NCBI GenBank assembly: GCA_028826165.1
Contig: JAPDFW010000055.1
Span: forward strand, 558,001-622,000
Source of the DNA: Anaeramoeba ignava BMAN
Lineage: Eukaryota; Protista; Anaeramoebae
Length of the DNA stretch: 64,000 bases
Reading direction: 5' to 3'
Shown in pieces: positions 1 to 64,000 of this stretch (positions within the stretch are counted from its first letter, which is position 1; each line of letters starts with the position of its first letter). The notes under the pieces are model-generated. The model saw only the letters and a list, made by a program, of their open reading frames with translations, was not told the origin of the DNA and searched no databases. Made by a program: the position numbers and the translations under genes.

Positions 1-90
1 TCCAATAAAAAATTTGATCTTTTTAAGAAGCTTTTCTTGATTTTTTTCTCTACAAATTGATAAAAATTTCTTTTCTTGTTCTTTTTGCAT
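1..90 (-). CDS. 5' end of a gene running off the window edge (MQKEQEKKFLSICREKNQEKLLKKIKFFIG...), product unknown
   Basis: ATG at 90, open frame to position 1, non-repetitive sequence. Confidence 0.5.
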   Translation of the reverse strand, partial: MQKEQEKKFLSICREKNQEKLLKKIKFFIG

Positions 91-295
91 TTTTATGAAA
101 AAGAAAAAATGAAAAATGAAAAATGAAAAATGATTTTTGAAATTTTGATTTTAATTTTGATTTTAATTTTAATTTTAATTTTAATTTTAATTTTAATTTT
201 GATTTTGAATTTGATTTTAAATTTAATTTTGATTTTAATTTTGATTTTAATTTTTAATTTTAATTTTAATTTTGATTTAATTTTGATTTTGATTT

Positions 296-2254
296 TCAAT
301 TTGATTTTGATTTTGATTTTGATTTTGATTTTGATTTTGATTTTGATTTTAAATTTAAATTTAATTTTAATTTTGATTTATATTTTAATTTTGATTTATA
401 TTTTGATTTTGATTTATATTTTGGTTTTGGTTTTGAATTTTGATTTTGATTTTGATTTTGATTTTGATTTTGATTTTGATTATTAAATTTGTTAATTAAT
501 AAATCAAATAAATTTGGATTTGTTTGATTTAATTGAAAATAATCAATTCCAATTTTAATTTCATCAATTATTTCTTGTGTAATTTTAATTTCATCTTTAA
601 TTTGATTTGAATAAATCCAATATTCAAATAATTGAAATGATTTATTACTTAATTCACTATAATCTGTAACTTTATTAGAAGTATCATTTGTTACAGATAA
701 AAACATTCCTCGATATAATTCACTTCTCATTATTAATATTAATTTAGGAAATTTATATTGTTTTTCATTTCTTTCAATAATAAAATCTTTTTCATTTTCA
801 TTTTCATTTTCATTTTCATTTTCATTTAAATAAACTCTTTTCATTGTTTCTTCAATTTTTTCATTTGAATTTATGATTTCTTTAATTTCAGAATATAATT
901 TTGGATTTATAATTCTGTTTGAATAAATCATTTCAAATATTTGATTTGATTCTTTAATTGATTTATTTGAAATAATTTCTTTAAGTTTTTCAATTTCATT
1001 TTGATTTTGATTTAATCTATATTTCAATATTAATTTATGAGCTTTGATTATTTCTCCATTTTTAGTTTTAAATGAAATATCACAAAATTCTTTTCTTCTA
1101 AATAGTTTTATCAAATCTTCTTCAAGATTGGAAAAAGAAAAAGGAGAATAATAAAGAAATGATTTTTGATTACCACAAGAAATATGATAACTGGAAATAT
1201 TTTCATTAAATCTTAATTTAGGAAGTTCAATTTGAATTGGAATTGATTGATCATTTGTATCTCCAGTTCCTAATTGACCAAACAAATTATCTCCAAATCC
1301 AATCAATTTTGAATTAGAAGTTAAAATCAAAGTATGATAATATCCAACAGAAAAATCAAGAATATTATCATCATTTTCAAATAAAGATGATTTGATTTCA
1401 GTAAATTCATAAGTATCCTCATTTTTGCCAAGTCCATTGTTTAGATAATCTCCACATGAATAAAGTTTTCTTTTTGGATTTTCATTTTCATTTTCATTTT
1501 CAATCAACATTATTGAATGATAATTTCCACATTTAATATCAATTATTTTACCTTTTGGAATATTTTGGATTTTGGTTAATTTTTGGATTGTTTTTCTTCT
1601 TGATTTTCCTAATCCAAGTTGGTTATATTGATTATTACCGCATCCAAATAATTCTTGATTCGAATTTAAAAGAAAAACATGATAAGATGAAATTCCTGAA
1701 AATATTTTAGAAACATTTTTCATCATTAAAATTGGTTTTTGTATTCTTTTCACTTTTTTAGTTGATTTCCAAACAACAATTTTTCTAAATTTATTTGAAC
1801 CAATTCGATAAGCATTTTGATTTGAAGTTAATAAGTAAATTGATTGAGCTCCAGAAACAATATCTTCAATTATTCTATCATTTGTATCTTCAATTAATGA
1901 TGAAATATTGATAAATTTATTTGGATTAATTGGACTAATATATTTTCCTTTGGCAAATACATTTCCTTCTTTTGTTAAAATAGCTTCATTTTGCCAACCA
2001 ACAGTTACTTTTTGAATATTTTCTTCAATTTGGATTTTTTCAGGATTTTGATTTAAATCATTTAAATATTCTATTGCTTTTCCATTTTTGAAAAGGAAAA
2101 TTGTTGAATAACTTCCTGATGAAATTTGTTTAATTTGTTTTTCATTTTCATTTTCATTTTTAAATTTAAATTGAATTGGTTTTGTTATTAAATCTGGTTC
2201 ATTTTTAAAAAGTTTTGGATATTGATTTAAACCAAAAAATAAAATTTCATTCAT
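296..2254 (-). CDS. RCC1-repeat + BTB-like domain protein (paralog 1)
   Basis: RCC1 motifs (FGCGNNQYNQLGLG, CGNYHS, GYYHTLIL, FGDNLFGQLGTG); BTB-like DISFKT..IKAHKLIL and ILIMRSELYRGMF; C-terminus runs into (AAAATC)n. Confidence 0.9.
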   Translation of the reverse strand: MNEILFFGLNQYPKLFKNEPDLITKPIQFKFKNENENEKQIKQISSGSYSTIFLFKNGKAIEYLNDLNQNPEKIQIEENIQKVTVGWQNEAILTKEGNVFAKGKYISPINPNKFINISSLIEDTNDRIIEDIVSGAQSIYLLTSNQNAYRIGSNKFRKIVVWKSTKKVKRIQKPILMMKNVSKIFSGISSYHVFLLNSNQELFGCGNNQYNQLGLGKSRRKTIQKLTKIQNIPKGKIIDIKCGNYHSIMLIENENENENPKRKLYSCGDYLNNGLGKNEDTYEFTEIKSSLFENDDNILDFSVGYYHTLILTSNSKLIGFGDNLFGQLGTGDTNDQSIPIQIELPKLRFNENISSYHISCGNQKSFLYYSPFSFSNLEEDLIKLFRRKEFCDISFKTKNGEIIKAHKLILKYRLNQNQNEIEKLKEIISNKSIKESNQIFEMIYSNRIINPKLYSEIKEIINSNEKIEETMKRVYLNENENENENENEKDFIIERNEKQYKFPKLILIMRSELYRGMFLSVTNDTSNKVTDYSELSNKSFQLFEYWIYSNQIKDEIKITQEIIDEIKIGIDYFQLNQTNPNLFDLLINKFNNQNQNQNQNQNQNQNSKPKPKYKSKSKYKSKLKYKSKLKLNLNLKSKSKSKSKSKSKSKSN

Positions 2255-2604
2255 TTTTAAAAAGAAAAAAATGAAAAAAAATGAAAAAAATGATTTTGGA
2301 ATTTTGATTTTTAATTTTAATTTTGATTTTGATTTTAATTTTAATTTTAATTTTAATTTTAATTTTAATTTTAAATTTAATTTTTATTTTAATTTTAATT
2401 TTAATTTTAATTTTAATTTTAATTTTAATTTTAATTTTAATTTTAATTTTAATTTTAATTTTAATTTTAATTTTAATTTTAATTTTAAATTTTAATTTTA
2501 ATTTTAATTTTAATTTTAATTTTAATTTTAATTTTAATTTAAATTTTGATTTTTTAATTTTAATTTTTATTTTTATATTTTGATTTTAAATTTTGATTTT
2601 AATT

Positions 2605-4555
2605 TTAATTTTGATTTAATTTTGATTTATATTTTGATTTATATTTTGGTTTATATTTATATTTTGGTTTTGGTTTTGGTTTTGATTTTGATTTATATTT
2701 ATATTTTGGTTTTGGTTTTGAATTTTGATTTTGATTTTGATTTTGATTTTGATTTTGATTTTGATTTTGATTTTGATTTTGATTTTGATTTTGATTTTTA
2801 AATTTGTTAATTAATAAATCAAATAAATTTGGATTTGTTTGATTTAATTGAAAATAATCAATTCCAATTTTAATTTCATTAATGATTTCTTGTGTAATTT
2901 GAATTCCTTCTTTAATTTGATTTGAATAAATCCAATATTCAAATATTTGAAATGATTTATTACTTAATTCACTATAATCTGTAACTTTATTAGAAGTATC
3001 ATTTGTTACAGATAAAAACATTCCTCGATATAATTCACTTCTCATTATTAATATTAATTTTGGAAATTTATATTGTTTTTCTTTTCTTTCAATAATAAAA
3101 TCTTTTTCATTTTCTTTTTCATTTTCATTTAAATAAATTCTTTTCATTGTTTCTTCAATTTTTTCATTTGAATTTATAATTTCTTTAATTTCAGAATATA
3201 ATTTTGGATTTATAATTCTGTTTGAATAAATCATTTCAAATATTTGATTTGATTCTTTAATTGATTTATTTGAAATAATTTCTTGAAGTTTTTTAATTTG
3301 ATTTTGATTTTGATTTAATCTGTATTTTAATATTAATTTATGAGCTTCAATTATTTCTCCATTTTTGGTTTTAAATGAAATATTACAAAATTCTTTTCTT
3401 CGAAATAGTTTTATCAAATCTTCTTCAAGATTGGAAAAAGAAAGAGGAGAATAATAAAGAAATGATCTATTATATCCACAAGAAACATGATAATTGGAAA
3501 TATCTTCATTAAATCTTAATTTAGGAAATCTATTTTGAATTGGAATTAATTGGTTTTGTGTATTTCCAGTTCCTAATTGACCATATTTGTTATTTCCCAA
3601 ATCCAATTAATTTCCTTTTTGAAGTTAAAATCAAAGTATGCAGATATCCAACAGAAAAATCAAGAATAATATCATCATTTTCAAATAAAGATGTTTTGAT
3701 TTCAGTAAATTCATAAGTATCTTCATATTTCCCAAGTCCATTATATGCATAATCTCCACATGAATAAAGTTTTCTTTTTGGATTTTCATTTTCATTTTCA
3801 ATCAACATTATTGAATGATAATTTCCACATTTAATATCAATTATTTTGCCTTTTGGAATATTTTGTATTTTGCTTTCTTTTCTTGATTTTCCTAATCCAA
3901 CTTGGCCTTGTTGATTGTTTCCGTATCCAAATAATTCTTGATTCGAATTTAAAAGAAAAACAGAATATGAAGAATTTCCTGAAAATATTTTAGAAACATT
4001 TTTCATCATTAAAATTGGTTTTTCTGTTCTTTTCACTTTTTTAGAACCAAAACCAAGTTGACCATAATAATTATCACCAATTCCGTAAACATTTTGATTT
4101 GAAGTTAATAAGTAAATTGAATGCCTTGAGCAAACAATATCTTGAATTATTCTATCATTTGTATCTTCAATTAATGATGAAATATTAATAAATTCTTTTG
4201 GATTTCTTAGATTAATATCTTTTCCTTTTGCAAATACATTTCCTTCTATTGTTAAAATAGCTTCATTATCATAACCAACAGTTACTTTTTGAATATTTTC
4301 TTCAATTTGGATTTTTTCAGGATTTTGATTTGCGTATTCTTTATTTAAATATTCTATTGCTTTTCCATTTTTAAAAAGGAAAATTGTTCCAAAATTTGAT
4401 GTTGAAATTTGTTTAATTTGTTTTTCATTTTCATTTTCATTTTCATTTTCATTTTCATTTTTAAATTTAAATTGAATTGGTTTTGTTATTTCATCTGGTT
4501 TATTTTTAATAAGTTCTGGATTTTGATTTAAACCAAAAAATAAACAATCATTCAT
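2605..4555 (-). CDS. RCC1-repeat + BTB-like domain protein (paralog 2); ORFs 3590-4555 and 2605-3606 joined across a frameshift near 3600
   Basis: Collinear and highly similar to paralog 1; the LIGFG-NNKYGQLGTG motif is split by the frameshift. Confidence 0.85.
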
Positions 4556-5101
4556 TTTTAAAAAGAAAAAAAATGAAAAATGAAAAAAATAAATTTTAAT
4601 TTTGATTTTAATTTTGAATTTTGATTTTGATTTTAATTTTAATTTTAATTTTAATTTTGATTTTAATTTTAATTTTAATTTAAATTTTAAATTTTAATTT
4701 TAATTTTGATTTTAATTTTAATTTTAATTTTAATTTTAATTTTAATTTTAATTTTAATTTTAATTTTAATTTTAATTTTAATTTTAATTTTAATTTTGAT
4801 TTTAATTTTAATTTTAATTTTAATTTTAATTTCAATTTTAAATTTAATTTTAAATTTAATTTTGATTTTAATTTTAATTTTAATTTTAATTTTAATTTTG
4901 ATTTTTATTTTGATTATAATTTTGAATTTTAATTTTAATTTTAATTTTAATTTTAATATTAATTTTAATTTTAATTTTGATTTTAATTTTGAATTTTGAT
5001 TTTAATTTAAATTTTAATTTTAATTTTAATTTTGATTTTGATTTTGATTTTAATTTTAATTTTGATTTTAATTTTCATTTTTAATTTTAATTATTTCTTG
5101 T

Positions 5102-7461
5102 TTAAAAAATTAAACATTTTTCTTTCTTTTTAATTTGAATTTGATTTTGATTTTGATTTTGATTTTGATTTTGATTTTGATTTTGATTTTGATTATTAAA
5201 TTTGTTAATTAATAAATCAAATAAATTTGGATATGTTTGATTTAATTGAAAATAATCAATTCCAATTTTAATTTCATTAATAATTTCTTGTGTAATTTGA
5301 ATTTCATCTTTAATTTGATTTGAATAAATCCAATATTCAAATATTTGAAATGATTTATTACTTAGTTCACTATAATCTGTAACTTTATTAGAAGTATCAT
5401 TTGTTACAGATAAAAACATTCCTCGATATAATTCACTTCTCATTATTAATATTAATTTTGGAAATTTATATTGTTTTTCTTTTCTTTCAATTATAAAATC
5501 TTTTTCATTTTCATTTTCATTTTCATTTAAATAAATTCTTTTCATTGTTTCTTCAATTTTTTCATTTAAATTTATAATTTCTTTAATTTCAGAATATAAT
5601 TTTGGATTTATTTTTCTGTTTGAATAAATCATTTCAAATATTTGATTTGATTCTTTAATTGATTTATTTGAAATAATTTCTTGAAGTTTTTCAATTTGAT
5701 TTTGATTTTGATTTTGATTTAATCTATATTTCAATATTAATTTATGAGCTCCAATTATTTCTCCATTTTTGGTTTTAAATGAAATATTGCAAAATTCTTT
5801 TCTTCGAAATAGTTTTATCAAATCTTCTTCAAGATTGGAAAAAGAAGGAGAAGAATAATAAAGAAATGAATGCAAATAACCACAAGAAATATGATAATTA
5901 GAAATATCTTCATTAAATCTTAATTTAGGAAGTTCAATTTGAATTTGAATTGGTTGATTATTTGTATCTCCAGTTCCTAATTGACCAAAGTTATTTAAAC
6001 CAAAACCTATTAGTTTCCCTTTTGAAGTTAAAATCAAAGTATGACTATATCCAACAGAAAAATCAAGAATATTATTATCATTTTCAAATAAAGATGATTT
6101 GATTTCAGTAAATTCATAAGTATGCTCATTTTTGCCAAGTCCATTATATTGAGAATATCCACATGAATAAAGTTTTCTTTTTGAATTTTCATTTTGATTT
6201 TGATTTTGATTTTGATTTTGATTTTGATTTTGATTTTGATTTTGATTTTGATTTTGATTTTGATTTTCATTTTGATTTTGATTTTCATTTTGATTTTGAA
6301 TTTGATTTTGATTTTCATTTTGATTTTGATTTTTTTCATTTTGATTTTGATTTTCATTTTGATTTTTTTGATTTTGATTTTGATTTTGATTTTGATTTTG
6401 ATTTTGATTTTCATTTTGATTTTGATTTTGATTTTGATTTTGATTTTGATTTTGATTTTGATTTTGATTTTGATTTTGATTTTGATTTTGATTTTGATTT
6501 TGATTTTGAATTTGATTTTGAATTTTGATTTTGATTTTGATTTTGATTTTTGATTTTGATTTTGATTTTGATTTTGATTTTGATTTTGATTTTGATTTTG
6601 ATTTTGATTTTGATTTTGAATTTGAATTTGATTTTGATTTTGATTTTCATTTTCAATCAACATTATTGAATAAGCAACTCCACATTGAATATCAATTATT
6701 TTGCCTTTTGGAATATTTTGGATTTTGGTTAATTTATAGATTTTTGTTTCTTCTTTTGTTGACTCTCCTAATCCAAGTTTACTATATTGATTATCCCCGC
6801 ATCCAAATAATTCTTGATTTGAATTTAAAAGAAAAACAGAATTTGAATCAGTTCCTGAAAATATTTTAGAAACATTTTTCATCATTAAAATTGGTTTTTC
6901 TGTTTTATAAAGTGGATTAGAATCAAAACCAAGTTGACCAAAACCATTTGAGCCAATTCCATAAGCATTATGATTTGAAGTTATTAAGTAAATTGAATGC
7001 ATTCCAGAAACAATATCTTGAATTATTCTATCATTTTTATCTTCAATTAATGATGAAATATTGATAAATTCTTTTGGATTAATTGAACTAATATTTCTTC
7101 CTTTGGCAAATACATTTCCTTCTTTTGTTAAAATAGCTTCATTGTGATAGCCAACTGTTACTTTTTCAATATTTTCAATTTGGATTTTTGAAGAATTTTG
7201 TTTTGAATATTTTTCTTCATTTAAATATTGAATTGCTTTTCCATCTTCAAAAAGGAAAATTGTTGAAAATAAACCTGTTGAAATTTGTTTAATTTGTTTT
7301 TCATTTTCATTTTCATTTTCATTTTCATTTTCATTTTCATTTTCATTTTCATTTTCATTTTCATTTTCAAATTTAAATTGAATTGGTTTTTTTATTTTTT
7401 CTGGTTCATTTTTGAAAAGTTTTGGAGATTGATTTAAACCAAAAAATAAACAATCATTCAT
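5102..7461 (-). CDS. RCC1-repeat + BTB-like domain protein (paralog 3) with a ~460 bp (AAAATC/AAAATG)n expansion at ~6190-6650 that breaks the frame
   Basis: Starts MNDCLFFGLNQ like paralog 2; homology resumes after the repeat (KRKLYSCG..., LILTSKGKLIGFG). Confidence 0.85.
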
Positions 7462-7519
7462 TTTTGAAAAGAAAAAAATGAAAAAATGAATTTTAATTTT
7501 AAATTTGTTAATCAAATTA

Positions 7520-8120
<601 letters not shown>

Positions 8121-8281
8121 AAGAAAAAAAAAAGAATTGTAAAGGTTTTTGATTTAATTGATTTTTCTTTTCTCAAATAATAAGAAAATTTCGAACCTAA
8201 CAAGAAAGAAAAAAAAGAAAAAAAAGAGAAAAAGAGAAAAAGAAATTGAAAAAGAAAGAGAAAGAAAAAGTGAAAAAAAAC

Positions 8282-9070
8282 TCAAATATTCTCCAAAATT
8301 AATTTAGCAATATCTTCGTTATCAATTGATTTATGAAACTCAGCAGCAGTTAAATCATTAGAATTCTTAATATTAAAATCAATTCTTTCTTTAAACTTCA
8401 ACATTTTTTCAGCAACCTTGATATCTTTAGCATAATGTAAAGGAGTAAAACCGAAAAAATCTTGAGCATTGATATCAGCATTTTGTGAACATAATTCCTC
8501 AACAATTTCAACATGTCCTTGATGAGCAGCATGATGCAAAGCGGTTCCACCCAAATCATTTTTGGCTTGAAGATCGATATCTTTGACATTAAGAAGCTCC
8601 TTAACAACACCATATTTGCCATAATGAGAAGCAGAAATCAAAGCTGTCCACTTTTTTTGATCGGAAAAATTAACGGAAATTTCTTGACTTAAAAGTGATT
8701 GAACTTGAGATAAATCGCCTTTTTTTGAGTAATAAATCAACAAACTTCCGTTGATTTCTTTTGGGTCAGTTTTGTCCCCATTTTCCGTTAAAATTTTGAT
8801 CATTTGCTTTTTTCCAAAACAACCTGCCAAAGTTGAAGCAGTCATTTTTTTATTATCTCTGATATTTGGATCTGCTTTAAAAGATAAGAGTTCCTTCACA
8901 ATATCTTCATTTCCTAAAAGAACTGCATGCATTAATCCTGTCATTCCGTTGGAATCTTTTGTATTTACTTTTCCTCCATTTTTTAGTATGTAGTTGATGT
9001 TTTGCAGTTTTTGTTCTTTGACTGCATGTATTAATGGTGGTTCTCCAAATGTATCTGAAAAATTTAACAT
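8282..9070 (-). CDS. Ankyrin repeat protein
   Basis: Repeated ankyrin consensus: GMTGLMHAV, WTALISAS, GGTALHHAAHQGHVEIVEEL, GFTPLHYA. Confidence 0.93.
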   Translation of the reverse strand: MLNFSDTFGEPPLIHAVKEQKLQNINYILKNGGKVNTKDSNGMTGLMHAVLLGNEDIVKELLSFKADPNIRDNKKMTASTLAGCFGKKQMIKILTENGDKTDPKEINGSLLIYYSKKGDLSQVQSLLSQEISVNFSDQKKWTALISASHYGKYGVVKELLNVKDIDLQAKNDLGGTALHHAAHQGHVEIVEELCSQNADINAQDFFGFTPLHYAKDIKVAEKMLKFKERIDFNIKNSNDLTAAEFHKSIDNEDIAKLILENI

Positions 9071-9233
9071 TTTCTTTTGTTTTGATGTTCAATTATTTTT
9101 TTTTTTGAAAAGATTTAAAAGGAAAAAAATGAAAAAAATTTTTTGGTTTTTTTTTTTTAAATTTTTACAAAACAAAATAATTGAATGAAATAGAAAATTA
9201 GTTTTTCTTTTTATTCTTTATTAAATTTTTAAA

Positions 9234-9890
9234 TTGATTTATAAATTGATTTTGATTTTGATTTTGATTTTGATTTTGATTTTAATTTTGATTTTGATTT
9301 TGATTTTAATTTTGATTTTGATTTTGATTTTGATTTTGATTTTGATTTTGATTTTGATTTATAAATTGATTTTGATTTTGATTTTGATTTTGATTTTGAA
9401 ATTGATTTATAAATTGATTTTGATTTTGATTTTGATTTTGATTTTGATTTTGATTTTGATTTTGATTTTGATTTTGATTTTAATTTTGAAATTGATTTAT
9501 AAATTGAATTTGAATTATAAATTGAATTTGAATTATAAATTGAATTTGAATTATAAATTGAATTTGATTTATAAATTGAAATTGAAATTGATTTTGATTT
9601 TGATTTTGATTTTGATTTATAAATTGAAATTGATTTATAAATTGATTTTGATTTTGATTTTGATTTTGATTTTGAAATTGATTTATAAATTGAAATTGAT
9701 TTATAAATTGAAATTGATTTATAAATTGATTTATAAATTGAAATTGATTTATAAATTGATTTTGATTTTGATTTTGATTTTGATTTTGATTTTGAAATTG
9801 ATTTTGATTTAAATTTTGATTTTGATTTTGAAATTGAAATTGAAATTGAAATTGAAATTGAAATTGAAATTGAAATTGAAATTGAAATTT
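9234..9890. repeat. (TTTTGA)n/(AATTGA)n hexamer microsatellite
   Basis: Visible tandem repeat. Confidence 0.9.
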
Positions 9891-9902
9891 GTTCAGCTTC
9901 AT

Positions 9903-10471
9903 TTAATCATCTAAATTTATACTCTTTCCAAATTTTGCATATAACAATTTCTTTAAAACATCCATTCTTTCTTCAATTTTATTAAGTTCTTCACTTAAAG
10001 TATCTTTATTTTTAGTAATTTTTTGAATTTTAGTTTCTATTAATTCTTCAGCCATTTGTTTATCAAGACTAAGAAATGAATCACTAACTAAAACTCTATT
10101 AAAAAAAAATCAAAAAAATTTTAAATAAAAAAATTTAAATAAAAATTTTAATAAAAAATTTAAATAAAAAATTTTAAATAAAAATTTAAATAAAAAATTT
10201 TAAATTATAATTACAAAACTGGTTGATCTTCATCAAATAATATCATTTCTGTTTGGCAATCATCAAGATTTTGTAATTCATTCTGAATATTTTTTTTATT
10301 TAAAAATTAATATTTTTTTTAATTTAAAAAAAAAAAATATAATAAACAAACTGTATAATTTGTAATTTCAGTTTTAAGTTCATGAAAACGTAAATTTAAT
10401 TTTCCAAATTCATTAATAGATTCTTGGTCTTCAAAAGTAACATCAACTTCTTTATCAAAAGCAGTTTTCAT
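9903..10471 (-). CDS. PFDN4: Prefoldin subunit 4, 3 exons (absent from ORF track)
   Basis: Manual translation: MKTAFDKEVDVTFEDQESINEFGKLN...ELQNLDD...LYAKFGKSINLDD*, matching the PFDN4 motifs VTFEDQ and LYAKFG.INL; two GT-AG introns. Confidence 0.92.
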
Positions 10472-10564
10472 TTTGTTTTTTGTTTTTGAATAAAAAATGG
10501 AAAAAAAAAAATGAAAAAATTAAAAAATTAAAATTTTTTTTTTCATTTTTTTTTTTTAAAAGAA

Positions 10565-12016
10565 ATGGAAACTTATTTAAATTATGAAAAACTTTCAAAT
10601 GATTTAAAAACTTTAATTGAGAATCAAAATGAAAATTATTATGATTTTGAAATAATTTGTGATTTTAATTCAAATGAAAATTCAATTCAAAATTCAAATC
10701 AAAATTCAAATGAAAATTCATTTAAAACTCATAAATCAATTCTTTCTTCAAGAAGTCATTATTTTAAATCTCTTTTTCGTTCAAAAATGAAAGAATTCCA
10801 ACAAAATAAAATCATTTTAAAAGATGTTTCAAGTCAAATTCTATCTTCAATTTTAAATTATTTTTATTCAGGAAAAATTGAAGTTAATTTAGAAAATGTT
10901 ATTGAAATTTTAATTTTTTCATCAAAATATTTAATTGATGAATTAATTGAATTTTGTTTAAACTTTATCAAAAAAAATTGCCAATTAGAAATTGTTGTTG
11001 ATCTTCTTAAATTATCTGATTCAAGAAATCTCAAGGAATTATTGGATTTTTGTTATCAATTTATTTTGGAAAGATTTGATGAATTTTTAAATTCTCCTTT
11101 TTTTATTCAACTTGAAGAAAATCATCTAATTTCAATTTTATCAAATGATGAAATTTCAACAAATGAATTTGAAATTTTCCATAAAATAACCAAATGGGGA
11201 AAGAATAGACTAAATATTAATCAAGAAAAAAGAATCATTGATAATCAAGAAAAAGAACAATTCAAAAACCTAATTTCAAATGTTATTGATAAAATCAGAT
11301 TTATTGATTTTTCAAAAGAAGAACTTGATCATGTTTTGAAAGAAGATTTAATTCCAAATCAAATTTCAGAAAAATTAACTGAATTCCAAAAACTTGAACA
11401 AAATGATGAAAAAGAATTGGAAGAATTTATTGAAAACCAAAATTCATTCATTTTTAAACAAAGATTCCGATTTCGATCATCAATAATTCAAGAAAAACAA
11501 CAAGTAAATCAATTAAAAGAATGGATAAATGATGATAAAAATTTTGCTCGAATGAAAAAAGGATTTTCAGCAAAACAAGATGGATTTTCAGGTGAAGATT
11601 TCCATAATAAATGTGATAACAAAGGAAGAACATTAATTATTATCAAGACATCCAATGATTCTATTTTTGGAGCATATACAAAAGTTGGATTTATTTCAGG
11701 AAATGAAAGATTTATTGAAGATCCAAATGCTTTCATCTTCTCATTCAAAAATCCCAATAATGATCCTCCTCAAAAATTCTCAATCAAAGAAGGAGAAGAA
11801 GCATTTGCTCTTTATCATCGTCCTGGTTTTGGTCCCTATTTTGGAAAGGGTTATGATATCTGTTTCAATTATAATCTTCAACCTAAAATGTTTAATTTTG
11901 GTTTAAGTTATAATCTTCCAAATGGTATTTCTTATGCAAGTGATGAAGCAAGAAGTTTTATTGCTGGTTTTTTTGGAACTTGGAGAGTTGAAGAATTTGA
12001 ATGCCATTTCATTTAA
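10565..12016 (+). CDS. BTB/POZ-BACK-TLDc domain protein
   Basis: FKTHKSILSSRSHYFKSLFRSKMKE (BTB); BACK helices; DGFSGEDFHNKCDNKGRTLIIIKT..IFGAY..AFIFS..GPYFG (TLDc). Confidence 0.92.
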   Translation: METYLNYEKLSNDLKTLIENQNENYYDFEIICDFNSNENSIQNSNQNSNENSFKTHKSILSSRSHYFKSLFRSKMKEFQQNKIILKDVSSQILSSILNYFYSGKIEVNLENVIEILIFSSKYLIDELIEFCLNFIKKNCQLEIVVDLLKLSDSRNLKELLDFCYQFILERFDEFLNSPFFIQLEENHLISILSNDEISTNEFEIFHKITKWGKNRLNINQEKRIIDNQEKEQFKNLISNVIDKIRFIDFSKEELDHVLKEDLIPNQISEKLTEFQKLEQNDEKELEEFIENQNSFIFKQRFRFRSSIIQEKQQVNQLKEWINDDKNFARMKKGFSAKQDGFSGEDFHNKCDNKGRTLIIIKTSNDSIFGAYTKVGFISGNERFIEDPNAFIFSFKNPNNDPPQKFSIKEGEEAFALYHRPGFGPYFGKGYDICFNYNLQPKMFNFGLSYNLPNGISYASDEARSFIAGFFGTWRVEEFECHFI

Positions 12017-12376
12017 AATATTTTCATTCATTTTTTTTTTAATCATTAAAAGAAATTCTCAAAAACAATTTTGATTTTTATTTTGATTTTGATTTTGAAT
12101 TTGATTTTGATTTTGAATTTTAATTTTAATTTTATTTTGATTTTAATTTTAATTTTAATTTTAATTTTAATTTTAATTTTAATTTTAATTTTTAATTTTA
12201 ATTTTAATTTTAATTTTAATTATAATTTTGATTTTGATTTTAATTTTAATTTTAATTTTGATTTTAATTTTTATTTTAATTTTAATTTTATTTTTGATTT
12301 TGATTTTGATTTTAATTTTGATTTTAATTTTAATTTTAATTTTAATTTAATTTTCATTTTGATTTTAATTTTGATT

Positions 12377-14338
12377 TTAATTTTGATTTCGATTTTGATT
12401 ATTAAATTTGTTAATTAATAAATCAAATAAATTTGGATTTGTTTGATTTAATTGAAAATAATCAATTCCAATTTTAATTTCATCAATAATTTCTTGTGTA
12501 ATTTCAATTTCATCTTTGATTTGATTTGAATAAATCCAATATTCTAATATTTGAAATGATTTATCACTTAACTTATCCAAAAAATCTGTAACTTTATTAG
12601 ATTTATCTTCAGCTACAGATGAAAATTTTCCTCGATATAATTCACTTCTCATTATTAATATTAATTTAGGAAATTTATATTGTTTTTCTTTTCTTTCAAT
12701 TATAAAATCTTTTTCATCTTCATTGAAATAAATTCTTTTCATTGTTTCTTCAATTTTTTCATTTAAATTTATAATTTCTTTTTGATTTTCCAATAATTCT
12801 ATAATTGTATTTTCTAATGGATGGAATAAATTGAAAATCATTTCAAATTGTTTATATAATTTTGGATTTATTCTTAGACTGTTTGAATAAATGATTTCAA
12901 TGATTTGATTTGATTCTTTAAGTGATTTTTGTGAAATAATTTCTTCAAGTTTTTCAATTTGATCTTTTGATCCAATTCTACAATTTAATATCAATTTATG
13001 AGCTGAGATTATTTCTCCATTTTTTGGTTTTAAATGAAATATCACAAAATTCTTTTCTTCGGAATAATTTAAGCAAATCTTCTTGAAGATTAGAAAAAGG
13101 AGGAGGAGAATAATAAATAAAAGATTTTTGATATCCACAAAAAACATGATAATTGAAAATATCTTCATTAAAAAATAATTTAGGAAGTTCAATTTGAATT
13201 GGAATTAATTGACTTTTTGTATTTCCTGTTATTATTTGACCAAAATCATTATCTCCAAATACTATTAATTTTGCTTTCCTTGTTAAAATCAAAGTATGAT
13301 CATCACCAACAGAAAAATCAAGAATATCATCATCATTTTCAAATAAACATGATTTGATTTCAGTAAATTCATAAGTATCCTCTTCTTTGCCAAGTCCATT
13401 ATATTCACAATCCCCACATGAATAAAGTTTTGTTTTTTGTTCTTCATCTTCAATCAACATTATTGAATGAGAATGCCCAATTTGAATATCAATTATTTTG
13501 CCTTTTGGAATATTTTTGATTTGGGTTAATTTATTAATTTTTGATTTCATTTTTTTTGATTCTCCTAATCCAAGTTGACCATATTGATTATCACCACATC
13601 CAAATAATTCTTGATTTGAATTTAAAAGAAAAACATGATTTGAAGAATTTCCTGAAAATATTTTAGAAACATTTTTCATCATTAAAATTGGTTTTTCTGT
13701 TTTATCAGATAGATCGGAATTAAGACCAAGTTGAGAATAAAAATTATCACCAATTCCATAAGCATTTTGATTTGAAGTTAATAAATAAATTGAATTATTT
13801 CCAGAAACAATATCTTGGATTATTCTATCATTTGTATCTTCAATTAATAATGAAATATTGATAAATTCTTTTGTATTTTTTGAATTAATATTTATTCCTT
13901 TTGCAAATACATTTCTTTCTAATGTTAAAATAACTTCATTTTGCCAACCAGCAGATACTTTTTGAATATTTTCTTCAATTTGGATTTTTTGAGGATTTTG
14001 TTCTGAATTTTTTAAATATTCTATTGCTTTTCCATTTTCAAAAAGGAAAATTGTTGAAAAATAACCTGATGAAATTTGTAGAAGTAATTTTTCATTTTCA
14101 TTTTCAAATTTTAATTGAATTGGTTTTGTTATTTTTTCTGGTTCATTTTTGAAAAAGGTTAATGATTCATTTGAACCAAAAAATAAACAATCATTTTTTT
14201 GATCAAGATTTTCTTCTTGTTTTTCTATTCAACAAAAATTTTGTTTTTAGAATTAATTTTTTAAATGATTTCTTTTGATTTGTTTTTCTCTAAACTAAAT
14301 TTACTCTTATTTTTATTTGATACTTTATCTTTTTCCAT
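12377..14338 (-). CDS. RCC1-repeat + BTB-like domain protein (paralog 4) with a short extra first exon; frameshift in an A-run near 13022
   Basis: Exon 1 MEKDKVSNKNK, GT..AG intron ~14226-14304, then NDCLFFG...; paralogs read KTKNGE where this copy has one extra A. Confidence 0.85.
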
Positions 14339-14419
14339 TTTTCCATCAAAATTTAATCCAAAAAAATATTTTTTATCAATTTTAGTTTTTAATTTAATTT
14401 TTTTTTAAAAAATATTTTT

Positions 14420-16684
14420 CTATTTACATGATTTTTTTGATTTCAGAAATTTTAAAACATCTGTTCCAATTTTTTGAATTTGTTCATTTTTGGGATGATT
14501 CGTTTTTGCTGTTTCAATCAAACTAAGACCATTTGCTTCTGAAATTGTTTGACAAAATGCTTTTATTTTATTTCAAATTATTTTAAATTATTTCAAATTA
14601 TTTCAAATTATTTTTAATAAAAATACAATGATCTAAAGAAGAAAGCATTCCAAGAATTTGAATTGATTTTGATTGAATAATTTCATTATTCGGAAAACTT
14701 CTCATTGATTTTAGAATTGTCGGAATTCCTTTTAATCCAAGAATTTTTTGGTTTTCTTTTTTTTGGAAATTTTTTATCAATTTTTTATATCATTTTGTTT
14801 TTGAAAAATTGTTTTTTGAATTTTACTGATATTATTCTCACAAAGATTAAATAAAGTCCAACATCCATTTCTATTAATATGTTCATCTTCAACTGTATGA
14901 TATGTTTGTATTGAAGATAATACTACTTCAATTCCTCCCAATTCTCTAATTTTAATTTGAATTTCTTTTTTTTTTCCAATTTTAATTTTAATTTTAATTT
15001 GAATTTCTTTCTTTCTTTATCTTATTTACTTTTATTAGCAATTCCAATATTTCCTAAAAATCCACATCCATTTTCTTGAATATCTTTTATTCCCTTAAAA
15101 TTTTTCATTGCTATGATTACTGATTCAATTCCTCCCAATTCCATAATTTGAATTTTATTTTCTTGATTTTTTTTATTTAAATTTTGATTTTAATTTTAAT
15201 TTTGATTTTAATTTTAATTTTAATTTTGATTTTAATTTTAATTTTGATTTTAATTTTGATTTTTAATTTTGAATTTTGATTTTAATTTTAATTTTGATTT
15301 TGATTTTGATTTTAATTTTAATTTTGATTTTGATTTTTAATTTTGATTTTTAATTTTGATTTTGAATTTTGAATTTGATTTTGATTTAAATTTTGATTTT
15401 AATTTTGATTTTGATTTTGATTTTGATTTTGAATTTTGAATTTGAATTTGATTTTGATTTAAATTTTAATTTTGATTTTGATTTTGATTTTAATTTTGAT
15501 TTTAATTTTGATTTTGATTTTAATTTTTAATTTTGATTTGATTTTGATTTTAATTTTGATTTTGATTTTAATTTTGATTTTGATTTTAATTTTGATTTTG
15601 ATTTTAATTTTGATTTTAATTTTTATTTTGATTTTGATTTTAATTTTGATTTTGATTTTAATTTTGATTTTGATTTTAATTTTGATTTTGATTTTAATTT
15701 TAATTTTAATTTTAATTTTGATTTTTGATAATTTTAATTTTAATTTTGATTTTAATTTTGATTTTTGATTTTGATTTTGATTTTTGATTTTAATTTTGAT
15801 TTTGATTTTAATTTGATTTTGATTTTGATTTTGATTTTGATTTAATTTTGATTTTGAATTTGATTTTGATTTTAAATTTTGATTTTAATTTTGATTTTAA
15901 TTTTGATTTTGATTTTGATTTTGATTTTGATTTTGAATTAAGTACTGTCTTCATAAGCTGAAAGATTTAATAAAACCCAACATCCTTTATCTTGAATAAT
16001 TTCATCTGTATCAAAAATTTTCATTGTTTGAATAATAATTTGAATTCCTTGTAATTCTCTAATTCTTGTTTTATTTTCTTTTGAATAATAAAGAAATATA
16101 TTAAATATTTATTCATTTAAAAATTGTGTTATTATTTTAATATTATTTTTTTGGATCATCAACTCCAAAAAAAAAATTAATTTCCTTATTTACTTGAACT
16201 AAGAGAAATATTTGTAAATAATTCCATTGCTTTTCTAAGAAATGATTGATTTTGTTTAAAATTTTTCATTGATTGAAAAAGAATTGGAAGTCCTCCTAAA
16301 ATACCAATTTCTTCTCCTTTTTCTTCTCTAAATTTGAAATTATCTCCTTTTGATTTTAATAAAAAATTTTTATTTTGATTTATTTAATTTATTTTTCCAA
16401 ATAAAATTATCTTCATTTTTTACTTGGATATGATCCTGTAAGTTTAAATAAAGCTTGACATCCAAATTCTTGAATTTTTTCATTGTTTGGATATAATTTT
16501 AAATATTTTATAACATCTTTAATTGTAATAACTTTTTTATAATTTGAATTTTTCAATAAAAAGTAAAATAAGAATTTGAATAAGAATTTCAATTTGAATT
16601 AAGTTTATTGCTTTTTTTTTTACTTTCTTTTCCTTTATTATAACGTTCTAATTTTTTTATTACTTGTTTTTCTGTTAATTCCAT
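14420..16684 (-). CDS. Armadillo-repeat protein, ~8 exons
   Basis: Exons translate to ARM repeats (YPNNEKIQEFGCQALFKL; NKTRIRELQGIQIII; NKIQIMELGGIESVIIAM..IQENGCGFLGNI; LGLKGIPTILKSMRSFPNNEIIQ). Confidence 0.8.
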
Positions 16685-17594
16685 TTTAAAAAAAAAAATA
16701 AAAAAAATTGAAAAAAATTGAAAAAAATTGAAAAAAATGATTTTTGATTTTGAATTAAATTTTATTTTTGATTTTGATTTGAATTTTGATTTTAATTTTG
16801 ATTTTGATTTTGATTTTGATTTTGATTTTAATTTTGATTTTAATTTTAATTTTGATTTTGATTTTAAATTTTGATTTTGATTTTAATTTTAATTTTGATT
16901 TTGATTTTAATTTTATTTTTGATTTTAATTTTAATTTTAATTTTGAATTTTGAATTTGATTTTGATTTTGATTTTGATTTTGATTTTGAATTAAATTTTA
17001 TTTTTGATTTTAATTTTATTTTTGATTTTGAATTTGAATTAAATTTTAATTTTGAATTTGATTTTGAATTTGAATTAAATTTTGATTTTGAATTTAAATT
17101 TTATTTTTGATTTTAATTTTAATTTTAATTTTGATTTTGATTTTGATTTTAAATTTTGATTTTGATTTTAATTTTGATTTTAATTTTGATTTTGATTTTG
17201 ATTTTAATTTTAATTTTGATTTTGATTTTGATTTTGATTTTGATTTTGAATTTGATTTTTGATTTTTGATTTTGATTTGAGTTTTATTTTTGATTTTGAA
17301 TTTGAATTAAATTTTAATTTTGATTTTGATTTTGAATTTGATTTTGATTTTGATTTTAATTTAAATTTTATTTTTGATTATAATATTAATTTTGATTTTG
17401 ATTTTGAATTTGATTTTGAATTTGATTTTAATTTTGATTTTGATTTTGATTTTGATTTTAATTTTAATTTTGATTTTGATTTTGATTTTGATTTTGATTT
17501 TGATTTTGATTTTGATTTTGATTTTGATTTTAATTTTAATTTTAATTTTAATTTGAATTTTAAATTGAATTTCATTTTGATTTTAAATTGAATT

Positions 17595-20500
17595 TTAAAT
17601 CTGAAAAAAATGCTTCAATTCTTTCAATTCAGAATTCACAAAACAATATAAAAGATTTGTTTTGTAACCAAAAATTGTTTGAGAAGGATCATCCATAAAA
17701 AAATCAGTTACTTTTTGAAGTTGATCTTCTAAAATGGTTAATGATTTAAAAACCAGTTGAATTTGTTCCAAAAAAGTTTTTTCAAGATTTAAAGATTTCA
17801 AGAAAAAAATAATTTTGCGAATCCATTTGGAAATTGAATCTAAAAAAATAGGGTTTTTGGAAGAAAAATAAGCTGAAAAATTATCAATTAAAAGTGAAAT
17901 ATCTTGCAAATTAAGACCATTTTGGCAAATAATAGATTTTGGATTTGTATTTGAACATAAAAATAAAATTGAATCAAATTTTGATTGTTTTAGCATTTGA
18001 TGAAGAATTATTTTAGAATCAGATTTCAAAAATAATTGTAAATGAATTTTATCATTCTGAGAATTTTGCGAATTGGAAATCGTTTTTTGTGCTTTCATTA
18101 ATGATTGTTTTTGTTTCAATAAAAGTTGGAAATCTGTTTCGAATTTTTGACAACTAAGTTTAAGATAAGAAATTAAATGGCCTTTTTTTTCGTTAATTTT
18201 TTTGGAATTGAATTTTTTTGCGTTAAGTTTTTTTAAAAAATTTTCAATCAATTGAGATAAATTATCACTAATTTTTTTCAATATTTCTTCTACATTTTTT
18301 TGAAGAGATTCATCTACATTTTTCGAACTTGAATCAACTAATCCTTTTTGTAATGCAATTAAATTCTGAGCGAAAAAAATGTTCACTTCATTTTGAAAAG
18401 TTTGTAATTGTGAAATTGTTTCTGAATTTTGTGCTTGGAATTGGGAATTATTTTGATCTTTCTTTTCAAGATTAAAATTTTTCTCTAATGATTCATAAAA
18501 AGATTTTTGAATAACCTCTTTTGATTGAGATAATGGAAAATTTCGATAAAAATTATTCATTTGCTCTTGAAATTTTGATATGTTATCTAATAAATTTTTC
18601 TGAAAATTTTGAGAATATTTTTGGATAAAATCTGTTCTTCTTTTGATTATTTGCTGAAAAGTTTTTTCAATCTTTTGTGATTTTTCTTTGAATTCTTCTA
18701 ATATATTGGTATTTTCGATTTGGATTTTTTGTGGAAGTGAATCAATATTTTGCATTTCATTTTGAATAAGATTTTGAATTTCTTTTTCTTTTTCATTTTG
18801 ATTTTGAATTTGAATTTGATTTGGATTTTGAATTTGATTTTCTTTTTCTTTTTCTTTTTCTTTTTGATTTTGATTTTGATTTTGAATTTGATTTTGATTT
18901 TGATTTTGATTTTGATTTAGATTTTGATTTTGATTTTGATTTTGATTTTGATTTTGATTTTGATTTTGATTTTGAATTTGATTTTGAATTTGATTTTGAT
19001 TTTGATTTTGATTTTGATTTTGATTTTGATTTTGAATTTGAATTTGATTTTGAATTTGATTTTGATTTTGATTTTCTTTTTCTTTTTCTTTTTGATTTTG
19101 ATTTTGAATTTGAATTTGATTTTTGATTTTTGGTTTTGAATTTGATTTTTATTTTGTCGATTTAATTGTTGTTTATCTAATGGTAATTTTATGGGAGAAA
19201 TACTTTTTTTATTTGATTTCTCATAAATTGGTAATCTATGGATAAATATGGATCCAGGAAGCATTGCAAATAAATCAAGTAAATTTGTTTCAGGACTTAT
19301 ACTTACGATTCCATTAAAAAAATTTGATTGTAAATTAAATTGTTTCCAAAAATCAAATATAATTTCTTGTGTATCATCCTTTTCAAAATGCAGGGAAATA
19401 ACTTCTTTTGATATTTTGTTTGCAATAATCAAAAACTTTGATGTTGGATCAACCAAAATTGCATTAAGAAAAATTTTGGGATGATTTGAATCAGTGGGAA
19501 ATTTAAATTGGATATTTAATCGAAATATAATATCAATAATTTTATCCTCCTCAATTTTATATAATTTGAAATAAGAATTTGTGTTATTTCCCAAAACAAC
19601 AATTGGAAGATCATCTTGATGAGGAAACATTGTATTCCATAAAGGTGTAAAACTTTTAACAGGAAGATCAACAATATTGTTTTTATTCCCCATATTAGTA
19701 AAAACAGTAACTTTTGAAAGAGTTTTTTCATTTTGGTAATCCCAAATTGAGAATGATCCGTTTTCTCCAGCAATTAATAAACGTTCCCCATCCTTTGTAA
19801 ATGAAAGTCCTACAATGTTTTCTTTATATTCATTGCATATAAAAGTGCATGATTTGGGATGCATTGGATCTTTTGGATGAGGTTGATCATTACTTTTATT
19901 TTCTTGATACTTTTTCAAATCAAAAACATAGACTTTGTTTTGAATATCGAAAGTTGCAATTAAATCTTGATTTTTTGGATTCCAAGAAATCTGAGTGAAA
20001 TAGTTATTATTTTCTTGTGGTTTTTGAGTATTTTGAATGTCTTTTCTTTCATTTGAGCAGGATATTTTTTGAATAAGTTCTTCAGAGAGTTTATTATCTT
20101 GAATGGATAATTTCAAAATATAAAGATTCGAATTTTTTGTTGTTATTGCAAGTAGATTTTCTTCATAAGAAAAGAATTGAATATCTTCAATTTCTTCTTT
20201 TACTTGTCTACAAGTAAAATTTTTCTGAAGTCGCAAATGATGGAAACGCAAGATATTTGGCTTAATAATATAACAAAAGTATTCCTTGTTGATATTAATA
20301 ATGTTTGAATATTCTTGAGTTTGTTTAGTGGCACTAAACATTTTAAGTTGTTCAACTAATTCATTAGAAGGATGAGTTTTGATATTGAGATTAAATGATT
20401 TAAAAATTTTTTTATTTTTTTTTTTAGATTGATTAAATTTATTTTGATTTTGAATTTGATTTTGATTTTCATTTTGATTTTTATTTTGATTTTGAATTTG

Positions 20501-20884
20501 ATTTTGAATTTGATTTTGATTTTGAATTTGATTTTGATTTTCATTTTGATTTATATTTTCATTTTGATTTATATTTTGAAATTGATTTTGTTTAAATTGA
20601 TTTTGAATTTGATTTTGAATTTGATTTTGATTTTGATTTTGATTTTGATTTTGATTTTGATTTTGATTTTGATTTTGATTTATATTTTGAAATTGATTTT
20701 GTTGTTTAAATTGATTTTGTTGTTTAAATTGATTTTGATTTTGAAATTGATTTGGTTTTTGATTTTGTTTTTGAAATTGATTTGGTTTTTTGTAAAATGG
20801 TTTTTGTTGTGATTGAAATCTTCTTGTTGGAAAATATCTTTGACTTCTTTGTGTAAAAAAATATTTAGGAACTTCAGAAGACAT
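17595..20884 (-). CDS. EDC4: Enhancer of mRNA-decapping protein 4 (EDC4/Ge-1/Varicose)-like; two ORFs joined through an NQ microsatellite with a frameshift near 19125
   Basis: WD40 region ([27 protein letters not shown]) resembles the Varicose N-terminus; then a coiled coil and C-terminal FLCS..NP..L..LI..KWI helical domain. Confidence 0.7.
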
Positions 20885-20977
20885 TTTCTTTATAAAAAAT
20901 GAAAAGAAAAAAATGAAAAAAAATGAAAAAAAAATGAAAAAAAAAAAGGAAAAAAAAAATTTTTATTTAAATTTAAT

Positions 20978-22811
20978 TCACAATTTCTTTAAAAATTCTC
21001 CATATAAAAACATTATTTTAACTATAAATCCTTCAAGATGAATAATAGGTTTTGCACCCAATTTACTTCTATGTTCATAAAAAGCAGCCCAAATTATAAT
21101 TTGCTTTTTCATTTCTTCATTTTCAATTAAATTTAAAAATTCATAAACTAATTTTCGAAAAATAATATTAACTGGAATACAATGAGTTAGCAATTGAAAA
21201 ATCTCTGATCGGGCAACTAAAGCTTGAGATAAAGTTTGCTGTTCCAAAGTAAGATGGGCCAAATATGATATTAAGACTTCCCAATCTTGTGATTGAATGA
21301 TTTGAGTTTTTTGTAAATGGATATTGTGTTTCTTTACTGACTTGAAGATTAATTAAAGCTGTTCGAAGATTGGAATCTGATTTTTCCACAATTTGATCAG
21401 CAAAATAATTCGGCAATTTAAATCCTTCTTTTTTACAAACTCGATAAAGTGTAATTTTGATTTCAAAATCACTAGGGCTTGGGATTCTAATTCCAAGACA
21501 TCGACTTTTTAATGGTTCAATAATTGCAGAAATATTAACACAAACTAAGAAAATTCTGCATGTTTTTGTATGTTTTTCCATTGTTCTTCTTAATGCATGT
21601 TGTGCTTCTCTTGTTAGTTGATCTGCTTCTGTTAAAATTAATACTTGAAATATTCTTTTATTTTTTTTCTTTGATTTTTGATTATATTTTTCCAAAGTTT
21701 TTTGAACTAATTTTTGATTTGAATTTTGATTTGTTTTTTGATTTAAATTTTGATTTGATTTTTGATTTGTTTTTTGATTTGAATTTTGATTTGAATTTTG
21801 ATTTGAATTTTGATTTGAATTTTGATTTGATTTTTGATTATATTTTTGATTTGAATTTTGATTTGAATTTTGATTTGAATTTTGATTTGAATTTTGATTA
21901 TATTTTTCTAATGTTTGTTGAACTAATTTTTTAGGTTTTTCAGAATTTTGATTTAAATTTTGATTTGAATTTTGATTTGAATTTTGATTTGATTTTTGAT
22001 TTGAATTTTGATTTGAATTTTGATTTGAATTTTGATTTGAATTTTGATTTGATTTTTGATTTGAATTTTGATTTGAATTTTGATTTGAATTTTGATTATA
22101 TTTTTCTAATGTTTGTTGAACTAATTTTTTAGGTTTTTCAGAAGAATTTTGATTTAAATTTTGATTTGATTTTTGATTTGAATTTTGATTTAAATTTTGA
22201 TTTAAATTTTGATTTAAATTTTGATTTGAATTTTGATTTGATTTTTGATTTGAATTTTGATTTGAATTTTGATTTGAATTTTGATTTAGTTTTTGATTTG
22301 AATTTTGATTTGAATTTTTATTTGAATTTGAATCCTTTTCTTTATTTTTATTATTTTGTTGTGATAAAATAGGAGTTGAAGATGCTATTTCTTTAATAAT
22401 TTCTTGAATCACTTTTCTATCATTTCCACCAGCATCACTTGGATTAATTTCAATATGAAAAGGACTTGATAATAAAGTAAGTTGAATTTTTGAACCATTT
22501 TTAAAAGTAAATTCTCGTTGTTTTAATGTTAAATCCCAAATTTTTTCACCAAATATTTGAGATAAAATACATAATATTCTAGTTTTTTTTCCTGCACCTG
22601 AAGGACCATAAAATAATAAATGAGGTAAATCATCTGATTCTGCCTTTAATTTTAATTATAATTTTAATTTTAATTTTAATTTTGATTTACAATTTTAATT
22701 TTAATTTTAATTTTAATTTTGATTTACAATTTTAGAAAGATATGGATTTAAATTTTTATGAATATCAAGTTCATTAATTGTTTTAGGTCGATATTTATCA
22801 AGATAAAGCAT
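20978..22811 (-). CDS. RFC3: Replication factor C small subunit (human RFC3 / yeast Rfc5); 1 intron, large low-complexity insertion, one frameshift near 21310
   Basis: MLYLDKYRPKT, LPHLLFYGPSGAGKKTRI, HIEINPSDAG, EADQLTREAQHALRRTMEK, IIEPLKSRCLGIRIP, AAFYEHR..LG.KPIIHLEGF. Confidence 0.95.
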
Positions 22812-23051
22812 TTATTGATTAATTTAATTTATTTATTTATTTATTGATTTATTAATTTATTGATTTGAAAGGAAAAAAATGAAAATGAAAAAATTGTTTT
22901 CTTTTAATTTTTTATTTTAATTTTTGTTGTTTTTGTAAAAAAAATAATGAATAAGAAAAAGAAAAATAGAAAAGAAAAACTTTTGGAAAATGAAAAAAAG
23001 GAAAATATTGAATTTCTTGTTTTTGTTTTTTTTTTGTTCCACTTTTTTTTT

Positions 23052-25178
23052 TTAAGCAGAGCAACATTTGACTCTAATTAAAATGTTTAACAAAGAAACA
23101 ACAGGAACAACAATAATAAAAGCAAGACCAGCTTTAAAAGTAGCTTCATTAGTTAAAGAACGAGAACGAATCTTGGGACCAATTTTTTTCGAAGGAGAAT
23201 AAACATAATCTTTTTCATAAAGACAAGGAACAATAGAACCAGTTGAAGTTGAAGGACCATTTAATCCGTATTTTAAAGCAACAACAGGTTTATAAATTGT
23301 TAAATCATTTTCATAATCAGTCCATCCAGTTGGAGAAAGAGTTCCAAATTGATAATTTCGATATACACTTGTTCTGAGAGTTAACATTTTTTCACATGAA
23401 CCAAATGTTCCGTAATCTTTGCAGAAAAAGCAATCTGTTGTATCAACATCATCTAAAACTTTGCATTCTCCTTCTATCATATCTTGTTTTTCTTTTACTA
23501 CTGGATAAAGACATGTGAAAAATATTATGAAAAAGAATATTAAATCAACAACAAGTACACCATAAATGTATCTTTTATTTCCATTGTTTTTGTACATCAA
23601 ATAAAGGGCAACAATTGGACTAAAAAAAATAAAGAATGGAACTAAAAGGAACTTTTTTGTTTTTGTTTTTGTTTTTGTTTTTGTTTTTGTTTTTGAAATT
23701 TTTTTTTTTGAAATTTTTAATTTTTAACATGAAATTTGTTTTATGAAATTTTTCTTTGATTTTTGAATATTGCTTTACTTTAGTTATCTTTTGTTCTGGA
23801 AATTTAAAAAAAAGAATAAGTAAAATTATGTTTGATGCAAATAGAATCAAAAACATTAAAATTGTTGATGCAAGTGCGGGTGCTAATTCCCAATCTGGAG
23901 TTACAAAAGCTTCATCATCTTTTCTTGGATTAACCCAACAACTTATTGTTCCAGACTTAAATTTAATTTAAATTTAATTAAATAATAAAAACAATTTTTT
24001 TTTGTGTTTCAAACTTACATAACTTTCACTTAAATATTCTGGTTCACAAACACCAATTAATTTTCCTGATACAATATCTCCATCTGAATTATGATGAGAA
24101 AAAATCTTAATAAAAAAATTAATCAATTTTAATAAATTTAATTTTGAATGATATAAAAATGAGAAAAGAAGAAAGCATTTTGATTTGTTTTACTTTTTCT
24201 GTTGGAGTAAAAACGACATTGCAATCATCTAAATTACAAATTCATTTTGATTTCATTTTAATAAATAAATTTAATTTAATTTAATTAATTTCAATTTAAT
24301 TTCATGTTAATAAATAAATTCATTTTAAATTCAATTCATTTCATGTTATAAATAAATTTAATTTCGTTTCAATTCATTTCATGTTATAAATAAATTCATT
24401 TTAATTTCATTTCAATTCATTTCATGTTAATAAATAAATTTAATTTTATTTAATTTCATTTCATGTTAATAAATAAATTCATTTAAATTCAATTCATTTC
24501 ATGTTAATAAATAAATTTCATTTTATTTAATTTCATTTCAATTTCATGTTATAAATAAATTTAATTTCATTTAATTTCATGTTAATAAATAATCAAATGT
24601 TTACCAATATCAATTGGCCAAGAACGATGAGCTAATAAATTAAATCCATAAAGACCACCAAGTAAAAAAAAGAAACCATATCCAAAAAGTGCAATACAAA
24701 TTGGCCAACGAATTGGAAGACCAGAATCTTTATTTGAATCTCTGTTGTTGTTGTTATTATTATTATAATTATTGGTATTAGTTTGAAAAGTATTTTCTTC
24801 AAATCCTCCTCTATAATGAGGTTCTTCATGAGCAAATAAATTTTGTTGTAAAAATTCACGTCTAGGTTGATTATCCCCTTTTATTAATAATAAAAAAAGT
24901 TTAAATTTTAAATTTGGATTTTAATTTTTATTTTATTTTAATTTTATTTTTTTATTACTTCTTGCTCTTGTAGTTGCTTCTGAAATAAGTGATTCAATAT
25001 TACTAAATGTTGGATAACGAGAATCAAGAAATTCCATAATATAATGACATCCGTTAAGTTCTCCATTTGTCATTGCATTTTCTGATTCATTAATAAAATT
25101 ACGAGCTTCTCTTAATGGTACTCTTTCTCTAATTAAAGTAACAAGTTGATATAAATTTGGATAAGCAGATAAACTCAT
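23052..25178 (-). CDS. Uncharacterised multi-pass membrane protein, 6 exons, with two TM-Cys-loop-TM modules
   Basis: Exons ~25178-24959, 24888-24605, 24238-24194, 24105-24019, 23955-23779 and 23651-23052 splice in frame via GT-AG; hydrophobic segments flank Cys-containing loops. Confidence 0.7.
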
Positions 25179-25481
25179 TTTGAAACGATGAAAAAATAAT
25201 AAAAATTAATAAATCAAAAAAAAAAAATAATAAAGAATAAAAAAAAATGAAAATTAAAAATTTAAAAAAAAAAAATCATTTTTTTTCTCATTTTTTTACC
25301 TTTTCAAAAATGTTAAATAAAGAAAATAAAGAAAAAAAAGAAAATCAACAAGAAAGAAAAGAAAAAAAAAGAAAACAAATTGAAAATGAAAAAGAAAAAA
25401 AAAAAAAAATGAAAAAGAAAATGAAAATGAAAATGAAAATGAAAATGAAAAAGAAAAAGAAAATGAAAAAGAAAATGAAAA

Positions 25482-25725
25482 ATGCCGCGTTTCAAAAATA
25501 TAAATTAAATATTAAATTCGAAAAATGAATATTTATTTATTAAATATAAAAAAAATATTAAATTAAATATAAAATTAAATATTAAATTAAAAATATTAAA
25601 TATTAAATTAAATATAAAATTAAAATTAAAAAATATAAATTAAATATAAAATTAAATATTAAATATTAAAAAATAAAATATAAAATTAAATAAAAATTTA
25701 AAAAATTAAATTAAAATTAAAATTA

Positions 25726-25756
<31 letters not shown>

Positions 25757-27700
25757 TAAAAATAAATATTAAATTAAATAAAAATTAAAAATTAAAAATT
25801 AAATTAAAATAAAATTAAATATTAAATAAATATAAAATTAAATATTAAATTAAATATAAAATTAAATATAAAATATAAAATTAAATATAAAAAACCAAAT
25901 TAAATATTAAATTAAATATTAAATTAAAAATTAAATTAAAATTATTAAAATAAAATAAATATTAAATTAAAATTAAAATAAAATTAAATAAATAAAAAAA
26001 ATTAAAATTAAATTAAAATTAAATATTTAAATTAAATATTAAATTAAAATATTAAATTAAATATTAAATTAAATATTAAAATTAAATTAAATAATATGTA
26101 AAATAAAAATAAAATAAAAATATATAAATTAAATATTAAATTAAATATTAAAAAATATTAAATTAAATATTAAATATTAAAAAATTAAAATTAAAATAAA
26201 ATTAAATATTAAATTAAATATTAAAATTATAAATTAAATATTAAATTAAATATAAAATTGAAATTAAATTAAATATTAAATTAAAATTAAATTAAAAATA
26301 AAATATAATATTAAATTAAATAAATTAAATTAAAAATAAATATTAAAAATTAAATATAAAATTATATTAAATTAAATATAAAAAATTAAAAATTAAATAT
26401 TAAAATTAAATATTAAATATTAAAATAAAAATAAATATTAAATATTAAATATAAATTAAATAAAAAATTAAAATTAAATATTAAATTAAATATAAAAATT
26501 AAAATAAAATTAAATATTAAAATTAAATATAAAATTAATTTTAAATATTAAATTTAAAATTAAATATTAAATTAAAAATTAAATAATAAATTAAAAAATA
26601 TTAAAAAAATTAAATATTTAAATATAAAAATTAAATAAAATTAAATTAAATATTAAAAAATTAAAAATTAAATATTAAATTAAAATAAAATTAAATATTA
26701 AAATTAAAATAAATTAAATATTAAATATTAAAAATATTAAAATTAAATATTAAATATAAAATTAAAAATAAATTAAAATTAAATATTAAATTAAATTAAA
26801 ATTAAATATTAAATTAAAATTAAATTAAATTAAAAAAAATATAAAATTAAAATTAAATATTAAATTAAAATTAAATAAATACAAAATTAAATATTAAATT
26901 AAATATTAAATTAAATATTAAATTAAATATTAAATTAAATATTAAATTAAATATTAAATTAAATATTAAATTAAATTAAATATTAAATTAAATATTAAAT
27001 TAAATCTGAATTAAAAATTAAATATAAAATTAAATTATAAATTAAAATTAAAAATTAAATTAAAATTAAATATTAAATTAATAGCCCAACAACTCCATCT
27101 GAAATGGATTGGACAGAACACTATCCAAACTTTAATCAAAAAAAAGAAAAAGTAGAATTTTTAGATGTTGGATGTGGTTATGGAGGATTGTTAATGGAAC
27201 TTTCTTCACTTTTCCCAGAAAAATTGTCACTTGGATTAGAAATTCGGGAAAAAGTTTTTCAATATGTTCAAACAAAAATAAGAGTATTAAGAAAAGATAA
27301 TCCAGGAAAATACACAAATATTTCTGTTATTCGAACAAATGCAATGAGAACTCTCCCAAATTTCTTTGAAAAAGCTCAACTTTCCAAAATGTTTTTTTTA
27401 TTTCCTGATCCACATTTTAAAAGAAAAAAATATAAATGGAGAATTATTTCTCCTCAACTTTTGGCTGAATATGCTTACTTATTAAAAAAAGGTGGTATTA
27501 TTTACACAATTACAGATGTTAAGAAATTATATGATTGGATGCATCTTCATTTATCAGAACATCCTTTATTTGAAGAAATTCCTGAAAAAGATTTGATTGA
27601 TGATCCTGTTGTTAATGCTGTTAGATTTAAAACTGAAGAAGGAAAAAGAGTTGAAAGGCTTCAGGGTGATAAATTTTTGGCTGTTTTTCGAAGGATTTAA
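25482..27700 (+). CDS. METTL1: tRNA (guanine-N7)-methyltransferase Trm8/METTL1; main exon 27085-27700, first exon unresolved (ATG CCG CGT at 25482)
   Basis: PSEMDWTEHYP, FLDVGCGYGGLL, LGLEIR, RTNAM, FFLFPDPHFK, YTITDV, TEEGKRVER. Confidence 0.93.
25530..27080. repeat. Almost pure A/T degenerate (ATTAAATTAAAT)-type satellite filling the probable Trm8 intron
   Basis: ~1.5 kb with almost no G/C, ending in TAG before the coding exon. Confidence 0.9.
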
Positions 27701-27744
27701 TTTGGATTCATAGATTTATTTTTATTTAAGATTACAACACCAGA

Positions 27745-29365
27745 AATCAAAGAAATTAAATCAAAGAAATTAAATCAAAGAAATTAAATCAAAGAAATTA
27801 AATCAAAGAAATTAAATCAAAGAAATTAAAATCAAAGAAATTAAATTAAAGAAATTAAACTAAATATTAAAAATAAATATTAAAAATAAATATTAAAAAT
27901 AAATATTAAATTAAATATTAAATTAAATATTAAATTAAATATTAAATTAAATATTAAATTAAAGAAATTAAATATTAAATTAAATATTAAATTAAATATT
28001 AAATCAAAAGAAATTAAATATTAAATTAAATAAATTAAATTAAATATTAAATATTAAATTAAATTAAAGAAATTAAATATTAAATTAAATATTAAATTAA
28101 ATCAAAGAAATTAAATTAAATTAAATATTAAATTAAATATTAAATCAAATTAAATATTAAATTAAATATTAAATCAAAGAAATTAATTATTAAATTAAAT
28201 ACAAAATCAAATATTAAATCAAAAGAAATTAAATATTAAATTAAATTAAAATTAAATTAAAATTAAATATTAAATATTAAATATTAAATATTAAATATAA
28301 AATATTAAATTAAATTAAATATTAAATTAAATATTAAATTAAATATTAAATTAAAATATTAAATTAAATTAAATATTAAATTAAATATTAAATCAAAAGA
28401 AATTAAATATTAAATCAAAGAAATTAAAATAATAAATTAATTATTAAATTAAATATTAAATCAAAGAAATTAAATCAAAGAAATTAAATATTAAATTAAA
28501 TATTAAATATTAAATTAAATATAAAAATTAAATATTAAATTAAATATTAAATTAAATATTAAATTAAATATTAAATTAATTATTAAATTAAATATTAAAT
28601 CAAAGAAATTAAATATTAAATCAAAGAAATTAAATATAAAAATATTAAATTAAATATTAAATTAAATATTAAATTAAAGAAATTAAATTAAATATTAAAT
28701 CAAAGAAATTAAATTAAATATTAAATTAAATATTAAATTAATTATTAAATATTAAATATTAAATATTAAATTAAATATTAAATCAAAGAAATTAAATATT
28801 AAATTAAATATTAAATTAAATATTAAATTAAATATTAAATCAAAGAAATTAAATATTAAAATTAAATTAAATATTAAATTAAATATTAAATTAAATATTA
28901 AATTTAAATATTAAATTAAATATTAAATTAAAATTAAATTAAAATCAAAAAGAAATTAAATCAAGAAATTAAATCAAAGAAATTAAATCAAAAAATTAAA
29001 ATTAAATATTAAATATTAAATTAATTATTAAATATTAAATATTAAATTAAATATTAAATTAAATATTAAATTAAATATTAAATCAAAGAAATTAATTATT
29101 AAATTAAATATTAAATTAAATATTAAATTAAATATTAAATCAAATATTAAATCAAAGAAATTAATTATTAAATTAATTATTAAATTAAATATTAAATCAA
29201 ATATTAAATCAAAGATATTAAATTAAATATTAAATTAAATATTAAATTAATTATTAAATTAAATATTAAATTAAAGAAATTAAATATTAAATTAATTATT
29301 AAATTAAAGAAATTAAATATTAAATTAAATATTAAATTAAATATTAAATTAAATATTAAATTAAT
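27745..29365. repeat. Intergenic satellite mixing ATTAAATTAAAT and AAATCAAAGAAATT units
   Basis: Visible degenerate tandem repeat. Confidence 0.9.
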
Positions 29366-29506
29366 AAATTTCAAACAAATTTTTTGATTTTTTAGATTTT
29401 TGGTTTTTTGATTTTTTAGTTTCTTAGTTTTTTAGTTTTTTGGTTTTTTAGTTTTTGTTTTTTTTGGTTTTTCATTTTTTTTCTTTTCTTTTCTTTCTTG
29501 TTTATT

Positions 29507-30928
29507 ATGTCAAAACAATATTCAAACTTTTTACAATTATCTCAAGACTTTAAAAATTTATTCAATACAAATGATAACTATAGCGATTTTGAAATCATTT
29601 GCAAAGAAAATAATCAAACAAGTTCTTTCCAATGTCACAAATCAATTTTATCAGTTCGAAGTGATTTTTTCAAATCATTATTTCGATCTAAAATGAAAGA
29701 ATTTCAAGAAAACAAAATCACATTTGAAAATGTGTCAAAAAATACATTGGAATCAATTCTAAAGTTTTTTTATACAGGAAATATCGAAATCACTTCTGAA
29801 AATGCATTTGATATTTTGCTTTTTGCATCCAAATATTTAATTGAAGAATTGATCAAAATATTATCACAATTTATAATGGAAAATTGCCAAATAGAAAATG
29901 TTGTTGATATTCTCAGAATCTCAGAATCAATGGATTTTGTTGAAATGGAAAATTATTGCTACAATTTTATGTGTGAAAATTTAAATGATTTTTCAAACAG
30001 TGTTTTTTTTTATCAACTTGAAGAGGATCAAATTGAAAAACTACTTGAAAAGGAAAACTGGAAAATCAATGATTTGGAGGTTGTTGAAGCATTAGCGAGA
30101 TGGGGGAAATCCAAGCTCAATTTTGCGCCTGATTTTGAGAAATTGGACCGAGAAAAGAAAGAACTTGTGAAAAACAAAATTTCGGATTTTTTGGACAAAA
30201 TTAGATTGATTGATTTTTCGCAGCAAGAGCTCCAAAAAGTCTACAAAATGGGATTGATTGAAAAGGATCTCAAAGCGAAGATCAAGAATATCCAAGCAAT
30301 GTCTGGCTTGGCAAATCAAGAAAAAAGAAAGAAGCTTATTAAAGAATATAAACAATCAGAAAATCCAGGATCATTGCGATTTAAATCCAAATTCCGACAC
30401 GGATCCAAAATTCTGGATTCACAAAAAATCAAGATTTTGAAGGAGTTCTTGAATGATAACGAATTTTTGGAGCAAATGCAATTGGCGTTTTCCTCCGAAA
30501 ACGACGGATTCAAAAGCGAAAGTTTTCATCAGAAATGTGATGAAAAAGGAAAAACACTTGTTTTAATAAAAACAATGAATGACTTTATATTAGGAGGATA
30601 TTCCAAGGTTGGATGGAACTTGAAAATCACGAGTCAAAGAGATCCTGATTCGTTTCTTTTTTCGATCGTGAATCCAAAAAAAACAAATCCAATCAAATTA
30701 TCCACAATTGACCCAAGTGAATCCGTTATTTATAGTTTTATTGATGATGGTCCTAATTGGGGTGCTCCTGATTTGAGACTTAATCATAATATGAAAGAGA
30801 TCTCAGTCAATTTGGGTGTTCGTTTTGAATTACCTCCAAATATTCCAATGAGTAAATCTTCTGAATTTTTGGTTGGAAGTAGTAAAGAAGAAGTTGTTGA
30901 AATTGAAATTTATTGTGAAAAAATTTAA
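29507..30928 (+). CDS. BTB/POZ-BACK-TLDc domain protein
   Basis: FQCHKSILSVRSDFFKSLFRSKMKE; DGFKSESFHQKCDEKGKTLVLIKT..ILGGYS..SFLFS..GPNWG; paralog of 10565-12016. Confidence 0.92.
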   Translation: MSKQYSNFLQLSQDFKNLFNTNDNYSDFEIICKENNQTSSFQCHKSILSVRSDFFKSLFRSKMKEFQENKITFENVSKNTLESILKFFYTGNIEITSENAFDILLFASKYLIEELIKILSQFIMENCQIENVVDILRISESMDFVEMENYCYNFMCENLNDFSNSVFFYQLEEDQIEKLLEKENWKINDLEVVEALARWGKSKLNFAPDFEKLDREKKELVKNKISDFLDKIRLIDFSQQELQKVYKMGLIEKDLKAKIKNIQAMSGLANQEKRKKLIKEYKQSENPGSLRFKSKFRHGSKILDSQKIKILKEFLNDNEFLEQMQLAFSSENDGFKSESFHQKCDEKGKTLVLIKTMNDFILGGYSKVGWNLKITSQRDPDSFLFSIVNPKKTNPIKLSTIDPSESVIYSFIDDGPNWGAPDLRLNHNMKEISVNLGVRFELPPNIPMSKSSEFLVGSSKEEVVEIEIYCEKI

Positions 30929-31028
30929 TCAAATCAAATCAAAATAAAAAATTTAACTTAAAAAATTCAAATCAAATCAAAATAAAAAATTTAAATTAAA
31001 AAATCCAAAAGTTTTCCTTTTTTTTATT

Positions 31029-32291
<1,263 letters not shown>

Positions 32292-32377
32292 TAAAAAAAT
32301 AAAAGAAAAAAAAAATGAAAAAAAAAATTTAAATTAAAAAAATTTTTTCATTTTTTTTCATTTTTTTTCTTTTTTAA

Positions 32378-32899
32378 ATGTCAGTTGAAATTTTTACTTC
32401 AATTGCAAATTCTTCTTTATTTGCAAAAAAATATACTCAATATATAAAATTAATGTTGGATATTAAAAAAGTATAAAAAAATTTAAAAAGCAAAAAAAAA
32501 ACAAAAACAATTTTATTTAATCTTTTTTTTTTAAAAAATTTTAAATTTAAAAATCATTAAATAAAAGATTAATTATGTTGTTTATGATATTGGAAAAGAT
32601 GAAAATAAAAGAGAAGGTAAATCAATTTAAAAATTCAATTTAAAATTCAAATAAAAATTCAAATAAAAAATTCAATAAAAATTCAAATAAAAATTTAATT
32701 AAAAATTCAAATAAAAATTCAAATAAAAAATTCAATTAAAAATTCAATTTAAAAAATTTTAGAAATGATTTCAAGAAGTCAAAGAAGTTCTTTTCCTCAA
32801 TTACATGTTAATGGTCAATTTATTGGAGAATGGAAAGAAATTGAAGATTTAAATGAATTGGAAGATTTAGATCCAATTTTAGGAATTGAAGACAATTAA
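32378..32899 (+). CDS. SH3BGR-like / glutaredoxin-fold protein, 3 exons (absent from ORF track)
   Basis: MSVEIFTSIANSS..KLMLDIKK|INYVVYDIGKDENKRE|EMISRS..FPQLHVNGQFIGEWKEIEDLNE..LDPILG; PQ.FVNG.FIG glutaredoxin motif, no CxxC. Confidence 0.85.
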
Positions 32900-33137
32900 T
32901 TTCAATTTTTAATTTCAATTTTTCAATTTAATTTCGAATTATTTTCAAAATCGGAAATAAATTTTTTAATTCAATTAAATTTATTAAATTTTGAAAGTTT
33001 ATTTTAATTGAAAAGAAAAAAATTTTTTGGATATTTGATTCAAAAAAAAGAAGAAGAAGAAAAAGAATCAAAAAGAAAAAAGGAAAGAAAAAGAAAGAAA
33101 AAAATTATTTCAAAAAAAATTTTTAAAAAAGGGGAAT

Positions 33138-34425
33138 TTAAATTGGACCAGGAGTAGGAGTAGGAGTAGGAGTAGGAGTAGGAGTTGGTGTTGGAGCTGG
33201 AGGAATATATTCAATACAAGAAACACTTGAAGATCGTGAACCCAAAATCAAACCTATAATTAATCCATATAAAGCTAAAGCTTCTGCGAAAATTAAAATT
33301 AAAATCATTGCTACAAAAATTTTTTGTTGATCTATTAATTTTCTCACTCCAATATCTCCAACTACCCCAATTGTCCATCCTGCTCCTAATCCTGAAAATC
33401 CTACTGATAATCCTGCTGCAAGATGTGAAAATGCTGTATATTTTGTGTAGTTTGTTACATTCACTTTTAATTTTGAATTTAATTTTGATTTTAATTTTAA
33501 ATTTTATTTTAATTTAAATTTTAATTTTAATTTTAATTTTAATTTTGATTTTAATAATAATTTTAATTTAAATTTTAATTTTAATTTTAATTTTAATTTT
33601 TAATTTTAATTTTAATTTTAATTTTATAAATGAATTTTAATTTTAATTTTAATTTTATAAATGAATTTTAATTTAAATATAATTTTATAAATGAATTTTA
33701 ATTTTAATTTTAATTTTAATTTTAATTTTAATTTTAATTTTAATTTTTAATTTTAATAATTTTAAATTTTAATTTTAATTTTAATTTTAAGTTTAATTTT
33801 AATTTTAATAATAATTTTAAATTTTAATTTTGATTTTAATAATTTTAATTTAAATTTTAATTTTAATTTTAAATTTTAATTTTAATTTTGAAAATGCTGT
33901 AAATTTTTAATTTTCTTTTTTTTATCCTAATTTTAATTTTATTTAATTTTAATTTAAATTTTAATAAAATTAATAATAAAAATTGATTTTTAAAAATTTT
34001 TTTAATTTTAATTTAATAATTTATAAATGAATTTTAAATTTTAATTTTAATTTAAATATAATTTTTTAATAATAATTTTAATTTTAAATTTTGAATTTTT
34101 TTTAATTTAAATTTAAATTTGAATTTATTAAAATTTTTTAAATGAATTTTAAATCCTGTAAGAGATAATAACAGAAATAATTAAACCGTAAATTCCGATA
34201 ATACTTGCCTTTAAAAATTAAAAATTTTAAAAATTAAAAATTAAAAATTAAAATATAATTAAAATTGAATTAAAAAAATATTTTACCATAACAATTGGTA
34301 CAATTCCTTTCATCATTAAATCAGGTCTTTTAATACCCATTCCACCAACACCAACACCAGCTTTAGCAGTTCCATAAGCACTTCCAATGCAAGAAAATAT
34401 AAGAGCGCATCCACAACCCATATAT
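33138..34425 (-). CDS. ATP6V0C: V-type H+-ATPase 16 kDa proteolipid subunit c (exon 1 unresolved, probably ~34635-34690)
   Basis: [40 protein letters not shown]|[54 protein letters not shown]. Confidence 0.93.
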
Positions 34426-34699
34426 CTAAAATATTATAAAAATTTTTAATTAAATTTTAAATGAATTTTTTAATTGAATTTTTTAATTAAATTTTAATTG
34501 AATTTTTTATTGAAATTTTAATTAAATTTTTAATTAATTTTTTAAATTGAATTTTTAAATTGAATTTTTTAATTATAAAAATTTTTAAATTGATTTTAAA
34601 AATAAATTTTGAAATGAAAAATTTTATTAAAATAACCAGAAAAAATTTTGAAATAAATTTTGGATTTTGAAACAATTGAAGATAAATTGATTTTTAAAT

Positions 34700-35700
34700 T
34701 TTGAAATAGATTTTTAAATTATGATTTTGAAATAAATTTTTAAATTGATTTTTAAATTGATTTTGAAATAGATTTTGAAATAGATTTTGAAATTATTTTA
34801 AAAAATTAATTTTGAAATAGATTTAGAAAAGAAAAAATTAAAAATGAAAAATTTTTAAATAGATTTTGAAAAAATTAAAGATTTTGAAAAAAATTTTGAT
34901 AAATTTTATTTTGAAATAAATTTTTAAATAGATTTTTAAATGAAAAACGAAAAAGATTTTTTGATTTTGAAATAAATTTTGAAATAAATTTTGAAATAAA
35001 TTTTGAAATAGATTTTGAAAAAACAATTTTGAAAGATAAAAAGATTTTAAATTTTGAAATAGATTTTGAAATAGATTTTGAAATTCATTTTGAAATAGAT
35101 TTTGAAATAAATTTTGAAATAGATTTTGAAATAAATTTTGAAATAAATTTTGAAATAGATTTTGAAATAGATTTTGAAATAGATTTTGAAATAGATTTTG
35201 AAATAAATTTTGAAATAGATTTTGAAATTGATTTTGAAAGATTTTGAAATAGATTTTGAAATAGATTTTGAAATAGATTTTTAAATTGATTTTGAAATAG
35301 ATTTTGAAATAGATTTTTAAATTGATTTTGAAATAGATTTTTAAATAAATTTTTAAATTGATTTTGAAATAGATTTTTAAATAAATTTTTAAATTGATTT
35401 TGAAATAAATTTTTAAATTTTTAAATAAATTTTTAAATAAATTTTGAAATAGATTTTTAAATAAATTTTTAAATAAATTTTTAAATAAATTTTTAAATTG
35501 ATTTTGAAATAGATTTTTAAATAAATTTTTAAATAAATTTTGAAATAGATTTTGAAATAAATTTTTAAATTGATTTTGAAATAGATTTTGAAATAGATTT
35601 TGAAATAGATTTTGAAATAGATTTTGAAATAGATTTTGAAATAGATTTTTGAAATTGATTTTGAAATAGATTTTGAAATAGATTTTGAAATAGATTTCGA
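34700..35700. repeat. (TTTTGAAATAGA)n 12-mer minisatellite
   Basis: Visible tandem repeat between the Brr2 stop and V-ATPase c. Confidence 0.9.
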
Positions 35701-35702
35701 AA

Positions 35703-38700
35703 TTAATTCTTCAAATCTTCATCCATATCTTTTCCTTGATTATCTTTTCCTTGATTATCTTTTCCTTGATTATCTTTTCCTTGATTATCTTTTCCTTGAT
35801 TATCATTATCATTATCATCATTATTATCATTATCATCATCGGAATCAACAACAATTTCAAAAGGATATTCTTGATCACAACCAATATAAGAATCACACAT
35901 CAAATACAAAACAAGATGATAAGAACCAGGAATTTGAGGAGCAGGAAACTCCAAAGAAACATTATTTGACCTGAGAATATTTACACTCTTGATTGAAAGC
36001 AGGGAATCTTGGTGAGGATTTGCAACAACAAGCCACCAATTCTCCGACTTATTTTCAGGATAAAAAGGAGCAAAAACAAAGGAAAGTTGGTCGTCATCAT
36101 CGATATCTCTTTCGAGTTTGACATCGATATTAATAGGATGAGAAACAGGAACATTTTTGGAAGAAAGAGAGAACTCAAGGAATATCGACGGGTATCTATT
36201 GCAAGCAAGTGCGAGGGAGTTCATTTGGTGCTGAGGAAGTTGGAGAAGATCCGAGCGCGAATCGTCCTCCATATCAAGCAGATCAAAAACTGTTTGGATG
36301 CTTTGCGAGTTGCATCGGGAAACAAGGGAGTCTGAGATGTGAGGGAGTTGTTTGAGAACGGAATCGGTTGCGAATAGGGCTTGCACACACATCTGGCACA
36401 GCTCCATGGCGGTTAGAGCTGGTTTGAGGAAACCAAGTGTGCTTATTACGTTGACCATTGCGTGAAGTAATCTTGTGGCAATCACAAGGATTTGGTCGAG
36501 ATCATGCTGGAGAATTGGCGGGAGCGGGATGCGTGCGAAGTGGGATTGCAGGAGAAGATTGGTTTTTGTGTGCGAATCGGAGAGATTGGCCGTGTCGTTA
36601 GGATCGACCACGGTGATGGGAACATGTCGAGCCAATGTGCGCAGAAGTTTGTGCTCCTTGTGGCGCACGGGGAAGTCGTCGAATTCGGTGGATGCTGAGA
36701 GGATCTCGAGGATGCCTTTGAGTCGCGAAGTGTTTGTTATTGAATTTGCAAAAAGTTCTATTGTGGTGTATTTTGTATTATAATAAGCAGCAACCATTCC
36801 GAGATTCAACGGATAAATTCCCATTTCGGGTTCAATTCGGATGCAATGAGCGGTTTCTAGATCGTTCAATGCGCGCTCGATCAGCTCGCTTAGATGGTCG
36901 GAAATGCTCTGCGGAGAAAGCTGGCGCAGAGAGTAGTAATTCGGATTCTTTGTGAGTCGATTGTAGTAAAATGTCCATGTCAGAAAATCAACTGCTTCTT
37001 GATGATTTTCAACCGTTTTGGAAACTATCTCCGCATTCAGAAAATCAGGGAGAAAATGATCCAAATGAGACTCAATAGGAAAAGCATCGTGAAGAAATGT
37101 TTTGAAATAGTTCTTTTTCGCAGTGTGGCACATTAGAATGCATTTCGATTCAGAATCCACAAGCGGTCGGCATGCTCTTCCTGTCATTTGCGCTACCGTG
37201 CTGATATTCAGATCCACATGCGCTTGATCCCGTGCGTCCCAGCGCTGCGCACCGTAGATCACAACGAGATAACTTGACAGATTGATGTCCCAACACAATG
37301 CTTGATCCACAACAATTAAACGGATTTTTTCTGCACGGAATAAATTTTCAACGTGCTTCCGATATTGATTTTCCATTCCTGAATATATATATCCTATTCC
37401 TGCATTTAAACATGTCGATAAATTTTCATCCAAAATTCCTTCCGTTAATTCGGATATTTTTGACAGGATGAATTTATTTGATTCCTTTTCTCCAATTGAT
37501 AAAGATGCGTAATCCAAAGCGATTGTTTTTGCATATGTTGCAGAAGGCGCAAATACGATTGCGGGTCGAACAATTTGCTGCGAATCACCAACACAATGCG
37601 CGATAATTGCACGGAAAGAGGGTCGAAGCATTGCGCTCATTCTCGGGCTGAAGTGTGGGATGTCGAATCCTTGGATATGTATTTCCAGAGGCACAGGTCT
37701 GACGTCTGGACGGAAACAGAACATAGCGGAACGCGGAACATCGAGCCATTCTCCCATGTCCCTTGCATTCTCCACTGCAGCGCTGAGTCCCACAACCCGA
37801 AGAGCGCGTTGTGTCTGTGCGCCCATGCATCGCATACGCGAAACAACAACCTCCATAACTGCTCCATTCTCGCTCCCTAATAAATGCAGTTCGTCTGCGA
37901 TGAAAAGATCGATTTTCTTGATCGATCTCCGTGTTTTCCATCGTCGAGACACAGTGTCGAACTGGCCTGGTGTCGCAAGCACTAATTGCGATTTCTCCAT
38001 TAGTTTGAGATCCGCGCTGAGCTCTCCAGTGAGCCGAGCGACAACTGAGTTGTGAACTTCCGAGAATCGCCGCGCCCAATCCGCGAATCTCTCGTCCACA
38101 AGTGATTTAAATGGCGCGATATACACGCATTTTCCTTTCCCGCGTGTGTTGAGTAAAGTCCGTAAAACGGCGAATTCTGCGCATATTGTTTTCCCGCTTC
38201 CTGGTGGAGCTGCGATTAGTGTATTGGAGTCTGTGTTGAAGAGCGTGTTGAATGTTTGTGTCTGAATTGGGTTGAAATGCGAAAATTGTGCGAAAAATTT
38301 TTTAAAGTTGAAGTTTTGTTTCAAATTCTTTTTTAAATTCTTTTCATTTCCTTCCATTTCCATCTCTTTTTCATCTCCTCCCAAATTAGGTCCACGAATA
38401 CCCTCAACTGGCAAAGGTTGCAAATCCAAAAGTTCAGTAAAAGCACTTGGTTTCTGAGGCAAAATCAAGTTTCGGAACGAGATTGGCAATGTTGTGTTTG
38501 ATCCGATCCATCGATCCGAATCCATAAAGATAAAATACTGAGGAGGTAAAGGTTGTTCAATGGGAACCATAAAATTGACAACATGCTCGCGATTTGCGAA
38601 CCGTTTCTTCAGAAGAAAATATTCGTAATGAAGTAAATGCTCGCCGTCTGCATCAAATACAAAGATCCAGAACGGCTCAGAACTTCCTGAATAATTTGGG

Positions 38701-41700
38701 TCTTTTGAATCCGCAAATTTGAAATCAGGCGTGATTGAAAGCTCGACATAGATCAGATTATGCGTAATTGGCTGCACATTTGACTCGAGAAAAACTCGTG
38801 GGATTTGATGAATTAATTTATGCAAAATTTTCCCCATTTTCTCAAATCTCAGCATTTTCCCAATTTCTCTTGAATCTAATAAAAGCATCGATTCCCATGA
38901 AAGTTCGTTCTTTTCGATTCTTTTGATAACTTCGGCTGGCAGCTTGCTAAACTGTCTTAATGGCGACTGAGAAATCCACATTCTCTTGTCAACCATCTTG
39001 CATGTTTCCAGCGCGATTCGTGATAATTCAGCCCATCCTCGACGAACTGCAATCTCAAAAAGAGCGCGAAAAATTCTAAGTGCGCTTTGTGTGATATAAA
39101 CCATATCCGAAAGCAAAGAAAACCCATCCAATTTAAGACGTGAAATATACGACTGAAGAAGTACGTTGATTTTTGCTGAAGGATCCTCAGTTGTTTCCTT
39201 AACAGGGATGGGAACTCTTTCAAGGAGTTTTTGCAGTTCAATTTTTTCTTCCGATCTTACAATGACATTTTTAAATTCAGATGATAATGTGAATAATCGG
39301 AAGAGTTCGATTTTTGTCATATAAGGTTTGAGAAATTCATTATAAACTGCGATTGAATTGTGTGTGATATAATAATAACTTGCAACTCTTCCTAAAACTG
39401 TTGAATGAAATGCTCCTGTTCTTCTATCGTATTTTACAAGCTTGTTTTTGTCAAGTATTGTTGCTGATGTGTGTATTAAATCGATTCTTCTTTGCAAGAG
39501 TTTTGGATCTGAAGATATTTCATCATCTGGAATTCCGTAGAGTTTAGGGTTTTGGAGCATTCTGATATAAAGATATGAATTTCCGAGCCATTCCACACCA
39601 TCTATTTAATTTTAATTTTATAAATGAATTTTATAAATGAATTTTAATTTTAATTTTAATTTTATAAATGAATTTTATATTTAATTTTAATTTTAATTTT
39701 ATATTTAATTTTAATTTTAATTTTATAAATGAATTTTAATTTTAATTTTAATTTTAATTTTAATTTTATAAATGAATTTTAATTTTAATTTTATAAATGA
39801 ATTTTATAAATGAATTTTAATTTTAATTTTATAAATGAATTTTATAAATGAATTTTAATTTTTATATTAATTTTAATTTTTTACCATCAATATTATTTAT
39901 AGTTCCAAGAACAATTTCAGCATTTAAACAATCTACAATTCTTGAAATTAATTGACTTTCAATAGGTAATTGATGATTAAACAAAGAGAGATAAAACTAA
40001 TTTAAATTAAAATTAAATATAAAATTAAATTATTTAAAAATTATATTAAATTAAAACTAAATTTTTTAAAAATTATATTATTTAAAAATTATATTATTTA
40101 AAAATTATATTATTTAAAAATTAAATTATTTAAAAATTATATCATTTAAAAATTATATTATTTAAAAATTATATTATTTAAAAATTATATTAAATTAAAA
40201 TTAAATTTTTTAAAAATTATATTTTTTAAAAATTATATTATTTAAAAATATTTTTTAAAAATTATATACTTGAAGTTCTTGATGAGATGTAATTATAATT
40301 CCTTCTCCTTCCTTATCAAATTGGGGTCTTCCAGCTCTCCCCATTTGTTGCATAACATCCAACATACTCAACTCAACCCAAGCACCTTTTTCAGGATTAT
40401 AATATTGAGTTCCTTTAATAATAACTGTTCTAGCAGGTAAATTAACACCCCAAGCCAGAGTAGCTGTTGAGCAAAGAACCTTGATTTGGCGATCACTAAA
40501 CAAATCCTCAACTAAACTTCTATCAGTTTTAGTGAGTCCAGCATGATGAATAGCAAATCCATTTGGTAAAAATGATTTCAAATCAGGATCTTTGCAATTT
40601 TGTGATTCTGTTTTTAAAATTTCTTTTGTGACTCGATCTCTTCCAATAAATTTTGTAATCATATTATTTTCAATCACTAAATCTAATAAAGCTCGAATTG
40701 TTTTTGCTGTTTCTTTTCGAGAATGAACAAATATTAGTATTTGATGATCTGATGATGCTCTTTCAATCACTTTCTCATAAACTATTTGATTCATTAAATT
40801 ATATCTTTTTAATGCGTTTTTTTCTGTTATTCCAATGTATCGTTGATATAATGGACATGGTCGTTGGCTGTTATCAAAATGAAATAATCCTTTTTCTGGA
40901 TCTACTCGAAGAAATGAAGCAACATCTTTATAATTTGGTAATGTTGCTGAAAGTCCAACTATTCGGATCATTTCTTGTGTTGATTCTACTTGTTGTATTG
41001 TTCTACTTACAATTGCTTCAAGAACTATTTTTAATATCAAAATATTTTAAATTTTATAAATTAATTTTAATTTTCAAAATGAATTATTTTAATTTTAATT
41101 TTAATTTTAATTTTAATATTAATTTTATAAATGAATTTTAATTTTAATTTATAATTTTAAATATAATTTTAATTTTATAAATGAATTTTAATTTTAATTT
41201 TAATTTTAATTTTAATTTTGATTATAATTTTATAAATGAATTTTAATTTTAATTTTAATTTTAATTTTAATTTTAATATTAATATTAATTTTAATTTTTA
41301 ATTTTAATTTTAATTTTATAAATGAATTTTAATTTTATAAATGAATTTTAATTTTAATAAATGAATTTTAATTTTAATTTTAATTTTAATTTTAATTTTG
41401 ATTATAATTTTAATTTTAATTTTAATTTTAATTTTAATTTTAATTTTAATTTTAATTTTAATTTTAATTTTAATTTTAATTTTAAATTTTAATTTATAAT
41501 TTTAATTTTAATTTTAATTTTAATTTTAATTTTAATTTTATAAATGAATTTTAATTTTATAAATGAATTTTAATTTTTGATTAATAAATACCTGGACCTC
41601 GATCATCATGTAAAAGATGTATTTCATCAATAATAATCAATCTAACAATTTGTGTATATGCTCTTTCTCCAGATTTTCTTGTAATAATATCCCATTTTTC

Positions 41701-44700
41701 TGGAGTAGTAACAATTAATTGAGTTTCAGAAATTTGTTGTTTTGAAAGTTGTTGATCTCCACTTAATTCTCTAACTTGAATACCATATCCCTTTAATCTA
41801 TTAGAAAAACTTCCAACTACTTCTTGTACTAATGATTTCATTGGCGCAATATAGATTATTTTAAAACTATCATAATCAATTTCTTTAGTTTCCTAAAATT
41901 TCAAAAAAAATTTTTTTAATTTAAATATCAAAAAATTTTTCATATTCATTTATAGTGTTGATTTTTACATGATTTGTATGTAATCCAATTTCTCGTAAAA
42001 TTGTTAACATTGCAATATTTGTTTTACCAGATCCTGTTGGAGCACAAATTAAAAGATTATCTGGTTGAAATAAAGCTTGATGATAAACAACAGATTGAAC
42101 TGGATTTAAATGTTTTAATTTTTCAAAAGGAAGTCTTGCAAATTCTGGAAGATCTTTAATATAAATTATTTTAGCATCTTTTCTTTGATTATTTAGAGGA
42201 GGTCTAATAAAAATTTCTTCATAACCCTTTTTTAATTTTCAAAATGAATTTTAATTTTAATTTTAATTTTTCAAAATGAATTATAATTTTAATTTTAATT
42301 TTCAAAATGAATTTTAATTTTAATTTTAATTTTTAATTTTATAAATGAATTTTAATTTTAATTTTAATTTTAATTTTCAAAATGAATTTTAATTTTAATT
42401 TTCAAAATGAATTTTAATTTTAATTTTAATTTTAATTTTAATTTTAATTTTAATTTTAATTTTAATTTTAATTTTAATTTTAATTTTAATTTTAATTTTA
42501 ATTATAATTTTAATTTTCAAAATGAATTATAATTTTGATTTTAATTTTGATTTTAATTTTCAAAATGAATTATAATTTTGATTTTAATTTTAATTTTGAT
42601 TTTAATTTTAATTTTAATTTTAATTTTAATTTTAATTTTAATTTTAAATTTTAATTTTAATTTTCAAAATGAATTATAATTTTGATTTTGATTTTAATTT
42701 TAATTTTGATTTTGTTTAAATTTACCTTCTTTTTCTCTCTTGTTGAATTGGGTGGAAGAGTACATTCAGAATTCGCCATAAAATGACTTCCTTGTTCAAA
42801 TACTAAATTTTGAAGATCTAAAAATGTTCTTCCATAAACTCCTTTTTCTGATTGAACTAAATCCATTCTTGATGTAATTCTATTCAATTCATTTGATGTT
42901 GTTTCATTTGTATTTGAAGTTAATGAAACATCCCTTTCAATTTCTACTAATGCTTCAGAAAACTCCTTTTTTTGAGATAATTCGGTCTTTAAAATTTGTC
43001 TTTGTTCTTCATCTTTTGTTCTTGCCAATAAAATACAAACAATAACTTTTTTTATTATTTTTTTTTAAAAAGAAAATTTTTTTCCAATTTTAAAAATTTT
43101 TTTTTCCGATTTTTAAATTTTTAAATCAATTTTTTTTTCAATTACTTTTAAATCTATTTTTCAATAAAATTTTAATAAACTCAAATCTTTCAAAATCAAG
43201 AAGAGAAACTAATCTATTTTTTGTTTTAAATTAAATCAAAAAAAAAAATAATAATAAAATTTTTTGTTGATTATAAATATTTCTTTGTTTAAATAATAAA
43301 TTATCATAATTTAATTTGAAAATAATTCTTACTTATTTTCACATTCACGATTATCATAATTAATATCATTTAAAATTTTAAAAACTTCTTCAGAAATTTG
43401 TTGAGCAATAACATCATCTGAGAAAAATGTTTTAAGTTTTCTAAGAAGCCAAAAAGCATCAATTTCAAGAGCAGATACTTTAAGAGGATCATCTCTTTCA
43501 TAATCTTGAAAAAACTCATCATCTTCAATATCTTTTCTCTTTTTAAATTTTTAAATTTTTTAATTTTTAAATTTTTAAAATGAAAAATATTTTTTTCTGA
43601 TTTTAATTACTTTTTGTGCAAGTGGATCAAGAAATGTATCTTCTCCATCAATATCAGAATCTCTTTCTTCTTCAGAAGAAATAATTTCATCATTTAAATC
43701 AACATTTTCATCTTCACTTGAATCAGAAATTTCTAAAGGAACTCCAATTGTATCAATTTGATCATCTAAAAATGAAAAATTCAATATAATTATAAATATA
43801 AATATAAATATAAATATTTAAATAAATATAAATATTTAAATAAATATAAATATAAATATAAATATTTAAATAAATATAAATATTTAAATAAATATAAATA
43901 TTTAAATAAATATAAATATTTAAATAAATATAAATATTTAAATAAATATAAATATTTAAATAAATATAAATATTTAAATAAATATAAATATAAATATTTA
44001 AATAAATATAAATATAAATATTTAAATAAATATAAATATAAATATTTAAATAAATATAAATATAAATATTTAAATAAATATAAATATAAATATAAATATA
44101 AATATAAATATTTAAATAAATATAAATATAAATATAATTATAAATATAAATATAAATATTTAAATAAATATAAATATAAATATTTAAATAAATATAAATA
44201 TAAATATTTAAATAAATATAAATATAAATATAAATATAAATATTTAAATAAATATAAATATAAATATAAATATAAATATAAATATAAATATTTAAATAAA
44301 TATAAATATTTAAATAAATATAAATATAAATATTTAAATAAATATAAATATAAATATTTAAATAAATATAAATATAAATATAAATATAAATATTTAAAAT
44401 TTATTATTAATTATTAATATTTATTATTATTTACCTTTTTTATAAACTTGTTCTTCAAAAGTAAAATCAATTAAATTTTTCGAAATTGAAGTAAGTAATC
44501 CAATTTCTTCATCAGAAAAATCTGGAATTAATTCATTTAATCCATTTTTACGTTGTAATTCCTTTTAATAATAAAAAAAATAGAAAAGAAAATTTTGTTC
44601 AATTAAAATGTTTTGAAATTTTTAAAATCGGAAAAAAATTTTTTCTTTTTTTTCAAATTACTGCAAATTCAGGATTTTTTAAAATTAATAAAATATCATG

Positions 44701-46330
44701 TGCACTTCTTTTTATAACATCATCAGGTACATCAGTTAAATGTTTTGAGATAATAGCAAGCATTTTTTCATATTCAATTTCTGTTTCACGAGTTTTTGGA
44801 TAATAAATTGTTACATCTTTTTCAAGTGAAATTATATTTCCTCCAAACTAATTTGAATTTTTATATAATATTAAGAAATAAATAATATAAATTTAGCAAA
44901 TAAAAAATTTGAAGAATAAAAGAAAAATGATGATATTAATACGCGAATTGAAAGTTCTCTTTCTTTTTTCTTTCTTTGTTCTCTCCTAAAAAAAAAGTGA
45001 ATTAAGAAATTGTTTTTAATTTTAATTTTAATTTTATAAATGAATATTAATTTTAATTTTAATTTTATAAATGAATTTTAATTTTAATTTTAATTTTAAT
45101 TTTAATTTTAATTTTAATTTTAATTTTTTTACTTTTTTCGAATTTGATCAATTTTTTCCTTTAATTGTTGTGGTTTTGTTTGTTGGTGTTTAGTTCCAAA
45201 TCCAGTTAATGGACCATCAAATCCAACAGCCATTCCTGATGGTTCATCACTTCTTGGTGGTCTTCTTTCAGGTTGCAGAACTAAATTTGCGTTCTAATAA
45301 TTTTAATTTTAATTTTAATTTTAATTTTAATTTTAATTTTAATTTTAATTTTAATTTTAATTTTAATTTTTAATTTTAATTTTAATTTTAAATTTAATTT
45401 TAATTTTAATTTTAATTTTATTTTTAATTTTAATTTTAATTTTAATTTTATAAATGAATTTTGATTTTAATTTTATATTTAATTTTAATTTTAATTTTAA
45501 TTTTAATTTTAATTTTAATATTGAATTTTAATTTTAATTTTAATTTTAATTTTAATTTTAATTTTAATTTTAAATTTAATTTTAATTTTAATTTTAATTT
45601 TAATTTTAATTTTAATTTTAATTTTAATTTTAATATTAATTTTAATATTAATTTTAATTTTAATTTTAATTTTAATTTAATTTTAATTTTTAATTTTAAT
45701 TTTAATTTTAATTTTTAATTTTAATTTTAATTTTAATTTTAATTTTAATTTTAATTTTAATTTTAATTTTTATTTTTTTAATTTTAATTTTTAATTTTAA
45801 TTTTTAATTTTTAATTTTAATTTTAATTTTAATTTTTAATTTTAATTTTAATTTTAATTTTAATTTTAATTTTAATTTTAATTTTTAATTTTAATTTTAA
45901 TTTTAATTTTAATTTTAATTTTAATTTTTAATTTTAATTTTAATTTTAATTTTAATTTTAATTTTAATTTTAATTTTTAATTTTATTTTAAAAATTTTTT
46001 AATTTTAATTTTAAATTTATTTTTTAATTTTAATTAAAAATTAATAGAAAAATGAAAAATTTTAATTTTATATTTAATTTTAATTTTAATTTTTTAATTT
46101 TTAATTTTAATTTTAATTTTTCTTTTTTTCCAAATAATAATTTTAAATTTTAATTTCAAAAATGAGTTATTTTAATTTTAATTATAATTTTAATTTTAAT
46201 TTTAATTTAAAAATTGTGTTCAAAAATCGTCAAATGAAAATGAAACTTTTATAATTTTGAATAGAAAACAAAGAAAATTAATTTATGTTTTTGTCTGTAT
46301 TCATAAAAATTTCCATCATTGCATAACCAT
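35703..46330 (-). CDS. SNRNP200: U5 snRNP 200 kDa helicase Brr2, ~14 exons
   Basis: YEYRQ|[18 protein letters not shown]-like IDAFWL, two Ski2-like cassettes ([14 protein letters not shown]; [14 protein letters not shown]), two Sec63 domains, [13 protein letters not shown]; junctions read manually. Confidence 0.96.
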
Positions 46331-46567
46331 TTTAAAAATTATTTAAAAAGAATTATAAAAGAAATTGATTTTAATAATAATTAATTAAAAATAAAATTTT
46401 AAATAATTTTATAAATAAAAAAATGAAAAATTAATAAAAATTTACATATTTTTTAATAAAAATTAGTAATTTAAAAATAATTTTTACTAATTTAATTAAT
46501 TTTTTTTTATTTTATTTTTTCATTTTTCTTCTTTTCCAAATAATTAAAACAAATAATTTTTAAATAA

Positions 46568-49122
46568 ATGAAACCAATACAAAGAGTTATTATTATTGGA
46601 TTTACACCTGAAACAGGAAATAAAATTGAATATTCTTATCCAAATTTAAATGAAAATCAAAAATCAAAAAAAAATGCATCAAATGAAAAATGGGTGAAAC
46701 TTTTATGTCTTTTTTTAACTTCCAATTAGAAAACAAACTGAAAAAAGAAATTATGTTTTTTTTTCAATTCCTCAACTTCCTTCTTCTTCTCAAAAAAATA
46801 TGTTACATTGCATTTCTTTATTTCAATCTATTCAAAATGAAGTAAATTTTATAATTAATTTTATAAATAATTTTATATTTAATTTTATATATAAATTTAT
46901 ATTTAATTTTATATTTAATTTTATATTTAATTTTATATTTAATTTTATAAATAATTTTATATTTAATTTTATATTTAATTTTATATTTAATTTTATAAAT
47001 AATTTTATAAATAATTTTATATTTAATTTTATATTTAATTTTATAAATAATTTTATAAATAATTTTATAAATAATTTTATAAATAATTTTATAAATAATT
47101 TTATAAATAATTTTATATTTAATTTTATAAATAATTTTATAAATAATTTTATAAATAATTTTATAAATAATTTTATATTTAATTTTATAAAAAAATTAAT
47201 AAAAGAATTTGGCTAAAAAAGAAAATTCAATTCTTCCAAAAAAAGCTATTTGTGTTTTATCAAACTTCCCCTTTTATGGTTCAATTAAATCCAAATTGGA
47301 AACTTTAACTCGTGGTTGGTCAAAAGAACAAGATTTTGCAAATCATCAATTTATTCAATCAGTTTATGAAACACTAAATAATACTTATTCAATTCCTCAA
47401 GAATCAAAAGAATTTAATAATTTTATTTATCAAGGTTTTTCTCCAAAGATTTTATTTAGAATTTTTGGAAGAGGTGTTCTTGTTATTATTAAAGCAATTT
47501 TATTGGAAAAAAAGATTATTTTATTTCATAATTCTCCAAGTGTTGTTTCTTTTCTTTCTTTAGCTTTGATTTCTTTAATTCCTAGTTTATTAGAAACATT
47601 TATTCCAGAAAAAGAAAAAGATAATTTAAAAAATCAAAATCAAAATCAAGATAAAAATCAAGATAAAAATAAAAATCAAATTCAAGATCAAAATCAAAAT
47701 CAAAATCAAAATAAAAATCAAAATGAAGATCAAAATCAAAATGAAGATAAAAATCAAAATGAAGATAAAAATCAAATTGAAAATCAAAATCAAAATGAAG
47801 ATAAAAATCAAAATCAAAATCAAGATAAAAATCAAAATCAAAATAAAAATCAAATTGAAGATAAAAATCAAAATCAAAATGAAGATAAAAATCAAAATGA
47901 AGATAAAAATCAAATTGAAGATAAAAATCAAAATCAAAATGAAGATAAAAATCAAATTGAAGATAAAAATCAAATTGAAAATAAAAATCAAAATCAAGAT
48001 AAAAATCAAAATCAAATTCAAAATCAAAATCAAATTCAAAATCAAGATAAAAATCAAGATAAAAATCAAATTCAAAACCAAAAAAAATCCAAAAATAAAT
48101 TTTTAAAAGATTTTGGATTACCTTTATACATCTTTTCTGAAAATAACCCTTTCCAACCCTTTCTTATTCACCATTTACTTAACTATTACGGTTCAAATAA
48201 ATTTCATAAATTCTTTCTTGGAGTAATCAATCCTCTTTTTTTCACAGAAAAATTCTCATCAGATATAAAAATCAAAATTGACCAAAATTTAGAAGGAAAT
48301 GTTTTGATAGAAAATAAAGATTTGAAAAAAATTCTCGCTTTAACTCAATCAGAAAAAAAATTTATTGACAACATCATTGAAACATTAAAAGCAAATAAAA
48401 CTCAAGAGAATAATTGGATTGGAAGTGATGATTGGATTCGACAAAAATTTCATGGATATTTCAAAAGATTTTTAAATGATTTTGCAACTCAAACTAATAT
48501 TTCTAAATATAAAAATACAGCACAAAAAAAAGATGTTTGGAAAAAAATTTTATTGAAACCTCAAGAAATAAATTCAGATAATTCAAATTCTCAAATTGAT
48601 TTAAACATTAGTGTTATTTCAAGATATAATACTCAATGGATTTTTAATTGGATGTTATCAAATAATTTTCGAAATTGGATCAAAAAAATACCTGATGATA
48701 TTGTTCCATTTATACAAGAAAAAAAAGAAATCCAGAATTTAATTAATCGAAGAGATGTTGATATTTTTGGAGAAATTGAGGAACAATTATCTTGGTTTGG
48801 AAAGAAAGTTGGAGCAACTTTTTCATCTGTTTTTAAAAAAAAAGATAAAGATAATGAAAAAGAAAAAGAAAAAGAAAAAGATAATGAAAAAGATAAAGAA
48901 AAAGATAATGAAAAAGAAAAAGATAAAGAAAAAGATAATGAAAAAGATAAAGAAAAAGATCCTTTGAAAATTCGTCAACAAAAATTAATTATACAATTAA
49001 TTAAATGTAAAGTTGATAAATCTATTGCTCAAAATGCTGTTGAAATTACAAATTCAAGTAATTTTGAAGATGTTCTTGATTGGATAATTGATCAAGAAAT
49101 GATACAAGAAGGTTATATTTGA
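46568..49122 (+). CDS. AVL9: AVL9-like DENN-domain protein with NQ/ED insertion and C-terminal UBA-like domain; 1 intron, frameshift near 46715
   Basis: VIIIGFTPETGNKIEYSYP, KAICVLSNFPFYGSIKSKL, IIKAILLEKKIILF, ALISLIP, FGLPLYIF, LTQSEKKFID, WIGSDDWIRQKFHGY. Confidence 0.85.
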
Positions 49123-49424
49123 AGTTTCTATTTTTTATTTTATTTCTATTTTAAAACAATAAAAACCAAATTTTAAATCAATTTTTTCAATAAATATAAA
49201 AAAAAAATGGAATAAATAAATAATAGAAATAAATATTAGAAATAAATATTAAATTAAAAATTAAAATAAAAAATTAAAATAAAACAGTATTTAAAGATGT
49301 TTTAATTAAAAAAAAAGAAATAAAAAAATTTTTTTTAAATAAATTTTTTTCATTTTTTTACTTTTATTAAAAAAAAAGCGAAAAAAAACTTAATTAAAAA
49401 ATTAAATTTAAATTAAATTAAAAA

Positions 49425-52368
49425 ATGGCAGATAGACAACAAGAAAGAGAAGATCTTATAAGTAATAAAATTATTGCAGAAATCAAAATTAAAAAATTAA
49501 AAGAATTTAGAGGAGAATTAAAAGAACATTTCAATTCAGTTGAAGAAGAATTAAAAAAACATGAAAATGATCCAATTAATTATATAACTCAACTTCAAAA
49601 AGGATTAAATGAAGCAAAATTTGCACAAGAATCACTTCATGAACCAATAGATCTTGGTGCACTTTTTTATGAATATCAACAAGGAAATCAAGAAATTTGT
49701 GATAATATTCTTGATGAACATAAACAAAAGTTATTAAAACAAATGCAACAAATTAAAAACAGAGGAGAATTAGTTTATCTTTATGGAAAAATATTAGAAG
49801 AACAAGCAAATTATGATGAAGAACAATATATTGAAAGACAACAAGAAAGAGAATTAGCAAAAAAACAAAGAAAAGAACAACTTGATAATGAAAATAACAA
49901 TAACAATAATAATAATAATGAAAAAGAAAAAGATGAAAAAGAAAAAGATGAGAAAAAAGATGAGAAAAAAGATGAAAAAAGAACCAGTTAAAAAAACTTG
50001 GAAAGAAAGACTTGAAGAACATAAAAAAGAATATTCTAAATTATGGGCTCCTAAAACAAAACAAGAAATTGAAGTTCCTGAAGAATATATTAATTCAATT
50101 TTTGATTTAATGGATCAAGAAATTTTAGAAATGGCAAGATTAAATGTTAAAAGTTTTATTGAAAATGAATTATTAGCACTTGTTCAAGAAGAAGAATTAA
50201 AATATGTTTTGAGTTTTATTCGTAAAAATATTCATATGCCTGGATTTTTTAGACAAAATGCATCTGGAATTCTTAGATCTGAATTAAAACTTTCTGAATG
50301 GACTGGTGCTTTAACAATTTTAATTTCTAAATTTAAAGAATTTAAATGGAATGAAATAACATCACTTAGAAGTATTTTTACAAGAAAAAGATTTAGAATA
50401 TTTTTGAAAGAAGATTTTATGACACTTGTTTTAACTAATTTAATTGGATTAAGATGGCAAATGAAATTAAAACAAATTTTAAGAACACTTCATCATTCTG
50501 GAATTAATTTCCCTTCTTTTGTTAATCATTCATCAGCAATTCAATACAGAAAACAAAAAGTACATTCATTATTTATGCCATTTTGTCCTGATAATTTATA
50601 TGATTATCAAAATGTTGATAATTATGGACAAACAAGATTTTCAACAAATCAAACACAAGGACCTGATTCTTTTCAAAAATTATTATGCCATTTAAATGGA
50701 GAATTATCATTTTTAAGAGCTGTTTTTCCAGAAAGATCATTAGCATTTTTTAGAACTGATATTAAAGATTATTTCCCAAGAATTCAACACAACACACTTC
50801 TTTATATATTAAAGAAAATAGGAGTTACAGATGATTGGATTGAATTTTTTAGAAAATTTCTTGAAGTTGTTGTTCATATTGAAGGAGAAACATACGTTTG
50901 TCAAAGAGGAATTCCATTAGATCACAGTCTTTCAATTTTATTTAGTGATTTAATGTTATGGTTAATGGATGTATCAGTATTTAAAAAAACTGATGTTGAA
51001 TTAATTAGAGCATTAGATGATATCTTCTTTATTACAGTTGATACTGAAAGAGCAACCAGAGCATTTAAAGAAATTGAAAACTTTTGTTCTAAAATGGGAT
51101 TTGAATTAAATTATGATAAAACTGGATATTCATTTAGTGATGGAAGTAAAATTGAAGAACTTGAAAACAAAACCAAAGAAATCAAATGGGGATTATTAAA
51201 ATTAAAAGATTGTGATTGGATAATAAGTGATGAAAGTTTAAAAGAAGTTCTTGATGGATTTAAAGATGCAATTTCATTTGATTCACCAGTTTTAACAATT
51301 ATCTCATTATGGAATAGTTATATTCATTATATTATTAAGAATTTAGGAATATTTGTTTATTTAGGAAAAGAACATCTTAATAATGTTTCTAAAAAGATCA
51401 AAGAAATTGAAAAAGAAATATTTGGAGAAAAAGGAATTGTTAAATTAATTAAAGAAAAAATATTAGAAAGATTTGGAGAAGGAAACATTAAAGATATTCC
51501 ATTAGGATTTATTTTCTTACCATTAGAATGTGGAGGACTTGGATTATTTCAACCTAATATTTACATTTACACATTCAAACAAAGTTCAGATTATAGAGTT
51601 GAAAAACCAACAACATTAAAACAATCAACAGAAGATCTTGGATTTGGATTATCACCATTTACACAATATGGAACAACATCATTATTACAACAACAAAATC
51701 AAATGTTTTCAAATCAATATGGAGGAGGATTTGGAGCGAAAAAATCATCATTTGGATTTGGGCCAAGATACACATCTTCATCAATGAAATCAACATCAAT
51801 GAAAGCAGTTCCTAAAATGATGGCTAAAAGAAAAGTATTTGGAAGAGCTAAATCCAAAAGTAAACCAATATTTGCCAAAATTGAATCAGAATCTGATGAA
51901 TATGAAGATGAATATGATGATAATGAAAAAGATATAAAAGATAAAAAAGGAGGAAAAGAAGAAAAAGAAGAAGAAGAATTAAAAGTGCCAGGAATTCCAG
52001 ATTTTTTTAATTGTCCTGAAATGTTATTAAATCAAGAATATGGATATTTTTATAATCAACTTCAACAACCATTAGATCAAAGTGGACCATCACATCATAA
52101 TGTTGATTTATCATCACAATATTCATATGAATATGGATATGGATATGGAGGAGGAGGAGGAAGATTTGGATATAGATCAAAAATGATGGCAAGAAGAAGA
52201 GCAAGACCAAGAACAACAACAGCAAGTTATACAACACCATATCATATTTGGTTATTCCATATTTATGATGATTTAAAAGATTTTGCAGGCAAACTTGATT
52301 ATCAACATCCTGATTTAATTCCATCAATTTTAATCAAACAAATCAAATCAAATCAAAGAAATTTATAA
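49425..52368 (+). CDS. rvt: rvt-family cellular reverse transcriptase-related protein (N-terminal coiled coil + RT + C-terminal domain); two ORFs separated by one extra A at ~49975-49980
   Basis: RT motifs TDIKDYFPRI.H, RGIPLDHSLS.LFSD, RALDDIFF, FELNYDKTG, IKWGLLKL; rvt-type blocks RFRIFLKEDF..LIGLRW, QKLL..LNGE, WNSY, LGKEHL, IPLGFIFLPLECGGLGL; no endonuclease, RNase H, integrase or gag. Confidence 0.88.
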
Positions 52369-52369
52369 T

Positions 52370-53930
52370 TTTCCAATTTACAATTTTCAATTCAATTTAC
52401 AATTTAAAATCAATAATTCTTTTCAATTCAATTTATAATTTAAAATCAATAATTCTTTTTAATTCAATTCTTTTTAATTCAATTTATAATTTAAAATTAA
52501 TAATTCTTTTTAATTCAATTTACAATTTAAAATTAATAATTCTTTTTAATTTAATTTATAATTTTAAATAATTCTTTTAATTCAATTTACAATTTAAAAT
52601 CAATAATTCTTTTTAAAATTAATAAAATTCTTTTTAATTTAATTTACAATTTAAAATTAATAATTTTAAAAATCAATAATTCTTTTCAATTTAATTTACA
52701 ATTTAAAATCAATAATTCTTTTAATTCAATTTATAATTTAAAATTAATATCTTTTTAATTTAATTTTAATTTAAAATTAATTCTTTTTAATTTAACAATT
52801 TAAAATTAATAATTCTTTTTAATTCAATTTACAATTTAAAATTAATAATTCTTTTTAATTTAATTTATAATTTAAAATTAATAATTCTTTTTAATTCAAT
52901 TTGAATTTAAAATTAATAATTCTTTTTAATTCAATTTATAATTTAAAATCAATAATTCTTTTTCAATTTAATTTATAATTTAAAATTAATAATTCTTTTT
53001 AATTCAATTTACAATTTAAAATTAATAATTCTTTTTAATTTAATTTATAATTTAAAATTAATAATTCTTTTTAATTTAATTTACAATTTAAAATTAATAA
53101 TTCTTTTTAATTCAATTTACAATTCAAAATTAATAATTCTTTTTAATTTAATTTAAATCAATAATTCTTTTCAATTCAATTTATAATTTAAAATCAATAA
53201 TTCTTTTCAATTCAATTTATAATTTAAAATCAATAATTCTTTTTAATTCAATTTACAATTTAAAATTAATAATTCTTTTTAATTTAATTTATAATTTAAA
53301 ATTAATAATTCTTTTCAATTTAATTTATAATTTAAAATTAATAATTCTTTTTAATTCAATTTACAATTTAAAATCAATAATTCTTTTTCAATTCAATTTA
53401 TAATTTAAAATTAATAATTCTTTTTAATTTAATTTATAATTTAAAATTAATAATTCTTTTTAATTTAATTTATAATTTAAAATTAATAATTCTTTTTAAT
53501 TTAATTTATAATTTAAAATCAATAATTCTTTTTAATTCAATTTATAATTTAAAATTAATAATTCTTTTTAATTTAATTTATAATTCAAAATCAATAATTC
53601 TTTTTAATTTAATTTACAATTTAAAATTAATAATTCTTTTTAATTCAATTTATAATTTAAAATTAATAATTCTTTTTAATTCAATTTATAATTTAAAATT
53701 AATAATTCTTTTCAATTTAATTTATAATTTAAAATTAATAATTCTTTTCAATTTAATTTTTATAATTTTTTAAAATTTATAATTTAAAATTAATAATTCT
53801 TTTTAATTCAATTTACAATTTAAAATCAATAATTCTTTTCAATTTAATTTATAATTTAAAATTAATAATTCTTTTTAATTCAATTTACAATTTAAAATCA
53901 ATTATTCTTTTCAATTCAATTTACAATTTA
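52370..53930. repeat. Tandem array of a 36-bp unit (AATTCTTTTTAATTCAATTTACAATTTAAAATTAAT), roughly 40+ copies
   Basis: Period measured between 52991 and 53027; variation mostly at a few C/T or C/A positions; no spacers. Confidence 0.9.
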
Positions 53931-54042
53931 ATAAAAACAAAATTCAAACAAAAATTTTTTTTAATTTTTTTTATTTTTCATTTTTTATTTTTCAAAAATA
54001 AATAAAAAATAAAAGTTTAAATTAAAAAAAATTAAATTAAAA

Positions 54043-56974
54043 ATGAATCAAGAAAATCAAAATCAAAATCAAAATCAAAATCAAAATCAAAATCAAAATC
54101 AAAATCAAAATCAAAATCAAAATCAAAATCAAAATCAAAATCAAAAGTAAAAAAATAAACAAAAAAAACAAAAAATAAAAAAAATTTTTTTTTCTTTTTA
54201 TTTCTTTATTAAATTAAAATTTAATTTATTTTAAACATTAAATCAATTCAAAAAACAAACAAAAAACACAAAAAAAAAAACAAAACAAATTTATTTTTAT
54301 TTTTAAATTATTTATTTTTTAATAATAATAAAAAAAACAGAAATCAAAATCAAAATCAAAATCAAAATCAAAATCAAAATCAAAATCAAAATCAAAATCA
54401 AAATCAAAATCAAAATCAAAATCAAAATCAATTTCAAAATGTAAGAAATTCAAGAAATTCAAAAAATCAAAAAGAAATCAAAAACCAAAATCAAAATCAA
54501 AATCAAAATCAAAACCAAAGAAATCAAAAATCAAAATCAAAATCAAAATCAAAACCAAAATCAAAATCAATTTCAAAATCAAAATCAAAATCAAAATCAA
54601 AAAGAAAAATCAAAATCAAAACCAAAAGAAATCAAAGAAATCAAAAGAAATTCAAAATCAAAATCGAAGAAATCCAAATCAAAATCAAAGAAATCCAAAT
54701 CGAAGTCCAAATAAAAGTCCAAATCAAAGAAATCAAAATCAAAATCAAAATCAAAATCAAAATCAAAATCAAAATCAAAATCAAAATAAACCAAAAACAC
54801 AAAAAGAAATTGCTCAAAAAGAATTTCGAAATTTTACATTTGAACTTCATAATGGATTAAGAAATAATGATATACCAAAATTAAATGATCTTTATAATAT
54901 TAAAGTTGTTGAATTATCAAAAATACAAGTTAGTTTATGGCCAAATACTCAAGAAATTCTTCAATTTATTCATAATATTTCTCAAAGTATATTTATTTAT
55001 TAAAATTAAAATTAAAATTAAAATTAAAAATTAAAATTAAAATTAAAATTAAAATTAAAATTAAAATTTATTAAAATTTAAAATTAAAATTAAAATTAAT
55101 ATTTAAAATTAAAATTAAAATTAAAAATAAAATTAATATTAAAATTAAAATTAAAATTAAAAATAAAAATTAAAATTAAAATTAAAATTCAAGACAAAAA
55201 ACAACCACAAGAAACACATGAACTTCTTCCACTTTTATATCAAGAATTATATTACCGATATATCTTTTCTAAAGAAAAACCATCATTAGAATATTATGTT
55301 AAATCATATTTAAATTATGAAGAATTATTTGAAAAAGTAAAACAACCACAAAATAAAAGAAGTATAAATTTACCGATAAATTGGTGTTGGGATATTATTG
55401 ATGAATTCATTTATCAATTTCAAAGCTTTTCAATTTTTACAAATCAATTAAAATATCCAAGAGATAAAAATGAAATTAATGAATTAACAACCAAATATAA
55501 AGATATTTGGAATCCAAGAAATGTTTTGAAAAGATTACAAAATCTTAGTCAAATATCTAAATTTGATGAATTACAAAATCCAGAAAAATTCAAAATTGAA
55601 AATTTATTAGGATATTTTTCAATGATTGGACAAATTTTAATTAATACACAAATTGGAGATTATAATCTTGCATTACAATATGCTAAAAATTTCAATTTAT
55701 TTGAAAGAGATTTTTATACAAGAGTATTAAGATGTAGTATGAGTTTACATTATAATGTTGGATTTTGCTATTTAATGACAAATCAATTTGTAAATGGAAT
55801 TAAACATTTTGCATCAATTTTAAGTTATTTTTCAAGAGTTAAACAAAATGATTTATTAGAATTTCAACAAGAAGCAATAATGAAAAAAGTCGATCAAATG
55901 TATTCATTACTTGCAATATGTTGGGTATTTGGATCAGATAAATTTTCTAAAATACCTGATATAATATTAGAAAATTTAGAATCAAAACATTCATCACAAA
56001 TTACAAGAATTAAGAATGGGTAAATATTAAATATTAATAATTAAAAATTAAAATTAAAAATTAGAATTAAAATTAATATTAAAATTAAAATTAAAATTAA
56101 AATTAAAATTAAAATTAAAATTAAAATTAAAATTAAAATTAAAAATTAAAATTAAAATTAAAAATTAAAATTAAAATTAAAATTAAAATTAAAAATCAAA
56201 ATTAAAATTAAAATTAAAATTAAAAATCAAAATTAAAATTAAAAATTAAAAATTAAAATTAAAATTAAAATTAAAATTAAAATTAAAATTAAAATTAAAA
56301 TTAAAATTAAAATTAAAAATTAAAATTAAAATTAAAATTAAAATTAAAATTAAAAATAAAAATTAAAAAAATTAAAATTAAAAATTAAAATTAAAATTAA
56401 ATTAAAATTAAAATTAAAAATTAAAAATTATATTTAAAATCAAAATTAAAATTAAAATTTAAATTAAAATTAAAATTATATTTAAAATAAAATAGAGAAG
56501 AAAGCATTAATTGAATTATTTTCATTATCACAAAAACAACAATATTTTAAAAAGCACAATTTTTAAAAGAAAACATGATTAAAAAGAAAATTATCAAATC
56601 AAATTGAATTATTTAAAAACAAAATGAGACCACATCTTGAAGCATTAAAACTTAAAAGAAATCTTGAAATGTATCAAAAAATGTTGAAATTTCTAAATTA
56701 GCAAAAAAACACAAACAAAAATGAAAAGAAAATTATTGAAGAATTATTATTATTAAAATCAAGAATTTTAGAAATTAATTTATATAAAAACAAAAATGAA
56801 AAAAATGAAAAAAATGAAGAAGAAGAAGAAATTAATAAATTAGATCAAGGTATTCAATTTTTAATTGAAAAACAAACAGTTAAAATTGAAGAAATCAAAA
56901 ATCAAAAGAAAATTGGAGCATATTTTATTTACCAAATTTCAAATTTATCAGATTTAAAACTTAATCAAATTTAA
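54043..56974 (+). CDS. EIF3L: Eukaryotic translation initiation factor 3 subunit L, multi-exon, NQ-rich N-terminus; last exon partly frameshifted
   Basis: LYQELYYRYIF..PSLE..SYLNY..LF, LPINWCWDIIDEFIYQFQSF, LGYFSMIG..GDYNLAL, YNVGFCYLM, DQMYSLLAI. Confidence 0.9.
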
Positions 56975-57141
56975 AATCAAAATTAAAATCAAAATCAAAA
57001 TTAAAATTAAAATCAAAATCAAAATCAAAATTAAAATAAAAATTAAAATAAAAATTAGAAGAAAAATTAGAAGAAAAAGCATTAAAATTTCATTTTTTTT
57101 TATTAAAAGGTTTTGGAAAAAATATCAAAAAAAAATTGAAT

Positions 57142-60100
57142 TTAAATTTGATTTGAATTTAAATTTGAATTTAAATTTGAATTTTGATTTAAATTTTGAG
57201 AAACAAATAAAGAAGAATTTGATTCAATTAATTCAATTTCATTTTTAAATTTTGATTTATTTTCTTCTGAAATTTCTTCACACCATAAATTTAAAGGTAA
57301 ACCTCCTTGTTTTTCATTTCTTTGATATTTTATATTCTTTTCTGAATCAAAATCAAATATATCAGCAACTCGACTTGAAACAATTTCAACAACATTTTTA
57401 AGAAATTGTGGTTCTTGTTTTGCTTTTTTAAGAAAATTTTCTTCATTTTCTAAAGATGAAAGTAATTGAATTTTTAAATCAATATCTAAATCTCCTAAAT
57501 TTTTTAAAACATCATCAATAAATTCTTCATCTAAAAGAAACATATCTTGCTTTAAAGAATTTAAAAATTGTCTAAATTTTTTAAAATCAAAATTTAAATA
57601 TTAATTTAAATATTTATTTAAAAATTGATTTAAACATTAATTTAAATATTGATTTAAATACTAATTTAAAAATTAATTTTAATATTAATATAAATATAAA
57701 TTTAAATATTAATTTAAATATTAATTTAAATATTAATTTAAATATTAATTTAAATATTGATTTTTAAATATTAATTTAAATATTTAATTTAAATATTAAA
57801 GAATTTAAAACGACAAAAATGATTTTATATATTATTTTAAAATTTTATATAATAAATTTCTTGTATTTTAAATATTTAAATATAAATATTAATTTAAAAG
57901 GCATTTGTTGATTTATTTATTGATTAAAAATTATAATTTAAAAATCTTTTGTTGATTTTAAATATGTTTGATTTTTTAAATCATTTGTTTTAAATAATAT
58001 ATATATTGATTTAAATATTCAATTTAAATATTAATTTAAATATTAATATAAATATTTATTTTAAATATTTTTATATATTTTTGATTTAAATATTCAATTT
58101 AAATATTAATTTAAATATTAATTTAAATATTAATTTAAATATTGATTTAAATATTGATTTAAATATTTATTTAAATAAAGATTTAAAAATTTTTAAATAT
58201 TAATATAAATATTAATTTAAATATTAATTTTAAACATTAATTTAAATATTAATTTTATACTTTCATTAATTTAAATATTAATTTTAAATATTAATTTAAA
58301 TATTTTACAATTTAAATATTTTATATAAAATATTAATTTAAATATTCATATAAAATATTAATTTGAAATATTAATTTAAATATTGATTTAAATATTAATT
58401 TAAATATTGACGCCAAAATATAAATTTTAAATATTTGATTTATATATTAATTTAAATATTAATTTAAATATTCATTTAAATATTAATTTAAACATAAATT
58501 TAAATATGGAATTTTTAAATATTTTTAAATATGAAATTTTTAAATATTGATTTAAATATTAATTTAAACATTAATTTTTTAATTTAAATATTAATTTTAA
58601 ATATTGAATTTTAAATATTAATTTAAATATTAATTTTATATATTTTTTAAATTTAATTTTAAATTTAATTTTAAATATTGATTTAAATATTCATTTAAAT
58701 ATTGATTTTAAATATTAATTTAAACATTAATTTAAATATTTATTTAAATATTAATTTAAACATTGATTTAAATATAAATTTAAATATTTTATATAAATAT
58801 TAATTTCTACAGTCGATCTTGAGAAAGAATTCCTAAACGACAAAAATGATAATGAAAATTTTCAGGAAATGGATAATAAAGTTCTTGTATTGCAATATAT
58901 AAATTCCTTAATACATAAAAGGCATTTTGTTGATATTTTTCAAGTGTAAAATTATGTTCTAAATCTTTTGTTGATTTTTCTTGTTGATTTTGATTATCAT
59001 CTGTTGTTGTTGTAAAAGTGGAATCAAAACTATTTTGTTCATTAATATTAACAAAATCATCATCCAAACTATTTTCTGCATTTGATTTATCTACTTGAGT
59101 TTTATTTTTAGATGAATTTTTTTTTGCATTTCTTTTTGGAATGGGTTTGACAATATATTTTTTTGCAAATTCATTTCTTTGTTCCAAAATGACTTTTTTA
59201 ATAATTTTCCGACTTGGTTGTTTAATTTCGTTTTCCATTGATAAAGACTGCAAATTTTTCCAACTTTTGATATTTGTAATCTCATAATTTTTGCCTTGAA
59301 TTTGGACACTTAATAAAACACTTTTCAAAACTGAAAATAATGAATTAACTGAATCATTCATACAATTTAAAAAAATATTAATCAATTTGATCACAAATAT
59401 TTTTTGATTCCTTGTTCTTATTGGGAAATATTGCATAATATGGTCTGAAATAATTCTTGCAATCATTTTTCTTTGATTTAAAATTTGATGTCCTGGCCAA
59501 AAATAATTTTTATCTTCTATAAATTGATCAAATAAATCATCACCTTCCTTTTTTTTCTTGTTTGGTGTATCTTCAAATTCATTCACAAGAGCAATATATG
59601 GAATTTTTCGAAATTTTAAATATGAAAATCTTTTACAAGGTTTGAATCCTATTTTTGAATTTGTTGATTCTTGGATTTGAATTTTACGAATATTTAAATC
59701 ATGACTTGTTTGGATTCCTTTTTTAAGTTTTTTAACCTATGAATATAAATTTTGATTTAATTTTTGATTTAATTTTGATTTTGATTTAATTTTGATTTAA
59801 TTTTGATTTAATTTTAATTTAAATTTGATTTAAATTTGATTTAAATTTGATTTAAATTTGATTTAATTTTGATTTAATTTTGATTTAATTTTGATTTAAT
59901 TTTGATTTAATTTTGATTTAAATTTTAATTTAAATTTGATTTAAATTTGATTTAAATTTGATTTAATTTTGATTTAATTTTGATTTTGATTTAATTTTGA
60001 TTTAATTTTGATTTAATTTTGATTTTGATTTGGATTTAAAATTGATTTAATTTTGATTTAAATTTAAATTTAATTTTGATTTAATTTTGATTTAATTTTG

Positions 60101-62978
60101 ATTAAAATTGATTTAATTTTAATTTAATTTTGATTTAATTTTGATTTAATTTTGATTTAAATTTAATTTAATTTTGATTTAAATTTGATTTAATTTTGAT
60201 TTAATTTTGATTTAATTTTGATTTGATTTTGATTTAATTTTGATTTAAATTTTAATTTAAAATTGATTTAATTTTGATTTAATTTAAAAATTTGAATTTT
60301 TTATACAATAGACTGATAAGATAATATGGAAGTAACAGGAAATGCTTGAATAAGATTATTTGCAAATTCTCTTAAATTAGATTCAAATTTATAATTTCGA
60401 AAATTAAGATAAGTATTTCCAATGAGATATTCCTGAAAAAATTCAGGTGTTAAAGCTTGTGGAAAATTTCCAGATAAATGATAAATTAAATGATTAACAC
60501 GAAATGGTTCCATCATATGCATTACTAAAATATGTAATGTTGGTATTGAAAATTTCATCATTTTTGGGCTTGTAAAAATATGATAAATTCCATTAGTATC
60601 AATTCTATAACGAAATGCTGTTTCATTTTTGTTATCAATTAAACAATTTCCTTTTGATATCATTATTTTTCAAATTTCAAATTATAAATTATAAAAAAAA
60701 GGTTTAATTTTTCAATAAATTTGTTTCCAAAAAATGATTTTCCAAAAATCAACCTTGTTTTTTAAGAGTTTCTGTTGAATCATGTGCAAGAAATACTATT
60801 TTCGAAATATTAGGAATACATTCATTATCATCTTCATTATTTGAATCTCCTAAAGGTGTTGCATTTTCATTTCCTGTTTAAATTTAAATTTAAATTTAAT
60901 TTTATAAATGAATATTAATATCATCAATAATTACCAAAAAAACGAAGAGAATCACAAGTTTCATGAATTTTAGCACAATCAACAAATTGAATAAATTTTC
61001 CAGGAATGTAAATAAGAAGAAGTTCGCAAACAGATCCAAAAAAAACTCTTATATCTTTTAATTTTTCTTGTGAAATTCCTGATAAAGGTATTTCAATTTC
61101 TAATTTTTCTTGGCGATGTAATACCCAAATAATAACCAAAATGAAAGGAACATTATGAGTTGGAAACATAATAATTTGTTGACATAAACAAAAAGCAGAC
61201 TATATGATTTCAATTTAAATATTTTATTTAAATATTAATTTAAATATTAATTTAAAATAATTTAAAATATTTAAATATTAATTTAAATATCAATTTAAAT
61301 ATTTGATTTAAATATTTGATTTAAATATTTGATTTAAATATTAATTTAAATATTCAATTTAAAATATTGATTTAAAATATTCAATTTAAATATTTAATTT
61401 AAATTTGGATTGAAATATTAAATTTAAAATAATTTAAATATTAATTTAAATATTTGATTTTAATATTAATTTAAATATTAATTTTAAAATAATTGAAATA
61501 TTAATTTAAATATTAATTTAAAATAATTTAAATATTAATTTAAAATAATTTAAATATTAATATTTTGTTAAATGATAATAGATTAATTAATCTGAAAGCT
61601 AACATGAGAGAGTTGAATAATTTCAAAATTTAAGTTTGAATCAGGTGAAGTATAACCATGTGTATAAATATGATGTGTATAAATATTTTGATTTGATTCT
61701 TGCCCAAGATGATCAATTTTGATTGGGTATTCAAGAAGTATTTGAGAATTTTTCGAATTAAATGACACACAAGTTAATATGTATTCAGATCCACTTCTTT
61801 TCTTAATATAAAATAAATTTCTTGCAACAGAATCAAATTCATACCATAAAAAGTTCTTACAAACCAAATAAGATTGTGAAATTTTGGAAATAATTTTCTA
61901 AATTTAATTTTGAATTTTGAATTTTGAATTTTAATTTTGAATTTTGAATTTGAATTTTAAATTGTAATAGCACTTTATGAAGCTTTTTTTTATTGGCTAA
62001 ACTGATCTTTATCACTTCAATTTGAAATTTATCTTGAATAAATAATAAAGAATCATGATTTGAACTAAAATCATTTTTTAAAAACTAATTTGATCCATTT
62101 GAATTTATTTTTGACAAATTAGAAATTAATTTGAATTAAAAATAAATGGTAAATGAAATATTTACAATTGCTTTTTGGAAAATTTGTGATTTATTTCCAA
62201 TTTCTTTAAGATTATTATCATTTTTAAGTTCAACAATAAATGTTTGATAATAAGCTAAAAAAAAAATATTTAATTTTTAAATTGAAAATTTTAAATGGAA
62301 ATTTTTAAATGGATTTTTCAAAAATTTAATACAAATATCTTCATTTTCTTCACGAATTGTAAAAAATTTTGTGAAAGCTAAATTTTGATTAATTTTGAAT
62401 TGAAAAAATTTTCAAAAAGATTTAGTTTATTTATATTTTTATTTTTATTTTGATTTTTTAATTGATTTAAAATCAAACCTAATAATGTTTCATTGTGATT
62501 TAAAGAAGCTCCAACACAATAAATTTTTTCAGAATGCTGATAAATGCATTTGCGAATATAAAAAGAAATGTTATATAAATCTATTGAAGTTTTCATTTTT
62601 AAATCCTATTTTTGTAATTAATTTTTTTGGTAAATTATTTTGGATTAAAATTTTGTAATTGATTTTTAATTAAATTTGAAAAAGTTTTTTTTTTTTTCAT
62701 CAACAAACTTTATCATAACAATCTCTTGAAACTAATATTTGTGTTTGTGAGTTTTTTTGGTGTTTATTTTCTTGTCCAACAACAATTAAATGTTTAACAA
62801 TATTTCCAGAAATTTGATGAATTTTTTGAGAAGGAAAAATATTTTTTTTTGCTTTTTCTTCTTTATTTTTATTTTTATTCTTATTTTGTTTTATTTTATC
62901 TAAAGAATCTTTTGGAATTTCTGGAACAACTTCTTCTAAATTATCTGAAAGAGAAAATAATCGATTAACACGAATCAT
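57142..62978 (-). CDS. GSAP: Gamma-secretase-activating protein (GSAP/pigeon)-like, multi-exon
   Basis: VGASLNHNETLL, FLWYEFD...NLFYI, LLLIYIPGKFIQFVD, YPFPENFHYHFCRLG resemble GSAP blocks in the expected order; GT-AG junctions. Confidence 0.65.
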
Positions 62979-63177
62979 TTTTGAAATAATGAAAGAAAGA
63001 AAAGAAAGAAAAAATGTGAAAAAAAAAATGAATTTTGAAAATAAAAAAAACTAAAAAAATTTTTTGATTTGATTTTTATTTTAATTCTAATTTTAATTTT
63101 GATTTTAATTTTGATTTTGATTTTAATTTTGATTTTGATTTTAATTTTGATTTTAATTTTAATTTTAATTTTTAATT

Positions 63178-63680
63178 TTAAATTTTATTAAGTTTTAAAT
63201 CTGATAAATTTGAAATTTGGTAAATAAAATATGCTCCAATTTTCTTTTGATTTTTAATTTCTTCAATTTTAACTGTTTGTTTTTCAATTAAAAATTGAAT
63301 ACCTTGATCTAATTTATTAATTTCTTCTTCTTCTTCATTTTTTTCATTTTTTTCATTTTTGTTTTTATATAAATTAATTTCTAAAATTCTTGATTTTAAT
63401 AATAATAATTCTTCAATAATTTTCTTTTCATTTTTGTTTGTGTTTTTTGCTAATTTAGAAATTTCAAATATTTTGATACATTTCAAGATTTCTTTTAAGT
63501 TTTAATGCTTCAAGATGTGGTCTCATTTTGTTTTTAAATAATTCAATTTGATTTGATAATTTTCTTTTAATCATGTTTTTAAAATTTTTTAAAATTGTGC
63601 TTGATAATGAAATATTCAATTGCTTCTTTTTTTATTTTGATAATGAAAATAATTCAATTTTTAATGCTTTTTATTTTTAA
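63178..63680 (-). other. Inverted near-identical copy of the eIF3L last exon (either the end of a second eIF3L gene extending beyond the window, or a duplicated fragment)
   Basis: Reverse complement matches ~56495-56974 (KKIIEELLLLKSRILEINLYKNK...YQISNLSDLKLN). Confidence 0.85.
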
Positions 63681-64000
63681 TTTTATTTTATTTTAAAATA
63701 TAATTTTAATTTTTAAATTTTAATTTTAATTTTAATTTTAATAATTTTAATTATAATTTTAATTTTAATTTTAATTTTTAATTTTATTTTTATTTTTAAT
63801 TTTAATTTTAAATTTTTAATTTTAATTTCTAATTTTAATTTTTATAATTTTAATTTTAATTTTAATTTTAATTTTAATTTTAATTTTAATTTTAAATTTT
63901 AATTTTAATTTTAATTTTAATTTTTAATTTTAATTTTAATTTTAAATTTTAATTTTAATTTTTAATTTTAATTTTTAATTTTTAATTTTAATTTTAATTT

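Follow-up and report, generated by a model that had tools for sequence, protein, structure and literature searches.

What is a gene for a reverse transcriptase (RT), without introns, doing between two housekeeping genes of an anaerobic protist? The gene lies at 49425-52368 on the + strand of the stretch of DNA that we analysed (the window: 64,000 nucleotides of the Anaeramoeba ignava BMAN genome, contig JAPDFW010000055.1, positions 558,001 to 622,000). Positions below are those of the window unless another contig is named. We propose, with a probability of roughly 0.8, that it genuinely belongs to the known rvt family and is apparently functional: a chromosomal, non-mobile, RT-related polymerase of the rvt (UG37) class that forms one protein of ~980 amino acids. 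We name it rvtA. As assembled, the locus contains two overlapping frames on the + strand, of 188 and 828 amino acids, which jointly encode that protein. The features of the locus are:

49425..49991, + strand: ORF1, 188 amino acids, the N-terminal all-helical (coiled-coil-type) rvt domain (from RT_UG37, alignment and AlphaFold2)
49882-52368, + strand: ORF2, 828 amino acids (open reading frame)
49953..49980, + strand: the frame break, A6 GATGAG A6 GATG A6, in a Lys/Glu/Asp-rich low-complexity linker (A-run lengths compared among copies)
49981..52368, + strand: the main coding part in the +1 frame, 795 amino acids plus stop, with an N-terminal extension, RT fingers/palm, thumb and C-terminal rvt domain (from RT_UG37, HMMER and AlphaFold2)
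50395..50457, + strand: the block RIFLKEDF..LIGLRW in the region of RT motifs 1-2, followed by a spacer of ~99 residues (loop 2a); family consensus KWRxxLDEDL...GxRW
50746..50784, + strand: RT motif A/3, FFRTDIKDYFPRI, with TDIKDYF and the invariant Asp D293 (family alignment)
50902..50946, + strand: RT motif B/4, QRGIPLDHSLSILFS, with RGIPLDHSLS (family alignment)
51001..51036, + strand: RT motif C/5, LIRALDDIFFIT, with RALDD and the catalytic Asp-Asp; R376, D379 and D380 are invariant
51097..51132, + strand: RT motif D/6, GFELNYDKTGYS, with LNYDKTG; N410 and K413 are invariant
51181..51204, + strand: RT motif E/7, IKWGLLKL; W436 and L439 are nearly invariant
51505..51555, + strand: the family-specific block GFIFLPLECGGLGL / GFIFLPLECGGLGLFQP in the thumb/C-terminal region; G551, G552 and L553 are nearly invariant
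51601..52221, + strand: lineage-specific insertions rich in G/K/S/E/Y, predicted to be disordered (AlphaFold2 pLDDT), which flank one short conserved helical piece
52240..52335, + strand: the C-terminal family motif YHIW...FAGKL...DLIPSILI; P814 is invariant
52384..53931, no strand: an AT-rich tandem array of a 36-bp unit, 42.7 copies, beginning 16 bp past the stop codon (Tandem Repeats Finder)

The original prediction was of a non-mobile, rvt-class RT in an anaerobic protist, and it proposed a profile search as a check. Among the RT profiles of PADLOC, RT_UG37 was the best match for ORF2 (E = 9.2e-86, 286.5 bits) and the runner-up class was UG4 (64.8 bits). UG37 thus outscores all other RT classes by over 220 bits, which bears the prediction out. 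ORF1 also matches RT_UG37 (E = 1.2e-12, profile positions 5-136). UG37 is equated with rvt in the classification of prokaryotic RTs (Mestre et al. 2022, PMC9226505). The RVT_1 model from Pfam matches as well (35.5 bits vs. a curated cut-off of 29.6; E = 1e-8), with a match that begins only at profile position 70. An exhaustive HMMER search of 1.8 billion representative sequences yielded 594 relatives of similar length and architecture, mostly of 770-930 amino acids (~150-200 shorter than rvtA). Their hosts are fungi, oomycetes, one amoebozoan, A. flamelloides, and many bacterial phyla. (Related loci in bacteria were gathered with an alignment of 9 bacterial sequences.) Gladyshev and Arkhipova reportedly described this family in 2011, including its architecture and the fact that it is not mobile, so rvtA is otherwise ordinary.

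The likeness to rvt/UG37 covers the whole length of the protein: a helical, putatively coiled-coil domain at the N-terminus, an RT core whose motifs 2 and A are separated by a long spacer, the GGLG block, and the family motif at the C-terminus. Like other members, rvtA is chromosomal and has no transposon parts, and the family's profile fits it best by a wide margin. ORF1 can be aligned to the N-terminal part of 30 family members; its identity to the N-terminus of a paralogue (rvtB, described below) is 32%. Its AlphaFold2 model (pLDDT 91.8) has helices at residues 2-45 and 89-187. The N-terminal coiled coil that had been proposed would correspond to the family's N-terminus and to these long predicted helices. 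The model for the ORF2 part has a pTM of 0.81, with pLDDT above 90 for residues 30-540.

All of the RT motifs quoted in the original prediction were located at the coordinates listed above. The LIGLRW block probably represents RT motifs 1-2. Between LIGLRW (ORF2 amino acids 187-192) and TDIKD (amino acid 292) there are 99 residues, so the long motif 2-to-A spacer is present. Five residues that do not vary within the family, D293, D379, D380, N410, and K413, are all kept in rvtA; judged by its sequence, the polymerase active site is intact. The unusual reading of motif C as ALDD had been pointed out correctly: the fungal/oomycete clade has xHDD, while the bacterial and Anaeramoeba proteins have an aliphatic residue before DD. 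In the thumb/C-terminal block, most relatives read (Y/F)WP.TAGGLGL, and the C-terminal motif of rvtA aligns with the family consensus YWxW..YG...FGxFRFLxxELVPxQLI. The conserved domain past the RT core is therefore present, as the GGLG block and the C-terminal motif, but it is broken up by disordered insertions (pLDDT <50 at model residues 541-606, 618-659, and 721-747). The C-terminal domain carries two such lineage-specific insertions (~190 amino acids), which set rvtA apart from known rvt/UG37 genes. So does its genomic setting: rvtA lies in a segmental duplication, exists in two to three near-identical copies, and has a deep paralogue besides.

We compared rvtA to three sets of relatives. 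The rvt proteins of fungi and oomycetes (such as RVT of Neurospora crassa) are represented by matches from Amanita, Malassezia, Calcarisporiella, Nowakowskiella, Lagenidium, and Globisporangium; they belong to the same family and share their domain order with rvtA, and differ from it at motif C. The top-scoring relatives are bacterial (28-32% identity; sampled from Chloroflexota, Planctomycetota, Myxococcota, Actinomycetota, Bacteroidota, and Armatimonadota), and, like rvtA, they carry an aliphatic residue before DD in motif C and a block of the TAGGLGL type. By its sequence, rvtA is of the bacterial type, although it sits in a eukaryotic host, among eukaryotic neighbours and in DNA of extreme AT content. 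The biochemistry of bacterial rvt proteins, with protein priming and multimerisation for that type, was reportedly described by Yushenova and Arkhipova in 2018. The third set consists of the A. ignava paralogue rvtB (P0014; 795 amino acids; C122:70679-73286) and its orthologue P0150 from A. flamelloides. Both are of the same family and cluster with rvtA in the FastTree and LG analyses (support 89), but they are only 28% identical to it. Motif C is VVDD or CVDD in these proteins, the large C-terminal insertions of rvtA are missing, and rvtB has introns whereas rvtA has none.

The lack of introns had been read as a sign of possible horizontal acquisition. We considered whether there was an ancient transfer from bacteria into the Anaeramoeba lineage, before the rvtA/rvtB duplication and before A. 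ignava and A. flamelloides split. Such a transfer is possible, but we view it as somewhat doubtful. The best HMMER matches are bacterial, with P0003 and P0005 found among bacterial genes. The bacterial type is also seen in motif C, in the TAGGLGL block, and in the paralogue's C-terminal GTFRFLITELVPMQL. In trees, the Anaeramoeba genes adjoin bacterial rvt, and a site-heterogeneous (unrooted) tree puts bacteria and Anaeramoeba on one side of a split (support 98) and all other eukaryotes on the opposite side. Grouping the Anaeramoeba genes with fungal/oomycete rvt was rejected (AU test, p = 0.0005). Transfer from prokaryotes to Anaeramoeba is also reported to be very frequent (PMC11550330).

However, the Anaeramoeba genes are not nested in any bacterial clade: they branch outside every clade of bacteria that we sampled, and the tree is unrooted. 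The tree with the best likelihood separates all bacteria from all eukaryotes (AU p = 0.58), which would suit a vertically inherited, early-branching eukaryotic rvt or a transfer from eukaryotes to bacteria equally well. (The AU tests used IQ-TREE with LG+F+G4 and 40 rows, which is simpler than the mixture model.) The GC content of rvtA is 23-29%, as in the host's coding DNA; the paralogue contains introns, and A. flamelloides possesses an orthologue of it. The trees lend the argument from missing introns no support. A more specific idea, which we think has a still smaller chance of being correct, is that Anaeramoeba rvt is a eukaryotic branch directly beside all bacterial rvt that has kept the active-site and C-terminal motifs of the bacterial type (and, less likely, that the linker with its A-runs is a true slippage switch). 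If so, the Anaeramoeba branch would mark where a single transfer of rvt between domains took place, or else an early eukaryotic state.

Within A. ignava, rvt is not single-copy. rvtA and eIF3L lie in a shared segment of at least 8 kb at two loci, with an additional error-rich inverted copy. The second locus holds a near-identical rvtA (C101:230340-232772), and the inverted copy is at the end of contig C56. Altogether, then, there are two good copies, a poor one in inverted orientation, and the distant paralogue. Being single-copy is a descriptive trait of the rvt family and not a structural requirement; rvtA lacks this trait. Because each copy of rvtA carries the neighbouring eIF3L gene, we consider the copies to be segmental duplications. 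The original prediction had named copy number as a check: there are several copies, but rvtA was duplicated only along with eIF3L and never alone. The array of 36-bp repeats is also found downstream of the C101 copy and the inverted C56 copy, so it belongs to the duplicated segment. We regard it as context of the locus, and as a putative part of the gene at most.

Between the window and C101 copies, ORF2 has 14 synonymous changes and 3 that are non-synonymous; ORF1 has 3 and 0, respectively. All 3 of the non-synonymous differences fall in the region of disordered insertions (51601..52221). The ratio of 14 to 3 between the good copies shows that rvtA is under purifying selection. None of the read sets that contain the window copy of rvtA is recorded as RNA. 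In one read run (X3), contigs cover the body of rvtA and leave its flanks uncovered, a pattern that is suggestive of RNA but does not count as evidence for it.

To join ORF1 and ORF2, a net change of -1, +2, or +5 bases is needed. Removing one A, as had been suggested, is the first of these and does give a protein of ~980 amino acids. The three A-runs measure 6/6/6 in the window, 6/5/8 on C101, and 5/5/7 in the inverted copy on C56. The C56 copy is in frame at the A-runs, and the two well-assembled copies (window and C101) are both out of frame as assembled. Contigs derived from reads (Logan) have an additional AA or AAAAA after 49974, either of which restores the frame; these contigs break in the A-rich stretch, and none of them spans from ORF1 to ORF2. 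The A. ignava assembly was built from Nanopore R9 reads and polished with Pilon (PMC11550330). Because the A-run lengths vary among the copies, contigs from the reads show frame-restoring insertions, and the assembly is of this kind, the frame break is most likely an error in homopolymer length in a duplicated region of a Nanopore-based assembly. (An intron across the break was ruled out, as there is no GT...AG interval of plausible length there.)

Alternatively, the rvtA copies might be decaying pseudogenes, with real frameshifts that inactivated each copy independently and with the distant rvtB as the only functional gene. The window and C101 copies are broken in the same A-rich linker. The inverted C56 copy is rich in indels, and its substitutions are spread evenly across codon positions (33/27/35). 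However, the excess of synonymous changes in both ORFs argues against decay, as does a length of 2.9 kb with no other stops or indels, save for one in-frame difference of an 18-bp repeat unit. The break does not extend beyond homopolymers, each copy has its own set of run lengths, and contigs from reads have lengths that restore the frame. In the C56 copy, the differences increase toward the end of the contig, as expected from poor polishing. We therefore think that decay is improbable and that rvtA is probably functional.

Could the break be a programmed site instead? Transcriptional slippage or a +1 ribosomal frameshift at the A-runs would set the ratio of a 188-amino-acid helical protein to the full-length polymerase. 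The break does sit in A-runs, the 8-A or 11-A runs seen on C101 and among the read contigs would suffice for polymerase slippage, and neither well-assembled copy is in frame. But neither the HMMER relatives nor the N-terminal alignment included any protein that is split at the linker, which is a variable low-complexity region. Since the A-run lengths vary among the copies, no recoding signal is conserved. Homopolymer errors from Nanopore sequencing are a simpler account of these data, and we consider recoding to be very unlikely.

The surroundings of rvtA also fit a host gene. Pfam matches on both sides confirm its placement between AVL9 and eIF3L: Avl9 is on the 5' side (47209-49122, E = 2e-42) and an exon of eIF3L/Paf67 is on the 3' side (55526-56023, E = 2e-37). 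As originally reported, the locus yielded neither an LTR nor a target-site duplication, and no sign of an endonuclease, RNase H, or gag. RVT_1 was the sole Pfam domain in rvtA, there were no long direct repeats flanking it (only low-complexity tandem arrays), and nothing at the locus matched Rfam. rvtA is not part of a retrotransposon or a virus. LTR, non-LTR, and Penelope-like retrotransposons have endonuclease/RNase H/gag domains, terminal repeats or target-site duplications, and dispersed solo copies, all of which are missing here. The group II intron RT model TIGR04416 gives rvtA just 48.9 bits (cut-off 300), over the palm only, and there is no intron RNA from Rfam. TERT is characterized by its RNA-binding domain and T motif, and rvtA has no match to Telomerase_RBD. 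A likeness of motifs B to E to TERT was considered and dropped because of the sequence scores (E about 1) and because A. ignava has separate TERT genes (PMC11550330 supplement). That rvtA is left over from, or belongs to, a mobile retroelement of the non-LTR, Penelope-like, or group II intron kind, or that it is a divergent telomerase, can be dismissed almost entirely: the predicted fold is nearest to LINE-1 ORF2p, R2, DRT9, and group II intron RTs, protein-language features also lie near TERT clusters, and there are several genomic copies, but the fold matches are generic to RTs (10-15% identity), the TERT chains barely score, Pfam finds no endonuclease, RNase H, gag, maturase, or Telomerase_RBD, the locus has neither terminal repeats nor intron RNA, and the copies are segmental duplications that include eIF3L.

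Multimerisation through coiled coils and protein priming have been reported for rvt proteins (PMC9226505), as have terminal transferase activity and induction by a block in translation (PMC3520738). Only the rvt proteins of Neurospora and of bacteria are known to polymerise in this protein-primed, terminal-transferase-like way and to be induced under translation inhibition (PMC3520738, PMC9226505). For the enzymology and cellular role of rvtA, we infer by analogy to these proteins that it may multimerise via its N-terminal helices, that it would perform protein-primed and largely template-independent addition of nucleotides, and that it might serve as a stress-responsive host function rather than in retrotransposition.

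In the public annotation, the gene models at the rvtA loci are incomplete or split into pieces (745, 205, and 116 amino acids); they ought to be replaced by one protein of ~980 amino acids. To our knowledge, rvt is the only class of RT that occurs as a host gene in bacteria as well as in eukaryotes. Two deep paralogues of the bacterial sequence type, in an anaerobic protist that is related to metamonads, widen the known host range of rvt. As the Anaeramoeba lineage falls between the rvt genes of bacteria and those of fungi and oomycetes, it helps with rooting the family and with the direction in which rvt crossed between domains.

In Anaeramoeba ignava, the gene rvtA (window 49425-52368, + strand) lies in extremely AT-rich DNA (GC content is 20-29% in the coding parts of the window and often under 10% in the intergenic parts). 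As assembled, its coding sequence is split into two overlapping frames, and it is followed by a repeat array:

49425-49991, + strand: ORF1, 188 amino acids
49882-52368, + strand: ORF2, 828 amino acids, in the +1 frame, overlapping ORF1
52384-53931: AT-rich tandem array of a 36-bp unit, 42.7 copies, starting 16 bp past the stop codon of rvtA

Every motif quoted in the original prediction was found in ORF2 where it had been placed, and the neighbors are also as described, with Avl9 upstream and a multi-exon eIF3L (Pfam family Paf67) downstream. ORF2 matches Pfam's RVT_1 above the curated cut-off, and we found no other Pfam domains in it. Between the array and the first recognizable exon of eIF3L are long microsatellites with six-nucleotide units (AAAATC, AAATCA, and ATTAAA, in up to 72 repeats; window 53990-55190). 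The Avl9 gene contains a long in-frame insertion of Asn/Gln/Asp/Lys hexapeptide repeats and a Lys/Glu/Asp-rich tail (window 47600-48150 and 48800-48970), and similar low-complexity expansions occur in the linker and the C-terminal insertions of rvtA.

rvtA is a further member of the already known rvt family of reverse transcriptase-like genes. The PADLOC model RT_UG37 matched ORF2 with 286 bits (E = 9e-86), while the next reverse transcriptase class scored 65 bits; the first 136 positions of the same model matched ORF1 (E = 1e-12). Mestre et al. 2022 equate UG37 with rvt and describe rvt genes as single-copy and non-mobile, with a coiled coil at the N-terminus of the protein and synthesis by protein priming (PMC9226505). 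With an exhaustive HMMER search, we recovered 594 relatives, most of them 770-930 amino acids long, that align to residues 45-590 of ORF2. Those with names are from oomycetes, chytrids, Mucoromycota, Basidiomycota, Gonapodya, the amoebozoan Vermistella, and A. flamelloides; further relatives are assigned by their genome records to six bacterial phyla, and three sit among clearly bacterial genes. The family's invariant residues (the aspartate of motif A, both aspartates of motif C, and the lysine of motif D) are all present in rvtA, as are the GGLG block and the C-terminal family motif. A loop (2a) between motif 2 and motif A is characteristic of rvt (PMC5718144), and the spacer of about 99 residues between the motif 1-2 block and motif A of ORF2 would fit this loop. 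ORF1 can be aligned to the N-termini of 30 relatives and is predicted to form long helices (residues 2-45 and 89-187; pLDDT 92).

AlphaFold2 modeled residues 30-540 of the long part of the protein with confidence (pTM 0.81), with disorder in two lineage-specific insertions. The nearest solved folds are LINE-1 ORF2p, R2, DRT9, and group II intron reverse transcriptases, at 10-15% identity; no match in the list carries a description as rvt, and the result is a generic one for the reverse transcriptase fold. PDB chains and NCBIfam models matched only the palm region, with hits to group II intron, retron, and DRT-type reverse transcriptases. By eye, motifs B-E (window 50900-51210) could be read as telomerase-like, and protein-language features of the core also resemble those of telomerase clusters from fungi and arthropods (scores of 0.91-0.92). 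We rejected this reading, as sequence and profile scores give no specific relationship (E was about 1 for TERT).

The genome contains other copies of rvtA and a distant paralogue, rvtB:

window 49425-52368, + strand: rvtA
C101:230340-232772 (another contig): second copy of rvtA, 98% identical at the protein level
near the end of C56 (the contig that includes the window, as C56:558001-622000): inverted copy of rvtA
C122:70679-73286, - strand: rvtB, a 28% paralogue (protein P0014, 795 amino acids)

The final 8.3 kb of C101 (C101:229580-237904) corresponds to window 49152-58306, with rvtA, the array, and eIF3L, at 87-96% identity, so eIF3L, too, appears to have more than one copy. Upstream of this segment, C101 has a Ras-family GTPase gene and a VIT-VWA gene in place of Avl9. 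At the end of C56, Avl9, rvtA, the array, and eIF3L form an inverted repeat. Its arms (window 46064-57104 and the window-equivalent 63040-73827; the contig ends at C56:631856) are 11 kb long, 89% identical, and separated by a 5.9-kb non-repeated spacer. (In the spacer, a 259-amino acid ORF at window 58807-59586, - strand, has a sub-threshold Pfam match to the C-terminus of gamma-secretase-activating protein, with 26.4 bits and a cut-off of 27.) Substitutions in the outer arm are spread evenly across codon positions, and substitutions and indels become denser toward the contig end; we take this arm to be a copy that either was polished poorly or has decayed. This end of the contig may reflect a genuine inverted segmental duplication with poor polishing, or it may be partly an assembly artefact. 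The array follows every copy of rvtA. Because the duplicated segments on C101 and C56 carry host genes, rvtA is copied only within larger segments and not by retrotransposition. Together with the lack of mobile-element domains in Pfam, this bears out the view that rvtA is not mobile.

The two frames meet at GATGAG-A6-GATGAG-A6-GATG-A6-GAACC. A continuous frame requires that the three runs of A total 17, 20, or 23; the total is 18 in the window, 19 in the C101 copy (6/5/8), and 17 in the inverted copy (5/5/7). No intron of plausible size fits at the break. In read-derived contigs from two studies, which begin within the A-rich stretch and do not bridge it, the last run is longer by two or five A; provided that the other two runs were assembled correctly, either length would bring the frame back. 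Nanopore R9 reads were the basis of the assembly, which involved Racon, Nanopolish, and Pilon, the last run twice (PMC11550330), and we would expect homopolymer errors from this procedure in a duplicated AT-rich region. Between the window and C101 copies, substitutions in ORF2 number 14 synonymous and 3 non-synonymous, and those in ORF1 number 3 synonymous and no non-synonymous, which indicates purifying selection over the whole reading frame. (The copies also differ by one in-frame 18-bp repeat unit.) We conclude that rvtA is intact and encodes about 980 amino acids; a real frameshift seems quite unlikely.

The original prediction also raised the possibility of horizontal acquisition. It proposed profile and structure searches and a phylogeny: RT_UG37 was the best match, and the trees place rvtA beside bacterial rvt. 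In a FastTree of 150 sequences, rvtA, rvtB, and the A. flamelloides protein group together (support 89), beside bacterial sequences; Gonapodya and Vermistella follow, and the fungal/oomycete group is the most distant. A site-heterogeneous (PMSF) tree of 70 sequences separates fungi, oomycetes, Gonapodya, and Vermistella from bacteria and Anaeramoeba (support 98), with no resolved base on the latter side. In AU tests (40 sequences, LG+F+G4), placing Anaeramoeba with the fungal/oomycete group was rejected (p = 0.0005), while neither a single Anaeramoeba clade (p = 0.44) nor a split of all bacteria from all eukaryotes (p = 0.58, the best likelihood) was rejected. Motif C agrees with the bacteria-side placement: fungi and oomycetes have xHDD, bacteria have x[VIL]DD, and the Anaeramoeba proteins have ALDD, VVDD, or CVDD. 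(The predicted ALDD of rvtA stands, as does its distinction from the fungal type.) Given the trees, the AU tests, and motif C, rvtA is of the bacterial type at the sequence level, and among the eukaryotic lineages in these unrooted trees, Anaeramoeba lies nearest to bacteria.

These unrooted analyses (FastTree, PMSF, and AU tests) do not show that the gene was transferred into Anaeramoeba, and several observations argue against a recent transfer: rvtA has host-like composition, its deep paralogue has introns, and this paralogue has an orthologue in the sister species. Specifically, rvtB has two apparent introns, VVDD at motif C, and nearly the same C-terminus as the bacterial consensus. Its A. 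flamelloides orthologue (P0150) is intronless, lies on a 13.8-Mb scaffold, and is also in a transcriptome-derived protein set.

Our literature search found no paper that links Anaeramoeba with rvt, and the public gene models at the rvtA loci are truncated or fragmented. Judging from its sequence, rvtA has an intact polymerase active site and the architecture typical of the family, and its coding sequence is under selection, without mobile-element machinery. RVT of Neurospora is non-essential; blocking protein synthesis induces it strongly, and its terminal transferase activity is robust (PMC3520738). Bacterial rvt proteins multimerize via the coiled coil, and their protein priming depends on the C-terminal domain (PMC9226505). 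Based on these reports, we propose that the product of rvtA may be an enzyme that works as a multimer and adds nucleotides either to itself or to the end of a nucleic acid, without needing a long template. If so, it might serve a stress-related function for the host.
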